Shown here: piece by piece, positions 1 through 64,000 of the stretch
Position numbering within the stretch: the stretch's first letter is position 1
Layout of the letters: every line of letters begins with the position of its first letter
NCBI GenBank assembly: GCA_947589325.1
Contig: CANQAM010000003.1
Span: forward strand, 16,959 to 80,958
Source: an uncultured Bacteroidales bacterium
Lineage (GTDB): Bacteria; Bacteroidota; Bacteroidia; Bacteroidales; UBA11471
Reading direction: 5' to 3'
Length of the DNA: 64,000 nucleotides
The notes under the pieces: generated by a model
What the model saw: the letters and a program-made list of their open reading frames with translations, nothing else
Told to the model about the DNA's origin: nothing
Databases searched by the model: none
Program-made: the position numbers and the translations under genes

Positions 1-42
1 TTCATTCTTGAAAGAGGGGTTCGATTCCCCTATGGGCTACCA
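1..42 (+). tRNA. tRNA-Glu, 3' fragment (window starts inside the anticodon loop); CCA encoded
   Basis: nt 1-39 nearly identical to the 3' half of the complete tRNA-Glu at 375-446. T arm agggg-ttcgatt-cccct, acceptor 3' strand atgggct, discriminator a, then cca. Confidence 0.8.
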
Positions 43-80
43 CAGAAAACATAAAAAATACCAATAAGGAGATTCATTGA

Positions 81-332
81 ATGGCAAATCATCAATCATC
101 AATCAAAAGAATCAGACAGACGCAGGCGAGAAAGCTGCGCAACAGATACTATGCCAAAACGGCTCGCAACGCCGTGCGCAAACTGCGCGCCACGACGGTG
201 AAAGACGAAGCTGCGGCACTCTATCGCCAAGTTGCTTCCATGCTTGACAAGCTGGCAAAGCGCAACATTATCCACAAAAACAAAGCCGGAAACCTCAAAT
301 CGAAACTGGCTTTGCACGTCAATAAACTCTGA
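81..332 (+). CDS. rpsT: 30S ribosomal protein S20
   Basis: 83-aa basic protein [36 protein letters not shown]..., typical S20 N-terminus and size. Confidence 0.93.
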
Positions 333-374
333 TTTGCGCCACGTTGCGCCGTAGCCGCCGAACGCGGCACAGAA

Positions 375-446
375 GGCCCATTCGTCTATCGGCTAGGACG
401 CAAGATTTTCATTCTTGAAAGAAGGGTTCGATTCCCCTATGGGCTA
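375..446 (+). tRNA. tRNA-Glu (anticodon UUC)
   Basis: Cloverleaf read by eye: acceptor ggcccat/atgggct (G1-U72 wobble), D arm gtct-atcggcta-ggac, anticodon arm caaga-ttTTCat-tcttg, T arm aaggg-ttcgatt-cccct (one A-C mismatch). No encoded CCA. Confidence 0.85.
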
Positions 447-614
447 CAAAGCGTTGAGATATAATCTTGACGCTTTTGCTGTTTTACGGTATTCGCTGCT
501 AAATTGCTCGGGCGCAGGGCATGGTACCTGTGTTTTTCACCTTTTTTAATAATAAATATTCTTTACAGCGGCGCAAAAGAGATTAAAAAATTTCTTGCTG
601 GAGAGAAAAATCGT

Positions 615-622
615 TATCTTTG
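615..622 (+). promoter_or_regulatory. Bacteroidetes -7 promoter motif TAnnTTTG (TATCTTTG) upstream of gyrB
   Basis: Exact match to the TAnnTTTG consensus of Bacteroides sigma-AB promoters, in the intergenic region before gyrB. Confidence 0.45.
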
Positions 623-644
623 TCGGGAGGTTTCGGGCGCATGA

Positions 645-2705
<2,061 letters not shown>

Positions 2706-2734
2706 TACGGCGGGTTCACACCCATCGCATACTG

Positions 2735-2767
2735 CAAGCCCGACCGCCGTTTCGACGGTCGGGCTTG
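2735..2767 (+). terminator. Perfect 12-bp stem hairpin (caagcccgaccg / cggtcgggcttg) between gyrB and rnr, no U-tract
   Basis: Inverted repeat read directly, loop ccgtttcga. Followed by acccaaaaatc, so not a canonical intrinsic terminator. Confidence 0.3.
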
Positions 2768-2800
2768 ACCCAAAAATCAACAAGTACAAAAAACGACTTT

Positions 2801-5047
2801 ATGGTGAAACATCGGAAACTTCGTCCGTCGGGAAATAGTCGCAAGCCCTTTGCGGAGCAGATACGCGATATTTTCAACGACAATTTCCGGACTTTTTTCA
2901 ATCATCGGCAGATAGCTCGTAAAATCGGAGCGAAAAACGATATACAGAAAAAAGAGGTGGTCGCCATATTGGAATCGCTTCTCAAAGAGGGATTTCTCGA
3001 ACAGGATTCACCCGGACGCTACCGCCGCAACCTTGCCGATATGGTGCTTGCAGGTACGTTCACCCGCCAGCACGGCCGCCTGCTCGTGCAGCCCGACAAC
3101 GACGGCACACCGCTCTATGTGAGCGAAGCGAATGCCCTCCATGCCCTTCACGGCGACCGCGTGGAATATGCCGCCATTTCGCATGGAAAATATCGGGGCG
3201 AAGCCCGTATTCTCGACGTTGTGGAACGCCGTGGCAAGCAGCAAGTCGTGGGCACGGTCGAAGCTCTCGGCAGAAAAGAATATGCCTTGCGGGTCGATAA
3301 TCGGGCATTCGACAACCGCGTCTATCTGTCGGCAACACACCTTCATGGGGCAAAAGCCGGCGAAAAAGTCGTCGCCCGACTGCTCGACTGGGTGATATAC
3401 GACGACAGCCCGACGGGCGAGGTCGTGGAGATATTGGGTGCCAGCGGCGAAAACGACACCGAGATGCACGCCATTCTCGCCGAATTCGGTTTGCCTACCC
3501 GCTATCCGGAGGAGTTGGAAAAAGAAGCCGACAAAATCGACGACAAAATATCCGCCGAAGAAATTGCCCGCCGTGAGGATTTCCGCAACGTAACGACCTT
3601 TACGATAGACCCCTACGATGCCAAAGACTTCGACGACGCCCTTTCGCTGCGTCCGCTTTCGGAGAATCGTTGGGAGATAGGCGTGCATATTGCCGACGTA
3701 ACGCATTACATCAAGCCCGGCACCCCTATCGACCGCGAAGCCTATCGGCGCGGCACGTCGGTCTATTTGGTCGATCGCACCGTGCCCATGCTACCCGAAC
3801 GGTTGTGCAACGGCATTTGTTCCCTCCGTCCGCAGGAAGACAAACTTTGCTTTTCGGTTGTATTTGAAATGGACGCCGACGCCAATGTGCTCGCTTCGCG
3901 CATCGTCCGCACGGTTATCCGCTCCGACCGCCGTTTCACCTACGAGGAGGCGCAGGAAATCATCGAAACCGGCACGGGCGACTGTGCCGAACAGATAACG
4001 ACGCTCAACCGCCTTGCCGTCATTCTCCGCCGCCGTCGCTTTGAAAAAGGCGCTATCGATTTCGACCGGCAGGAAATGAAATTCATCATCGACGAAAAAG
4101 GTCGCCCCGTCGGCATATTCAACAAAGTTTCCGAAGACGCCCACAAGCTCATCGAGGAGTTTATGCTGCTGGCGAACCGCACTGTCGCCGAGCGGATAGG
4201 CAAGGTGCAGAAACGCGAAACGCCCAAGCCTTTCGTCTATCGGGTGCACGACAACCCCGACCCCGAAAAGATGACCGAGCTTTCGACTTTTGTGCGCCGG
4301 CTGGGGCTTACCCTGCAACCCGCCGGCACCCGTGCCGAAGTAGCCGATTCCATCAACAGTATGTTGAAGCACGTACACGGAGCGCCCGAAGAAAACCTTG
4401 TTTCGATGCTCACCATACGCACTATGGCGAAAGCCGTATATACGACCCGGAACATCGGGCACTACGGACTGGCGTTCGACTACTATACGCACTTCACCTC
4501 GCCCATACGGCGATACCCCGACATGATGGTGCACCGTCTGCTCGAACGTTATCTCATCGACAATGGGCGCGCCGTCGATGCCGACGAACTCGAAGACCGC
4601 TGCGTACACGCTTCCGATATGGAGCAGCTTGCCGCCAACGCCGAGCGCGCGTCGATAAAATACAAACAGGCCGAATACCTTTCCGAGCGATTGGGACAGG
4701 CTTTCGACGGCACCATATCGGGCATTTCTGAGCGCGGCATTTTCGTCGAAATCGACGAAAACAAGTGCGAAGGATTCATATCCGTGCGGGATTTGGACGA
4801 CGATTATTACACTTTCGATGAGGCGAGCTATTGTCTTTGCGGACGGCGCAGCCGCCGCATCTACCGGCTCGGCGACCCCATGCGCATCATTATCGCCAAG
4901 GTCGATATCGAGCGGCGGCAAATCGACTTCGTCCCCGAAGAAAGAGGTTTGGCGCCCGCCCGCGCTGCCGCACCGAACAGAGGCAAACGCATTTTGTCTC
5001 CCAAAGAGTTCGGACTGCGGAAAGCCAAGAAAAAACACCGTTTATAA
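2801..5047 (+). CDS. rnr: Ribonuclease R (RNase II/R family 3'-5' exoribonuclease)
   Basis: RNB catalytic motif [27 protein letters not shown]-terminal S1 domain ([26 protein letters not shown]) and basic tail. Start trimmed to ATG 2801 (MVKHRKL); the upstream part of the track ORF overlaps the gyrB 3' end. Confidence 0.92.
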
Positions 5048-5060
5048 AATCTACCGCATT

Positions 5061-6917
5061 ATGGCAGAAGATATATTGCAGCAACCTACGGAATACGGCT
5101 CCGACAGCATACGCACCCTCGAATGGAACGAGCACATACGTCTGCGTCCGGGCATGTACATCGGCAAGCTGGGCGACGGCTCCCATGCCGACGACGGTAT
5201 TTATGTACTCTTGAAAGAAGTCATCGACAATACGATCGATGAGTTTACGATGGGATACGGCAAGCAGGTCATCGTCGAGATAGAAGACGGGCGCGTTTCC
5301 GTGCGCGACTTCGGACGCGGCATACCCCTCGACAAAGTGGTCGATGCCTCCTCCAAAATGAATACGGGAGCGAAGTACGACTCCAAAACCTTCAAAAAAT
5401 CGGTCGGACTGAATGGTGTCGGTATCAAAGCCGTCAATGCCCTTTCTACCGAATTTACCATACAGTCGTTCCGCGACGGTACCAGTAAAAAGGTAACTTA
5501 TTCCTGCGGCGTCATTACCTCCGAGAGCGGGCTCGAACCCACCGAACAGGAAAACGGCACGTGGGTGTCGTTCCGTCCCGACGCCTCCCTCTTTGTCGAT
5601 TATGCCTATCGCGACGAGTTTGTCGTGGCGCTGCTCAAAAACTACACCTATCTCAATACCGGTCTTACTTTCGTGTACAACGGCGTGCGCTACACCTCCA
5701 AAAACGGACTGGTCGATTTGCTCAACGAGAAAATGACCTCTACGCCGCTCTATCCCCTGATACACCTTAAAGGCGACGACATCGAAGTGGTCATCACCCA
5801 CAACGACCAGTACGGCGAGGAATTTTATTCGTTCGTCAACGGACAGCACACCATACTCGGCGGTACGCATCTGTCGGCATTCCGCGAAGCCGTGCCCCGT
5901 ACCATCAAGGAGTTTTTCTCCAAAAACTTTGAATATACCGACATACGCAACGGCATGGTCGCCGCTATCAGCATCAAGATAGAAGAACCCACTTTCGAGT
6001 CGCAGACCAAAACCAAACTCGGTTCCCGCGACATGGGGCCGGAAGGTCCGACCATCAATAAATTCGTCAATGACTTTATTAAAAAAGAGTTGGATAATTA
6101 CCTGCATCGCAACAGCGAAACCAAAGATATTCTGCTCAAAAAAATACAGGATTCCGAGAGAGAGCGCAAAGCGATAGCCGGCGTGTCGAAAGTGGCGCGC
6201 GAGCGGGCGAAAAAAGCCAATATGCACAACCGGAAATTGCAGGACTGCCGCATACACTACAACGACCCCAAAGGTGATTTGCGCGACGATACCTGCATTT
6301 TCATTACGGAGGGCGACTCGGCTTCCGGCTCCATAGGCAAAAGCCGCAATGCCGATACGCAGGCGATTTTCAGCCTGCGAGGCAAGCCGTTGAACAGCTA
6401 CGGACAGACGCGCGAAGTCGTTTACGAAAACGAGGAGTTCAATCTCCTGCAAGCCGCCCTCAACATCGAAGAGGGTATCGAAGGGCTGCGTTACAACAAA
6501 GTAATCATCGCTACCGATGCCGACGACGACGGTATGCACATACGTCTGCTCGTACTCACATTTCTGCTTCAATTCTTTCCCGACCTTATCAAGAAAGGAC
6601 ACGTCTATATTCTCGAAACGCCGCTGTTCCGCGTGCGCGACAAGAAAGAGACGCGATACTGCTATACCGACCAAGAGCGCATCGACGCGATTCGCTACTT
6701 CGGCGAAAATGCCGAGATAACCCGCTTCAAGGGATTGGGTGAGATATCGCCCGACGAATTTAAGGAGTTTATCGGCGAAGACATACGGCTCAGCCCCGTA
6801 AACCTGCGCAAAGAAGACTCCGTCAGGGAGCTGCTCGAATTTTATATGGGCAAAAACACGATGGAGCGTCAAAATTTCATTATTGAAAATCTGATTGTCG
6901 ATGACGAAGACCTCTGA
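5061..6917 (+). CDS. parE: DNA topoisomerase IV subunit B (type IIA topoisomerase B subunit paralog)
   Basis: GHKL/Toprim motifs ([39 protein letters not shown]). Shorter than GyrB (618 aa). Start trimmed to ATG 5061 ([22 protein letters not shown]). Confidence 0.88.
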
Positions 6918-7377
6918 AAAAATCGTATTCTTTCCGGGCTCTTTCGACCCCTTTACGCTCGGACACCTTTCGGTGGTGCGGCGCGCGCTGTCGCTGTTCG
7001 ACAAAATAGTCGTCGCTGTCGGCGTCAATGAAAACAAACACTGCCTTTATACCCCGCAGCAGCGGGAGGCGATGCTGCGGCAGCTTTTTGCGGAGGAACC
7101 TCGCGTGGAAGTTTCCGTCTATGACGGTCTCACGGTGGACGCCGCCAAGAAGTGCGGCGCAACCGCCATTTTGCGCGGTGTACGCTCGATAGCCGATTTC
7201 GAGTACGAAAAAAACATCGCCGACCTCAATCGCGATTTATCGGGCGTTGAAACGGTATTGCTGTTTACGGAACCGGCATACGCTCATATTACATCGACCG
7301 CCGTGCGGGAGTTGATACGTTACGGACAACCCGTCGGTCGATTCGTTCCTGAAAAATTACAACTTCCTGTTTTATAG
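6901..7377 (+). CDS. coaD: Phosphopantetheine adenylyltransferase
   Basis: [16 protein letters not shown] nucleotidyltransferase (T/H)xGH motif, ~158 aa. ATG at 6901 (track start 6895 is TTG). Overlaps the parE stop. Confidence 0.9.
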
Positions 7378-7384
7378 AACGATT

Positions 7385-9022
7385 ATGAAAAGAACAATTT
7401 TGATTCTGTGTTTGTCGTTTTGCATTCCGTGTCTGTTTGCACAAACGAAAGGAGAATCGGAAAAAGAGAATACCTCGCAGCCGGCTGCCAAATTCAATCC
7501 GTTGAACAAGGTGGGCATGGTGGCGATGTACATTTCCCGATTCTACGTCGATGTGCTGAATGAAAACGAAATAGCCGAGGAGACGATAGCCACCATGTTG
7601 AAACAGCTCGATCCGCATTCGACCTATCTGCCTCCGAAAGAAGCCCGGCAGACGCAGGAAAATCTTTCCGGAAAATTCGATGGAATAGGCATACAGCTCA
7701 ATATGCTTAACGATACGCTTTACGTGGTGCAGACCGTCGTGGGCGGGCCCTCCGAGAAAGCCGGCATTTTACCGGGCGACCGCATCGTATCGGTCGATAC
7801 GGCGATCGTTGCAGGGAAACATCTCGATGTGGGCGAAATCGGCGCTATGTTGCGCGGCAAGCGCGGCAGCAAGGTGAAAGTGGGAATCTCCCGACGGGGC
7901 GTTCCCGACCTTGTCTATTTTACCGTTACGCGCGATAAAATTCCGGTATACAGCATCGATGCCACCTATATGATTGACGATACCACCGGCTACATACGGT
8001 TGAGCCGCTTTGCCGAAAGCAGTGCCGACGAAGTGGAAAAAGCGGTAAAGTCGCTTCGGAAAAACGGTATGAAAAACCTGATACTCGACCTCCAACAGAA
8101 TGGCGGAGGTTATCTGAATGTTGCCGTGAAAATTGCCGATATGTTCCTCGATAACGACCAGCTCATCGTCTATACCGAAGGTCGCAATATGCGCCGTGCC
8201 GAAGAGCGCGCCACGTCGAATACGCTTTTTCCCGACGGTCGTGTGGTGGTCTTGGTCGATGAATCGTCGGCTTCGGCAAGCGAAATCGTAGCCGGAGCGT
8301 TGCAGGATTGGGACCGTGGTGTCGTCGTAGGGCGCCGCACTTTCGGAAAAGGTCTGGTACAGCGCCCGATACCGTTCCCCGACAATTCGCTGCTGCGTCT
8401 TACCGTAGCCCGTTACCATACGCCGACAGGTCGCTGCATACAACGCCCTTACGTCAAAGGAGAGGTAGATGATTACGAAAAAGACCTCATGGAACGTCTG
8501 CATAGCGGCGAACTGCTTTACGCCGACAGCGCCCATTTTGTCGATTCCCTGCAATACCGCACGTTGAAAAACAACCGCGTCGTTTACGGAGGCGGAGGCA
8601 TCATGCCCGACTGCTTTGTGGGTATAGACACGACGCTGGTTACTCCCTATCATCAGAAATTGATGCGGTCGGGGCTTATCAATCGGTGCGCTTATCTCTA
8701 TCTCGACACTCATCGGAAAGAGATAGCCTCCAAGTATCGGAAGTCGTCGAAGTTCATCGATGAATACCAAGTCGATGCCCGATTGCTCGACCAACTCGAA
8801 AAGGCCGCGGAAGAGGAGGGCATTGTTCCTGCCAATGCTGCCGAGAGAGATGTTTCTTTTCCGCTCATTGCCGTGCAGCTCAAAGCCTTGCTGGCGCGCG
8901 ACATTTACGATGCGGCGGTGTATTATCGCATATACAATTCGGCAAATACGATTTACCTGAAAGGTATAGACGTTATCCGCTCCGGCGAATACGACGAGTT
9001 GTTGAAATCTTCGGCGGAGTGA
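7385..9022 (+). CDS. S41 family C-terminal processing (tail-specific) peptidase with PDZ domain
   Basis: Signal peptide, PDZ-like GILPGDRIVSVD, S41 Ser/Lys dyad context VVLVDESSASASEIVAGALQD ... GRRTFGKGLVQ. Confidence 0.88.
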   Translation: MKRTILILCLSFCIPCLFAQTKGESEKENTSQPAAKFNPLNKVGMVAMYISRFYVDVLNENEIAEETIATMLKQLDPHSTYLPPKEARQTQENLSGKFDGIGIQLNMLNDTLYVVQTVVGGPSEKAGILPGDRIVSVDTAIVAGKHLDVGEIGAMLRGKRGSKVKVGISRRGVPDLVYFTVTRDKIPVYSIDATYMIDDTTGYIRLSRFAESSADEVEKAVKSLRKNGMKNLILDLQQNGGGYLNVAVKIADMFLDNDQLIVYTEGRNMRRAEERATSNTLFPDGRVVVLVDESSASASEIVAGALQDWDRGVVVGRRTFGKGLVQRPIPFPDNSLLRLTVARYHTPTGRCIQRPYVKGEVDDYEKDLMERLHSGELLYADSAHFVDSLQYRTLKNNRVVYGGGGIMPDCFVGIDTTLVTPYHQKLMRSGLINRCAYLYLDTHRKEIASKYRKSSKFIDEYQVDARLLDQLEKAAEEEGIVPANAAERDVSFPLIAVQLKALLARDIYDAAVYYRIYNSANTIYLKGIDVIRSGEYDELLKSSAE

Positions 9023-9048
9023 TAGATAATATATATGGTATAGATACT

Positions 9049-9080
9049 AAAAATGCGCTTCTTTTCAGAAGCGCATTTTT
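9049..9080. terminator. Bidirectional rho-independent terminator between the S41 peptidase gene and hup
   Basis: aaaaatgcgcttc-tttc-agaagcgcattttt: GC-containing stem flanked by an A-run and a T-run. Confidence 0.7.
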
Positions 9081-9103
9081 AATTTCCGAAATTACGGTAA
9101 ATA

Positions 9104-9376
9104 TTATTTTACTTTGTCTGCCAATTCAGCACCGGCTTTGAATTTAACGACTTTCTTTGCAGGAATGGTAATCGTTTGTTTGGTGGCAGGATTGATACCG
9201 GTTCTTGCACTTTTCTTGTTTACGGAGAAAGTTCCGAAACCAATCAACGCGATTTTTCCACCTTTTGCCAATTCCTCGGAAACAGTGGCTACGAAAGCAT
9301 CGAGAGCTTTTTTTGCATCGGTTTTTGCCAAGCCGGCTTTTGCTGCAACGGCAGCGATCAAATCAGTTTTGTTCAT
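9104..9376 (-). CDS. hup: HU family DNA-binding protein
   Basis: MNKTDLIAAVAAKAGLAKTDAKKALDAFV...GFGTFSVNKKSARTGINPATKQTITIPAKKVVKFKAG: canonical HU/IHF fold sequence, 90 aa. Start trimmed to MNKTDL. Confidence 0.93.
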   Translation of the reverse strand: MNKTDLIAAVAAKAGLAKTDAKKALDAFVATVSEELAKGGKIALIGFGTFSVNKKSARTGINPATKQTITIPAKKVVKFKAGAELADKVK

Positions 9377-9434
9377 GACTTTAAGTATTAGTATTAAATA
9401 TTGGTTATTTAAGAGTTTCAACGCTAAACTGTTG

Positions 9435-9442
9435 CAAATGTA
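9435..9442 (-). promoter_or_regulatory. -7 promoter motif (TACATTTG on minus strand) upstream of hup
   Basis: Plus-strand caaatgta is the reverse complement of TAnnTTTG. Lies ~60 nt upstream of the hup ATG. Confidence 0.4.
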
Positions 9443-9547
9443 TTATTAAAAATCAAACAAACAAAGAATTGAGTAAAAAATTTGCTTTTTTGCCATTATT
9501 TTTTTCATTCAGAGTTGTTTTTATCTTTATAGAAGAGAAATATTCTC

Positions 9548-9555
9548 TATTTTTG
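9548..9555 (+). promoter_or_regulatory. -7 promoter motif TATTTTTG upstream of the rhomboid genes
   Basis: Exact TAnnTTTG match 36 nt upstream of ATG 9591. Confidence 0.45.
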
Positions 9556-9590
9556 CAAAGTCAATAAGTATAATCTGTTGCAATTTTGTT

Positions 9591-10295
9591 ATGTTTCAAG
9601 AACGAAGAAATTTCCTCGATACGATTCCTCCGGTTACTAAAAATCTGATTATCATTAATCTGTTGGTATGGCTGGCGACAATCGTTCTCAAAAAATCGTT
9701 GCAAATCGATTTGGTCGATTATCTCGGGCTGCACTATGTACGAGCTGAAGGCTTCAATGCCGTGCAATTCGTAACCTATATGTTCCTGCACGACCCGACC
9801 TCCTTCGCCCACGTGTTTTTCAATATGTTCTCGGTCTATATGTTCGGCCGTACCATCGAGGCGTTGTGGGGCAGCCAACGATTTCTCTTTTTCTACATGA
9901 CGACGGGCATAGGCGCCGGACTGGTGCAGGAGCTTACATGGTATCTTGCGTTGGGCGATGCCATTGCCCATACGGAAGCGGTAATCGGGTGGGAGCAGAC
10001 GAGCCTTATGCTCAACAACGTCATCACTATCGGGGCATCGGGCGCCGTATTCGGTATATTATTGGCGTTCGGCATGATGTTCCCGAATGCCGAGCTTTTC
10101 CTCATGTTCGTGCCCGTTCCCATCAAGGCGAAATATTTTGTCATCGGCTACGGCGTCATAGAGCTGCTTATGGGCATACGCAGCAGCAGCGGCGACAACG
10201 TTGCCCACTTTGCCCACTTGGGCGGTATGCTGTTCGGGCTTATCCTTATTCTTTATTGGCGTAAAAAAGGAAACGGAAGTCATGGAATTTTTTAA
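9591..10295 (+). CDS. Rhomboid family intramembrane serine protease
   Basis: Polytopic membrane protein with the rhomboid catalytic pair context GASGAVFGILLAFG (Ser) and HFAHLGGMLFG (His). Confidence 0.85.
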   Translation: MFQERRNFLDTIPPVTKNLIIINLLVWLATIVLKKSLQIDLVDYLGLHYVRAEGFNAVQFVTYMFLHDPTSFAHVFFNMFSVYMFGRTIEALWGSQRFLFFYMTTGIGAGLVQELTWYLALGDAIAHTEAVIGWEQTSLMLNNVITIGASGAVFGILLAFGMMFPNAELFLMFVPVPIKAKYFVIGYGVIELLMGIRSSSGDNVAHFAHLGGMLFGLILILYWRKKGNGSHGIF

Positions 10296-11154
10296 GGAGC
10301 TTCGCCAAAAGTATGCCGCAGGCACATTGCCGGTGAAATTCATTTTCATCAATGTGGCGCTGTTTCTGGTCGTGCGTATCGTCGAAGTGATATGCACGCT
10401 CTTCGACCTCGATTTTTCCCTTGTGCCGTATCTCGAACTGCCGTCCGACCTGACGCTGCTTTTCTATCGCCCCTATACGGTGGTGAGCTATATGTTTTTC
10501 CAATACGGGCTGCTGCATCTCCTTTTCAATATGCTGTGGCTCTATTGGTTCGGGCAGCTGTTTTTGCGCTTCTTCAATGCCAAGCAGTTCGGCGGGCTTT
10601 ATTTTCTCGGCGGATTCGGTGGGGCGGCGCTCTATTTGGCTGTCTACAATCTGCTGCCCTATTTCATCGGCAAAGAGAGTATGCTGCTCGGTGCGTCGGC
10701 AGCCGTGCTGGCAATCGTATTCGCCGTGTCGGTATATGCTCCCGATTACAAAATACGTCTTTTCCTTGTAGGAGACATATCGTTGAAATACATCGCGTTG
10801 ATAACCGTCGTTCTCGATTTGTTGAGCGTAACCTCCCTGAATGCGGGCGGGCACGCCGCCCATATCGGCGGGGCATTGACGGGGTGGCTGTTTGCCGCCC
10901 GCTGGCGCAGCGGAAAGGATATCACGCGCGGCATCAACCGCTTTATCGACTATCTCGCCCCGTTGTTCCGTCCGCGTCGCAAGAAAGTGCAGTCGGCCTC
11001 TTTCCGCCGTCCGCTCAACGATGAGGAGTACCGTCGGCAGCGGCAGGAGAATATCACGGAGATAGACCGCATTCTCGACAAAATAAGACAGTCGGGTTAC
11101 GAAGCCCTCACCGCCGAAGAAAAGAAACGCCTTTTCGAAGCGGGTAAAAAATGA
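10282..11154 (+). CDS. Rhomboid family intramembrane serine protease (second paralog) with charged C-terminal tail
   Basis: GASAAVLAIVFA and HIGGALTGWLF motifs. Start trimmed to ATG 10282 (MEFFKELRQKY), overlapping the upstream stop by 14 nt. Confidence 0.8.
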   Translation: MEFFKELRQKYAAGTLPVKFIFINVALFLVVRIVEVICTLFDLDFSLVPYLELPSDLTLLFYRPYTVVSYMFFQYGLLHLLFNMLWLYWFGQLFLRFFNAKQFGGLYFLGGFGGAALYLAVYNLLPYFIGKESMLLGASAAVLAIVFAVSVYAPDYKIRLFLVGDISLKYIALITVVLDLLSVTSLNAGGHAAHIGGALTGWLFAARWRSGKDITRGINRFIDYLAPLFRPRRKKVQSASFRRPLNDEEYRRQRQENITEIDRILDKIRQSGYEALTAEEKKRLFEAGKK

Positions 11155-11160
11155 TTTCGC

Positions 11161-12231
11161 ATGAATTTCCTGACGAAGACATATCGAGTTTTGCTGTTGG
11201 GCGTGCATGGCATCGCAGGAGCGTTATTGCTTTTCTCGGCATACGCTTATCTGATACCGCCTGACCGATGGAGTCTTCCGCTGTTTTTTGCCCTGTCATT
11301 TCCTGTGTTCTTTTTCGTGGAATGGGGCTTGGTGCTGCTGCATCTGTTCCTCCCGCCGCGCAAGTATATCGTGTTGCCGATTCTTTTCCTACTGCTTGTG
11401 TTCCCGGCTGCCCGCAATTACTTTCCGATACATACCTCCGGCGCGAATAATGGAGAGCCGGAGCTTACGATTATTTCATATAATGTACTGCAATTCGAAC
11501 GGGCGCGCGAAATAACCAAAGCCAATCCCATACTCCGGCTGTTGCAGGAGAGCGGCGCCGATATCGTCTGCATGCAGGAATATCCGGCGTTGGGTGCCGA
11601 TGCACAAAAAAAATTCGGGAAAATTCTTTCGCGCTATCCCTATAAATATATATCGGAGGGGTTGGCTTGTTATTCCGTATATCCGATTGTCAAAGCCGAA
11701 CCTATCCGGTTTGCCGGCAGCGACAACGGCGCATGCCTTTACCGGCTCGATGTCGGAGGACGGAAACTCTCGCTTCTCAATTGCCATTTGGAGTCGAACA
11801 AACTTGAAAAGTCGGACAAAGAACTGTACATAAATATGGCAAAGCACCCGACGCACACCGACGAACTGCTGCCGCAAGCTAAGGAGCGGCTTCTGCGCAA
11901 AGTCGCCCGTTCGTCGGCAGCCCGAGCCCTCCAAGCCCGCATGCTGCGGGATATTATCGACCGTCTTACGGGGGCGGTGATTGTATGCGGCGATTTCAAT
12001 GACACAGCGCAGTCGTATGCCTACCACACGGTACGCGGCGACTTCGGCGATGCCTATGCCGCTACGGCTTTCGGTCCCGATATTACATATAATGCCTCCG
12101 GACTTTGGTTCCGTATAGACCATATACTCTACAACGACAGCTTCCATGCGCTCGATGTCCGTATCATTCACGAACGTTATTCCGACCATTATCCTATCGT
12201 CGCCACGCTGCAATGGAATGCGGACGATTAA
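11161..12231 (+). CDS. Endonuclease/exonuclease/phosphatase (EEP) family protein with N-terminal TM segments
   Basis: N-terminal hydrophobic helices, then EEP-like blocks (LTIISYNVLQF, DIVCMQEY, VIVCGDFNDT, SDHYPIVATL). Confidence 0.75.
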   Translation: MNFLTKTYRVLLLGVHGIAGALLLFSAYAYLIPPDRWSLPLFFALSFPVFFFVEWGLVLLHLFLPPRKYIVLPILFLLLVFPAARNYFPIHTSGANNGEPELTIISYNVLQFERAREITKANPILRLLQESGADIVCMQEYPALGADAQKKFGKILSRYPYKYISEGLACYSVYPIVKAEPIRFAGSDNGACLYRLDVGGRKLSLLNCHLESNKLEKSDKELYINMAKHPTHTDELLPQAKERLLRKVARSSAARALQARMLRDIIDRLTGAVIVCGDFNDTAQSYAYHTVRGDFGDAYAATAFGPDITYNASGLWFRIDHILYNDSFHALDVRIIHERYSDHYPIVATLQWNADD

Positions 12232-12332
12232 CGAAATTTTCTCTGAATATTTGCATACTCCGACACATTACATTAATTTTGTATCGGAATTTCGATAGGG
12301 AATATTTATACACTAATAAAATCTCAAATCTT

Positions 12333-12995
12333 ATGTGGTTATTAAACTCCTCGATTGGAAAAAAGGTGGTGATGAGTATCACCGGTCTTTTTCTTATCCT
12401 GTTCCTGACTTTTCACATGTCGATGAATGTGGTCGCTATTTTCTCGGGCGAGGCTTACAACATGATATGTGAATTTTTGGGAGCGAACTGGTATGCTTTG
12501 GTCGGTACGCTTGTCATAGCCGCCGGCGCCGTACTGCATATCCTGTATGCTTTCTGGCTGACCTATATCAACCGCCGCGCGCGCGGAAACGACCGTTACA
12601 AAGTGGTCGATAAGCCGCAAGGCGTGGAATGGGCTTCGCAGAATATGCTCGTGCTGGGTATTATCATTGCGTTGGGCTTGCTGTTGCACTTGTATGATTT
12701 TTGGTTCAAGATGCAGTTCAACGAAATTACCGGCATACTGCCCGACGTAAATCCGCACGACGGATACGGATTGATAGCGGAGAAGTTAGCCAACCCCGCC
12801 ATTGCCGTTGCTTATCTGGTATGGTTCGTAGCTATCTGGTTCCACCTGACGCACGGATTTTGGAGTGCGTTGCAGACACTGGGCTGGAACAATAAAATAT
12901 GGCTCTCCCGTTGGAAATGTATTTCCTGCATCTATACGACAGTCATCTGTCTCGGATTTGCTGCGGTAGCCATCTACTTCGGTTTCATAGCATAA
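12333..12995 (+). CDS. frdC: Succinate dehydrogenase/fumarate reductase cytochrome b subunit
   Basis: Hydrophobic 5-TM protein directly upstream of the flavoprotein and Fe-S subunits. Start trimmed to ATG 12333 (MWLLNSSIGKKVVMSITGLFLILFL). Confidence 0.85.
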   Translation: MWLLNSSIGKKVVMSITGLFLILFLTFHMSMNVVAIFSGEAYNMICEFLGANWYALVGTLVIAAGAVLHILYAFWLTYINRRARGNDRYKVVDKPQGVEWASQNMLVLGIIIALGLLLHLYDFWFKMQFNEITGILPDVNPHDGYGLIAEKLANPAIAVAYLVWFVAIWFHLTHGFWSALQTLGWNNKIWLSRWKCISCIYTTVICLGFAAVAIYFGFIA

Positions 12996-13019
12996 CAACA
13001 ACCTCTAAACATTTCGATT

Positions 13020-15044
13020 ATGGCTGATAAAAAAGATATTACCCTCGAAACAAAAGAAGTTCAGGCGCAAAAGAGCGTCGATGAAGCCGCTCGACCCGCA
13101 ACGAAAAAAATCGATTCCAAAATTCCCGAAGGCCCGTTGGCGGAGAAGTGGTCGAATTACAAGAGCCACCAGAAACTGGTGAATCCCGCCAACAAACGCC
13201 GTCTCGACATCATCGTCGTCGGTACGGGTCTGGCAGGCGGCTCGGCTGCCGCCACGCTCGGCGAATTGGGATTCAACGTACTCAACTTCTGCATACAAGA
13301 TTCTCCCCGTCGTGCGCACTCCATTGCCGCACAGGGAGGCATCAATGCCGCCAAGAATTATCAGAATGACGGCGACAGTGTGTATCGGCTTTTCTACGAT
13401 ACGATAAAGGGCGGCGACTATCGCGCCCGCGAAGCCAACGTATATCGTCTGGCGGAAGTTTCCAACTCCATCATCGACCAGTGTGTGGCACAAGGCGTTC
13501 CTTTCGCTCGCGAATACGGCGGACTGCTCGACAACCGTTCGTTCGGCGGGGCGCAGGTATCGCGTACGTTCTATGCCAAAGGTCAGACAGGACAACAGCT
13601 GCTGCTCGGCGCCTATTCGGCATTGAGCCGTCAGGTGAAAAAAGGTACGGTAAAACTCTTCCCGCGCCACGAAATGCTCGACCTCGTCATCATCGACGGT
13701 CGTGCACGCGGCATCATCGCCCGCAATCTCGTTACGGGTAAAATCGAGCGTTATGCCGCCCACGCCGTAGTACTCGCCACCGGCGGTTACGGAAACACTT
13801 TCTTCCTTTCGACCAACGCGATGGGCTCCAACGGTTCGGCAGCTTTCCAGTGCTACAAAAAAGGCGCATACTTCGCCAATCCCGCGTTCGCCCAGATACA
13901 CCCCACCTGCATTCCCGTACACGGAGAGTTTCAGTCGAAACTGACGCTTATGTCGGAGTCGCTCCGCAACGACGGACGCATCTGGGTGCCGAAGAAAAAA
14001 GAAGATGCCGAGGCCATTCGCGCCGGCAAACTGCGCCCTACCGATATTAAAGAAGAAGACCGCGACTACTACCTCGAACGCCGTTATCCCGCATTCGGCA
14101 ACCTCGTGCCGCGCGACGTGGCTTCACGTGCCGCCAAAGAGCGCTGCGACGCCGGCTACGGCGTAGGCTCGACGGGACTTGCCGTATATCTCGACTTCTC
14201 CTCCGCTATCGAGCGGCTCGGCGAAGACGTGGTGCGCGCCCGTTACGGCAACCTCTTCCAGATGTACGAGAAAATCGTCGATGAAAATCCGTACAAGACC
14301 CCGATGATGATTTATCCCGCCATACACTATACGATGGGCGGCATCTGGGTCGATTACGAATTGAGCACCTCCATACCCGGTTTGTTCGCTATCGGCGAAG
14401 CCAACTTCTCCGACCACGGCGCCAACCGCTTGGGCGCATCGGCCTTGATGCAGGGATTGGCAGACGGATATTTCGTACTTCCGTATACGATACAGAATTA
14501 TCTCTCCGACCAAATTACCGTGCCCCGTTTCAGCACCGACCTGCCGGAATTCGTACAGGCGGAAAAAGACGTCAATGCCCGCATCGCCAAACTTATGGCT
14601 GTCAAAGGCAGCCGTTCGGTCGATTCCATTCACAAGGAACTGGGGCTCATCATGTGGGAGTTTGTCGGCATGGGTCGCACCAAAGAGGGGCTTGAAACCG
14701 CTTTGGAGAAAATCAAAGCCGTGAAAAAAGAGTTTTGGTCGAACGTCCGCATTCCGGGCGAAGCCGATACGCTCAACGTGGAACTGGAAAAGGCGCTCCG
14801 CCTTGCCGACTTCATCGAAATCGGCTACCTCATGGCGCTCGATGCCCTGAACCGCAACGAGTCGTGCGGCGGACATTTCCGCGAAGAGTTCCAGACCCCC
14901 GACGGCGAAGCGCTGCGTCAGGACGATAAATATATGTATGTCAGCTGCTGGGAATATCAGGGCGAAGACAAAGACCCCGTCATGTACAAAGAGCCGCTCG
15001 ATTACGAGTACATCAAAGTACAACAGCGCAATTACAAACAATAA
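13020..15044 (+). CDS. frdA: Fumarate reductase/succinate dehydrogenase flavoprotein subunit
   Basis: FAD dinucleotide fold [21 protein letters not shown], covalent-FAD His context [14 protein letters not shown], 674 aa. Confidence 0.93.
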
Positions 15045-15058
15045 TACGGTTTACGATT

Positions 15059-15814
15059 ATGGAAAAGACCATCAATATAACGCTCAGAATATGGCGTCAG
15101 AGAGGCCCCAAAGAAAAAGGAGCCTTCAAGGAGTATGCGCTCAGCAACATCTCTGTGGACAGCTCGTTCCTCGAAATGCTCGACATTCTCAACGAGCAGC
15201 TCATCAACAAGGGTGAAGAACCCGTCGTTTTCGACCACGACTGCCGCGAAGGCATCTGCGGCATGTGTTCGCTCTACATCAACGGTCACCCGCACGGCCC
15301 CGACGAAGACATCACCACCTGCCAACTGCACATGCGTAAATTCAACGACGGCGATGTTATCACCGTCGAACCGTGGCGTTCGGCCGGATTCCCTGTTATT
15401 CGCGACCTGATGGTCGATCGCGGTGCGTTCGACAAAATCATTCAAGCCGGCGGATACATATCGGTCAATACCGGCGGTGTGCCCGATGCCAATGCCATAC
15501 CCATTCCCAAAGCCAATGCCGACGAAGCTATGGACGCTGCCAGCTGCATCGGTTGCGGCGCCTGTGTGGCGGCTTGCAAAAACGGTTCTGCCATGCTTTT
15601 CGTTTCGGCAAAGGTGAGCCAGTTTGCCCTGCTGCCGCAAGGCCGCGTGGAGGCTGCCCGCCGCGCCAAAGCCATGCTGGCGAAAATGGACGAACTCGGA
15701 TTCGGCAACTGCACCAACACCGGCGCCTGCGAAGCCGAGTGCCCCAAAAACGTTTCTATCTCGAACATCGCCCGTCTCAACCGCGAGTTTATCAAAGCCA
15801 AACTCAAAGATTGA
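15059..15814 (+). CDS. frdB: Fumarate reductase/succinate dehydrogenase iron-sulfur subunit
   Basis: Cys clusters [33 protein letters not shown]. Confidence 0.93.
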
Positions 15815-15833
15815 TATACCGATACACTTTTGG

Positions 15834-15873
15834 ACAGACCTGCGAAGCGGCACGCTTCGCAGGTCTGTTTTTT
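15834..15873 (+). terminator. Rho-independent terminator after frdB
   Basis: acagacctgcgaagc-ggca-cgcttcgcaggtctgt followed by tttttt. Confidence 0.8.
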
Positions 15874-15960
15874 CCCTCGCTCTTTGTGCGTGAAATATCG
15901 ACAGAAAAAGTTTTATACCGACATTTTCGCAAGAAAGCGTCGTATATCAATAAAAAACAT

Positions 15961-15968
15961 TACCTTTG
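15961..15968 (+). promoter_or_regulatory. -7 promoter motif TACCTTTG upstream of the THUMP methyltransferase gene
   Basis: Exact TAnnTTTG match 43 nt upstream of ATG 16011. Confidence 0.45.
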
Positions 15969-16010
15969 TTTGCCTTAAAATTCGTCGCGATACAAACTAA
16001 TTTTTAATCC

Positions 16011-17591
16011 ATGCAGCCCGAAACATTTACGCTTGTCGCCAAAACCTTTCAGGGTCTCGAAGAGGTATTGGCTTCGGAAATCGCCGCTCTCGGCGGAAAA
16101 GATATTGAAATAGGGAAACGCATGGTTTCGTTTACCGGCGACAAAGCGTTACTCTATAAAACCAACCTGCACTGCCGCACCGCCCTGCGCATACTGAAAC
16201 CCATATACACTTTCACGGCGGGCGATACCGACGAATTGTACGAGCGGATAAAAGCGTTCGAATGGGAGCAGATACTTACGCCGGAAACGACGTTCGCTAT
16301 CGATGCGGTGGTTTATTCCGACGAATTCCGCCATTCCAAATTCGTAACCTATCGGGCGAAAGATGCCATAGCCGACTATTTTCGCGAGAAATACGACCGG
16401 CGTCCGTCGGTGCGGTTGAACAATGCCGACATATCCCTCAACCTGCATATCAACCGGACGACCTGCACCTTGTCGCTCGACAGCTCCGGCGAGTCGCTCC
16501 ATAAGCGAGGTTATCGCGTGGCGCAGACGGAGGCTCCGCTGAACGAAGTGCTTGCCGCCGGCATGCTCTTGCTGGCAGGTTGGGACGGCAGCCGCGATTT
16601 CATCGACCCCATGTGCGGCTCGGGGACGCTACTCATCGAGGCGGCGCTCATTGCCACCGGTACGCCGGCAGGAATTTACCGCAGCGATTTCGCTTTCAAA
16701 CATTGGAGCGATTTCGACGAAGAACTTTTCGACACCCTCTACAACGACGACAGCGGGGAGCACCCCTTCGAGCATAAAATATACGGCAGTGACATTTCGC
16801 CCAAGGCGGTGGAAATAGCCGTCGAAAATATCAAAAATGCCGGCATGGGGCGCTATATCGACATCGCGGTGAAGCCCATGCAGCAATATGCCGAAGGCGA
16901 AATGCCCGCCGGTGGACTTTTGGTTACCAATCCTCCTTATGGCGAGCGCATTACCGATGATGATTTGTTGGGGCTGTATGCCATGATAGGCTCGCAATTG
17001 AAACACGTGTTCAAGGGTTTCGATGCGTGGATTATCAGCTATCGCGACGATTGCTTCGACAGCATCGGTCTGAAAGCCTCCGCCCGTCTGCCCATGATGA
17101 ACGGCGCTCTCGAATGCGAATACCGCAAGTATGAAATTTTCGACGGTAAATATACCGATTTCAAACGCGAAACAGGAGGCTTCCAACGAAAAGAAAATGA
17201 CGGAAAGGATGCCTATCGGAAAGAACGTCCGGAATCGTTCGGTTGGCGCGAGAGTGCCTCCGGACGGAAAGAGCGCGGTAAACGCCCGTTCGACGACCGC
17301 AAACCCGACCGTGAACACCCTTTTCGAAAATCGGAAAGCCGAAAAGAGTTCGGACAAAAAGAAAATCGCCGTCGTCCGTTCGACGGGCGTCGTCCGGCGC
17401 CGGTGCCGCGACAGGAATTTACCGCCGCCTATGATGAGGACGACGAAATAAAAATTTCCCGTTTCCGCCGCGAACGCTTGCATGGCGACGAAGCCGTGAA
17501 CCAGTATGTCATCGGACGCAAGCCCTCTATCGGTGTGGAAAAGCCGAAAAAAGAACCTGCCCGTCCCTATAAACGAAACAAGAAAAAATAA
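16011..17591 (+). CDS. THUMP-domain class I SAM-dependent RNA methyltransferase (RlmL/RlmK-like) with ~140-aa basic disordered C-terminal tail
   Basis: N-terminal THUMP-like region, methyltransferase motifs DPMCGSGTLLIEAA and LLVTNPPYGERI. Tail is rich in R/K/E/F with a repeated RPFDxRxP motif. Confidence 0.8.
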   Translation: MQPETFTLVAKTFQGLEEVLASEIAALGGKDIEIGKRMVSFTGDKALLYKTNLHCRTALRILKPIYTFTAGDTDELYERIKAFEWEQILTPETTFAIDAVVYSDEFRHSKFVTYRAKDAIADYFREKYDRRPSVRLNNADISLNLHINRTTCTLSLDSSGESLHKRGYRVAQTEAPLNEVLAAGMLLLAGWDGSRDFIDPMCGSGTLLIEAALIATGTPAGIYRSDFAFKHWSDFDEELFDTLYNDDSGEHPFEHKIYGSDISPKAVEIAVENIKNAGMGRYIDIAVKPMQQYAEGEMPAGGLLVTNPPYGERITDDDLLGLYAMIGSQLKHVFKGFDAWIISYRDDCFDSIGLKASARLPMMNGALECEYRKYEIFDGKYTDFKRETGGFQRKENDGKDAYRKERPESFGWRESASGRKERGKRPFDDRKPDREHPFRKSESRKEFGQKENRRRPFDGRRPAPVPRQEFTAAYDEDDEIKISRFRRERLHGDEAVNQYVIGRKPSIGVEKPKKEPARPYKRNKKK

Positions 17592-17606
17592 CCTCTATCC
17601 TTTGTT

Positions 17607-19760
17607 ATGAAACATCGTATCGTATTCCTGTTGATGCTCTTATTGCCTATGACAGCCGCTGCTCAAAACAAACCGCTTACCGCGCAAGATTTGATACGGG
17701 GAGGAAGCAGCTACTTCCGCTTCGTGCCCAAGACGCTGCGCCAACTCTCTTTCGTCGGCGACAAATATGTTTACCGGCAGGGCGATACCTTGTTGCTGAC
17801 AGCTCCTGCAAGCCGTAAACATACGGTGTGGGTAACGCTTGCCGACTTCAATGAAGCGTTGGAGAAACGCGGCATGAAAACGCTTCGCACGCTTCCCTCG
17901 TTTTCAGTGGAAGAGAGCGACGGTACGCCGCGCCTTTGTTTCACGACGCAGACGGCCCTGAATTATTACAATCCCGCTTCGCACGTTGTCGAATATACAT
18001 TTCCTTTTTTGTGCGGCGATGCCGATTTCGCTTTCGAACCGCAGCAGAAACGGCTGGCTGTAACGCACGACCGCGACCTCGTCGTCATCGACGGCGAAGG
18101 TACACGCACGGTCGTGGCGCACGACGACAACGACCAGATATGTTTCGGCGCCTCCGATGTGCACCGCAACGAGTTCGGCATAACGAAAGGCATCTTTTGG
18201 TCGCCGAAAGGCAATGCGCTTGCTTTCTACCGTATGGACGAAAGCAAGGTAGCGGACTATCCGCTGGTCGATATTTCCGCCCGCACGGCAGCTTTGAAAA
18301 AAGAAAAATATCCGATGGCGGGTAGGCCGAGCCACGAAGTGAAAGTGGGAGTGTATCACATTGCATCGGGCAAGACGGTGTATCTGCAACCCGCCGGAGA
18401 AAAAGACCAATATCTGACAAACATTGCTTGGTCGCCCGACGAAAAGGCGATTTACCTGCAACGCCTCAACCGCCGGCAGGATACCTGTTACAGCGAGGCA
18501 TACGATGCCCTTACGGGCAAATTGCTCCGCACGCTTTTCGTGGAAACTTCCGACAAATACATGGAGCCGGAGCACCCGATTTTCTTCCTGCCCGGACGCG
18601 ACGACCGTTTCGTGCATCTGTCGCGTCGCAGCGGGTATCGGCATCTTTACCTTTACGACACCGACGGAAACCTGTTGAAGCAGCTGACCGACGGTGAGTG
18701 GGAAGTGCTTTCCGCCGAAGCCGCTCCCGACGGCAAGACGCTGTTCATTACCGCCACCGAAGCCTCGCCGCTCGAAACGAATCTCTACAAAGTGTCGGTG
18801 GCGACGGGAAAGCGCACGCGGCTCACGCCGCAAAGCGGCGTACACAATACGACGGTAAGCCGTTCGGGACGCTATGTCATCGATATGTTTTCCAACCATG
18901 AAACGCCCCGCATCACCCAACTGATAACGACCTCGAACGGCAAAGTCGAAAATCTTTTTACGGCTGAAAATCCGTATGAGGGTTATGACGTGCCGACTTT
19001 TGCCGGCGGCACTCTCAAAGCCGCCGACGGCGAAACCGACCTCTATTACCGGCTGACTTTTCCTCCGCATTTCGACCCGACACAGAAATATCCGGTCATC
19101 GTCTATGTTTATGGCGGGCCCCATGCCCAAATGGTGGAAGACCGCTGGCTGTGGGGCGCTGCCGGAAACGACCTCTTTTTGGCTACGCGCGGCTACGTGG
19201 TATTCACCCTCGACAATCGCGGTTCCTCCAATCGCGGACTGCCTTTCGAGTCGGTGACCTATCACCGACTTGGCGACAACGAAATGGACGACCAGATGTG
19301 CGGCGTGGAGTGGCTGCGCCGGCAGGCGTGGTGCGATGCCGACCGCATAGGCGTGCACGGGTGGAGTTACGGCGGATTCATGACGACCAACCTTATGCTT
19401 ACGCACGGCGATGTCTTCAAAGTGGGCGTTGCCGGCGGCGCCGTCATCGACTGGAAATATTATGAAGTGATGTACGGCGAACGCTACATGGGTACGCCGC
19501 AAAGCAATCCCGAAGGGTATGACCACTGCAACCTCCGTAACAAAGCCGGCAATTTGCAAGGACATCTGCTGCTCATACACTGCGACACCGACCCCGTAGT
19601 GGTGTGGCAGCACACGCTGTCGTTCCTGAAAAGCTGCATCGAAGCAGGGACATATCCCGACTATTTCGTTTATCCGGGACACGGGCACAACGTTATCGGC
19701 AGGGAACGGGTGCATCTTTATGAAAAGATAGCGCGCTATTTCGATGATTATTTGAAATAA
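17607..19760 (+). CDS. S9 family serine peptidase, dipeptidyl-peptidase IV-like
   Basis: Signal peptide, N-terminal beta-propeller-sized region, catalytic GWSYGGFM nucleophile elbow, C-terminal D...GHGH. Confidence 0.85.
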
Positions 19761-19773
19761 TACATATATACTC

Positions 19774-21042
19774 ATGAATATACTTTTATTAGGTTCGGGC
19801 GGAAGAGAAAGCGCCCTCGCTTGGAAAATAAGCCGAAGCCCCCGTACAGACAAGCTGTACATCGCACCCGGCAATGCCGGAACGGCAGGGGTAGGTGCCA
19901 ACGTCGCCATTTCGGCAACCGATTTCCCTGCCATACGGGATTTTGTGCTCTCGCACGCCATTGACATGGTGGTGGTAGGTCCCGAAGACCCGTTGGTCAA
20001 AGGCATTTACGACTATTTCAAAAACGATTCCGAGTTGAGTAAAATCCCCGTTATCGGACCTTCCGCCGAAGGCGCACGCCTCGAAGGCAGCAAAGATTTT
20101 GCCAAAGCGTTTATGATGCGTCACCATATCCCGACGGCGCGCTATGCCAGTTTTACGAGCGATACCGTGCAAGAGGCTTACGCTTTTCTCGAAACCCTGA
20201 AACCGCCCTACGTACTCAAAGCCGACGGGCTTGCAGCCGGAAAAGGTGTCTTGATACTTCCGACGCTGGACGAGGCAAAAGACGAGTTGAAAGAGATGCT
20301 TTCGGGAAAGTTCGGCGATGCCGGCAACACGGTCGTCATCGAGGAATTTCTTTCGGGCATCGAGTGTTCCGTATTCGTATTGACCGACGGCAAAAGCTAT
20401 AAAATACTGCCGGTTGCCAAAGACTACAAACGGGTGGGCGAAGGCGATACCGGACTGAATACCGGCGGCATGGGCGCCGTGTCGCCCGTACCGTTTGCCG
20501 ATGCCGTGTTCATGAAAAAGGTCGAAGAACGTATCGTTATCCCCACCGTCGAAGGATTGAAAGCCGAAAACATCGATTATAAGGGATTTATTTTCTTGGG
20601 ACTTATCAACGTGGCAGGCGAGCCGATGGTCATCGAGTACAACGCGCGCATGGGCGACCCCGAAACCGAAGTCGTCATGCTGCGTATCAAAAGCGACCTC
20701 GTGGAGCTGCTCGAAGGCGTGGCGCAGGGAAATTTGAGCGAGCGCTTGTTGGAAACCGATTCCCGTTCGGCGGTAACCGTCATGTTGGTATCGGGCGGTT
20801 ATCCAGGAAGTTACGAAAAAGGAAAGGTCGTTACCGGACTCGACCAAGTAACCGACAGCATTCTCTTCCATGCCGGTACGAAGCTGCAAGACGGAACGGT
20901 CGTTACCTCCGGCGGACGGGTCATCGCCGTCAGCTCGTACGGTGCGAACAAAGCCGATGCTCTTGCCCGTTCGTATGCCAATGTGGAAAAAATCGATTTC
21001 GATAAAAAATATTTCCGTCGCGACATAGGCTCCGACCTCTAA
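19774..21042 (+). CDS. purD: Phosphoribosylamine--glycine ligase
   Basis: [19 protein letters not shown]..., ATP-grasp body ([41 protein letters not shown]), 422 aa. Confidence 0.93.
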
Positions 21043-21062
21043 TGCGATAACACCCTTTCCCG

Positions 21063-22025
21063 ATGTCCGTTACCCTGTCGCAGATTACCGAAAGCAAGCT
21101 CTTCCGCCGCTTTTTCTGGGGAGGCGTTTTGCTGGCGGTTGTCGGGACGCTTCTCGTTTATCGTCCTGCCGACGGAGGGTACGTACTGTTGCAGCTGTTT
21201 TGCGGTACGGTGGGGGCTGCCCTTGTCATCGCGGTGGTCGATGTGCTGTTTGTCGGGTGGAGTTGTTTCCTGTTGATGCGGCTCAACAACAAGTATGCCC
21301 TCATGCAGCAGCGCACGCTGCTGCCGGTAATTCTGCTGTTGCTTTTCGACTGCTGCAATCCGGCCATTGTCGGAACGATAAACAGCGGACTGCTGCTTAC
21401 GCCGGTATATTTGTCGGTCATATATCTGCTTTATGATACCTATCAGAACGAAAACTGCCGGGCAGCGTACGACATGGGGCTGCTTCTTGCCGTCGGATAT
21501 TTGGTGGAGCCGCCGTTCCTGCTGTTGAGCCTGCCTTTCTGTTTCGGCTTTATTTACATGCGGTCGTCCTCATGGCGTATGTTCGCGGCATTGGGGTTGG
21601 GCGTGCTTACGGTTATATGGCTGGTTTTCTGCATCGGACTGACCGATGACTGCCGGCTGCTTCCCGATTTTCACGATGTGTTTTTGTTTGCCTCTTTCGT
21701 GGAATCGGGCGACCTGCGATATTTCCTCCCGATAACGGTAATCGGTATACTTTGCGGGGTGGGCGGCACCTATTTCATCAAACGCCATAAAATACAGATT
21801 TGGAGATACAACCGTTTTACGCTGCTGCTGACGATTTTTCTGCTGGTGCTTTCGCTGCTCGATATGGCGGGTCTCGATGCGTATCTGCCGCTGCTTAACG
21901 CCACGATGGCGCTGTCTGTTTCCAATTTCGCCCTGCACACCCGCAGCCGCGCTGTTCCTTATCTGTTTTACGTCCTGATAGGCGTTTACTTTGTTTTATA
22001 CGCATGGAGTCTTTGCAACTTTTGA
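21063..22025 (+). CDS. Polytopic integral membrane protein, function unknown
   Basis: 320 aa, about 8 or more hydrophobic segments. I recognise no catalytic motif. Confidence 0.6.
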   Translation: MSVTLSQITESKLFRRFFWGGVLLAVVGTLLVYRPADGGYVLLQLFCGTVGAALVIAVVDVLFVGWSCFLLMRLNNKYALMQQRTLLPVILLLLFDCCNPAIVGTINSGLLLTPVYLSVIYLLYDTYQNENCRAAYDMGLLLAVGYLVEPPFLLLSLPFCFGFIYMRSSSWRMFAALGLGVLTVIWLVFCIGLTDDCRLLPDFHDVFLFASFVESGDLRYFLPITVIGILCGVGGTYFIKRHKIQIWRYNRFTLLLTIFLLVLSLLDMAGLDAYLPLLNATMALSVSNFALHTRSRAVPYLFYVLIGVYFVLYAWSLCNF

Positions 22026-22453
22026 GCGAGTGGGGATATGCGGGGCTGTTTGTCGCCGCATTTTTGGCCGGCAGCCTTTTTCCGTTCAGCTCCGAAGCCA
22101 TACTCGTGTTGCTGCTCGTTGCCGGCTATCAGACGGGAACCTGTCTGTTGGTGGCGACTGCCGGAAACTGGCTGGGCGGCATAACCTGCTATTATATAGG
22201 CCGTTTGGGAAAAATCGAATGGATAGAGAAATACCTGCGTGTATCGCACGAGAAGATAGAAAAGACGCACCGCTTTTTACAGGGAAAAGGCGCATTGATG
22301 GGATTTTTCGCTTTTCTACCCGGAATAGGAGGCATCATCGTCGTTACGCTCGGACTTATGCGCGCCAATCTGTTATGGGTGAATCTCTCCATGCTGGCGG
22401 GCAAACTGCTCCGCTATTATTTGATTGTCGTCGGAATGGATTTCATTTTCTGA
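22004..22453 (+). CDS. YqaA/DedA-related small membrane protein
   Basis: 149 aa, WGYAGLFVAAFLAGSLFPFSSEAILVLLL is typical of the YqaA (SNARE-associated/DedA-like) family. Overlaps the upstream gene by 22 nt. Confidence 0.7.
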   Translation: MESLQLLSEWGYAGLFVAAFLAGSLFPFSSEAILVLLLVAGYQTGTCLLVATAGNWLGGITCYYIGRLGKIEWIEKYLRVSHEKIEKTHRFLQGKGALMGFFAFLPGIGGIIVVTLGLMRANLLWVNLSMLAGKLLRYYLIVVGMDFIF

Positions 22454-22487
22454 CGGAAAAACATTTGCTTCGTCCGCAGAGTTGTCG

Positions 22488-22495
22488 TATCTTTG
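22488..22495 (+). promoter_or_regulatory. -7 promoter motif TATCTTTG upstream of the ABC exporter gene
   Basis: Exact TAnnTTTG match 28 nt upstream of ATG 22523. Supports the trimmed start. Confidence 0.45.
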
Positions 22496-22522
22496 CCGAA
22501 ACGGAAAATATCGGTATCGGTT

Positions 22523-24349
22523 ATGAAAGATTTGTTCAAGCTCTTGCTGCGCTTTGTGCCGCCCTATAAGAGATATTTGTTTCTCAATATCTTCTTCAAT
22601 TTTTTTTCAACGCTTCTCAGCGTGTTTTCGTTTGCCCTTATCATACCGATTCTGGAAATACTTTTCAAGACGACCGATACCGCCTATACCTTTGTCGCGT
22701 GGGGCGAGGGCGACTTAAAAGATGTACTCGTCAATAATCTCTATTGGTTTGTCAGCCGGCAAATCGAGCTGCACGGACACATCTGGACGCTGGTCATGCT
22801 GGGCGTGTGCCTTATCGTCATGACTTTTGCCAAGACGATGAGCAGCTACGTGAGTTCGGCAAGCATCATACCCCTGCGGGGCGGCGTGGTGCGCGACATA
22901 CGCAATTTTCTGTATCGCAAGGTCGTGGCTTTGCCTATCGGCTTTTTTACGACAGAACGCAAGGGCGATATCATGGCGCGCATGACAGGCGATGTGGCGG
23001 AGGTGGAAAATTCCGTTATGACCTCGCTCGACATGCTGTTCAAAAATCCTATCATGATTATCATCTACCTTGCCACCATGTTTCTGCTCAGTTGGCAGCT
23101 TACGCTGTTCGTGCTCGTGCTGCTGCCGGTGGCGGGTTTTGTCATGGGCAAGGTAGGCAAGTCGCTGAAACGCAAGTCGCTCGGCGCGCAGCAGCAGTGG
23201 GGCGACCTCATGGCGCAGATAGAGGAGACGCTGGGCGGGCTGCGCATCGTCAAAGCCTTCAATGCCGAGAAGAAAATCTGCCGCCGCTTCGAGGGGGCAA
23301 ACGATACGTTCTACCGCACGACCAACCGCATAGGCTTGCGTCAGACGCTTGCCCACCCCATGAGCGAATTTCTGGGAACGACCGCTATCGTCATCGTACT
23401 GTGGTTCGGCGGCGCGTTGATTCTGCACGGCAACAGTATCATCAACGCCGGCGAGTTTATCTATTACCTTATCATATTTTACAGCATTATCAATCCCGCC
23501 AAAGACCTGACCAAAGCCTTTTATACCATACAGCGCGGGCTTGCCGCCATGGTGCGCATCGACAAGATACTTTCGACGGAAAATCCCATAAAAAATCCCG
23601 AAAGGCCGGTGACGGGCGTGTCGCTGCAACACGCTATCGAGTACCGCGACGTTCGTTTCCGCTATCAGGACGACTGGGTCATAAAAGGAGTGAATCTGAC
23701 CATAGAAAAGGGTTGTACCGTAGCCCTTGTCGGCCAGTCCGGCTCGGGAAAATCGACGCTGGCAGACCTGCTGCCCCGATTCTACGATGTCGTCGAGGGC
23801 GGCATATACATCGACGGCGTGAATGTCAAAGATATGCGTGTTGCCGATTTGCGAGCCATGATGGGAATTGTCAATCAGGAAGCGATACTTTTCAACGATA
23901 CCTTCCGCAACAACATCACCTTCGGCGTGGAGAATGCCACGCAGGAGCAGGTCGAAGAAGCCGCCCGCATAGCCAATGCCCATAAGTTCATTATGGCGAC
24001 GGAGCAGGGCTACGACACCGTCATCGGCGACAGGGGCTGCCGCCTTTCCGGCGGACAACGGCAGCGCATCAGCATCGCGCGGGCGATTCTCAAAAACCCC
24101 CGCATACTGATTCTCGACGAAGCCACTTCCGCGCTCGACACCGAAGCCGAACGCCTCGTGCAGGAAGCCCTCGAAAATTTGATGAAAAACCGCACTACGC
24201 TGGTCATCGCCCACCGTCTTTCCACCATCAAAGACGCCGACCTTATCTGCGTCATGCAGGAGGGCCGCATCGTGGAGTCGGGCAGGCACGATGAACTGCT
24301 GAAAGCAAACGGCTATTACAAACATTTGGTCGATATGCAGCAATTTTGA
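22523..24349 (+). CDS. ABC transporter permease/ATP-binding fusion protein (MsbA-like exporter)
   Basis: Six-TM N-terminal domain, Walker A GQSGSGKST, signature LSGGQRQRISIARA, Walker B ILILDEATSALD. Confidence 0.9.
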   Translation: MKDLFKLLLRFVPPYKRYLFLNIFFNFFSTLLSVFSFALIIPILEILFKTTDTAYTFVAWGEGDLKDVLVNNLYWFVSRQIELHGHIWTLVMLGVCLIVMTFAKTMSSYVSSASIIPLRGGVVRDIRNFLYRKVVALPIGFFTTERKGDIMARMTGDVAEVENSVMTSLDMLFKNPIMIIIYLATMFLLSWQLTLFVLVLLPVAGFVMGKVGKSLKRKSLGAQQQWGDLMAQIEETLGGLRIVKAFNAEKKICRRFEGANDTFYRTTNRIGLRQTLAHPMSEFLGTTAIVIVLWFGGALILHGNSIINAGEFIYYLIIFYSIINPAKDLTKAFYTIQRGLAAMVRIDKILSTENPIKNPERPVTGVSLQHAIEYRDVRFRYQDDWVIKGVNLTIEKGCTVALVGQSGSGKSTLADLLPRFYDVVEGGIYIDGVNVKDMRVADLRAMMGIVNQEAILFNDTFRNNITFGVENATQEQVEEAARIANAHKFIMATEQGYDTVIGDRGCRLSGGQRQRISIARAILKNPRILILDEATSALDTEAERLVQEALENLMKNRTTLVIAHRLSTIKDADLICVMQEGRIVESGRHDELLKANGYYKHLVDMQQF

Positions 24350-24651
24350 ACACGGCGTGAACATCTTTTGGGAAATGTGTATACTTAAAATGAAAAAAAT
24401 CCGTGTGATAAGAAAAAATATTGAAAATCTTTTGGAAAAGTCTGTTTTATATATCATCTTTGCAGGCGGTAAAATAAACCGAAATATGAGTTATTGAAAT
24501 TTTTACATAGAGAACTTTATTTCTTAAAATTGTGAAATAAGTATAAATATTTGAAATATATAAAAGATTATGGTTAGATATTCGATTAAAAGTCTTTCCT
24601 TTGCAGCGCATTATGCCTAATAGAACGAATAGAAATTAATTATAAAAACCA

Positions 24652-26625
24652 ATGAAAAAATTATTTATTCCTTTTTCTCTTTCCCTGTTTTTATTATCGC
24701 AGGGTTGTGTAGATAATCAATACGGTGGGGATATAGATATGAATGTGCAGCTTGCCGGCAACGGATTGTCTGCCCCGATCGGCGAAACCAGCAAGTTTAC
24801 GCTGAACGACCTTATCGGAGAAGACGATGATCTGAAAACCGACAGCGAGGGTGCTTATTATATCTATCAGGACTCTGAGTCTGATGTGGAATTTTCGACA
24901 ATGGAGCCTTTCGACATTACCGAAGGCTTAAAACCTGAGATTGAACCGACCGGATTGGAGATTCCTCCAGGGTTGCAAGCCGCTGTTGCCGGCGGATCTG
25001 ATTGGAGTGGAGTTATTCAGGATGTAGAAATCGACAATACGGCAGACGTAGAACCGACCGATATAGATGTACCCGACGAGCTCCGTTATATCGATACGAT
25101 TTATTTTACGGAGCCGAAGAATGCGACGCTCACGTTTAGGGTAGATCTGTTTGAAGAAGTAGGCGATGGCAATAGTTTCGATTTGTCTTTGTCGGATATT
25201 GAGGGAGATTTGCCGAAAATGTTGATATTGACGAAGACCGGCAGCGATAAAGGTGCTACCACGCGCAAGACGAGCGATGGTAAAGAAGTTGTTGTTAAAC
25301 AGCACCACTTTACGATATCGGGCACAACCATAGCTGAAGGAGGGGTGTTTACACTGGAAATTCCTATTCACGGTATTTGCGGAAGAGAGTATTTCAATAT
25401 TGTAAACGGGGAATTGGAAATTGTAGGTAACAGTTTCCGCGTCACAGGAAAGGCAGACATTGATGTTAAACTTCCTAACAGGGGGCCGAAAAGGGCGCAA
25501 CTTCTTTCAAAGCCGGTGATAGCGACGGAATTTGAAATAGACCATTTGACGATATCCCATGTTTACGGTGAAGTAGATGCTTCGGCAAACGAAAACTTCT
25601 CTATCGAGATAGGCTCCATGCCCGACTTCTTGAACGACGATAGTGTCAAACTCGATTTCTATCCCTATATCAAATTGCTCGCCATCAATCCGATGGGCGT
25701 TCCGGTAGAGGCATCTCTGACTATTACACCTCAAACCGAAAACGAGAGCAAGCCGATAGAAGCCAAGATAAATATGGAGGCGGCAACCTATAACGATGAT
25801 TCTAAACTTATGGACAAGAAATTGTGTAATTTCTTTCTCTCGGATAGCGTACGCAAACCCGAACCGAAGTATTTTGGCGGTCAATCTATATTGTGGGAGG
25901 ATACGATGGATAGCACGACGTTCCTTGTGAAGGATACGTTGTATACATGGGTAAGAACCCCGCTTTCGAGTCTGCTCGATAACGGAGTGCCCGAATCGCT
26001 CGATGTCGCCATCGAAGCTAATAGTTATACGGTGCCGGGTAAACTGCACGAAATCGTATTGAGCAATGACCCCGACAGCGTCAAGGTCAATTGCTATATG
26101 ACCGTGCCGATGGAATTTGGAGACAGTCTTCGTATCAAATATTCCGAAATAGAGGATGGACTCGAAGATATCTTCGAGAGTTTTTCTTTGAAAGAGGCGA
26201 AAATCAATATCGACTATACAACCACTTTGCCGCTCAATTTGGAAATTTCCTTGGAGGGATTGCAGGAGATACCCGCAGAGGAATTCGAGGAAAATAATCC
26301 TGATTATATAAAATATGAAGATGAAGACGAAGACGAGCCCCGTTATTATAAAGTGCTGAGAGATATAGGTGTCGGAATATTGAAAGAGAACGGTTTGCCG
26401 GGCGGTATAATCAATGGAGCAGCCGAAGGCACAATCAGTACGGGTAAAGTCATTGCCAGTTTGGTGGAGATGAAACCCGATGCCATGAAAAAACTTACGG
26501 CGGTGCGATATACACTGACGGGCAATCCTGCCGGTGCAAGCGGTACCTTGCGCGACTCACAATACGTACAATTGACACTGTCTGCCACTATAAAAAATAT
26601 AGAAGTGGATATCGATTCTTTATAA
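24652..26625 (+). CDS. Acidic lipoprotein, function unknown (657 aa)
   Basis: Signal peptide with lipobox (FLLSQGC), very D/E-rich mature protein. I can recognise no motif. Spot G+C is lower than the neighbours. Confidence 0.75.
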   Translation: MKKLFIPFSLSLFLLSQGCVDNQYGGDIDMNVQLAGNGLSAPIGETSKFTLNDLIGEDDDLKTDSEGAYYIYQDSESDVEFSTMEPFDITEGLKPEIEPTGLEIPPGLQAAVAGGSDWSGVIQDVEIDNTADVEPTDIDVPDELRYIDTIYFTEPKNATLTFRVDLFEEVGDGNSFDLSLSDIEGDLPKMLILTKTGSDKGATTRKTSDGKEVVVKQHHFTISGTTIAEGGVFTLEIPIHGICGREYFNIVNGELEIVGNSFRVTGKADIDVKLPNRGPKRAQLLSKPVIATEFEIDHLTISHVYGEVDASANENFSIEIGSMPDFLNDDSVKLDFYPYIKLLAINPMGVPVEASLTITPQTENESKPIEAKINMEAATYNDDSKLMDKKLCNFFLSDSVRKPEPKYFGGQSILWEDTMDSTTFLVKDTLYTWVRTPLSSLLDNGVPESLDVAIEANSYTVPGKLHEIVLSNDPDSVKVNCYMTVPMEFGDSLRIKYSEIEDGLEDIFESFSLKEAKINIDYTTTLPLNLEISLEGLQEIPAEEFEENNPDYIKYEDEDEDEPRYYKVLRDIGVGILKENGLPGGIINGAAEGTISTGKVIASLVEMKPDAMKKLTAVRYTLTGNPAGASGTLRDSQYVQLTLSATIKNIEVDIDSL

Positions 26626-26646
26626 TTTGTTTAGATGCTTATTGAA

Positions 26647-28038
26647 ATGAAAATCTCACGTACATATAAATATATATTGGCCGGCATGTTTTGCTTTGCC
26701 TTTGCCGGCGTGAATGCCCAGACGCAGCTCGGGTCTTACTTTTTGGAACAGTCGCCCTATCGGCATCAGCTCAATCCAGCTCTTATGCCCGATAGAGGCT
26801 ATTTGGCAATACCCGCATTGGGAAACATTGAATTCAACGTTAATTCGCCGTTGAGTTATAAGTCCTTTATTTATCCTGCTACCGAAGAAAACGGTAAATT
26901 AAATACGTTCCTCAGTCCCGAAGTCGATGCCGAAGATTTTGAGAAGAAAATTAAAGACACGAATCCGGTGATGTTCAACATCGATTTGTCGATACTCTCT
27001 TTCGGATTTTTCAGATGGAACGGATACAATACGTTCGATATCTCTTTGCGAAGCCAGACTTCGCTTGTATTGCCCGGCGACTTGTTCCGCTTTCTCAAAA
27101 ACGGTAATCCGGTAGATGGCGATACGTACGATTTGCACAATACGGCCGTACGGAACAATACTTATGTGGAGCTGGCGTTGGGGCATGCCCATAAAATCAA
27201 CGACCAATGGACGGTGGGTGCCAAATTGAAAGGCCTTGTGGGCGGTGCCAATATCGATGCCCGTTACAAGCGCTTCGACGTTAAGATGACGGAGCAAGAG
27301 TGGCGGATAAATGCTGAGGGAGTAGCCGAGCTGTCTGTCGCAGGCGTTGCTCTGAAGCACGATGAAAAAGATCGGATCGACGGCATAGACTTCGATAGCG
27401 GACAACTCGGCATTGCCGGCGGCGGTGCCGGTATCGACCTCGGCGCTACCTACGAACCGATTGAAAATCTGGTCGTATCGGCAGCTCTTACCAATGTCGG
27501 TTTTATCGTATGGAATAAAAACCATAAAGGCGCGGCGTCGCCGAAAGACGATGTCGTTTTCAACGGTTTTCACGGTATAGGTAACGACGATTACGAAGGG
27601 GGAACGGTCGATGATCAGGTGGACGATAAGTTGGACGAACTCGAAAATATTTATCTGTTCAAAGAGGTCGATGCTCCGAAACGTACGACATGGCTTTCCC
27701 CGACACTTTTGGTCGGCGGTGAATACCAATTGCTGAAGAACCGTATTTCTGCCGGCTTGGTCTATTCGACGACTTTCTATCCGGGACGTGCGCATACACG
27801 TCTTATGGCGAGTCTCAATCTGAAACCCCTGCGCATGATTATGGTCGGCATCAACGGCTCGGTTTCCAATTATGCAAACACGTTCGGTGCGGTAATCAAT
27901 CTCGGACCGTTGTTTGTCGGTGCCGAAATATCCTCGCTGAAAGTAACCCCCGACTTTATTCCGCTGGGAAAATTGGCGGCGAATGTCAATTTCGGACTCA
28001 GTGTTCCGTTGGGCAAGAAACCGAAAGAGAAAAAATAA
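26647..28038 (+). CDS. Predicted outer-membrane beta-barrel protein, function unknown (PorP/SprF- or TraF/DUF5723-like by eye)
   Basis: Signal peptide ...FAFAGVNAQ, N-terminal QSPYRHQLNPALMP motif reminiscent of the PorP/SprF-type NPA motif, alternating amphipathic beta-strand pattern. 10-22 nt downstream of the lipoprotein gene. ATG 26647 preferred over 26635. Confidence 0.7.
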   Translation: MKISRTYKYILAGMFCFAFAGVNAQTQLGSYFLEQSPYRHQLNPALMPDRGYLAIPALGNIEFNVNSPLSYKSFIYPATEENGKLNTFLSPEVDAEDFEKKIKDTNPVMFNIDLSILSFGFFRWNGYNTFDISLRSQTSLVLPGDLFRFLKNGNPVDGDTYDLHNTAVRNNTYVELALGHAHKINDQWTVGAKLKGLVGGANIDARYKRFDVKMTEQEWRINAEGVAELSVAGVALKHDEKDRIDGIDFDSGQLGIAGGGAGIDLGATYEPIENLVVSAALTNVGFIVWNKNHKGAASPKDDVVFNGFHGIGNDDYEGGTVDDQVDDKLDELENIYLFKEVDAPKRTTWLSPTLLVGGEYQLLKNRISAGLVYSTTFYPGRAHTRLMASLNLKPLRMIMVGINGSVSNYANTFGAVINLGPLFVGAEISSLKVTPDFIPLGKLAANVNFGLSVPLGKKPKEKK

Positions 28039-28054
28039 TACAGTACATAACCCG

Positions 28055-28085
28055 ACTGCCCGACCGAAAATCGGGCAGTTTTTTT
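28055..28085 (+). terminator. Rho-independent terminator after the lipoprotein/barrel pair
   Basis: actgcccga-ccgaaaa-tcgggcagt followed by a T-run. Confidence 0.8.
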
Positions 28086-28096
28086 ATACGATTCTC

Positions 28097-28582
28097 GTGG
28101 ACGATATTTTCTGTTTTCACGCCTATACCTTTCCGGTCGGTACGATATGGATAGGGGCGCAGGAGGGTGCAATTATAGATATTTCCTATTCTCCGCTTCG
28201 ACGGGGAGTGGAGCGGGAAACGCCGTCGATACGGCAGGCGGCTTTGCAGCTCGGCGAATATTTCGACGGCAGACGCCGGCAATTTTCTTTGCCATTGTCG
28301 CCCGCAGGGACACCGTTTCAGCGAGCCGTGTGGAACGCCTTGCTGGAAATTTCCTACGGCGATATGTGCACTTACGGCGGAATAGCCCGCGCTGTGGGCT
28401 CTCCTGCCGGAGCGCGTGCGGTGGGTATGGCTTGCAACCGCAATCCCATAGCTATTGTCATACCCTGTCATCGGGTCGTCGGCAGTACGGGCAGGCTTAC
28501 CGGCTATGCCGGAGGGCTTGCGTTGAAAGCGCGCCTTCTGCAGCTCGAAGCGGCAGGTAAACCGGAAAGACTGTGGCGATAA
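28097..28582 (+). CDS. ogt: Methylated-DNA--protein-cysteine methyltransferase
   Basis: Active-site PCHRVVGSTGRLTGYAGGL and YGGIARAVGSPAGARAVG. Start placed at GTG 28097 just after the upstream terminator (no in-frame ATG nearby), so the start is uncertain. Confidence 0.85.
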   Translation: MDDIFCFHAYTFPVGTIWIGAQEGAIIDISYSPLRRGVERETPSIRQAALQLGEYFDGRRRQFSLPLSPAGTPFQRAVWNALLEISYGDMCTYGGIARAVGSPAGARAVGMACNRNPIAIVIPCHRVVGSTGRLTGYAGGLALKARLLQLEAAGKPERLWR

Positions 28583-28587
28583 AAACA

Positions 28588-28621
28588 GAAAGCCTCCGTT
28601 TCACGAAAAACGGAGGCTTTC
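28588..28621. terminator. Bidirectional terminator between ogt and rplS
   Basis: gaaagcctccgttt-cacgaa-aaacggaggctttc, a 14-bp stem. Confidence 0.75.
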
Positions 28622-28641
28622 TATATAAGACCGCTGTTGTC

Positions 28642-28989
28642 TTAAATTCTTTTTTCTCTGATGCGGGCTTTCTTGCCGGTAAGTGCACGCAGGTAGTAGA
28701 GCTTGGCGCGGCGTACTTTACCCACTTTATTGACAGTGATGTTGTCGATGAACGGCGATTCGAGCGGGAAAATTCTTTCCACGCCGATGTTGTCGGACAT
28801 CTTGCGCACTGTAAAACGCTTCTTTTCTCCGCAGCCGGAGATACGGATTACCACCCCGCGATATTGCTGGATACGCTCTTTGTTACCCTCTTTGATGCGG
28901 TATGCCACCGTTACGGTGTCGCCGCTTTTGAACGAGGGGTGTTGTTTTCCCGTTGCAAATGCCTCTTCGGCAATTTTCATCAAATCCAT
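28642..28989 (-). CDS. rplS: 50S ribosomal protein L19
   Basis: [11 protein letters not shown]...[29 protein letters not shown]...RRAKLYYLR: canonical L19. Start trimmed to MDLMK. Confidence 0.93.
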
Positions 28990-29214
28990 TTCTGTAACTG
29001 TTAAATGTTGATATCGACGCAATATGCACAGGTTACACTATCCCTGCCAGAGATTGCGAAAAGCGGGGCAAAGTAACGATTTTTTTTTGAGAAAAACAAG
29101 AACGATTCTTATTTTTCGCGTTTTGAATGTATATTTTCTGTTACAGCGATGAAAAAAGGACGCGAAAAAAACAGTTATTCTCGGAATTTTCGTTGCCTGT
29201 TTCTCGAAAATAGC

Positions 29215-29222
29215 TATATTTG
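29215..29222 (+). promoter_or_regulatory. -7 promoter motif TATATTTG upstream of the GH3/beta-lactamase fusion gene
   Basis: Exact TAnnTTTG match 28 nt upstream of ATG 29250. Confidence 0.45.
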
Positions 29223-29249
29223 TTTGTCCAAATAAACGGCGGATTTCTT

Positions 29250-32200
29250 ATGAAAAAAATAGTTGTTTTTTTACTTGGCATCGCAGCATGTTTCCCCGTA
29301 AAGGCCGCGCCGACGCGGCTTTATGCCGGTGCCGATACCGCAGCCATGAACCGTTGGGTGGAGTCGGTCATGCGCACCCTGTCGGTGCCCGAGCGCATCG
29401 GGCAGCTCTTTGTGGCGGGTGTGGAAACGAAAATGACCGATGCCAACCGCGCGGCGATAAAGGAGTACGTCGAACATTGCCATGTGGGCGGACTGCTCTT
29501 TTTCGCCGGTACGCCCGAAGACCAGCTGGCGCTCACGCTCGAAGCGCAATCGGCGGCGCGTGTGCCCCTGCTCATTACGTTGGACGGTGAATGGGGGCTG
29601 GCGATGCGCCTTTCGGGTACCCCCGTGTTTCCGCGCAACATGACGCTGGGTGCCGTGCAGAACGATTCGCTCATATATGCCTACGGCCGCGAAATGGGAC
29701 GGGCATGCCGGCGCATGGGCATTCAGGTCAATTTTGCTCCCGTGCTCGATGTAAACAGCAATCCGCTCAATCCCGTCATCGGCATCCGTTCCTTCGGCGA
29801 AAATCCCGAAGAAGTAGCCCGTCGCGCCATTGCCTATGCCGCAGGGTTGGAAGACGAAGGCGTGATGGCGGTGGGCAAGCACTTTCCGGGACACGGCGAT
29901 ACGCACGAAGATTCGCATCAGACGCTCCCGCTGGTCGCGCGGACGAGAGAGCAATTCGACACGTGCGACCTCTATCCGTTCCGCCGCAGCATCGAAGCCG
30001 GATTGTCCGGCATCATGGCGGCGCACCTGCGTGTTCCCGCCCTCGACTCTGCCTCCCGCCCTTCGTCGCTCTCTCCGATCATCGTTACCGACTTGCTGCA
30101 AAAGGAGTTGGGATTTGAAGGACTTGTCTTTACCGACGCCCTTGCCATGAAAGGGGCGGTATCGGCCACCCCTTCTCTCGATGCGCTGCGGGCGGGAAAC
30201 GATGTGCTGCTCGACCCGCTTCACCTGCAACGCGAATACGACAGCCTCGTCGAGGCATACAATAACGGCGAACTCTCCGAGGAGGTAATCGATGCCCATT
30301 GCCGTAAAATACTCCGGTATAAATATCTTTTGGGGCTCAATCATTATGAGCCGGTATCGGTCGAGGGCTTGCGGCAAGACCTCAATACCCTCGAAGCCCG
30401 AAAACTCATACGACAGCTTTCGGCACAAGCCGTTACCGTTGCGCGGAATCAGGAAGAGCGCCTGCCGTTCACGCATCTCGACAAGAGCGGGTTCGGGGTG
30501 GTCGTCATCGGAAAAAACGATGCGAATGCTTTTCTGACCCGTTTGCGGGAATACGTGCCCCTTACCTACGTCGTGCGGCTGAATGCCGAAACCGGCGATA
30601 AAGAAATTGCAACAGCGCGTCGCACCGTCGGAAAAACACGGACGATAGTCGCCGTATTCTCGAATGATGCCAAAGAGGTGCAGATGGCGCAGAAAGTTTT
30701 GTCCGACGCCGATAAGACGCTCGTGTTCTTTACCTCGCCTTATCGGGCGGAACGCTATCGGAAATTGATTCGGCAGTCCGATGCCGTCGTGTTTGCCTAC
30801 GAAGGTTATGATGTCATGCAGGAGTGCGCCGCCGAAACGCTTTTCGGGGGCAATGCAGCTTCCGGCCGGCTGCCCGTGAGTGTCGGCAATCTGTTCCGGC
30901 AGGGCGACGGCATCGATATCGATGTGTCGCGGTTGGGACATGCCTTTCCCGAAGAAGTCGGCATGGACAGCCGCGCCCTGAGCCGCATCGACAGTATCGT
31001 GCGGGAAGGCATCGACAGCATGGCTTTTCCGGGTTGCCAGATACTCGTTTCCCGTCATAAGAAAATCGTTTACGAACGGGCGTTCGGATATTTCGACTAC
31101 GAAAAGACGCACGCTGTCAGGTTGGACGACATCTACGACCTCGCTTCCATTACGAAAGTGATGGCTACCCTGCCGGCAATCATGTGGCTCAACGACCACG
31201 AACAGGTGCGGCTTGCCGCGCCGCTCGGCTTCTATCTGCCGGAGTTGCGCGACCATGGTTTGTCGGCGATTACGTTGCGTCAGACCCTGATGCACGAAAG
31301 CGGCTTGCCCGCCACCATACCTTTGCGCCGCCTGCTGTTGGATCCCGACAGTTATCCGTCGCCCTTGTTGAAACGTCATCGGGACAGCGAGTACCGCATT
31401 CAGGTCGATCGCAATTGGTATGCCTATAAAGATTGCCGCTTGAAACCTTGGTTGGTCAATGACACCGAAACTCCCGATTTTTCTCTGCCCGTCACGGACA
31501 AACTGTATGCCGACAAACATTTGCCCGATACGATATGGAATGCCATTCTTTCGGTGAACCGCATGAAAGAGCCTGTTTACAAATATAGCGACCTCAATTT
31601 CATTATCCTCCAAAAACTGACCGAACGGATTTCGGGAGAAGGACTCGACCGCTTTATCGAGAAACGCCTGCTGCGACCTATCGGCGCCTATCGCACGACG
31701 TTCCGCCCTACGCTGAAATTCGACTCGACCCGCATTGCCCCCACCGAATACGATGCCTTTCTCCGCCACCAGCTTATCGACGGATACCCCCACGATGAAC
31801 TGGCGTGCTTCATGGGCGGCGTGAGCGGGAACGCCGGACTTTTTTCCAACGCCCGCGACTTAGCAAAAATATTGCAAATGCTGCAAGACAAAGGATCATA
31901 CGGCAACGAAGAATATCTGGAACCCACTACCGTCCAACTGTTTGTTACGACGAAAAGCTCGCGCAGCCGGCGCGGACTGGGATTTGACAAACCCGATACC
32001 GGACATCCGCACCGAAGCCCGACCTGTGAAGAAGCGCCGGCGTCGGTCTATGGACATACCGGTTACACGGGCACCGCTTTCTGGGTCGATCCCGATAACG
32101 ACCTCATCTATATTTTTCTCTGCAATCGTGTTTATCCGCATCGCTGGAATACACGGTTGCAAGACATGAATATCCGCACCCGCATACAGTCGGTCATTTA

Positions 32201-32252
32201 TCAATCGCTCTATCCGGCTACCGCTCATTTCTCCGAAAAAATATCCGAGTAA
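29250..32252 (+). CDS. Fusion protein: GH3 NagZ-like beta-N-acetylhexosaminidase domain plus class C/AmpH-like serine beta-lactamase-fold hydrolase domain
   Basis: Signal peptide. N-terminal GH3 motifs (RIGQLF, ITLDGEWG, KHFPGHGDTHEDSHQTLP). C-terminal SxxK motif in YDLASITKVMATLP and YSDLNF. 1000 aa. Confidence 0.85.
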   Translation: MKKIVVFLLGIAACFPVKAAPTRLYAGADTAAMNRWVESVMRTLSVPERIGQLFVAGVETKMTDANRAAIKEYVEHCHVGGLLFFAGTPEDQLALTLEAQSAARVPLLITLDGEWGLAMRLSGTPVFPRNMTLGAVQNDSLIYAYGREMGRACRRMGIQVNFAPVLDVNSNPLNPVIGIRSFGENPEEVARRAIAYAAGLEDEGVMAVGKHFPGHGDTHEDSHQTLPLVARTREQFDTCDLYPFRRSIEAGLSGIMAAHLRVPALDSASRPSSLSPIIVTDLLQKELGFEGLVFTDALAMKGAVSATPSLDALRAGNDVLLDPLHLQREYDSLVEAYNNGELSEEVIDAHCRKILRYKYLLGLNHYEPVSVEGLRQDLNTLEARKLIRQLSAQAVTVARNQEERLPFTHLDKSGFGVVVIGKNDANAFLTRLREYVPLTYVVRLNAETGDKEIATARRTVGKTRTIVAVFSNDAKEVQMAQKVLSDADKTLVFFTSPYRAERYRKLIRQSDAVVFAYEGYDVMQECAAETLFGGNAASGRLPVSVGNLFRQGDGIDIDVSRLGHAFPEEVGMDSRALSRIDSIVREGIDSMAFPGCQILVSRHKKIVYERAFGYFDYEKTHAVRLDDIYDLASITKVMATLPAIMWLNDHEQVRLAAPLGFYLPELRDHGLSAITLRQTLMHESGLPATIPLRRLLLDPDSYPSPLLKRHRDSEYRIQVDRNWYAYKDCRLKPWLVNDTETPDFSLPVTDKLYADKHLPDTIWNAILSVNRMKEPVYKYSDLNFIILQKLTERISGEGLDRFIEKRLLRPIGAYRTTFRPTLKFDSTRIAPTEYDAFLRHQLIDGYPHDELACFMGGVSGNAGLFSNARDLAKILQMLQDKGSYGNEEYLEPTTVQLFVTTKSSRSRRGLGFDKPDTGHPHRSPTCEEAPASVYGHTGYTGTAFWVDPDNDLIYIFLCNRVYPHRWNTRLQDMNIRTRIQSVIYQSLYPATAHFSEKISE

Positions 32253-32692
32253 AACACCTCTTTCCAATTGGCAACCTTATGCCCGTCGGGTGCCGTGCAG
32301 TTGTCGATATGGGTCGCACAATGACTTTCCGATATGAATGCCGCTTCGACCGCCGAGACGATGCGTACGCAAACCGGCGACATCATGCGTCGCAGCGCCG
32401 GCGCCGCACTTATCGACAAAGGACTGGAAAGACTTATGGGAACGAAAGTGCGTCCCGTCAGCCTGTCGGCTTCGATGCGCTCGGAAAGTCGCAGCCACTC
32501 GCCGGGCAGTACGGCGTCGCTCCAATGCGTGGAAAGTAATAGCAAAACATCGTATTTCGACAATATTGCCGACGTCAATGCCGAAACGTGCATCACGTCG
32601 GCTGCCGGCAGCGCCAGCCGCGATTTCAGCTTTTCTGCGGCATCTCCTTTTTGGGCAGAGGTGTCGTAGACAATGGCGATTTTTTCTTTCAT
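32225..32692 (-). CDS. Flavodoxin-like fold protein (hypothetical)
   Basis: MKEKIAIVYDTSAQKGDAAEKLK...YDVLLLLSTHW: flavodoxin-like beta-alpha pattern. Start trimmed to MKEKIAIVY. Converges on and overlaps the GH3 fusion gene 3' end by 28 nt. Confidence 0.5.
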   Translation of the reverse strand: MKEKIAIVYDTSAQKGDAAEKLKSRLALPAADVMHVSALTSAILSKYDVLLLLSTHWSDAVLPGEWLRLSERIEADRLTGRTFVPISLSSPLSISAAPALRRMMSPVCVRIVSAVEAAFISESHCATHIDNCTAPDGHKVANWKEVFYSDIFSEK

Positions 32693-32846
32693 ACCGTAAA
32701 ATGTTAGTATCGGGAAAACGTCGCTGTCGCCGGTAATGTTTAGTATAAAAATCGTAAGACATGATAAAAAATGCACTGAGGAAGAAAAACTGTTTTTTTG
32801 TAAAATAAATATTTTCCAATCTTTACAAAAGGTGGCAGTTTTTTTG

Positions 32847-32854
32847 TATATTTG
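32847..32854 (+). promoter_or_regulatory. -7 promoter motif TATATTTG upstream of the three-gene GNAT-like/PAPS-reductase-like/ParB-like operon
   Basis: Exact TAnnTTTG match 31 nt upstream of ATG 32885. It overlaps the track's TTG start at 32852, which argues against that start. Confidence 0.45.
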
Positions 32855-32884
32855 CCAAAATCTCAGGTCGTAAAAATCTGCGTT

Positions 32885-33313
32885 ATGAAAATCGAGAAAT
32901 TAGGAGGCACCTCGCCCCAACTCTACAAATTAGTCGCTCCGTTGGTTTTGGATCCCGATGTGCTGCGGCAGAACAATAATTGTCCGTTTCGGACGACAGA
33001 ACACCACGAATGGCTGGTGGCAACCGACGACGAAGGGACGACGGCAAAAGCCTTTTTCCCGATAGAACGCCGATTGACGTATTGGTATATCAATAATTAT
33101 TTTGTTCCCGAACAAGATGAAAAACAGATATTGAAAGTCTTTGTACGCGAAGCAAAACGTCTTTGTGAAAAGAAAATGCCGGTTGTCATCGTAGCCCTTG
33201 CACGTCATGCGGATTTCTTGTATGAAAAAGGTTTTTCGATAGAAAAGGAATGGAAGTTATACGTAAAGATGAAATATGTCAAGCCCGAAAGGAAAACGCA
33301 GAAACGTATATGA
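32885..33313 (+). CDS. Small protein with GNAT-like C-terminal half, function unknown (142 aa)
   Basis: C-terminal pattern KMPVVIVALARHADFLYEKGFSIEKEW resembles the GNAT beta-alpha-beta core (..FYxKxGF..). I found no clear Q/RxxGxG/A acetyl-CoA motif. The 3' end overlaps the next gene by 38 nt. Confidence 0.6.
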   Translation: MKIEKLGGTSPQLYKLVAPLVLDPDVLRQNNNCPFRTTEHHEWLVATDDEGTTAKAFFPIERRLTYWYINNYFVPEQDEKQILKVFVREAKRLCEKKMPVVIVALARHADFLYEKGFSIEKEWKLYVKMKYVKPERKTQKRI

Positions 33314-34586
33314 TGCGGCTCTCTCTCGTATAGAAAAAGTTTTTACGGATTTCGATAATGTTTACGTTTCTTTCTCGGGCGGGAAAGACAGTACCGTATT
33401 GTTGAACCTCTGTATCGACTATATCCGCCGGAATAAACTGAAACGCCGTTTGGGAGTTTTCCACATGGATTACGAGGTGCAATACACCGAAACGATACGT
33501 TTCGTGGAAAAAGTCTTTTCGCAAAATACCGACATTCTCGATATTTACAGAGTGTGCGTCCCGTTCAAGGTAGCTACGTGTACGTCGATGTACCAAAGTT
33601 TCTGGCGCCCGTGGGACGAAGAGCAGAAACACCTCTGGGTGCGGGAAATGCCGCGTTCTTCGTTGCAGAAAGAAGATTTCCCGTTTTTCTCCGACGATAT
33701 GTGGGACTACGATTTCCAAGTGGAATTTTCGGAGTGGATTCATCAGTATCGTCAAGCCCGGCGAACGTGTTGTCTGGTAGGAATCCGCACGCAGGAGAGT
33801 TTCAACCGGTGGCGCGCCATTCACAGCGATAAAAATTATTGTTGTTACGAACATTTGAAGTGGACGCGCAAAATTGCGGATAATGTGTATAATGCATATC
33901 CCATATACGATTGGCTTACGACCGATATATGGGTGGCGAACGGGCGCTTCGGCTGGCCGTACAATCATCTCTATGACCTCTATTATCAAGCCGGTGTGCC
34001 TATCGAGAAACAGCGGGTGGCGAGTCCGTTCATTTCGGCGGCGATACCCAGTCTGCAACTCTATCGGGTTATCGACCCGCAGACGTGGGGTCGCATGATT
34101 AATCGGGTGAACGGAGTCAATTTCGCCAATATTTACGGCGATACGCCTGCAATGGGGTGGTACACGGTGAAACTTCCGAAAGGCATGACATGGGAAAAAT
34201 ACATGCACTTCCTGCTGAGTACGCTGCCGGAAAACATACGGAACGGCTATCTCGAAAAATTGCGGGTAAGCATCGAGTTCTGGCGCACGAAAGGCGGCGT
34301 GCTTGCCGATGAAACCATCGAGAAGCTGCGGAACATGGGCATCGACATAGTGGTGGGCGAAACGACCAACTATCATACGACCAAGAAGCCGGTGCGCATG
34401 GAGTATCTCGACGATATAGATATAGAAGAATTCAGGGAGCTGCCCTCGTTCAAACGTATGTGCATCTGCATTTTGAAGAATGACCATTCGTGTAAATACA
34501 TGGGATTTTCACCCAATAAAGTAGAACGGGAACGCCGCGACCGAATTATGGAAAAATATAACAGCTATTTCAAAAAAGATGAATGA
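33276..34586 (+). CDS. PP-loop ATP pyrophosphatase of the PAPS-reductase family with long C-terminal extension (IbrA-like)
   Basis: PP-loop VYVSFSGGKDSTVLLN, 436 aa. The C-terminal ~200 aa extend beyond the reductase-like core, as in IbrA/DUF3440-type proteins. Confidence 0.8.
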   Translation: MSSPKGKRRNVYDAALSRIEKVFTDFDNVYVSFSGGKDSTVLLNLCIDYIRRNKLKRRLGVFHMDYEVQYTETIRFVEKVFSQNTDILDIYRVCVPFKVATCTSMYQSFWRPWDEEQKHLWVREMPRSSLQKEDFPFFSDDMWDYDFQVEFSEWIHQYRQARRTCCLVGIRTQESFNRWRAIHSDKNYCCYEHLKWTRKIADNVYNAYPIYDWLTTDIWVANGRFGWPYNHLYDLYYQAGVPIEKQRVASPFISAAIPSLQLYRVIDPQTWGRMINRVNGVNFANIYGDTPAMGWYTVKLPKGMTWEKYMHFLLSTLPENIRNGYLEKLRVSIEFWRTKGGVLADETIEKLRNMGIDIVVGETTNYHTTKKPVRMEYLDDIDIEEFRELPSFKRMCICILKNDHSCKYMGFSPNKVERERRDRIMEKYNSYFKKDE

Positions 34587-35094
34587 GGAAAGATATAAAA
34601 GCCCTGTATATAAAGTAATTGCTGTTCCCGTCGATAAAGTGATGGCGAATGCCTATAACCCGAATGTGGTGGCTCCGCCGGAAATGAAGCTGCTTGAAAT
34701 TTCGATTTGGGAAGACGGTTATACCATGCCCTGCGTCTGCTACTATGTCGCCGATAAAGATATGTATGAGTTGGTGGACGGGTATCACCGCTATATGGTG
34801 TTGAAAACTTCGCGCCGTATTTATGAACGGGAACACGGGCTGCTGCCCGTTGTCGTTATCGAAAAAGACCTGTCCAACCGCATGGCTTCGACGATACGCC
34901 ATAATCGTGCACGAGGTACGCACAATGTCGAACTGATGAGCGAAATCGTAGCGGAGCTTACCAAGGCGGGTATGTCCGACCGTTGGATTCAGCACCATAT
35001 CGGTATGGATAAAGATGAATTGCTGCGCCTGAAGCAGATAACCGGTCTTGCCGAACTTTTTGCCAACCAAGATTTCAGCGTCGCCGACGATTGA
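34579..35094 (+). CDS. ParB/sulfiredoxin-fold (ParB N-terminal domain) protein (IbrB-like)
   Basis: 171 aa, VDGYHRY and STIRHNRARGTH motifs typical of ParB-like nuclease/NTP-binding domains. The start overlaps the upstream stop (ATGAATGA). Confidence 0.75.
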   Translation: MNEERYKSPVYKVIAVPVDKVMANAYNPNVVAPPEMKLLEISIWEDGYTMPCVCYYVADKDMYELVDGYHRYMVLKTSRRIYEREHGLLPVVVIEKDLSNRMASTIRHNRARGTHNVELMSEIVAELTKAGMSDRWIQHHIGMDKDELLRLKQITGLAELFANQDFSVADD

Positions 35095-35127
35095 TTTTAC
35101 CGACGCCCCTGTATCGTAAAACGCCTT

Positions 35128-36009
35128 TTATCGAAGGCGCAGCACCATGCCTGCCTGCGGCGGGTTTTCTTGTGAAATATGGTTGCGGCGTATCAACACT
35201 TTTAGCTTGATGCCGTATTTCTGCGAAACATCATGTATCGATTCTCCCCGTAAAAGTGTGTGCTCGGTATTGCCTTTCAGGGCCCTGCGCCGTTTGACTT
35301 TAAGGTAAACGACATCTCCGGCGTTTAATTTGTAGCCGCGCGGAAAATCGTTGAATCGCCGCAGCTGATAACGATACTTTTCAAATTCGCGGGCAATCAG
35401 TTTCAGGTTGTCGCCTTCTCTTGCCACGACATAGGGCAATTTGCCGAGATGTTCCACATCGTGAAATTCGTAATCTTTGGGTACGCGCGGCATACCCTTG
35501 CCGTCGTAGCGGTGCAGGCCGTACAGCTCGATGGTCTGTATCAATTTGTTGGCGTATGCCTTGTCGGTAGCGTAGCCGCACTCTTTCAGTCCGCGCGCCC
35601 ACCCTTTGTAATCGGTTACGGAGAGTTTGAACAGCTTGTCGTAGCGGGGACTTCGGGTTAGAAACCGCGCATGGTCTTCATACGACTCTTTGGGATTTTT
35701 GTATTTTCGGAAACATTCGCCTTTCTCGTCGTCGTCGTGATACACGCGCTTGCCGTCCCATGAATTGTGGCATTTGATGCCGAAGTGGTTGTTCGACTTC
35801 CGTGCCAGTTCGCTCTGTCCTGCGCTCGATTCGAGAAGCCCTTGTGCCAGCGTGATGCTGGCGGGAATTTTGTATCGCCGCTGATGTTCCATGGCAACGT
35901 CCCGATAAGTGCGGATATATTCGAGATAAATGGGATTTTTTTTCTGCCCGACAATGGTTGCTGCCGTAAAAATCAGAAAGAAAAATAATAGGCGATAACG
36001 AATGGACAT
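35128..36009 (-). CDS. Glucosaminidase (mannosyl-glycoprotein endo-beta-N-acetylglucosaminidase) domain protein with two LysM domains
   Basis: Signal/TM anchor, ITLAQGLLESSAGQSELARKSNNHFGIK (GH73-type), two C-terminal LysM repeats (YVVAREGDNLKLIA..., HTLLRGESIHDVSQKYGI...). Start trimmed to MSIRYRLLFF. Confidence 0.82.
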   Translation of the reverse strand: MSIRYRLLFFFLIFTAATIVGQKKNPIYLEYIRTYRDVAMEHQRRYKIPASITLAQGLLESSAGQSELARKSNNHFGIKCHNSWDGKRVYHDDDEKGECFRKYKNPKESYEDHARFLTRSPRYDKLFKLSVTDYKGWARGLKECGYATDKAYANKLIQTIELYGLHRYDGKGMPRVPKDYEFHDVEHLGKLPYVVAREGDNLKLIAREFEKYRYQLRRFNDFPRGYKLNAGDVVYLKVKRRRALKGNTEHTLLRGESIHDVSQKYGIKLKVLIRRNHISQENPPQAGMVLRLR

Positions 36010-36044
36010 AACCTGTAAGTGTTGGAATTTTCCGAAAGAATCGT

Positions 36045-36052
36045 TATATTTG
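36045..36052 (+). promoter_or_regulatory. -7 promoter motif TATATTTG upstream of cdd
   Basis: Exact TAnnTTTG match 22 nt upstream of ATG 36074. Confidence 0.45.
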
Positions 36053-36073
36053 TCGTATAAAAACAGCTGCGAT

Positions 36074-36541
36074 ATGGAATACATGCAACTCTCTGCAAAG
36101 ATAACGGTTTGTCGGTATAACGAGCTATCTTCGGACGAAAAAATTTTGGTCGATGAGGCGCGTGCCGCTTTGCTGACGGCTTATGCTCCGTATTCCCGAT
36201 TCAGGGTAGGGGCGGCGGTGCGGCTTGCCGACGGCCGCATCGTGCGGGGCAGCAATCAGGAGAATGCCTCGTTTCCGGCCGGTTTGTGTGCCGAGCGCAC
36301 AGCTCTTTTTTCTGCCGGTACGCTGGCTCCCGATGTACCGGTCGAAGCCATTGCCCTTGCTGCCGACGCCAACGGTGTGCCGACATTTGCCCCCATTACG
36401 CCTTGCGGCATCTGCCGGCAGGTCATGCTCGAAACGGAGAATCGCGATGAAAAGCCGCTGCGTATACTCATGTGCGGGCGCGATGAAGTGTATATCGCCT
36501 CCTCTGTCCGCGATTTGCTGCCGTTGGCTTTCTCGCTCTGA
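36074..36541 (+). CDS. cdd: Cytidine deaminase
   Basis: Zinc-binding motifs CAERTALF and PCGICRQVMLE. The start is ATG 36074 or 36083. Confidence 0.88.
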   Translation: MEYMQLSAKITVCRYNELSSDEKILVDEARAALLTAYAPYSRFRVGAAVRLADGRIVRGSNQENASFPAGLCAERTALFSAGTLAPDVPVEAIALAADANGVPTFAPITPCGICRQVMLETENRDEKPLRILMCGRDEVYIASSVRDLLPLAFSL

Positions 36542-36580
36542 AAAATAAAACTTCTTGACGAAGAAGACGAATCTATTTCG

Positions 36581-36588
36581 TATCTTTG
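36581..36588 (+). promoter_or_regulatory. -7 promoter motif TATCTTTG upstream of dnaX
   Basis: Exact TAnnTTTG match 22 nt upstream of ATG 36610. Confidence 0.45.
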
Positions 36589-36609
36589 TCTTTTCGATAA
36601 TTCGGCTTT

Positions 36610-38388
36610 ATGGACAATTATATCGTATCGGCTCGGAAATACCGCCCGACGACTTTTCAGTCTGTCGTGGGGCAGAAAGCTCTTGTGCAAACGCTCAAAG
36701 CGGCGATAGCCACCCGCAAGCTGGCGCACGCCTACTTATTTTGCGGAACGCGGGGTGTGGGAAAGACCACCTGCGCCCGCATTTTTGCCAAGACCATTAA
36801 TTGCATGCACCCGACGCCCGACGGCGAGGCTTGCAACGAATGCGAGTCGTGCCGCGCTTTCAACGAACAGCGTTCGTTGAATATCATGGAGCTCGATGCC
36901 GCCTCCAACAATTCGGTCGAGGATATACGCCAGCTTATCGACAAGGTGCGCGTGCCGCCGCAGTTGGGGCAGTACAAGGTCTATATCATCGACGAGGTGC
37001 ACATGCTTTCGTCGGCGGCGTTCAACGCTTTTCTGAAAACGCTCGAAGAACCGCCGCATCATGCCATATTCATTTTGGCGACGACCGAAAAACACAAGCT
37101 CTTGCCGACGATTTTGTCGCGCTGCCAGATATACGACTTCCAGCGCATCACGATAAGCGATATTGCCGACCATCTGCGCTACGTGGCAGGGCAGGAGGGC
37201 TATGCCGCCGAAGAAGAGGCGTTGAACGTCATCGCCCAAAAAGCCGACGGCGGTATGCGCGATGCCCTGTCGATATTCGACCAGATAGCCGCCTCGTCGG
37301 GCGGAAACATCACTTATCGGGCGACAATCGAGAATCTGAACATGCTCGATTACGATTACTACTTCCGCCTGACCGATGCTTTTCTGGCAGGCGACGTGCC
37401 GACGGCGCTGCTGGTATTCGATGAGGTGTTGCGGGCAGGGTTTGCCGCGCAGCTGTTTGTCAATGGGTTGAGCAGTCATTTCCGCGACCTGATGGTATGT
37501 CGCGATGCCGCCACGCGCCCGTTGCTCGAAGTGGGGGCGTCCATTGCCGAGCGGTATGCCGCGCAGGCGGCGGCTTGCAGCAATGTCTTCCTGTACAGGG
37601 CAATGGAGTTGAGCAACCGTTGCGACCTCGATTATCGTATCAGCAACAACAAACGCCTGCTGGTGGAGTTGATGTTGATAAAAATATGCCAGCTCTCCGT
37701 GCCGCAGACGCCTGCCGAACAGCCGGCGCCGGCTATACGACAGGTGCAAGCTGCACCGGCCCCGACTCCTCAAAACGGGACGTCATCGCCGGCTCCCGCT
37801 CCGAAAAACGAGGCACCGGCTCCGACGGCACCTTCCGCTCCGCAGCCTACCGCCCGACCGGCTTCGACACCGGCTGCATCGCCCGCATCGGCTATTCCTC
37901 CGGCACGTCCTGTACCGCCGACGACGCAGGCCGTCCGCGAAAAACGGGTGCCGCCCACCATTTCCATAAAATATCGCGCTTCCGAAGCGGCTCCCGCTGT
38001 GGCGGCAGAGCCGGAAGCCGATATGAACGAGCCTTTTACCGCCGACGATTTGGAAAAGGCATGGCTGGCTTTTGCCGATACGATTCCGACCGAAACGGTA
38101 TTGCTGCAAACCATGCGAACCTGCCGTCCGCAACCGGAGTCGGCGACCGCTTTCACCATCGTGGTCGATAATCGGGGACAGCTTGAAAAACTGAACGGAC
38201 GGGCTGCCGACATTCTGCACTTCTTGAAAAAGACGCTGCGAAACACCCGCATCGAAATGCACGTGCGCGAAAGCGAGCAGCAGGAGCGACGCAAGGTAAA
38301 CAGCCCGACGGAACTGTATGCTTCGATGCTCGAAAAAAATCCCGACCTCGACCTGTTGCGCGATTCTTTCGGCTTGGAGTTGGCGTAA
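36610..38388 (+). CDS. dnaX: DNA polymerase III subunit gamma/tau
   Basis: Walker A GTRGVGKTT, zinc module CNECESCRAF, Walker B IIDEVHMLS, SRC motif, Pro/Ala-rich linker, 592 aa. Confidence 0.93.
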   Translation: MDNYIVSARKYRPTTFQSVVGQKALVQTLKAAIATRKLAHAYLFCGTRGVGKTTCARIFAKTINCMHPTPDGEACNECESCRAFNEQRSLNIMELDAASNNSVEDIRQLIDKVRVPPQLGQYKVYIIDEVHMLSSAAFNAFLKTLEEPPHHAIFILATTEKHKLLPTILSRCQIYDFQRITISDIADHLRYVAGQEGYAAEEEALNVIAQKADGGMRDALSIFDQIAASSGGNITYRATIENLNMLDYDYYFRLTDAFLAGDVPTALLVFDEVLRAGFAAQLFVNGLSSHFRDLMVCRDAATRPLLEVGASIAERYAAQAAACSNVFLYRAMELSNRCDLDYRISNNKRLLVELMLIKICQLSVPQTPAEQPAPAIRQVQAAPAPTPQNGTSSPAPAPKNEAPAPTAPSAPQPTARPASTPAASPASAIPPARPVPPTTQAVREKRVPPTISIKYRASEAAPAVAAEPEADMNEPFTADDLEKAWLAFADTIPTETVLLQTMRTCRPQPESATAFTIVVDNRGQLEKLNGRAADILHFLKKTLRNTRIEMHVRESEQQERRKVNSPTELYASMLEKNPDLDLLRDSFGLELA

Positions 38389-38411
38389 CCGTTTATTTCC
38401 TCAGATAAAAT

Positions 38412-38441
38412 GTGCCCCGCTATCGAGCGATAGCGGGGCAC
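38412..38441. terminator. Bidirectional terminator hairpin between dnaX and the GH3 gene
   Basis: gtgccccgctatcg/cgatagcggggcac inverted repeat, with a T-run following on the plus strand. Confidence 0.7.
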
Positions 38442-38463
38442 GGTATTTTTTTCGGACTCCGGC

Positions 38464-41058
38464 CTATTTCACGGTAACGGTGAACGACTTTAAGGCTTTT
38501 TCGTCGGAAGTGCCGCCGTACAGGATTTCATATTTGCCCGGCTTGCCCCACACGGTATTGCTTTGCGGGTCGAAGAAATCGAACGTGGAAGCCCGCAGCG
38601 GGAGGGCGATTTTCTTCGTTTCGCCTGCTTTCAGGTGCACGCGCTTGAATGCCCGCAGCGATTTCACCGGCCCTTCGGCATCTTGCAGGTTGCGCACATA
38701 CACCTGTATCACTTCGTCGCCGTCGCGTTCGCCGCTGTTGGTGAGCGTAACATTCAAAATATTCTCCTTGCCGGCTTTGGGCTTGCGGACTAACGCGGCT
38801 TTTTTATAGGTAAAATCGGTGTAGCTCAGACCGTGCCCGAAGACGAACAGCGGTTCTTCCGTCATGTAGCGATAGGTGCGACCCTTCATGCTGTAATCTT
38901 GAAAGTCGGGCAGCTGCGCCGTATTTTTGTAGAAAGTAACCGGCAGACGTCCGGCTGGATTGTAGTCGCCGAAAAGCACGTCGGCAACGGCGGTGCCGCC
39001 CGCCTGCCCCGGATACCATGCCTGCAATACGGCATCGACGCAGGGCAGTTCGCGTTCCAGCCCGATGGCGCTGCCCGAACAGAGTACGAGCACGACTTTC
39101 TTGCCTGCCTCTTTCAGCGCCTTAATGACGTCGGTCTGCACCTGCGGCAGCTCTATCGCCGTGCGGTCGCCGCCGCGGAATCCCGGATAATCGACACGCA
39201 TCTCCTCGCCTTCGAGACGCGGCGTGATGCCGCCCACGAATACCACGATGTCTTCATCGATGCTGCGTGCCAGCGCGGCGGCATCGACTTCTTCGAAACG
39301 ACCGATGTCGAATCGCAGGTTTCCGTCGCCCGTTCCCTGTACATACTCTATCCGTATCGCATAGCTTTCGCCTTTGCGGGCGTTGAGCTTGTGCCCTTTG
39401 TTGGTGCGTGCCTCCGATTTGTGCCATACGTCGGCTATTGTGTCGTCGTCGATGATGAGGCGGTAGCCGTCGTCGCCGGAGAGCATGAAGTAATATTCGC
39501 CGTCGGCGTCGGGCCGGAAAGTCGCTGTGTAACGGGCGGAGAAGTTTTGCAGAGCCACTCCCTGCGCGAATCCGTCGGCGCCCCCGATGTCGAAATTGAA
39601 CGGCAGGGCGGCGTGCGTGTGTGCCGCCGGTTCGCCCGTCATGTCGGTGTTGTTCCAGTACACGGCGTCAAAACCTTTCAGCCCCTGCGCGGTGCAGCGG
39701 TCGAACACACTGTTGAAGATTTTTCGCTCCACCCAGTCGCATCCTTTCATGTACGACACGCGGCTGTCTTTCTTACGTATGGCGTCGAGCACGGTTTCCG
39801 TGTGCGAAGGAAAGCCGTTGTAGTTGCCCCACATCATGGCGGAGTCGGTGGCGTTGGGGCCGACGACGGCGATGCGGCTCTCTTTGGAGAGAGGAAGCAG
39901 GTCGTTTTTGTTGTAAAGCAGCGTCATGCTCTTTCGCGCCATTTCGAGGGCGAATGCGCGGTGCGCGTCACAATCGACCACCGAGTAGGGTATGCGCGAC
40001 CACTCCACGAGAGTGTCGGGGTCCATCATGCCCAGTTCGAAGCGCGCTTTCAGCAGGCGGCGCACCGAAACGTCGATTTGCGATTCGCTTATCAATCCCT
40101 GTTTCACTGCTGCCACTAATGACGAATAGTTGGAGCCGCACTCCACGTCGGTGCCGCTCAACACGGCATCTGCCGATGCAGCCTCAGCCGTCGGGTGTGT
40201 TTCGTGGTGTCCGGGTTTGAAGAAGTCGGTAATCGCGCTGCAATCCGAAACCACCATGCCGCCGTAGCCCCACTGGTCGCGCAGAATCTGTATCAGCAGC
40301 CGTTTGCTGCCGCAGCAAGGCTCGCCCTCGTAGCGGTTGTAGGCGCACATCACCTCTTTCACGTCCGCCTCCTGCACCAGCTCTTTGAATGCCGGCAGAT
40401 AGGTTTCCCACAAGTCGCGCGGCGCAATGTTTTCGGCGTTGAACGAGTGGCGGTTCCACTCCGGACCGCTATGCACGGCGAAGTGCTTGGCGCAGGCATG
40501 CAGCTTGTCGTAGCGGGCGGTCGTGTCGCCTTGCAGCCCGAGCACTACCGCCACGCCCATGCGCCCCGTCAGGTAGGGGTCTTCGCCGTAAGTTTCCTGT
40601 CCGCGTCCCCAACGCGGGTCGCGGAATATGTTGATGTTGGGTGTCCAGAATGTCAAACCCTGATAGCGCAGACCGCCCTGTTTTCGCTTGAAGTCGTGAT
40701 GTTTGGCGCGCGCCTCCGTCGATACGATGTCGAAAGCCGTATATACTGCCTCGTCGTCGAACGTTGCCGCCATGCCTATCGTTTGCGGAAACACGGTCGC
40801 CAATCCTGCCCGACCTACGCCGTGCAGCGCCTCGCTCCACCAGTCGTAGGCGGGTATTCCCAACCGTTCGACGGCAGCCGAACCGTTTTTCATCAATGAC
40901 ACTTTTTCTTTTAGGGTAAGCCGCTGCAACAAATCTTCGGCACGCTCCTCCGGCGAGAGAGCCGCATTTTGGTATGGAAGCTGCTCCTGTGCCGACAGCA
41001 TGGCAGCGCCGCACAGACACGCAGCAGCCAGATAAAATTTTTTCAGATGCTGTTTCAT
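38464..41058 (-). CDS. bglX: GH3 beta-glucosidase (BglX-like) with PA14 domain insertion
   Basis: Signal peptide, GH3 motifs (WGRGQETYGEDP, KHFAVHSGPE, GGMVVSDCSAI), PA14-like segment (YTATFRPDADGEYYFMLSGDDGYRLIIDD). Start trimmed to MKQHLKKFYLAAA. Confidence 0.9.
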   Translation of the reverse strand: MKQHLKKFYLAAACLCGAAMLSAQEQLPYQNAALSPEERAEDLLQRLTLKEKVSLMKNGSAAVERLGIPAYDWWSEALHGVGRAGLATVFPQTIGMAATFDDEAVYTAFDIVSTEARAKHHDFKRKQGGLRYQGLTFWTPNINIFRDPRWGRGQETYGEDPYLTGRMGVAVVLGLQGDTTARYDKLHACAKHFAVHSGPEWNRHSFNAENIAPRDLWETYLPAFKELVQEADVKEVMCAYNRYEGEPCCGSKRLLIQILRDQWGYGGMVVSDCSAITDFFKPGHHETHPTAEAASADAVLSGTDVECGSNYSSLVAAVKQGLISESQIDVSVRRLLKARFELGMMDPDTLVEWSRIPYSVVDCDAHRAFALEMARKSMTLLYNKNDLLPLSKESRIAVVGPNATDSAMMWGNYNGFPSHTETVLDAIRKKDSRVSYMKGCDWVERKIFNSVFDRCTAQGLKGFDAVYWNNTDMTGEPAAHTHAALPFNFDIGGADGFAQGVALQNFSARYTATFRPDADGEYYFMLSGDDGYRLIIDDDTIADVWHKSEARTNKGHKLNARKGESYAIRIEYVQGTGDGNLRFDIGRFEEVDAAALARSIDEDIVVFVGGITPRLEGEEMRVDYPGFRGGDRTAIELPQVQTDVIKALKEAGKKVVLVLCSGSAIGLERELPCVDAVLQAWYPGQAGGTAVADVLFGDYNPAGRLPVTFYKNTAQLPDFQDYSMKGRTYRYMTEEPLFVFGHGLSYTDFTYKKAALVRKPKAGKENILNVTLTNSGERDGDEVIQVYVRNLQDAEGPVKSLRAFKRVHLKAGETKKIALPLRASTFDFFDPQSNTVWGKPGKYEILYGGTSDEKALKSFTVTVK

Positions 41059-41075
41059 GGTATATTCAATTTTTG

Positions 41076-41083
41076 CAAATATA
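41076..41083 (-). promoter_or_regulatory. -7 promoter motif (TATATTTG on minus strand) upstream of the GH3 gene
   Basis: Plus-strand caaatata, 18 nt upstream of ATG 41058. Confidence 0.45.
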
Positions 41084-41210
41084 AAAGATTTTATGTTACA
41101 GAAAAAGGCTGTACAAAATTTATTTGCCTGCTGTAATACTGAAAGATTCCAATTATTTTCTGATTTTGCACTTGTCGGTAGAATAGCGGAGTGGCAAAAA
41201 TGTTTTAATG

Positions 41211-41245
41211 AAAAAAAATGAGGAATTAATAGATTTATCAATTCC
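41211..41245 (-). terminator. Rho-independent terminator after the GH63-like gene (minus strand)
   Basis: ggaattaat-agattt-atcaattcc hairpin (one mismatch), followed on the minus strand by an 8-nt T-run (plus-strand aaaaaaaa 41211-41218). Confidence 0.6.
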
Positions 41246-41259
41246 CCATTTTCCATTTT

Positions 41260-43188
41260 TTATTTTCCCAAGTCTTCGTACATCATCAACAGGTGCGAGG
41301 CGCTCCAACTGAAATGTGGTGCCTGCAAACGTTCGCCATTGTGAGTGCCGTAGTTTTCATGGATAGGGGCATCTCCTGTCAGTCCTTGGCAACGGTCGAA
41401 TACCTGCTGCGTATACCGATCGGCAAGGTCTTTGTAGCCGTAATTGCGCAAGCCTTTGATTGCCTGATAAGTCTGGTCGAGCCATATAGGTCCTCTCCAA
41501 TAACCGTTCGGATCACATTGCGGATTGTCGGCTGCGGCTGTCGGGAAAGGAATGTATGTCGAAAACTTGGTCGTGTCGGTAAACAAAGCAAGTGCTTTTT
41601 CCATTTGTTCTTTACTGGCTATTTGCACCCAAAACGGTGTATAGCCTTCACATGCAGGTTCTTCGATGAAACTTTCGTTTGGAATACGCCGGTCGCAGAA
41701 CCAGCCGATTTTATCGTCAAAAAAATAGTCTGCCACTTTATTGATATAGTCCGGTCCGTCGAACGTGTTGCCTGTAAGTTTGGCAAATTTCTTCAACAAC
41801 CGGCATTCAAATGCCAGATAAGCGTTCAGGTCTATGCTTTCTTGGTTCAGGCTCCATGCGTCAGGTCCGTTCTTCAACATTGTTGCCTGATCAAAACGGA
41901 TAGCATTATCCATGCCACTTTCCCATCGGGCTGCCTCTAACGTACCATCTGTGGCTCCGAATTCACACATACCGTTGCGGTTATGGTCACGTTTCTTGTA
42001 CCACCATTTATAATATGCTAACAGTTGGGGATACATTTCTTTTACGAAAGCAGTGTCTTGGTTGTGTGCAAAGATTTCATCTACTGCCCAGCATACCAAA
42101 GGCGGTTTGCTGTCGCGAGCGTTGTTTTCTGCCGGATCGGTATAGATGCAGTCGATAATCATGCCATCGGGCAGCTGATAATCGAACATGGCACGGATGT
42201 TATTTTTGGCCAGTTCGGGAGCGAAACGTACCAGAGCTGCCGAGAAACGCCAGCTGTCCCATGCCCAAAAGCCAATGAAATAAGGTACGGCGTGGCTGGG
42301 AATAACCCCTTCGTGCAATAATCCTTCGCGGTGTGTACGCCAGTTGGATATCAAAGTAACAACCGATTTTACGGCAATCCGGTCGTATTCGTGTTTCAAG
42401 TCGTTGCGAAGGATTTTTTGCAGGTATTCTTGCCAACGTTCTGCATTGGCTGTCAATGCCGGTTGCGGGTTTTGCAGGAGGGCAATACTTCGCTGAGTAC
42501 CGGAGGCAAGTTCTTCATCGGTGAAGTAGAAGGACAAAGCGACATAAGTCTGCCGGCAGTCCGGTTGGGTGTGTGCCGTATAGTGTTTCCCATCGCAGTT
42601 TAGTGTCACATCGGGCATAAAAGTCAGTTGCACGATTTCCCCATTCGGGTGATATGCGGTGATGTTTTGGTTTTCTTGTTTCAATGTTACTTGGCTGTTC
42701 CATTCTTTGTCGTTGAAACTGAAACCGTAATCGGCATCGCTGGACACTTGCAGCAAAGCTGTCGTGTTGTTTACGAAATTCATTCGCTGTTCGATGCTCC
42801 CCGAAGCCGAAGAAGATTTCATATAGATTTCACCGGGGAAGTAAGAGACAGAATCGGGTACCCATGCCTCTGTTTTGTCTGCGAAATGGACTTCTATGGC
42901 TGACAGGGCAAACCAGATACGATTGTCGATACTGAACGGACCGCAAAAGCCGTTTATCCATTTCTCTGCTTGTGGAAGGGTAAAGCCCATCCACGAACCT
43001 GCATCGGTAAAACAGCCGACACGGCGTATGGTAGAGTCGGGTGTGAGTGAAATATTCAGTATATTCCCGAAATTATAGCGTAAGGCATCTGTCTGTAACT
43101 TTTCCATTGTTGGGGTACAGGCATAAAATCCGGTTGTCAGGCTGGCGAATAGCCAGATTTTGAAAATTGTCTTTTTCAAGGTAAACAT
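41260..43188 (-). CDS. (alpha/alpha)6 six-hairpin glycoside hydrolase, GH63/GH37 trehalase-like (MGH1-like)
   Basis: Lipoprotein-type signal (TTGFYAC), C-terminal barrel motifs FWAWDSWR, PPLVCWAV, YWRGPIWLDQTYQAIKGL typical of GH63/trehalase-like enzymes. The family assignment is from memory of the motifs. Confidence 0.75.
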   Translation of the reverse strand: MFTLKKTIFKIWLFASLTTGFYACTPTMEKLQTDALRYNFGNILNISLTPDSTIRRVGCFTDAGSWMGFTLPQAEKWINGFCGPFSIDNRIWFALSAIEVHFADKTEAWVPDSVSYFPGEIYMKSSSASGSIEQRMNFVNNTTALLQVSSDADYGFSFNDKEWNSQVTLKQENQNITAYHPNGEIVQLTFMPDVTLNCDGKHYTAHTQPDCRQTYVALSFYFTDEELASGTQRSIALLQNPQPALTANAERWQEYLQKILRNDLKHEYDRIAVKSVVTLISNWRTHREGLLHEGVIPSHAVPYFIGFWAWDSWRFSAALVRFAPELAKNNIRAMFDYQLPDGMIIDCIYTDPAENNARDSKPPLVCWAVDEIFAHNQDTAFVKEMYPQLLAYYKWWYKKRDHNRNGMCEFGATDGTLEAARWESGMDNAIRFDQATMLKNGPDAWSLNQESIDLNAYLAFECRLLKKFAKLTGNTFDGPDYINKVADYFFDDKIGWFCDRRIPNESFIEEPACEGYTPFWVQIASKEQMEKALALFTDTTKFSTYIPFPTAAADNPQCDPNGYWRGPIWLDQTYQAIKGLRNYGYKDLADRYTQQVFDRCQGLTGDAPIHENYGTHNGERLQAPHFSWSASHLLMMYEDLGK

Positions 43189-43284
43189 ATTATTCGATTC
43201 TTTAATTTGTTAAAATGAATATCTCCCAATGTCGGTAGATAAAACAGGCAACTTCTTTTAACCCCTTATTGGTAAAATGCAAAC

Positions 43285-47086
<3,802 letters not shown>

Positions 47087-47090
<4 letters not shown>

Positions 47091-47365
47091 GCTTCGTCTC
47101 CTTTCCTCTTATATAATATTTTCCATAAGATCCACGCAGTCAGACAGCTTCCGAGAACGGCGGCTATGGTAAGAGTCAAAGCCTCCACCCCTAATGTGGC
47201 AAGTCCTTCGATAATCTGTTTGTTACTCCCGACTTCTATGCCCAGCAAGAACAGCAGCACCCAGATCAATGCTGTGATAATGCCGTGTATTCTTGGCAAC
47301 TGCTGCTTGCGGAGCAAGAAACCGATGCCCATACCTCCTAACATAAGTCCGATAACTGTAAACAT
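47087..47365 (-). CDS. LysO/DUF340 family small membrane protein
   Basis: 92-aa, 3-TM protein. ATGA overlap with the downstream DUF340 gene, i.e. a split LysO arrangement. Confidence 0.65.
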
Positions 47366-47390
47366 AATCCTTTATTCTTGTCTTTTTCGG

Positions 47391-47398
47391 CAAAAATA
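47391..47398 (-). promoter_or_regulatory. -7 promoter motif (TATTTTTG on minus strand) upstream of the LysO-like genes
   Basis: Plus-strand caaaaata, 26 nt upstream of ATG 47365. Confidence 0.4.
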
Positions 47399-47404
47399 AT
47401 CAAT

Positions 47405-47436
47405 CCCGTCCGAAATTTCTTTATTATTCGGACGGG
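47405..47436 (-). terminator. Terminator hairpin after susD (minus strand)
   Basis: Perfect 10-bp stem cccgtccgaa/ttcggacggg 10 nt past the susD stop. Only a modest T-run follows on the minus strand. Confidence 0.55.
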
Positions 47437-47445
47437 GAAAGAGAA

Positions 47446-48960
47446 TTATTGTTGAACAGACGGGTTCGCGTCAAGCTCCCATTTCGGTATCGGGTAGAAC
47501 AACTTACTGTTGTCAAATCCCGTGCGCCCTGCCGCTTGCATTCGTTCGGCTGTTACCTGCCAACGGCGCATGTCATACCAGCGGTAGCTTTCCAACGGAA
47601 ATTCCAAGATACGTTCATGTTCTATTTGAGCTTTTACGGTTTCGTAGCTGCTGTTGTTAGGAATTCCCACCATGCCTCCGTGGGTGGTGCGTACTTCGTT
47701 GATGTAAGGAATGGCTTTACCGGTTTGACCTTGTTCGTTCAATGTTTCTGCCATCATCAGCAATACGTTGGCGTAACGCATGAGTGGAATGTTGAAGTCG
47801 CACGATTCCTGCATGTCTTCTGCTGTCGGGCTGATAAATTTGCGGAAAACGGGTTTGTCGATTGTGAAACGTTCATCGTAGTCTAGACCTAATACTTTGC
47901 CGGTTCCGTCATTATAATACGGACAACGGAAGAACAGGGTGTTGTACATACGGTTGTCGTACAATCCGTCAGCTTTTTCTCCTTCTTTCATATATTCTTC
48001 CACGAGCATATCGCTGGGCAGTATTTCGTCCCAGCCTCCCAGTTCGGTTGCCCCCATCCATTGGTTGATGTAAGAATAGTGTCTCGAGCCGTTTGCTTTA
48101 CTTGCCGAGTATTGCGCTTCAAAGATGGATTCGGGGCAATTCTTGTTGGTGCCATTGAACATACCGATAAGATTGTCGCCACTTACCAATGCATATTTGC
48201 CGCTATTGATGACTTGACGGAACGCATCGGCAGCTTCGGTCAGGTAAGTCGTTTTTTGTGCGGATTCTTCGTAAGCACGGGTCAGATAAGCCAGACCTAA
48301 ATAAGAGTAAGCTGTACCGCTTGTTGCGCGTCCCAGTTCCTCAACGTTGCGCGACTGAGGCAGGTTGGTGGCTTGTTTCAGTTCTTCGATGATGAAGTCC
48401 CAGCATACCGTACGTTCGGACAGCGGTTTGTTCAATTGGCCGGTTTCGGTAATGTATTCGTCACGGATGATGATTTTTTCCCAGTTCAGCAACAACATCA
48501 GGTGATAGTAGCCGCGTAGGAAATGTGCTTCATCTAAGATAATGTTACGGGCGTTTTCGTCAATTTGTTCTGCTGAGATGTTGGGAACATTGGCAATGAC
48601 TTGGTTGGCGAAATTGATTCCCCGACACAAATCTTGGTAGTAATACGAAAATTGTGTGTTGCCATTAGTATACGTGAAGTTATACAAAGCCACCCATTGG
48701 TCGTAGTTTCCCGCATCGCTGCCCAAGTTTACGATGTCGGCACGATATTCTTCGGTTGGCCAACGTACTTCGCTGGTGGCGTACGTGTCGCCATGATACA
48801 ATTGCGAATAAACGGCGGCCAAACCGGCTTCGGCGTCTGATTGGTCTCTCCAATAATTGCCGGTGGTCAGTTCGTCCGGTGAGCTGACTGTCAGGAAGTC
48901 CTCGCATGAAGTGAACGACAAGGCGAGGCATATACTTGTTAATGATAAAAACGTTTTCAT
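47446..48960 (-). CDS. susD: SusD/RagB family nutrient-binding outer-membrane lipoprotein
   Basis: Lipobox LALSFTSC, TPR-like SusD body, directly downstream of the SusC-like gene. Confidence 0.92.
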   Translation of the reverse strand: MKTFLSLTSICLALSFTSCEDFLTVSSPDELTTGNYWRDQSDAEAGLAAVYSQLYHGDTYATSEVRWPTEEYRADIVNLGSDAGNYDQWVALYNFTYTNGNTQFSYYYQDLCRGINFANQVIANVPNISAEQIDENARNIILDEAHFLRGYYHLMLLLNWEKIIIRDEYITETGQLNKPLSERTVCWDFIIEELKQATNLPQSRNVEELGRATSGTAYSYLGLAYLTRAYEESAQKTTYLTEAADAFRQVINSGKYALVSGDNLIGMFNGTNKNCPESIFEAQYSASKANGSRHYSYINQWMGATELGGWDEILPSDMLVEEYMKEGEKADGLYDNRMYNTLFFRCPYYNDGTGKVLGLDYDERFTIDKPVFRKFISPTAEDMQESCDFNIPLMRYANVLLMMAETLNEQGQTGKAIPYINEVRTTHGGMVGIPNNSSYETVKAQIEHERILEFPLESYRWYDMRRWQVTAERMQAAGRTGFDNSKLFYPIPKWELDANPSVQQ

Positions 48961-48981
48961 ATTTATGTGTTTTTATAAGGG

Positions 48982-51900
48982 TTAGAAAATCAGTTGAGCA
49001 CCTACGGTGAACGAACGAGTGAAGGGATAGATGTAGCTGTCGATGCCGGTATCCAGCGGGCTGCTGCGGGCAAACTCGGGATCGGTGCCCGAATACTTTG
49101 TAATCGTGAACAGATTTTCTCCACTGACGTAGAAACGCAATCTTTCGATGTGTATCTTTTGCAGCCGCAAGGTCGGTAGGCTATATCCTAATTGTGCTTG
49201 GCGCAGGCGTACGAAATTCCCCTTTTCCAAAAAACGATCTGATTCACGAGCGTTGCGGTTCGGGTCATTTAATACGGCGCGAGGTGTGTCGGTATTTGTA
49301 TTGCTCGGTGTCCATGCGTCCAGTACACTGGTCAGCATATTACCCGGTGTCTGCATACTTTCGTAATAGTAGCGGTTACCGTTGAACAACTTGTGACCCC
49401 ATGCGCTGCCGAAGTCCAAGGACAAGTCAAAACCTTTGTAACTTGCCGAGAAGTTGAAGTTGGCTTCCACTTTCGGAATACCTGTACCACAATATTCACG
49501 GTCGCTTTCATCTAATACGCCGTCTCCGTTGATGTCTTTGAAGCGAATGTCTCCTGCTTTTGCATTGGGTTGCAGGGGTTCGCCTTGTGCGTTTACATAG
49601 GCGGCTGCTTCTGCATCGCTTTGGAAAATACCGTCGGTGCGATACAGGTAGAAAGCACTGATAGGTTTACCTTCCATGGCGTATGCCGGCGTATAGTCGG
49701 TGCCGTATATCAAACCGGTGCAATACAATGCTTGTCCTTTGTCGGCAAGATTTACTACTTCGTTGTGAGTGGTGCTCAGGTTGAATCCGATGCTATAATT
49801 GAAGTCTTTTACTTTGTCTGCCCAAGTGATTTCCAATTCAAAACCACGGTTGCGGATTTTGCCGACATTCAGAATCGGGTTCTCGTATCCGACAGAAGGT
49901 GGAAGACGTTTGGTAATAAGCAAGTCTTCTGTTTGGTTGATATAGTAGTTGAGGCTACCGGTCAGTCGTTTATGGAACATTGCATAGTCGAAGCCGATGT
50001 TTTTTGTATCGGTCGTTTCCCATTTCAGGTCGTTACGTGGCATATTCCAAGCGATGGCTCCTGCCCATGGGTTGCTTCCGCTTCCTTGTACGTAGCCGCC
50101 ATAATACGTGTTATAAGTAGAAATCAAGGCTTGGAAGTCGTAATAGCCCAAAGCACTTTCGTTACCCAGACGTCCCCAGCTGACACGGAATTTCAAGTTA
50201 TCGACAAATGTATTTTTAGGGAAGAATTTTTCTTGACTGATTTGCCAGCCAAAAGCTACTGAGGGGAAACACCCCCAACGGTTGTCCTTGCCAAACTTGG
50301 AAGAACCATCGTAACGGATAGTCGCTTGTACCAAGTAGCGGTCATTATAATTATAGTTGATACGACCGAAGAAAGACGCTCGATTGTAAGCCCATTCTGT
50401 TCCGTTGCCCGAATAGGTACCGCCTTTTCCGGCATTGATGGTTGGAAAGTTCGGGTCGAGGAAGCCCGCAGGAACATTTGTGGAAACAAGGTTTCCGTTA
50501 CTATCTACGGTATATTGGGTAGCAAAACCCTCTACACCTACGCCGTTGTTACGTTGCTTGGTTGCCGTGATTGATGAACCGACCATAACATTCAAGCTGT
50601 TTTTCCTGAACTCTTTGTTGAAGTTCAACACATTATCGAAAGTTTGTTCTTCCCAGTAATAAGTCGATTCCGAACTGTACGGATACAAATTAGGCTGGTT
50701 GCCATTGGATATGTAATCGGGATAGTGCTCATTCTGGCGATAGTGTGTGCCGCGGTAAGCATAACTGGTCTTAAAGTTCAGCCACGGGGCGAAGCGGATA
50801 CCGAGCGAAGTATTCGCCGTCATATAATAATAACGTTCTGTTTCTTTATGGTAATAATAGTCTGCCATCGGGTTGTTATTCACCGGAAGTCCTTGAGAAG
50901 AAGTCAGGCCGAAACCATATTTTTCATTTTCATCATATACAGGGACCAACGGTGAGATGTTGTACATCTCGCGCAGAGAATAGGTCGGTTGGAGATTTTT
51001 CGTATAACGGAAGCCCAAATTGGCGTCTATGTCAAAGATGTATTTGCTCATGTGCATTTTCATGCGGGCATTGTCTTGACGGAAATCGTTGCCCAGAAAG
51101 ATTCCTCTTTCATCTGCGTGGTTGTAAGAAGCCGAGTATTGTGCTGTTTCACCGCCTCCACGTACGCTGAGCATGTAATTTTGCGCGAAACCGTTACGCA
51201 TCATTTCGTCTTGCCAATTGGTATCTACGCCTGTATCGCCGGTGCAGTAAGCCGGAATATCTGTTGCTCGTCCTGCGTTTTCATACATGGTCTTAATCAT
51301 GGACTTGTATTGTTCCGCATTGACAAACTTTTGTTTTTTGGCTGCATTGGTAAAACTCAAATACGTATTGAAGTCGATATGTGTTTTCCCTTTCTTACCG
51401 TTTTTGGTCGTGATGATGATGACGCCGTTGGCGGCAACGGAGCCGTAGATGGCTGCGGCTGCACCGTCTTTCAGGATTTCCATAGATTGAATATCTACGG
51501 GGTTAATGCCGTTGATGTCGCCGGGGAACCCATCAATGATGTACAGCGGTTCATTGTTGCCGAATGACTTTACACCACGGATTTTAACCGAAACGCCTGC
51601 ACCGGCATTACCGCCCGAACGCATGATATTCACACCGGCCACTTTCCCTTGCAGGGCTTCAGCCGGATTGGTTGTCGTACGTTTGATTAGTTCGTCGGTA
51701 TCTACCGATGAAATCGCACCCGTCATGTCGCTTTTTTTCATCGTACCGTAGCCGATAACGACGATTTCGTCCAACATTTCAGTGTCCTCTTTCAACATAA
51801 TCTTAAAAGAGGTCTTGTTGTGGACCGGAATCTCTTGTGTTTCTAAGCCTACATAAGAGATGACCAGTGTGCCTTGGGGAGACATCTTCAAGGTGAAGTT

Positions 51901-52089
51901 GCCGTCAGTGTCTGTAAAGGCGCCGTTGGTAGTACCTTTTTCCAATACGCTTGCTCCGATAATTGTCATACCGGAGGGATCTAATACTGTTCCTTTCACT
52001 TGGATTGTCTGTGCAAGTCCCGAAGCCGGAAGCAGTAAAGCCAGCAAGAATGTCCATTGCCATGCTTTCACTCGAATCTTGTTTTTCAT
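48982..52089 (-). CDS. susC: SusC/RagA family TonB-linked outer-membrane transporter
   Basis: Signal peptide, carboxypeptidase-regulatory-like N-domain (IQVKGTVLDPSGMTIIGASV), plug with DEIVVIGYGTMKKSDMTGAIS, 1035 aa, C-terminal ...FTVGAQLIF. Confidence 0.93.
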   Translation of the reverse strand: MKNKIRVKAWQWTFLLALLLPASGLAQTIQVKGTVLDPSGMTIIGASVLEKGTTNGAFTDTDGNFTLKMSPQGTLVISYVGLETQEIPVHNKTSFKIMLKEDTEMLDEIVVIGYGTMKKSDMTGAISSVDTDELIKRTTTNPAEALQGKVAGVNIMRSGGNAGAGVSVKIRGVKSFGNNEPLYIIDGFPGDINGINPVDIQSMEILKDGAAAAIYGSVAANGVIIITTKNGKKGKTHIDFNTYLSFTNAAKKQKFVNAEQYKSMIKTMYENAGRATDIPAYCTGDTGVDTNWQDEMMRNGFAQNYMLSVRGGGETAQYSASYNHADERGIFLGNDFRQDNARMKMHMSKYIFDIDANLGFRYTKNLQPTYSLREMYNISPLVPVYDENEKYGFGLTSSQGLPVNNNPMADYYYHKETERYYYMTANTSLGIRFAPWLNFKTSYAYRGTHYRQNEHYPDYISNGNQPNLYPYSSESTYYWEEQTFDNVLNFNKEFRKNSLNVMVGSSITATKQRNNGVGVEGFATQYTVDSNGNLVSTNVPAGFLDPNFPTINAGKGGTYSGNGTEWAYNRASFFGRINYNYNDRYLVQATIRYDGSSKFGKDNRWGCFPSVAFGWQISQEKFFPKNTFVDNLKFRVSWGRLGNESALGYYDFQALISTYNTYYGGYVQGSGSNPWAGAIAWNMPRNDLKWETTDTKNIGFDYAMFHKRLTGSLNYYINQTEDLLITKRLPPSVGYENPILNVGKIRNRGFELEITWADKVKDFNYSIGFNLSTTHNEVVNLADKGQALYCTGLIYGTDYTPAYAMEGKPISAFYLYRTDGIFQSDAEAAAYVNAQGEPLQPNAKAGDIRFKDINGDGVLDESDREYCGTGIPKVEANFNFSASYKGFDLSLDFGSAWGHKLFNGNRYYYESMQTPGNMLTSVLDAWTPSNTNTDTPRAVLNDPNRNARESDRFLEKGNFVRLRQAQLGYSLPTLRLQKIHIERLRFYVSGENLFTITKYSGTDPEFARSSPLDTGIDSYIYPFTRSFTVGAQLIF

Positions 52090-52346
52090 TGTTTTTTTTA
52101 GTAATGGTTTGTTTGCTTTTTGACATGGGCAAATATGTGAAAAAGAAAAAGGAATGAATGTTTTTATTTGCTACAAACTATCTACACAGTGAATTTTGTA
52201 GGTATATTTAATATCTACATAATAAAATGTATTTAGCTGATAATAATATTATTACTTTTATTTATTGTATCTACAAAAAGATGTTTTACTCCCCTTGCGA
52301 GAAGACGGAGCTTCAAGTGCCATGGAAGTCTGTGTCAGAAAGTTTT

Positions 52347-53966
52347 TCAGATGCTTTGTATGTATGCGATAAGGTCTGTTTTGCCCGAAAGCCCCAACGA
52401 TTTGCGCAGACGGTAACGGTTCATGTTGATGGTCTTGGGCGTGTTGCCGGTCAGCATGGCGATTTCTTTGGTTGAGAGATTGACGCGCAAAAGGCTTGCC
52501 AAATGCTTTTCACCTTGTGTCAGGTTGGGGTGGCGTTTCGTCAGGTGGGCAAGAAATTCGTTGGTCTTTTCGTTGATGGTATTAAGAGTCGTGCTGTTGT
52601 GCTTGTTCGTGGTCTGGTATTGGCGTATGAACGCATTGATGGTTTTTATGTGGCTTATCAGTTCGGGGTGTTCCATTCGATAGCCTTTGCGCACCTGTTC
52701 TTGTATCTTGTCGAGCAACTCGTTGCGGCTTTGCAGGAATACGGCAAAGTTCATCGTCTCTTCCTTGTTGGTAGCCAAAGCCTGCTGCACGTTTTCCAGT
52801 TCGGTTTTTTGCTGTTGCATTTTCAGTTTGGCTATTTCGTGCTCCGATTGTTCGATGCAGTATTGGGCGTTGAGCAATTGGATTTTCTTTTTGCGTTTGT
52901 AATGCAGGAACAACAATGTACCGATGATGGCAAGCAGAATGCCGGCGATGAGAAGGGTGATGATGTTGCGGCGTAGCAATTCGATTTTATAATTCTGTTT
53001 TTGCAATTCTTCCTTTTGCCGGTATGCCGCAAGTTTTTCTTGGCTGATGCGTTGTTCCACCGACCGCAGTTTATTGACGCTTTGGATTTCCTTGCTTAGG
53101 GCATACAGCGAATTTAGCTTTTGATAGGCGGTACGATAATCGCCGATGCCTTTGTAGGCGAGGGCGGCATATTCGTAGTTGTCGCAAATGATGCCTTTTG
53201 CTCCTACCTTCTTTGCCAGTTGATAGGCTTTCTCCAAAGCGGAAATGGCTTCGGTATAACGATGGGCATAGATATAGATTTTTCCTAAATTGTTATAGTT
53301 TTCGCTCAATGACCAGATAGCGTTCAAATGTTTGTTGATAACGATGGCTTCGTTTATCCATTTCAACTGTTCGTCGGTGTTCCCTTGATACAAGCAGAGG
53401 TTGTTCAGATTGGCAGCAATGTATTTTAAGTTTTTAGTAGAACGGTTGATGACCAATGCTTTTTTTAGGAAGTGGTCGGCTTGTTCAAATTCGTTGATAT
53501 AGGTGTGGATAATTCCCCGGGTGTTGTAGCATTGGGCAAGGTATACTGAATCGTTTTCAGTTTTGAAAAGCGATATAGCATTGTTACTCAGGGCGATGGC
53601 GCGGCTATAGTCTTCCAGATTCGCATAGACTAAACTCATCATGTTGTAAATGTTTCCCCGCAAGATGTTGTTGCCCTTAGGCAGGATTTCTTCGGCTTCG
53701 TACAACGCTTGGATACTATTGTCAAAATTTCCTTGCAAGCGTTCCGCCATGGCATAGACGTAAAGTGCTTGTGCCTCTTTTACGGGAGATGGAGCTTTGT
53801 CTTTGGCTTGCAGGGCATAATAAACGCTTTGTTGCGGATAGATGTATAAATCTTGTTCCGCTTTTTTCAATAAAGAATCGGTTTTATCCGTAATAGGGGC
53901 TTCGGTAAAGGCAAAGTTGAAGAAAACGGACAAGAACAGACAAAGTGTGATGCAGTGTTTCATCAT
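52347..53966 (-). CDS. Transmembrane one-component regulator: periplasmic TPR repeats, single TM helix, coiled coil, C-terminal LuxR/GerE-type HTH
   Basis: Signal peptide, multiple TPR-like repeats (YYALQAKD.., ALYEAEEIL.., AQCYNTRGIIH..), TM IITLLIAGILLAIIGTLLFL, C-terminal LTQGEKHLASLLRVNLSTKEIAMLTGNTPKTINMNRYRLRKSLGL. Start trimmed to MMKHCITL. Confidence 0.8.
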   Translation of the reverse strand: MMKHCITLCLFLSVFFNFAFTEAPITDKTDSLLKKAEQDLYIYPQQSVYYALQAKDKAPSPVKEAQALYVYAMAERLQGNFDNSIQALYEAEEILPKGNNILRGNIYNMMSLVYANLEDYSRAIALSNNAISLFKTENDSVYLAQCYNTRGIIHTYINEFEQADHFLKKALVINRSTKNLKYIAANLNNLCLYQGNTDEQLKWINEAIVINKHLNAIWSLSENYNNLGKIYIYAHRYTEAISALEKAYQLAKKVGAKGIICDNYEYAALAYKGIGDYRTAYQKLNSLYALSKEIQSVNKLRSVEQRISQEKLAAYRQKEELQKQNYKIELLRRNIITLLIAGILLAIIGTLLFLHYKRKKKIQLLNAQYCIEQSEHEIAKLKMQQQKTELENVQQALATNKEETMNFAVFLQSRNELLDKIQEQVRKGYRMEHPELISHIKTINAFIRQYQTTNKHNSTTLNTINEKTNEFLAHLTKRHPNLTQGEKHLASLLRVNLSTKEIAMLTGNTPKTINMNRYRLRKSLGLSGKTDLIAYIQSI

Positions 53967-54227
53967 AATTACAAAGATAGGAAAATTCTTTTGTGTTGCC
54001 AAGCCGAAAGGGAAGATTCGGTCGGCATTACAAAAGAAGATTGAAAAGCCGCTCTTTGGTAGACATGAGGTTGAGTTTTTTCGAGGGTGCTTATGTTTAA
54101 TAGTTTTTAATTATTCTTATCTTTCAAGTTTTTCCGGCCTCAATCCTTTCGTTGCACTCCGAAAGTACGAATGGCGTTACCGATTTTTATTTGCCGAATG
54201 GTTTTGAGAATTCTCGACAGGAAAAAA

Positions 54228-54959
54228 TCAGTACTGCGTGTCGGTGGAGAATTTTAGGCGGGTGGCGTCGAGTTGGCGGCTGACATTGAAATAGAAACCG
54301 CGTGTAGTGCCGATGAGGTCGTACACGCCGATGTAGTCGCACTGCGGCGGACAAAATTCGTAGGTGTCGGGCATGACGCCGAGCGTGTTCAACAGGTCGT
54401 AAGCGTGTTCGGGTGCGATGACGTACCATGCCGTTTCGGCGCTCTGCCCGTCGCCCGTCGAGAGTATGGCGTCGAGCAGGCGGTGCAGGCGTTCCCGCCA
54501 GAAAGCAGCGGCGTCGGCTTGCCCCGATAGGGTGTTTGCGTGAACCATTGCCGACATGCTCCGCAGGTCGAAAGGATTGTTATCTAACGAGCGGTGGGCG
54601 CATTTCAATAGGGCGGCACACGTTTCGGGCGGGTATTCTCCGCGCTTACAGAGCGAGTCGAGTTCTTCGGCGCAGGGCGACGTGCGGTAGGGGTCGTAGT
54701 CGTCTTGGAAAGAATATCCGAAGTAAAGATACCGGTAGTCGTCGGACGTCAGCGTGGTGTCGCCGTCGAGATAGCGCTGCATCAAAACGGGGAAGTAGTA
54801 GGGCGAGCCGATGTCGGCGATGCTCTTTTTTATCGCCTCCATATCGGGCGCGGCAACAGTCAGGGTGTCGGGATATTCGTGCGGAAGCGTGTGCCCGTGC
54901 ATCGCTGCGGGCAGGAAGAACAGGAGGAGGGAGAGTGTCGTTTTTAATCTTTTGTACAT
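54228..54959 (-). CDS. Secreted DUF4919-like protein, function unknown
   Basis: MYKRLKTTLSLLLFFLPAAMHG signal peptide. The family name is from memory. The track ORF (to 55508) was trimmed because its N-terminal part is an out-of-frame overlap of the phosphatase gene. Confidence 0.65.
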   Translation of the reverse strand: MYKRLKTTLSLLLFFLPAAMHGHTLPHEYPDTLTVAAPDMEAIKKSIADIGSPYYFPVLMQRYLDGDTTLTSDDYRYLYFGYSFQDDYDPYRTSPCAEELDSLCKRGEYPPETCAALLKCAHRSLDNNPFDLRSMSAMVHANTLSGQADAAAFWRERLHRLLDAILSTGDGQSAETAWYVIAPEHAYDLLNTLGVMPDTYEFCPPQCDYIGVYDLIGTTRGFYFNVSRQLDATRLKFSTDTQY

Positions 54960-55459
54960 GATGAATCGGGAAATAACGTTTCCAGCAGCCCCGCGCAGGC
55001 ATCTTCGAGCAGGTTGAGCACCAGCTCGAAGCCGTCGGCTCCGCTGTAATAAGGGTCGGGAACATGGTCGTGAGGGTAGTTTCGGCAATACTCCGTCATG
55101 CGGTGTATTTTTGACGAGGCGGCGAGGTCGGGTGCCAGTTCGCGCAGGTCGTCGATGTTTGCGTCGTCCATGCCTATCACGAGGTCGAAACGCTCGAAGT
55201 CGCCGGCGCCGATGCAGCGGGCATGGTGTTCGAGCAGATAGCCCCGACGGGCGGCGTGCGCCCGCATACGCGGGTCGGGCAGGCTGCCGGCGTGTCCGCC
55301 GTAGAATCCCGCCGAATCCACCTCCATGCGGTCGGTCAAACCCCGTTCCCGCAGCAGGTGGCGCATGATGCCTTCGGCAGCCGGCGAGCGGCAGATGTTG
55401 CCGAGGCATACGAACAGCACCCGATAGTGCGGAGCGGTATCGTTTGTGTGTTTCTCCAT
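54944..55459 (-). CDS. Low-molecular-weight protein-tyrosine phosphatase
   Basis: P-loop VLFVCLGNICRSPAAEG (CX5RS) and DPYY general-acid region. Start trimmed to MEKHTNDT. The 3' end overlaps the DUF4919-like start by 16 nt. Confidence 0.88.
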   Translation of the reverse strand: MEKHTNDTAPHYRVLFVCLGNICRSPAAEGIMRHLLRERGLTDRMEVDSAGFYGGHAGSLPDPRMRAHAARRGYLLEHHARCIGAGDFERFDLVIGMDDANIDDLRELAPDLAASSKIHRMTEYCRNYPHDHVPDPYYSGADGFELVLNLLEDACAGLLETLFPDSSCTKD

Positions 55460-55625
55460 ATTCTCGTTTAACGACTGTAAAGATAAGAATTTTTCCATTC
55501 TCTGCCAAATCGTTCCGTGCCGGCAGGCGGAAAATCCGGCGGCTTACGCTTTTCGCGGAGGGCTTGGCGGTGAAAATCGTGTTTATTTTTTTCGGGGAAG
55601 CGTTTGCAGGAATAAAAAAAATAGC

Positions 55626-55633
55626 TACTTTTG
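55626..55633 (+). promoter_or_regulatory. -7 promoter motif TACTTTTG upstream of the SRP RNA
   Basis: Exact TAnnTTTG match a few nt upstream of the predicted SRP RNA 5' end. Confidence 0.45.
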
Positions 55634-55635
55634 CG

Positions 55636-55736
55636 GCGGGTAAGTCCTACACGGCCAGCTCCCTGTCAATCCCCCAGGGCTTGACCGCAGCAAGGGCAGC
55701 AGGTCGTAGCGGCGCGATGTAGATCGCTTACCCTCT
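55636..55736 (+). ncRNA. ffs: Signal recognition particle RNA (small bacterial SRP / 4.5S-like)
   Basis: ccagggcttgaccgcagcaagggcag...gatgtagatcgc parallels E. coli 4.5S CCAGGUCAGGUCCGGAAGGAAGCAGCCAAGGCAG...GGAUGUAGCUGGC. Terminal helix gggtaag (55638-44) pairs with cttaccc (55727-33). The ends are approximate. Confidence 0.65.
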
Positions 55737-55737
55737 T

Positions 55738-55810
55738 GCCGATATAGCTCAGTTGGTAGAGCAACGGTTTTGTAAACCGTCGGTCGTGGGTTCGAGTCCC
55801 TCTATCGGCT
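55738..55810 (+). tRNA. tRNA-Thr (anticodon UGU)
   Basis: Acceptor gccgata/tatcggc, D arm gctc-agttggta-gagc, anticodon arm acggt-ttTGTaa-accgt, T arm gtggg-ttcgagt-ccctc (one U-U mismatch). Confidence 0.85.
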
Positions 55811-55820
55811 CTCAGAGAAA

Positions 55821-55848
55821 AGCCTCGTATTCAAACGAATACGAGGCT
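55821..55848 (+). terminator. Terminator hairpin after tRNA-Thr
   Basis: agcctcgtattc-aaac-gaatacgaggct, a perfect 12-bp stem, followed by gtttattt. Confidence 0.7.
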
Positions 55849-55874
55849 GTTTATTTATAAGGAATAATCTCTCG

Positions 55875-56912
55875 TTATTGAAGGGGCACCGTTTGCAGGT
55901 TGCGGACGATGGGGTAGCCTTGGTCGGGGGCGTTGGTCTGGCGCGGCACGCGCGATACGCGCAGATTTGTTTCATATAGGAGCGCCTGTTCCGTGCCGGG
56001 CTCGATGACGCTCAACAGATTTTCATACCCGTCGAGCACTTCGCCCTGCGCGTTTTTGAATCGGGCGGGCAGACCGTCGGTCAGCAGCTTTTTCTGGTCG
56101 AACTGTATGGAGCTTGTGAGAGCCGAGTAGCCGAATGCCTCGTCGCGGCTCGTGCCGGTATCGGCTTTGCTGCCGGCGGCATTCGTGAGCGACACTTGTA
56201 CGGGGTGGCGCATCACTATGGCGGAGGCTTCGCGGATAAATTCGCGGGAGGCGGGATTGTATTCGAGCGTGATGAGCATGTCGATGTCGCCGATGTTGGC
56301 AAGACGGCGCACGGTATAATTCACGTCGTCCGAAATCAAATCGACGCACACCAGCGGCAGGAAGTTGCCGTAGCGGGTGCGGAATACGAACAGCGTATCG
56401 GCGGGCGTCATGCCCATGCCTTTGAGAATGGACGACTCGAATATGGAGGGGCGCAGTTTGTATCCGTTATATACGGTGTCGGGGAAGATGACGACCGAGC
56501 GCCCGTGCCGCTCGTTGTCGTAGAATGTGCCCGCGAGGATTATCGCCTCATGTTCGGCGGCATAGCGGCGGAGGCGTTTCAGCAGCCGGCTGCGCTCTTT
56601 TTTCTCCATTGCCATCGACAGCTCCGGAAAGACCAGTATCTGCGAACCGTTCAGCTCGGCGGTCGCCAGACATTTTTCGATTTTCTCCGCATGAGCTTTG
56701 GCGTCGGCGATGACAGGCAGCTGCGTTCCCTTATCGACGATGTAGGGAATATCTATTTGGAATTGGGCGATGCGCACGAACGGCACCCGCTCGCCTCCGA
56801 GCCGGTCGATGTATTTCACCTCCGGCAGTTGAGCCGCTGCCGAAAAGACGGCACACACGATTGCCCCTAAAAATATCGCGAAAGTTTTGTGTCGGCAACA
56901 AATGTTTTTCAT
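55875..56912 (-). CDS. Carbon-nitrogen hydrolase (nitrilase superfamily) protein with N-terminal signal peptide
   Basis: Signal-like MKNICCRHKTFAIFLGAIVCAVFSAAAQ. Candidate E-K-C triad contexts ILVFPELS, YNGYKLRPS, FLPLVCVDLI. Start trimmed to MKNICC. Confidence 0.7.
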   Translation of the reverse strand: MKNICCRHKTFAIFLGAIVCAVFSAAAQLPEVKYIDRLGGERVPFVRIAQFQIDIPYIVDKGTQLPVIADAKAHAEKIEKCLATAELNGSQILVFPELSMAMEKKERSRLLKRLRRYAAEHEAIILAGTFYDNERHGRSVVIFPDTVYNGYKLRPSIFESSILKGMGMTPADTLFVFRTRYGNFLPLVCVDLISDDVNYTVRRLANIGDIDMLITLEYNPASREFIREASAIVMRHPVQVSLTNAAGSKADTGTSRDEAFGYSALTSSIQFDQKKLLTDGLPARFKNAQGEVLDGYENLLSVIEPGTEQALLYETNLRVSRVPRQTNAPDQGYPIVRNLQTVPLQ

Positions 56913-56939
56913 GACTGTTTCAGAATGAATTGACAGGTG

Positions 56940-56947
56940 CAAAAGTA
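56940..56947 (-). promoter_or_regulatory. -7 promoter motif (TACTTTTG on minus strand) upstream of the CN-hydrolase gene
   Basis: Plus-strand caaaagta, 28 nt upstream of ATG 56912. Confidence 0.4.
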
Positions 56948-57017
56948 GTTTTTTCTTTCGTATCGTTTTCTTAAAAAACACAAAAAAACGCCGGCTTTTG
57001 CCGACGTTTTTGTTTCG

Positions 57018-57090
57018 TGACCCCGGAGGGGCTCGAACCCTCGACCCAATGATTAAGAGTCATTTGCTCTACCAGCTGAGCTACGGAGTC
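57018..57090 (-). tRNA. tRNA-Lys (anticodon CUU)
   Basis: Reverse complement folds as gactccg-ta-gctc-agctggta-gagc-a-aatga-ctCTTaa-tcatt-gggtc-gaggg-ttcgagc-ccctc-cggggtc-a. Confidence 0.9.
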
Positions 57091-57104
57091 ATTTTTTTCG
57101 GGGA

Positions 57105-57112
57105 CAAAAGTA
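57105..57112 (-). promoter_or_regulatory. -7 promoter motif (TACTTTTG on minus strand) upstream of tRNA-Lys
   Basis: Plus-strand caaaagta, 15 nt upstream of the tRNA 5' end. Confidence 0.45.
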
Positions 57113-57250
57113 ATGCTTTTTACCGAACCCGCAAAAATTATTCTTTCTTTTTTCGTTTGAAAATTTTTTTGAATCGTCCGTCGAAGCGGATATTGATGTC
57201 CGTTGTAAAAAAAATCTCGATTTTTGTATTGATATATTCAAATCAATAAT

Positions 57251-57258
57251 TACCTTTG
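57251..57258 (+). promoter_or_regulatory. -7 promoter motif TACCTTTG upstream of tRNA-Pro
   Basis: Exact TAnnTTTG match 18 nt upstream of the tRNA 5' end. Confidence 0.45.
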
Positions 57259-57275
57259 CAGTCGCAAAAGCCAAT

Positions 57276-57348
57276 CGGGGTGTAGCACAGTTGGCAGCGC
57301 GCCACGTTCGGGACGTGGAGGTCGGAAGTTCGAGTCTTCTCACCCCGA
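57276..57348 (+). tRNA. tRNA-Pro (anticodon CGG)
   Basis: Acceptor cggggtg/caccccg, anticodon arm ccacg-ttCGGga-cgtgg, T arm ggaag-ttcgagt-cttct. One A-C mismatch in the D stem. Confidence 0.85.
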
Positions 57349-57352
57349 CAGA

Positions 57353-57385
57353 AAATCCGCTCGATTCATCGGGCGGATTTTTTTG
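57353..57385 (+). terminator. Rho-independent terminator after tRNA-Pro
   Basis: aaatccgc..tcgattcatc..gggcggattt hairpin followed by ttttttt. Confidence 0.7.
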
Positions 57386-57428
57386 TTTTCTGTCCCGTGC
57401 GGTCGTGGGCAGCGGTTGGTCTTGTAGG

Positions 57429-57468
57429 TAAAAAAATCGGAAGCCGGCTTATGCAAGCCGGCTTCCGA
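57429..57468 (-). terminator. Rho-independent terminator after tRNA-Arg (minus strand)
   Basis: atcggaagccggctt-atgc-aagccggcttccgat, a 15-bp stem abutting the tRNA 3' end, then a T-run on the minus strand (plus aaaaaaa). Confidence 0.8.
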
Positions 57469-57545
57469 TGGTGACCCCGACGGGATTCAAACCCATAACC
57501 TTCTGATCCGTAGTCAGATGCTCTATTCAGTTAAGCTACGGGGCC
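57469..57545 (-). tRNA. tRNA-Arg (anticodon ACG), CCA encoded
   Basis: Reverse complement: ggccccg-ta-gctt-aactgaata-gagc-a-tctga-ctACGga-tcaga-aggtt-atggg-tttgaat-cccgt-cggggtc-a-cca. Confidence 0.9.
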
Positions 57546-57558
57546 GTTTTTCCGACGG

Positions 57559-57566
57559 CAAAGATA
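57559..57566 (-). promoter_or_regulatory. -7 promoter motif (TATCTTTG on minus strand) upstream of tRNA-Arg
   Basis: Plus-strand caaagata, 14 nt upstream of the tRNA 5' end. Confidence 0.45.
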
Positions 57567-57682
57567 CGAATAATTTTCTTCCTGCAACAAATTCGGCGGA
57601 TTTTTTTCGAGAAAAATTTATGGTGCGAAAATTCCTGCAAAAAATAACGGGCGGTAAATTTGTGGGAGAAAAAGATTTGTCG

Positions 57683-57690
57683 TACCTTTG
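57683..57690 (+). promoter_or_regulatory. -7 promoter motif TACCTTTG upstream of rpsP
   Basis: Exact TAnnTTTG match 39 nt upstream of ATG 57729. Confidence 0.45.
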
Positions 57691-57728
57691 CGCCGCTAAT
57701 GCAAAATATTCACTAAACAAAATTTCAA

Positions 57729-58319
57729 ATGGCAACAAAAATCAGATTACAAAGACACGGCCGCAAAGGCTATGCGTTCTATCACATTGTAATCGCCGAT
57801 AGCAGGGCGCCACGTGATGGCAAGTTTATTGAAAGGGTAGGTTCTTATAATCCGAACACTAATCCTGCTACAATAAATTTGGATTTCGAAAGGGCTTTGT
57901 ATTGGCTGCAAGTCGGTGCGCAACCTACCGATACCGTTCGCAACATTCTTTCGACGCAAGGCGTGCTGTTGAAGAAACACCTGCTTGGCGGTGTGAAAAA
58001 AGGTGCATTCTCGCTCGAAGAGGCAGAAAAACGTTTCAATGCGTGGCTGACGCAGAAACAATCGGCTGTCGAAGCCGTAAAGGCAAAAGTGAAAGATGCC
58101 AAAGCCGCTGACGCCAAGAAACGTCTTGAAGCAGAGAAAGAGGTTAATAAAAACATCGCAGAGGCTGTCGCCAAGAAGAAAGCCGAGAAAGCTGCCGCCG
58201 AGGCTGCCGCTGCTGCCGAAAAAGCCGCAGAAGCTGCACCCGCCGAAGAGGCTCCCGCTGCTGAGGCTGCTCCCGAAGCTCCTGCCGCAGAAGCTCCCGC
58301 AGAGCAAAGTGCCGAATAA
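57729..58319 (+). CDS. rpsP: 30S ribosomal protein S16 with long Ala/Glu/Lys-rich C-terminal extension
   Basis: [42 protein letters not shown] is the canonical S16 core. It is followed by a ~100-aa low-complexity tail ([23 protein letters not shown]...). Confidence 0.92.
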
Positions 58320-58340
58320 GAAGTTATCCGCACAACATAT

Positions 58341-58380
58341 AAGCGCAACGACCTGCGGTCGTTGCGCTTTTGTTTTTTTT
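58341..58380 (+). terminator. Rho-independent terminator after rpsP
   Basis: aagcgcaacgacc-tgc-ggtcgttgcgctt followed by ttgtttttttt. A second hairpin cgaaatgccg...cggcatttcg follows at ~58389-58418. Confidence 0.8.
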
Positions 58381-58456
58381 CGTTGCCGCGAAATGCCGAC
58401 ACGCTGCGGCATTTCGTTTTTCGGTTTCCCGTGTACCGGTGTCGGAGAGAGGGGGG

Positions 58457-59089
58457 TTATAAGGAATCGTCTTTTTTCCGGCGGGCGGACGTTTTGCCGG
58501 GCGCCGTTTCGCTCGCCACGCGCGAGGGGTGTTGGTTGATAAAATCTTTCCAACTCGTATAAGCCTTTTCGAGGTGCGGGCGGTTGGTCTGGTAGAAGTG
58601 GCACAGCGCGGCGGCAAGCCCGTCGGTGGCGTCGAGCTGCGGCAGCATGTTTTCTTCGGGAATGTGCAGAATGCGGCGCAGCATATCCGCCACCTGTTCT
58701 TTGGCGGCGTTGCCGTTTCCCGTAATCGCCATTTTTATTTTCAGCGGAGCATACTCGTGAATGGGAATGTCGCGATAGAGTGCGGCGGCCATGGCGATGC
58801 CCTGTGCCCGTCCGAGTTTCAGCATCGACTGTACATTTTTTCCGAAAAAGGGTGCTTCGATAGCCAGTTCGTCGGGGTGGTACTGTTCGATAAGCCCCAA
58901 CACCCGCTCGAAGATGCGGCGCAGTTTCATGTAGTGGTCGCCCATTTTCCCGAGTTGCAGCACGCCCATCGTTATCAGTTGGGGCGTATTGCCCACGATG
59001 CGCAGCAGTCCGTAGCCCATGATGGTCGTACCCGGGTCGATGCCCAGAATGATGCGTTCTTGTGTGGCGGGTGTGGCGGGTGTGCGCAT
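58457..59089 (-). CDS. ruvC: Crossover junction endodeoxyribonuclease RuvC
   Basis: [16 protein letters not shown] (catalytic Asp), [15 protein letters not shown], and the C-terminal acidic catalytic region [13 protein letters not shown]. Confidence 0.9.
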
Positions 59090-59090
59090 A

Positions 59091-59396
59091 TCAATTCAGA
59101 ATTTCGAGCAGGGTATTGAATCCGATGACGCGGTCGCCGAATTTCTCGCGCATTGTCCGGTCGAGGTCGGCGCCCTGCTTTTCGTGCCACGATTCGAGGC
59201 TCGCACGGTCGGCAACGTGGAATTGCAGCGACAGGCTCTCGCCGTCGGTCGCTTCGCCGGCGATGACGCGGCACAGCTGCGGTCGGCTCAGCGTTTCACC
59301 CGCTGCGGCGGCAGGAATGTACACGCGGCGCAACCATTCCGTAAACAGCTTTTTTACAGAATTTTCCACGTGGTAGGTCGTGTTGAATATATACAT
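59091..59396 (-). CDS. Small conserved protein (DUF4286-like), function unknown
   Basis: 101 aa, immediately upstream of and co-oriented with ruvC (1-nt gap). The family name is from memory. Confidence 0.6.
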
Positions 59397-59418
59397 CGGA
59401 AAAGCAGTTAATCGACGA

Positions 59419-59426
59419 CAAAGATA
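59419..59426 (-). promoter_or_regulatory. -7 promoter motif (TATCTTTG on minus strand) upstream of the DUF4286-like/ruvC pair
   Basis: Plus-strand caaagata, 23 nt upstream of ATG 59396. Confidence 0.4.
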
Positions 59427-59468
59427 AAAAAAAGTTCGCTCTTTATTGCAGGGTTTTGAAAAACGCCG

Positions 59469-59476
59469 TATCTTTG
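59469..59476 (+). promoter_or_regulatory. -7 promoter motif TATCTTTG upstream of tRNA-Ala
   Basis: Exact TAnnTTTG match 12 nt upstream of the tRNA 5' end. Duplicated at 61575-61582. Confidence 0.5.
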
Positions 59477-59487
59477 TCGCGCAACAA

Positions 59488-59561
59488 GGGGTATTAGCTC
59501 ATCTGGCTAGAGCGCGACACTGGCAGTGTCGAGGTGAGGAGTTCGAGTCTCCTATACTCCA
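59488..59561 (+). tRNA. tRNA-Ala (anticodon GGC)
   Basis: ggggtat-ta-gctc-atctggcta-gagc-g-cgaca-ctGGCag-tgtcg-aggtg-aggag-ttcgagt-ctcct-atactcc-a. The G3-U70 identity pair is present. Confidence 0.9.
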
Positions 59562-60229
59562 CACAGGCGGCTTTTGAAGCGATTCGGAAGCCGCTTTCCT
59601 TTTTTATGCCGGTTCAGTTGCTGCCTAACCGGTGTCGCTTGGAGAAATATTAAATTTGCAGCAGAAAAACAGATCGATGTCAGTTGGGTGTAGTGACATG
59701 AATACCGGGAGGAAAACAGGCGATTGAGAAAGATTGCAGACAAATATCAAGTGACTTTGACTATATTCGGAACTGGCCTTAACTGTCAAAGCATATGAGA
59801 AGTTGATAGAAATAGTTGGCGTAGATTCGGTGTTGATACTTTTTAATGAAGAAGTAGAAGCCGTCAAAAAGGCATATAGAACCAATGCAAACAAATCAAG
59901 CAAGAATAAAACTCCGTACAATTTTAAAGTTTTTACAGAAAACATCTCTACCAACATAGACTATCGACATTATGAGAAGGTTCTCCAATAACGAGAAAAA
60001 AGTGCCCAAAATGAAATGGACAATGTAACCCTAACATGGTATGATTAGCTGATTCAAACAGAATACAGATTGTCCGCAATCATGGTTATATTCAAAAATT
60101 CTATGTTTTTTCGGGGGATTATATTATTTTTTTGTTCTTTTATTTGTGTAAATAAAAGTTATTTGTAAATTTACAGTGATAATATTTTCTAATCATAAAA
60201 AAACTTGGGCTATATTAAGGTTGGCTTCT

Positions 60230-61450
60230 ATGAAAAAAATAGGAATAATTTTATTACTTTCTGTCTTCTCTGCATCGTGCAATGCTGATGATACGCCAGA
60301 AAACAACATGAATTTGAATGGAATTACAATAGAAAACTTTCCTGTAATTGATGGTTCAGATTCTACAGAGCCATTAAGACGAATATTGATGTGTAAACTC
60401 TTAGGTTTTGATTATGAATGGACAAAAGATAATCCTTTTTTGCAAGATCCCAATGATGGCCCCAAAAACATTAAAATACATTTTACATGTACAAAAGAAC
60501 AAGAAGATCATCTACAATTAGAATGTTTGCAGCATAACAATACCCATCAGTCTTTTATAAACCTAATTGATGATGAAGTCGAACTGATAATGACTGCAAG
60601 AAGCATTTCACGAGACGAAAAAGCTTATGCAGAAGAACAAGGTGTAACACTTATTGAGAAACCTATAGCCAAGGATGCCTTGACTTTCATAGTCAATCCC
60701 AATAATCCAATTAATAGTCTTACAATACAGCAGATACAATATATATATACAGGCAAAATTGTCAATTGGAATGAAGTGGGAGGCAGAGATACTCTTATCA
60801 CTCCTTATGTGCGTAATAGGAATTCAGGCAGTCAAGAGAAGTTTGAGACAATGGTCATGGCAGGGTTGACTATAAAGGAGTTCCCTGAAATGCAGATAGG
60901 AACAACGATGATGACTCCCTATTATCAAATTGAAAATGATGAAACAGGAATTGCTTTCACTCCTTTTTATTATTACAATGTCATGGTTGACACAGAAAGC
61001 ACAAAAGCTATTGGCGTAAACGGGGCGGCAATGACAAAAACAAATATAATGAATGAAACATATCCTTATATTACCGATGTATATGCTGCTGTGCGTTCCG
61101 ATATTGACAAATCATCAATAGCATATAAGGTTTTCGACTTCTTGACCACCACAGAAGGACAAGATATTGTAGAAGAAAGTGGTTATGTACCACTGACATT
61201 CAATACGTCAGGAGTCAGAAAAACAGGAGTAACAGAAGCACGAGTCTCATATGTTAACGGTTTTTTGTATGTGCAGTCATCTGTACATCCGACTCATATA
61301 AAGATAATAAGTTTGGATGGAAAAATTGTTTTACAGAAAAATATAAATAATAACAGTATGCCTTTACATAATATAAGGAATGATTCTTATATTGTAAAAG
61401 TAGCCTTTGCCGATGGAACAGAATGTACATCAAAAATATACATAAAATAG
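60230..61450 (+). CDS. PstS-like periplasmic-binding-protein (PBP type 2) domain protein with lipoprotein-type signal and T9SS C-terminal sorting domain-like tail
   Basis: MKKIGIILLLSVFSASC signal/lipobox. PBP-like blocks (VIDGSDSTEPLRRIL, RNRNSGSQEKFE, AFTPFYYY). The last ~70 aa (VSYVNGFLYVQSS..IKIISLDGKIVLQKNI...NDSYIVKVAFADGTECTSKIYIK) fit the T9SS CTD pattern. ~30% GC by spot counts. Start trimmed to ATG 60230. Confidence 0.75.
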   Translation: MKKIGIILLLSVFSASCNADDTPENNMNLNGITIENFPVIDGSDSTEPLRRILMCKLLGFDYEWTKDNPFLQDPNDGPKNIKIHFTCTKEQEDHLQLECLQHNNTHQSFINLIDDEVELIMTARSISRDEKAYAEEQGVTLIEKPIAKDALTFIVNPNNPINSLTIQQIQYIYTGKIVNWNEVGGRDTLITPYVRNRNSGSQEKFETMVMAGLTIKEFPEMQIGTTMMTPYYQIENDETGIAFTPFYYYNVMVDTESTKAIGVNGAAMTKTNIMNETYPYITDVYAAVRSDIDKSSIAYKVFDFLTTTEGQDIVEESGYVPLTFNTSGVRKTGVTEARVSYVNGFLYVQSSVHPTHIKIISLDGKIVLQKNINNNSMPLHNIRNDSYIVKVAFADGTECTSKIYIK

Positions 61451-61474
61451 AACGAGTAAAGTTCCTTTTATAAT

Positions 61475-61509
61475 AAATGACTGAGTTATGGTAGTTAACT
61501 CAGTCATTT
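61475..61509 (+). terminator. Strong hairpin after the PstS-like gene
   Basis: Perfect 14-bp stem aaatgactgagtta/taactcagtcattt with a 7-nt loop. Only a weak T-run follows. Confidence 0.55.
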
Positions 61510-61593
61510 AACATATAATAGGTATAATGATAAAACTTTAGCCTAGCACTATTTTTTGTAAATGAAAAACGCCATATCTTTGTCGCACAACAA

Positions 61594-61665
61594 GGGGTAT
61601 TAGCTCATCTGGATAGCGCGACACTGGCAGTGTCGAGGTGAGGAGTTCGAGTTTCCTATACTCCA
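61594..61665 (+). pseudogene. Degenerate second copy of tRNA-Ala(GGC), 2 nt shorter in the D arm
   Basis: Identical to 59488-59561 except that ctggctagagcgcg becomes ctggatagcgcg (loses the D-stem gctc/gagc pairing) and the T stem ctcct becomes ttcct (G-U). The anticodon arm and acceptor are intact. Confidence 0.6.
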
Positions 61666-61754
61666 CCCAAGCGGCTTTTGAAGCGATTCGGAAGCTACTT
61701 TCTTTTTTATGATTCAGTTGCTGCCTAACCGATTGCCGGGTGAAAAATGTATAT

Positions 61755-61762
61755 TAAATTTG
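61755..61762 (+). promoter_or_regulatory. -7 promoter motif TAAATTTG upstream of maa (a second copy is at 59651-59658)
   Basis: Exact TAnnTTTG match 23 nt upstream of ATG 61785. Confidence 0.45.
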
Positions 61763-61784
61763 CAGCAGAAAAAACAGATCGATT

Positions 61785-62348
61785 ATGACAGAACAGGAAT
61801 TTTTTGAATACGCATCGGCGGGCAATCCGATAGTCGCCGGTTCGGAAGCGCATCAGGCGATGCACCGCATGAGCCAGAATGCGTTGCACATGACCACCGA
61901 GATAAACGGCGCCTACCACGCGCCGGACGAATTGCGCCGGCTTATGGAGCAGCTTACCGGCAAGTCGCTCGACAGCAGCTTCGGGCTCTTCCCGCCCTTC
62001 TATACCGACTGTGGGAAAGGCACCACGATAGGCAAACGCACCTTTATAAATATGGGCTGTACCTTTCAGGATTGGGGCGGCATTACCATTGGCGACGACT
62101 GCCTGATAGGGCATCACTGCACTATCTGCACCGTCAATCACGACAAAAATCCGGAGGCGCGCGGCAACATGGTCTGCCGCCCCGTTGCAATAGGCAGCAA
62201 GGTGTGGATTGGCGCCAACGTAACCATTCTTCCGGGCGTAACCATCGGCGACGGTGCCATTGTCGGGGCGGGTGCCGTAGTAACGAAATCCGTTCCTGCG
62301 GGCAGCATCGCCGCCGGAATCCCCGCCAAGATAATCGGTAAAATCTGA
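61785..62348 (+). CDS. maa: Sugar O-acetyltransferase (maltose/galactoside acetyltransferase-like, left-handed beta-helix)
   Basis: N-terminal Mac domain-like helix region, hexapeptide repeats ([33 protein letters not shown]...[31 protein letters not shown]). Confidence 0.88.
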
Positions 62349-62438
62349 AATAAAATGTCGATACTCTCCTTGTTTATGGTTGCCATGATGACGGTTACAT
62401 CATATTCCTTTGTATGAAAACCGGATAACCTTTTGACC

Positions 62439-62470
62439 GCCGTCCTGCCTCACGCAGGGCGGCTTTTTTT
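62439..62470 (+). terminator. Rho-independent terminator after maa
   Basis: gccgtcctgc-ctcac-gcagggcggc followed by ttttttt. Confidence 0.75.
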
Positions 62471-62558
62471 ATGCTTTCCGTTGCCGACGTTTACCGGATT
62501 TTTTTCTTTTGCCTCGAGGTTACGGACAATAATCGTCCGCTATTTCCTTGTCAAAAAA

Positions 62559-62673
62559 TGGAAAAACGGCAAAAACTGGGCAATTTTATATTGGAAAAGC
62601 GGCAAAAATTCCATTATTTTCCTTGGAAAAACGGCGAAAACAGTATATATTTGTCATGGAAAAGCGGCAAAAA
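62559..62673 (+). repeat. Four direct copies of a 17-bp motif TGGAAAARCGGCRAAAA spaced 32-33 bp apart
   Basis: Copies at 62559-62575, 62592-62608, 62624-62640 and 62657-62673, each with at most 2 substitutions. They lie in the intergenic region upstream of the DUF4143-type ATPase gene. Confidence 0.85.
62647..62654 (+). promoter_or_regulatory. -7 promoter motif TATATTTG upstream of the AAA ATPase gene, between repeat copies 3 and 4
   Basis: Exact TAnnTTTG match 57 nt upstream of ATG 62711. Confidence 0.45.
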
Positions 62674-62710
62674 AATAATTACCTCGCTGTAAATCAAATA
62701 TAAACAAATT

Positions 62711-64000
62711 ATGATTCGAAGAAAAATAGATGCCTATCTCCGGAATTATTACGCGCACACGCGCAGTGCTTTGTTGGTTACCGGTGCCCGACAAACCGGC
62801 AAGACATTTTCGATTCGGGAATTTGGCAAGACGTTCAAAAGTTTTATCGAGATCAATTTTGTGGAGAATCCCGATGCGGTGGAAATATTCAAGGGGGCAA
62901 AGAGTGCCGCCGAGATTCTGCTCCGCATTTCGGCAATGACGGCGACGCCGCTTGTCAAAGGTCGGACATTGATTTTTTTCGACGAGGTGCAGCGGTGTCC
63001 GGATATAGTAACGGCCATTAAATTTTTGGTCGATGAAGGCTCTTACCGATACATTTTGAGCGGTTCGCTGCTGGGTGTGGAGTTGCGCGACCTGCGTTCC
63101 GAGCCGGTAGGGTATATGGGCGTCAAGGAGATGTATCCGCTCGATTTCGAGGAGTTTATTACTTGTGTTGGCATCGACGGACAGGTCGTCGCCGCGTTGC
63201 GTTCGGCGTGGGAGCATCGCACGCCGGTCGATGCGTTCGTCCACCGGAAAATCATGGAACTGTTCCGCCTCTATCTGCTGGTGGGCGGTATGCCTGCGGT
63301 GGTGAGCAAGTATATGGAAAACAATAATTTGCAGGAAGTCATGTCGATACAGCAGGATATTATCCGGCTCTACAAGCGCGATATTGCCCAATATGATTTG
63401 AAAGACAAACTCTATCTCGAGGAGATATTCGAGCTTATCCCGCCGGAACTCAATGCGAAAAACAAACGCTTCATTTTGAAACGGCTGAATGAAAATGCGA
63501 AATTCGACCGCTGCGAAACCGGTTTCGTTTGGCTGAAAAATGCCGGCGTGGCATTGCCGGTGTACAACGTGGCGGAGCCGAAGATGCCTTTGTTGCTTGC
63601 CCGTTCACGAAATCTGTTCAAACTTTTTCTGAACGATGTCGGATTGTTGGCGGCACAATATGCCGAGGGCATTCAACTGCGTATCATCAAGGGCGACAAG
63701 AATATAAATTACGGTGCAATATACGAGAATGCGGTGGCGCAGGAGTTGGTGGCGCACGGGTTGGAGCCTTACTACTATAACAACAAAAAACGCGGTGAGG
63801 TCGATTTTGTCGTTGAACTCGGCGGTGCGGTGCTGCCTCTGGAAGTGAAATCGGGCAAGGACTACGAGAGCCATCGCGCCTTGTCGAACATCATGGCGTG
63901 CGAAGAATACGACCTGCCGGAAGCAATCGTTTTCAATAACGACAACCTGCGCGTGGCGGGTAAAATCGTGTATGCCCCGATTTATATGGTGATGTTTCTC
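62711..64000 (+). CDS. AAA-family ATPase with DUF4143-type C-terminal domain (COG1373-like), 3' end beyond the window
   Basis: My own translation of the open frame from ATG 62711, which is not in the ORF track because no stop is reached: MIRRKIDAYLRNYYAHTRSALLVTGARQTGKTF (Walker A), LIFFDEVQRCP (Walker B), later EVDFVVELGGAVLPLEVKSG (restriction-endonuclease-like DUF4143 region). Confidence 0.8.
   Translation, partial: MIRRKIDAYLRNYYAHTRSALLVTGARQTGKTFSIREFGKTFKSFIEINFVENPDAVEIFKGAKSAAEILLRISAMTATPLVKGRTLIFFDEVQRCPDIVTAIKFLVDEGSYRYILSGSLLGVELRDLRSEPVGYMGVKEMYPLDFEEFITCVGIDGQVVAALRSAWEHRTPVDAFVHRKIMELFRLYLLVGGMPAVVSKYMENNNLQEVMSIQQDIIRLYKRDIAQYDLKDKLYLEEIFELIPPELNAKNKRFILKRLNENAKFDRCETGFVWLKNAGVALPVYNVAEPKMPLLLARSRNLFKLFLNDVGLLAAQYAEGIQLRIIKGDKNINYGAIYENAVAQELVAHGLEPYYYNNKKRGEVDFVVELGGAVLPLEVKSGKDYESHRALSNIMACEEYDLPEAIVFNNDNLRVAGKIVYAPIYMVMFL

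What the first reader, a model, noticed from the sequence alone, without database searches (positions are those of the whole stretch)
32847..35094. Three-gene overlapping operon: GNAT-like protein, PP-loop PAPS-reductase-like protein, ParB/Srx-like protein (IbrAB-like, DndCB-like logic)
One TAnnTTTG promoter motif (32847-32854) precedes three co-directional genes. Their coding regions overlap by 38 nt and 8 nt (ATGAATGA), which implies translational coupling and probably a complex. The middle protein has an intact PP-loop (SFSGGKDS) and a long C-terminal extension. The last protein has ParB N-terminal-domain motifs (DGYHRY, IRHNRARG). A PAPS-reductase-like ATP pyrophosphatase paired with a ParB-fold protein is the architecture of E. 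coli IbrA/IbrB. More distantly, it is also that of DndC/DndB in DNA phosphorothioation, and SspD is likewise a PAPS-reductase-like enzyme. To my knowledge no biochemical activity has been established for IbrAB-type pairs, and the GNAT-like first gene is not part of the described pair. No cysteine desulfurase, restriction-type effector (DndFGH/SspE-like) or integrase lies nearby. This would therefore be a stand-alone module inside a housekeeping region. Hypothesis: it adenylates and modifies a nucleic acid (DNA or tRNA), or it is a regulatory or defence module.
Basis: partly seen in the sequence, partly recalled or inferred. Interest (0 to 1): 0.65.

Follow-up and report, generated by a model that had tools for sequence, protein, structure and literature searches.

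The report
Conserved Bacteroidales IbrAB-like three-gene operon
Three tightly packed genes (a divergent GNAT-fold protein, an IbrA/YbdN-type ATP-using enzyme and an IbrB/YbdM-type ParB-like protein) form an operon kept intact across the gut order Bacteroidales; two of the proteins are very strongly conserved, and no biochemical function was found for any of them.

Summary
ORF1 (32885-33313), ORF2 (33276-34586) and ORF3 (34579-35094) lie on the + strand, overlap by 38 and 8 nt (ATGAATGA), and follow a TAnnTTTG motif at 32847-32854.

- **ORF2** is PAPS_reduct + DUF3440 with an intact SGGKDS PP-loop. It is 31% identical to E. coli YbdN.
- **ORF3** is a ParB/Srx-type protein, 51% identical to E. 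coli YbdM.
- **ORF1** matches no sequence family. Its confident model (pLDDT 91) is a GNAT fold closest to ElaA, without the canonical acetyl-CoA loop motif.

New here: the triplet is syntenic in every one of 80 Bacteroidales species loci where the contig allows a check. Its flanks are not conserved, and the promoter motif recurs in 55 of 78 loci. ORF3 and ORF2 are at least as conserved as neighbouring DnaX and more conserved than Cdd.

Outside Bacteroidales only the ORF2/ORF3 pair occurs. It is mostly on phages and plasmids, in sampled phages beside SNF2 helicases, DNA methyltransferases or terminases.

Dnd, Ssp, BREX, sulfate-assimilation and partition readings fail their membership tests.

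The most likely function is a DNA-directed, ATP-dependent modifying or regulatory complex. This is inferred, not shown.

The parts
32847..32854 (+). TATATTTG, a Bacteroides-type TAnnTTTG promoter (-7) motif 31 nt upstream of the ORF1 ATG
   Evidence: Read. The same motif lies within 120 nt upstream of the ORF1 orthologue in 55 of 78 species, against 5.9% background.
32885..33313 (+). ORF1, 142 aa: a Bacteroidales-restricted orphan family with a GNAT fold (ElaA-like). GNAT motif B is kept (F112, G116, F117); the motif A loop is absent.
   Evidence: AF2 model pLDDT 91.4. Foldseek PDB top hit ElaA 5z6n, E 6e-8, TM 0.70, followed by further GNAT acyltransferase structures. No Pfam, NCBIfam or PHROG hit. 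Only 387 relatives among 1.84 billion representatives. Loop composition.
33276..34586 (+). ORF2, 436 aa: IbrA/YbdN-type protein. It has an N-terminal PAPS-reductase-like PP-loop domain (residues 29-237, nt 33360-33986) and C-terminal DUF3440 (residues 240-419, nt 33993-34532).
   Evidence: Pfam PAPS_reduct 55 bits and DUF3440 300.8 bits. 31% identity to E. coli YbdN, E 3e-62. 55-56% identity to Streptococcus phage IbrA. The N-terminal domain of the model matches PAPS reductase, FAD synthase, CysD and LarE folds.
33369..33392 (+). PP-loop SFSGGKDS (ORF2 residues 32-39)
   Evidence: FSGGKDS is invariant from Bacteroidales to E. coli and to phages of three phyla.
33276..33313 (+). 38-nt overlap of ORF1 and ORF2 (different frames)
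   Evidence: Overlap or a gap of 6 nt or less at this junction in all 67 orthologous loci measured, median -23.
34579..35094 (+). ORF3, 171 aa: IbrB/YbdM-type ParB/Srx-fold protein with a helical C-terminal region. An HTH there is inferred from the sequence pattern and by analogy with ParB, not tested.
   Evidence: 51% identity to E. coli YbdM, E 1e-53. The profile hits the Noc ParB-N domain 7ol9 at 9e-5. NCBIfam Noc 5.7e-4 and SerK 5.6e-3. PHROG 2159, 1.4e-73. 71-91% identity across Bacteroidales and up to 68% to Mycobacterium phage Gaia gp104.
34777..34794 (+). DGYHRY, the DGxHR motif of the ParB/Srx superfamily. It aligns with the GERRWR box of Noc.
   Evidence: VDG-x-HR is invariant in the cross-phylum alignment.
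34894..34917 (+). IRHNRARG motif
   Evidence: TIRHNRARGxH is invariant in all seven sequences from Bacteroidales, E. coli and phages.
34579..34586 (+). ATGAATGA, the 8-nt overlap of the ORF2 stop and the ORF3 start
   Evidence: The median junction is -10 nt over 68 loci.
35149..35175 (+). Possible intrinsic terminator (7-bp G+C-rich stem, then a T-rich tail) 55 nt after the ORF3 stop, inside the 3' end of the convergent gene. Low confidence.
   Evidence: Consensus scan. Four such sites were found in the region against 2.9 expected, so this is not significant by itself.

Best explanation
**Shown.** This is a self-contained, own-promoter, three-gene operon inherited as a unit throughout Bacteroidales. 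It encodes:
- an IbrA/YbdN-type PP-loop protein (PAPS-reductase-like domain + DUF3440);
- an IbrB/YbdM-type ParB/Srx-fold protein;
- a lineage-specific, fast-evolving GNAT-fold protein that replaces the helicase or methyltransferase partners seen beside the pair in phages.

**Inferred mechanism.** The three products form a complex that acts on DNA.
1. The ParB-like subunit binds a nucleotide through its DGxHR and RHNRARG motifs, and binds DNA through its C-terminal helical region.
2. It positions the IbrA-like subunit, which spends ATP through its intact SGGKDS PP-loop to adenylate a target group. This would be AMP transfer or activation, as in CysD, FAD synthase, TilS or QueC, rather than sulfur insertion, because no cysteine is conserved across the family.
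3. The GNAT-fold subunit supplies or positions the group that replaces AMP, or simply provides target recognition.

The outcome would be a covalent mark on DNA, or an equivalent DNA-bound state, that changes how that DNA is read. In Bacteroidales the module looks like a domesticated housekeeping version of what is elsewhere a phage and plasmid cassette.
For: **Identity of the proteins:**

**Unit character**
- Of 80 species loci, 79 have the ORF1 homologue directly upstream and 79 have ORF3 downstream. The two exceptions are cut by contig ends.
- No fourth conserved gene exists, and flanks are conserved only within the family.
- Junctions are overlapping or nearly so, and the promoter motif is conserved.
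- Pairwise-identity matrices of the three proteins correlate at r 0.67-0.78; for the pair tested (ORF1 against ORF3), 0 of 500 permutations reached the observed value.

**Strength of selection**
- At family level ORF3 is 88-91% and ORF2 76-83% identical, against DnaX 66-88% and Cdd 64-66%.
- ORF3 keeps 60-68% identity to Streptococcus, Listeria and Mycobacterium phage proteins.

**Link to DNA**
- In phages the pair sits next to SNF2-type helicases.
- It also sits next to a second ParB-like gene plus a DNA methyltransferase.
- In Mycobacterium phage Gadjet it lies directly upstream of the large terminase subunit; in Arthrobacter phage Salgado a methyltransferase and the small terminase subunit lie between the pair and the large terminase subunit.
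- The ParB-N domain of ORF3 also matches a phage DNA-methyltransferase family.

**ATP chemistry without sulfur**
- FSGGKDS, D65, E67, R171, E174, S175 and R178 are invariant, but no cysteine is.

**Precedent**
- Mom of phage Mu is a GNAT-fold enzyme that modifies DNA without acetyl-CoA (PMC13219725).
Against: - No modification, DNA binding, ATPase activity or complex formation was measured.
- The only phenotype I know of for the family is activation of prophage eib expression by E. coli IbrAB (Sandt, Hopper and Hill 2002, from my own knowledge, not read here). That fits a pure regulator equally well.
- In E. coli K-12, ybdNM is simply a repressed operon of unknown role (PMC9068703).
- I know of no unexplained DNA modification reported for the much-sequenced Bacteroides genomes (own knowledge).
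- ORF1 lacks the Q/RxxGxG/A loop and may be catalytically inert.
- The pair works without ORF1 everywhere else.
- The DNA link rests on gene neighbourhoods in phages, not in Bacteroidales.
- The C-terminal half of the ORF2 model has low confidence (pLDDT 45-80).
Confidence: 0.35

Rival explanations
1. A transcriptional co-activator or anti-silencing module with no covalent change to nucleic acid. The ParB-like protein binds specific DNA as a nucleotide-gated switch, in the manner of VirB, KorB or Noc. The PP-loop protein and the GNAT-fold protein tune it, for example by sensing a metabolite or consuming ATP.
For: - E. coli IbrAB is needed for expression of prophage eib genes (own knowledge: Sandt et al. 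2002), and annotations call the pair 'co-activator of prophage gene expression'.
- ORF3 has a ParB-N domain plus a helical C-terminal region.
- There is no restriction-type partner.
- The pair stands alone on IncF plasmids.
Against: - A mere regulator rarely keeps a fully intact PP-loop and about 45 invariant residues in its enzyme partner from Bacteroidales to actinophages.
- The recurrent linkage with methyltransferases, SNF2 helicases and terminases points to work on bulk DNA rather than on one promoter.
Confidence: 0.25
2. A housekeeping tRNA or rRNA modification complex. The PP-loop enzyme adenylates a base, as in TilS, TtcA or MnmA, and the GNAT-fold protein adds or positions a group.
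For: - The operon is core-like, vertically inherited and highly conserved in Bacteroidales.
- PP-loop relatives include many tRNA modifiers, and TilS and NcsA appear among the fold matches.
- GNAT domains modify tRNA in TmcA and Elp3 (own knowledge).
Against: - No RNA-binding domain such as THUMP or PUA was found.
- The partner is a ParB-type protein.
- The pair is carried by 226 phage and more than 700 plasmid records and sits beside DNA enzymes there.
- E. coli strains carry it sporadically on plasmids, which is not the pattern of a universal RNA modifier.
Confidence: 0.12
3. An enzyme pair acting on a small molecule or a protein, with no nucleic-acid target. For example, ORF2 adenylates or nucleotidylates a metabolite, the Srx/SerK-like ORF3 acts as a phosphotransferase, and the GNAT protein acylates.
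For: - The nearest solved folds to the ORF2 N-terminal domain are small-molecule enzymes: PAPS reductase, FAD synthase and CysD.
- ORF3 weakly matches archaeal serine kinase SerK.
- Mycobacterium phage Gaia fuses IbrB to an ectoine-synthase-like cupin.
Against: - No transporter or pathway gene is co-conserved.
- The phage neighbourhoods are made of DNA enzymes.
- The extreme conservation across phyla suggests a universal macromolecular target.
Confidence: 0.1
4. A Dnd/Ssp/BREX-type-4-like DNA phosphorothioation or anti-phage defence module.
For: - ORF2 gives weak partial PADLOC hits to BrxP (1.3e-7) and DndC (5.4e-7).
- DndB is also a ParB/Srx-superfamily protein (PMC12839542).
Against: - The DndC equivalog score is 21.7 bits against a cut-off of 290.
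- No DndB or DGQHR model hits ORF3.
- There is no desulfurase, DndD/E, SspB/C, PglZ or effector in the window or in any of the 80 loci.
- No cysteine is conserved family-wide, so there is no persulfide or Fe-S site.
- The operon is inherited vertically and is not in a variable island.
Confidence: 0.04
5. Assimilatory sulfate reduction (CysH or CysD).
For: The Pfam PAPS_reduct domain and database names such as 'phosphoadenosine phosphosulfate reductase'.
Against: - NCBIfam CysH scores 19 bits against a cut-off of 154, and CysD 26 bits against 195.
- There is no conserved catalytic cysteine.
- The protein has an extra DUF3440 domain, an obligate ParB-like partner, and is carried by phages and plasmids.
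Confidence: 0.01

Closest known systems
E. coli IbrA/IbrB and their K-12 paralogues YbdN/YbdM
   Same: - Same two-domain architecture for ORF2: PAPS_reduct + DUF3440 with an intact PP-loop.
- Same ParB-like partner with the DGxHR and RHNRARG motifs.
- Same gene order and an overlapping junction; ybdN and ybdM overlap by 29 nt.
- 31% and 51% identity to YbdN and YbdM.
   Different: - The Bacteroidales operon has a third, upstream, overlapping GNAT-fold gene that E. coli lacks.
- It is fixed in the chromosome across an order rather than sporadic on islands and plasmids.
- ORF2 carries a roughly 45-residue insert (about residues 340-385) that is missing in YbdN.
Phage and plasmid IbrAB cassettes (PHROG 2302 + PHROG 2159)
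   Same: Clear orthologues: 55-56% (ORF2) and 60-66% (ORF3) identity to Streptococcus phage proteins, and 68% to the IbrB part of Mycobacterium phage Gaia gp104.
   Different: - In the phages sampled, the partners are SNF2-type helicases, a second ParB-like protein plus a DNA methyltransferase, or terminases.
- On the IncF plasmids examined the pair has no partner.
- The GNAT-fold ORF1 occurs in none of the phage or plasmid cassettes examined, and a search of the phage collection found it only on four short unannotated faecal contigs.
DndC/DndB (DNA phosphorothioation) and SspD
   Same: A PAPS-reductase-like PP-loop ATPase encoded together with a ParB/Srx-superfamily protein.
   Different: - Far below the DndC model cut-off, and no hit to DndB models.
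- No DndA/D/E or SspA/B/C genes.
- No conserved cysteines for Fe-S or persulfide chemistry.
- The resemblance is at superfamily level only.
E. coli ElaA and the GNAT superfamily; functionally, phage Mu Mom
   Same: - The ORF1 model superposes on ElaA (TM 0.70) and on many GNATs.
- It shares the F...GF motif B and an ElaA-like QN.(C/Y)P(Y/F) stretch.
- Mom shows that a GNAT fold can modify DNA using a donor other than acetyl-CoA (PMC13219725).
   Different: - No acetyltransferase HMM hits ORF1.
- The beta4-alpha3 loop is one residue shorter and lacks Q/RxxGxG/A.
- Mom did not appear among the top 50 structural matches, so no specific kinship to Mom is claimed.
Canonical ParB, Noc and VirB CTP switches
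   Same: An N-terminal ParB fold. The profile aligns ORF3 residues 10-74 with Noc residues 29-94.
   Different: - The GERR arginine patch is GYHR here.
- There is no ParA partner.
- The protein is much shorter (171 aa).
- Nucleotide preference is unknown.

Membership tests
IbrA/YbdN family (PAPS_reduct + DUF3440) | PAPS_reduct domain above Pfam gathering score | tested here: met
   55.0 bits against a cut-off of 22.5, residues 29-237
IbrA/YbdN family (PAPS_reduct + DUF3440) | C-terminal DUF3440 domain | tested here: met
   300.8 bits against a cut-off of 25, full-length match 1-181 of 182
IbrA/YbdN family (PAPS_reduct + DUF3440) | Full-length homology to E. coli YbdN | tested here: met
   31% identity over 417 columns, E 3e-62
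IbrA/YbdN family (PAPS_reduct + DUF3440) | Adjacent, co-directional IbrB/YbdM-type gene | tested here: met
   ORF3 overlaps ORF2 by 8 nt. The same pairing occurs in 79 of 80 loci and in E. coli, phages and plasmids.
IbrA/YbdN family (PAPS_reduct + DUF3440) | Activates eib-type prophage gene expression (the phenotype that named IbrAB) | not testable with these tools
   Needs genetics
IbrB/YbdM family (ParB/Srx fold) | Homology to E. coli YbdM | tested here: met
   51% identity over 161 residues, E 1e-53
IbrB/YbdM family (ParB/Srx fold) | ParB N-terminal domain | tested here: met
   The profile hits the Noc 7ol9 N-terminal domain at 9.1e-5. NCBIfam Noc is 5.7e-4. Pfam ParB_N is on record for several close homologues. 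The single sequence is below Pfam's threshold.
IbrB/YbdM family (ParB/Srx fold) | Invariant DGxHR and TIRHNRARGxH motifs | tested here: met
   Invariant in the cross-phylum alignment
GNAT superfamily (ORF1) | GNAT fold | tested here: met
   AF2 pLDDT 91.4. Foldseek gives 106 PDB matches at E<=1e-3; the 50 listed are GNAT-family acyl/acetyltransferase structures, best ElaA at 6e-8 and TM 0.70. BFVD viral matches are mostly annotated GNAT acetyltransferases as well.
GNAT superfamily (ORF1) | Match to an acetyltransferase sequence model | tested here: not met
   No Acetyltransf family in Pfam or NCBIfam at E<=0.1. hhalign against ElaA gives only 9% probability.
GNAT superfamily (ORF1) | Motif A, Q/R-x-x-G-x-G/A, in the beta4-alpha3 loop (acetyl-CoA pyrophosphate binding) | tested here: not met
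   The loop after INNYY is x-G/x-D and is one residue shorter than in ElaA. No conserved R or Q and no second Gly.
GNAT superfamily (ORF1) | Motif B (A..F..K.GF-like helix alpha4 to strand beta5) | tested here: met
   F112 in 41 of 42, G116 in 39 of 42 and F117 in 42 of 42 sequences. The window protein reads ADFLYEKGF.
GNAT superfamily (ORF1) | Binds acyl-CoA and transfers an acyl group | not testable with these tools
   Needs biochemistry
Dnd phosphorothioation (DndC/DndB) | DndC equivalog score | tested here: not met
   TIGR03183 scores 21.7 bits against a cut-off of 290.4. PADLOC DndC gives only partial hits of 22-27 bits.
Dnd phosphorothioation (DndC/DndB) | DndA/D/E (or SspA/B/C) and restriction genes in the cluster | tested here: not met
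   None in the window neighbourhood. No fourth conserved gene in 80 loci.
Dnd phosphorothioation (DndC/DndB) | Conserved cysteines for an Fe-S cluster or persulfide | tested here: not met
   No cysteine is invariant across the IbrA family. The C94, CC165/166 and C396/398/406 cysteines conserved in Bacteroidales are lost in YbdN or in the phage IbrA sequences compared.
Dnd phosphorothioation (DndC/DndB) | DndB-type (DGQHR) partner | tested here: not met
   No DndB or DpdB model hit for ORF3 in NCBIfam or PADLOC. Only the superfamily motif DGxHR is shared.
BREX type 4 (BrxP) | BrxP full-length match with PglZ, BrxC and other BREX genes | tested here: not met
   28 bits over 71 residues of a 779-position model. 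No BREX genes nearby.
Assimilatory sulfate reduction (CysH/CysD) | Score above the CysH or CysD model cut-offs, and a catalytic C-terminal cysteine | tested here: not met
   CysH scores 19.3 against 154 and CysD 26.1 against 195. No conserved cysteine.
ParABS partition system | ParA partner and the GERR CTP-binding box | tested here: not met
   No ParA gene in any locus. The box reads GYHR.

The most novel reading that the evidence does not exclude
Bacteroidales, the dominant order of gut bacteria, universally carry a domesticated mobile-element module. This module installs a so far undetected, sulfur-independent covalent modification on DNA (or RNA) by a new route: PP-loop adenylation by the IbrA-like enzyme on a ParB-like scaffold, followed by group transfer from a GNAT-fold protein that does not use acetyl-CoA in the usual way. 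Solving it would also reveal what the IbrAB cassettes found here on 226 phage and more than 700 plasmid records do.
Probability: 0.2. Interest if true: 0.85.

Novelty: new variant of a known kind. Interest (0 to 1): 0.58.

Why it matters
- The IbrA/IbrB (YbdN/YbdM) pair is widespread. In the collections searched here it occurs in 226 phage records and more than 700 plasmid records. It is present in E. coli K-12 and in all 80 Bacteroidales species loci retrieved here. No biochemical activity was found for it in the literature available here.
- ORF3 is among the most conserved proteins in its neighbourhood. It is at least as conserved as the DNA polymerase III clamp-loader subunit DnaX (88-91% against 66-88%) and keeps 60-68% identity to proteins of phages that infect other phyla. 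This implies a precise, universal target.
- The Bacteroidales form is chromosomal, has its own promoter, appears once in each retrieved locus, and sits in genetically tractable gut species. It also adds a third, dedicated subunit. That makes the long-open question of what IbrAB does directly testable by deletion, nucleoside mass spectrometry and ChIP.
- If the product is a nucleic-acid mark, it would matter for gut-microbiome epigenetics and for phage and plasmid biology.

Tried and rejected
- **Fe-S or persulfide chemistry in ORF2.** Bacteroidales sequences keep eight cysteines, but the cross-phylum alignment shows none is family-wide. Rejected as a family feature; a lineage-specific metal site remains possible.
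- **Recent horizontal transfer or island.** GC is 41-51% against 54-61% in some neighbours. However, GC3 (0.48-0.59) lies within the window's range of 0.48-0.71, and identities track taxonomy. Rejected.
- **Phage origin of the triplet itself.** Only 6 of 2.9 million viral contigs carry ORF1, most of them within about 2 kb of a contig end. The four GenBank 'Bacteriophage sp.' records that carry it are short unannotated faecal contigs. Rejected.
- **Conserved fourth gene or conserved synteny.** None found.
- **Sigma-70-type promoters.** The scan was at chance level, as expected for Bacteroidales.
- **Literature.** Ten searches found no functional study of IbrAB, YbdNM or DUF3440 beyond regulation of ybdNM by YbdO/CitR. 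The 2013 NAR comparative-genomics paper I wanted was not held. The supplements of the B. thetaiotaomicron fitness paper were not held, so essentiality could not be looked up.
- **Solved homologues.** ORF2 has no homologue of solved structure by sequence.
- **ORF1-ORF2 fusion.** One candidate protein, P0375, was found, but it could be a frameshift artefact and is given no weight.

Full report
**1. The observation**

The three ORFs exist as described.
- ORF1 runs from 32885 (ATG) to 33313. A TTG at 32852 extends the mechanical ORF, but all homologues start at MKIEKL.
- ORF2 runs 33276-34586 and ORF3 34579-35094, all on the + strand and in three different frames.
- The overlaps are 38 nt and 8 nt (ATGAATGA).
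- SFSGGKDS, DGYHRY and IRHNRARG are present at the stated places.
- TATATTTG at 32847-32854 fits the Bacteroides TAnnTTTG motif, 31 nt before the ATG.

A single octamer of this kind means little; my own estimate is about 30 by chance in the window. However, the same motif lies within 120 nt upstream of the orthologous ORF1 in 55 of 78 species, against 5.9% of random windows.

**2. What the proteins are**

*ORF2* is PAPS_reduct (1.4e-14) plus DUF3440 (4.2e-90), so the 'long C-terminal extension' is that domain.
- It is 31% identical over its whole length to E. coli YbdN (3e-62) and 55-56% identical to the IbrA of Streptococcus phages.
- Its AF2 model is moderate overall (pLDDT 70), good in the N-terminal domain and weak in the C-terminal half.
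- The N-terminal domain matches PAPS reductase, FAD synthase/FMN adenylyltransferase, CysD, LarE and tRNA thiolases.
- No solved structure is related by sequence.

*ORF3* is 51% identical to E. coli YbdM (1e-53).
- Its profile aligns with the ParB N-terminal domain of Noc (9e-5), placing DGYHRY on Noc's GERRWR box.
- NCBIfam adds weak Noc and SerK matches.
- Sources name its close homologues 'IbrB-like domain-containing protein'.

*ORF1* hits no Pfam, NCBIfam or PHROG family.
- A confident model (pLDDT 91.4) is a GNAT fold. The best PDB match is E. coli ElaA (E 6e-8, TM 0.70), and the other matches listed are also GNAT acyltransferases (viral library).
- GNAT motif B is kept (F112, G116, F117).
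- The beta4-alpha3 loop lacks Q/RxxGxG/A and is one residue shorter than in ElaA.
- The family is small and closed: 387 relatives among 1.84 billion representatives.

**3. Conservation as a unit**

A scan of one genome per species with ORF2 returned 80 loci spanning Bacteroides, Phocaeicola, Parabacteroides, Prevotellaceae, Muribaculaceae, Rikenellaceae/Alistipes, Odoribacter, Butyricimonas, Dysgonomonas, Tannerella and others.
- An ORF1 homologue lies directly upstream in 79 loci and an ORF3 homologue directly downstream in 79. The two exceptions are cut by contig ends.
- Clustering of all flanking ORFs shows no fourth conserved gene. The window's own neighbours are shared only with family-level relatives.
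- Gene junctions stay overlapping or within a few nucleotides.
- The three pairwise-identity matrices are correlated (r 0.67-0.78; 0 of 500 permutations for the pair tested, ORF1 against ORF3), and identities fall with taxonomic distance. The operon is therefore inherited vertically as one piece.
- Rates differ sharply. Mean pairwise identity is 44% for ORF1, 64% for ORF2 and 77% for ORF3.
- At family level ORF3 (88-91%) and ORF2 (76-83%) are at least as conserved as the adjacent DnaX (66-88%) and more than Cdd (64-66%). ORF1 (52-57%) is the least conserved.
- The window is ordinary Bacteroidales chromosome. It carries ribosomal protein L19, a GH3/beta-lactamase-domain protein, a glucosaminidase-LysM protein, cdd, dnaX, glycoside hydrolases, the Bacteroidales small SRP RNA and tRNAs.
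- GC3 of the operon is within the local range.

**4. The pair elsewhere**

Both ORF2 and ORF3 relatives are found in 226 phage records with the same top-genus breakdown, chiefly Flavobacterium, Mycobacterium, Streptococcus and Arthrobacter. They also occur in 729-773 plasmid records, many of them conjugative IncF plasmids of Klebsiella and E. coli. ORF1 is in none of these apart from four short unannotated faecal contigs, and viral-contig hits lie at contig ends.

In phages the pair has changing partners, all of them DNA enzymes:

| Partner | Phages |
|---|---|
| ~410-aa SNF2-type helicase directly upstream | Streptococcus phage CHPC1062 and Flavobacterium phage FPSV-F7 (helicases 32% identical to each other) |
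| Annotated helicase directly upstream | Lactobacillus phage CR28 |
| Helicase downstream | Fusobacterium phage phiFN37 |
| Second ParB-like gene plus DNA methyltransferase | Arthrobacter, Rhizobium, Bacillus phages |
| Terminase: directly downstream in Gadjet; after a methyltransferase and the small subunit in Salgado | Mycobacterium phage Gadjet, Arthrobacter phage Salgado |
| PD-(D/E)XK protein, and a cupin-IbrB fusion | Mycobacterium phage Gaia |

On IncF plasmids and in E. coli K-12 the pair stands alone.

**5. Mechanistic reading**

*Shown.* The PP-loop FSGGKDS is invariant from Bacteroidales to E. coli and actinophages, together with D65, E67, R171, E174, S175 and R178. No cysteine is invariant. 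In ORF3 the invariant residues include YNPN, VDGxHR and TIRHNRARGxH.

*Inferred.*
- ORF2 is an active ATP pyrophosphatase or adenylyltransferase that does not itself carry sulfur. This separates it from DndC, SspD, CysH, LarE and TtcA chemistry.
- ORF3 is a nucleotide-binding ParB/Srx-type protein that probably also binds DNA.
- Because the pair keeps company with helicases, methyltransferases and terminases, its substrate or platform is most likely DNA.
- ORF1 is a lineage-specific subunit. It could be a group-transfer enzyme with an unusual donor, as the GNAT-fold Mom enzyme uses glycyl-tRNA to modify adenine in DNA (PMC13219725). It could equally be a non-catalytic adaptor.

I put about 0.35 on a DNA-directed covalent modification complex, about 0.25 on a DNA-bound regulator without modification, about 0.12 on RNA modification and about 0.1 on a non-nucleic-acid substrate. 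Defence or phosphorothioation and sulfate assimilation are close to excluded.

**6. Comparison with known systems**

- Membership in the IbrA/YbdN and IbrB/YbdM families is met on every testable feature.
- Membership in Dnd, Ssp, BREX type 4, CysH/CysD and ParABS is not met.
- ORF1 is a GNAT by fold and by motif B, but fails sequence models and motif A.
- The literature held here contains no biochemical function for IbrAB, YbdNM or DUF3440. The only experimental item found is repression of ybdNM by YbdO/CitR (PMC9068703).
- The eib-activation phenotype of IbrAB is from my own knowledge (Sandt, Hopper and Hill 2002).

**7. Verdict**

It is not a new kind of system, because the pair is a named but uncharacterised family. 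The order-wide, vertically inherited triplet with a dedicated GNAT-fold subunit is a new variant. The very strong conservation of ORF3 and ORF2 is notable, and the operon offers a clean route to solving what the family does. Interest 0.58.

Noticed in passing
L092 (Mycobacterium phage Gadjet) 1069-4471; L096 (Arthrobacter phage Salgado) 1284-6303: In these actinophages the PAPS-reductase-like and ParB-like pair lies at the packaging end of the genome. In Gadjet it is immediately upstream of, and overlapping, the large terminase gene, at the position where a small terminase subunit would be expected. In Salgado a second ParB-like gene precedes the pair, and a methyltransferase and the small terminase subunit lie between the pair and the large terminase subunit. 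This hints at a role linked to DNA packaging or to marking DNA before packaging.
   Followed up: partly
L082 3779-5014; L084 2775-3998; L093 2342-3511: Helicases sit directly upstream of, and overlap, the IbrAB pair in phages of three different host phyla. The roughly 410-aa proteins of the Streptococcus and Flavobacterium phages both match the SNF2-related domain and are 32% identical to each other (E 7e-50). The 389-aa protein of Lactobacillus phage CR28 is annotated as a helicase but was not checked here. This looks like an unrecognised three-gene phage module.
   Followed up: partly
L083 3611-4510 (Mycobacterium phage Gaia gp104): An ectoine-synthase-like cupin domain (Pfam 1.3e-32) is fused to the N-terminus of an IbrB-type domain that is 68% identical to the window's ORF3.
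   Followed up: no
protein P0375 (422 aa, metagenomic): An ORF1-like region (residues 65-155) is followed by a PP-loop/PAPS_reduct start (residues 219-271) in one polypeptide. This is either a natural ORF1-ORF2 fusion or a frameshift or gene-calling artefact.
   Followed up: partly
L059, L066, L077; protein P0238: MAG contigs labelled Roseburia, Opitutaceae, Lachnospiraceae and Clostridium carry Bacteroidales-type triplets. The region upstream of the triplet in L077 is nearly identical to that of Bacteroides xylanisolvens L078. These are most likely binning contaminants.
   Followed up: partly
GenBank MT839645, MT835983, MT838936, MT836384; plasmid records OY725755, OY725969, OY726056: Records deposited as 'Bacteriophage sp.' (4-14 kb, unannotated), or listed as plasmids of Parabacteroides, Bacteroides and Phocaeicola (93-143 kb), carry the chromosomal-type triplet or pair at 62-79% identity. 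Their classification as phage or plasmid looks doubtful.
   Followed up: no
window 32228-32692 (- strand): A divergently oriented ORF of about 155 aa lies just upstream of the operon promoter. It has no Pfam hit and is conserved only in the two closest genomes (L001, L005). It is not part of the conserved unit.
   Followed up: partly
window 55631-55810: The Bacteroidales small SRP RNA (112 bits) is immediately followed, without a gap, by a tRNA gene. A cluster of three tRNAs on both strands lies at 57018-57545, and further tRNAs lie at 375, 59488 and 61594.
   Followed up: no
window 33276-34586 (ORF2 residues about 340-385): The Bacteroidales, Streptococcus-phage and Gaia proteins carry a roughly 45-residue insert in DUF3440 (a predicted beta-hairpin and helix region) that is absent from E. 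coli YbdN and the Flavobacterium phage protein. Bacteroidales also keep the lineage-specific cysteines C94, C165/C166 and C396/C398/C406, which could form a metal site.
   Followed up: partly
plasmid searches: Shigella plasmids match the IbrB-like protein in 61 records but the IbrA-like protein in only 7. This suggests decay or loss of the enzyme partner on the Shigella virulence plasmid.
   Followed up: no
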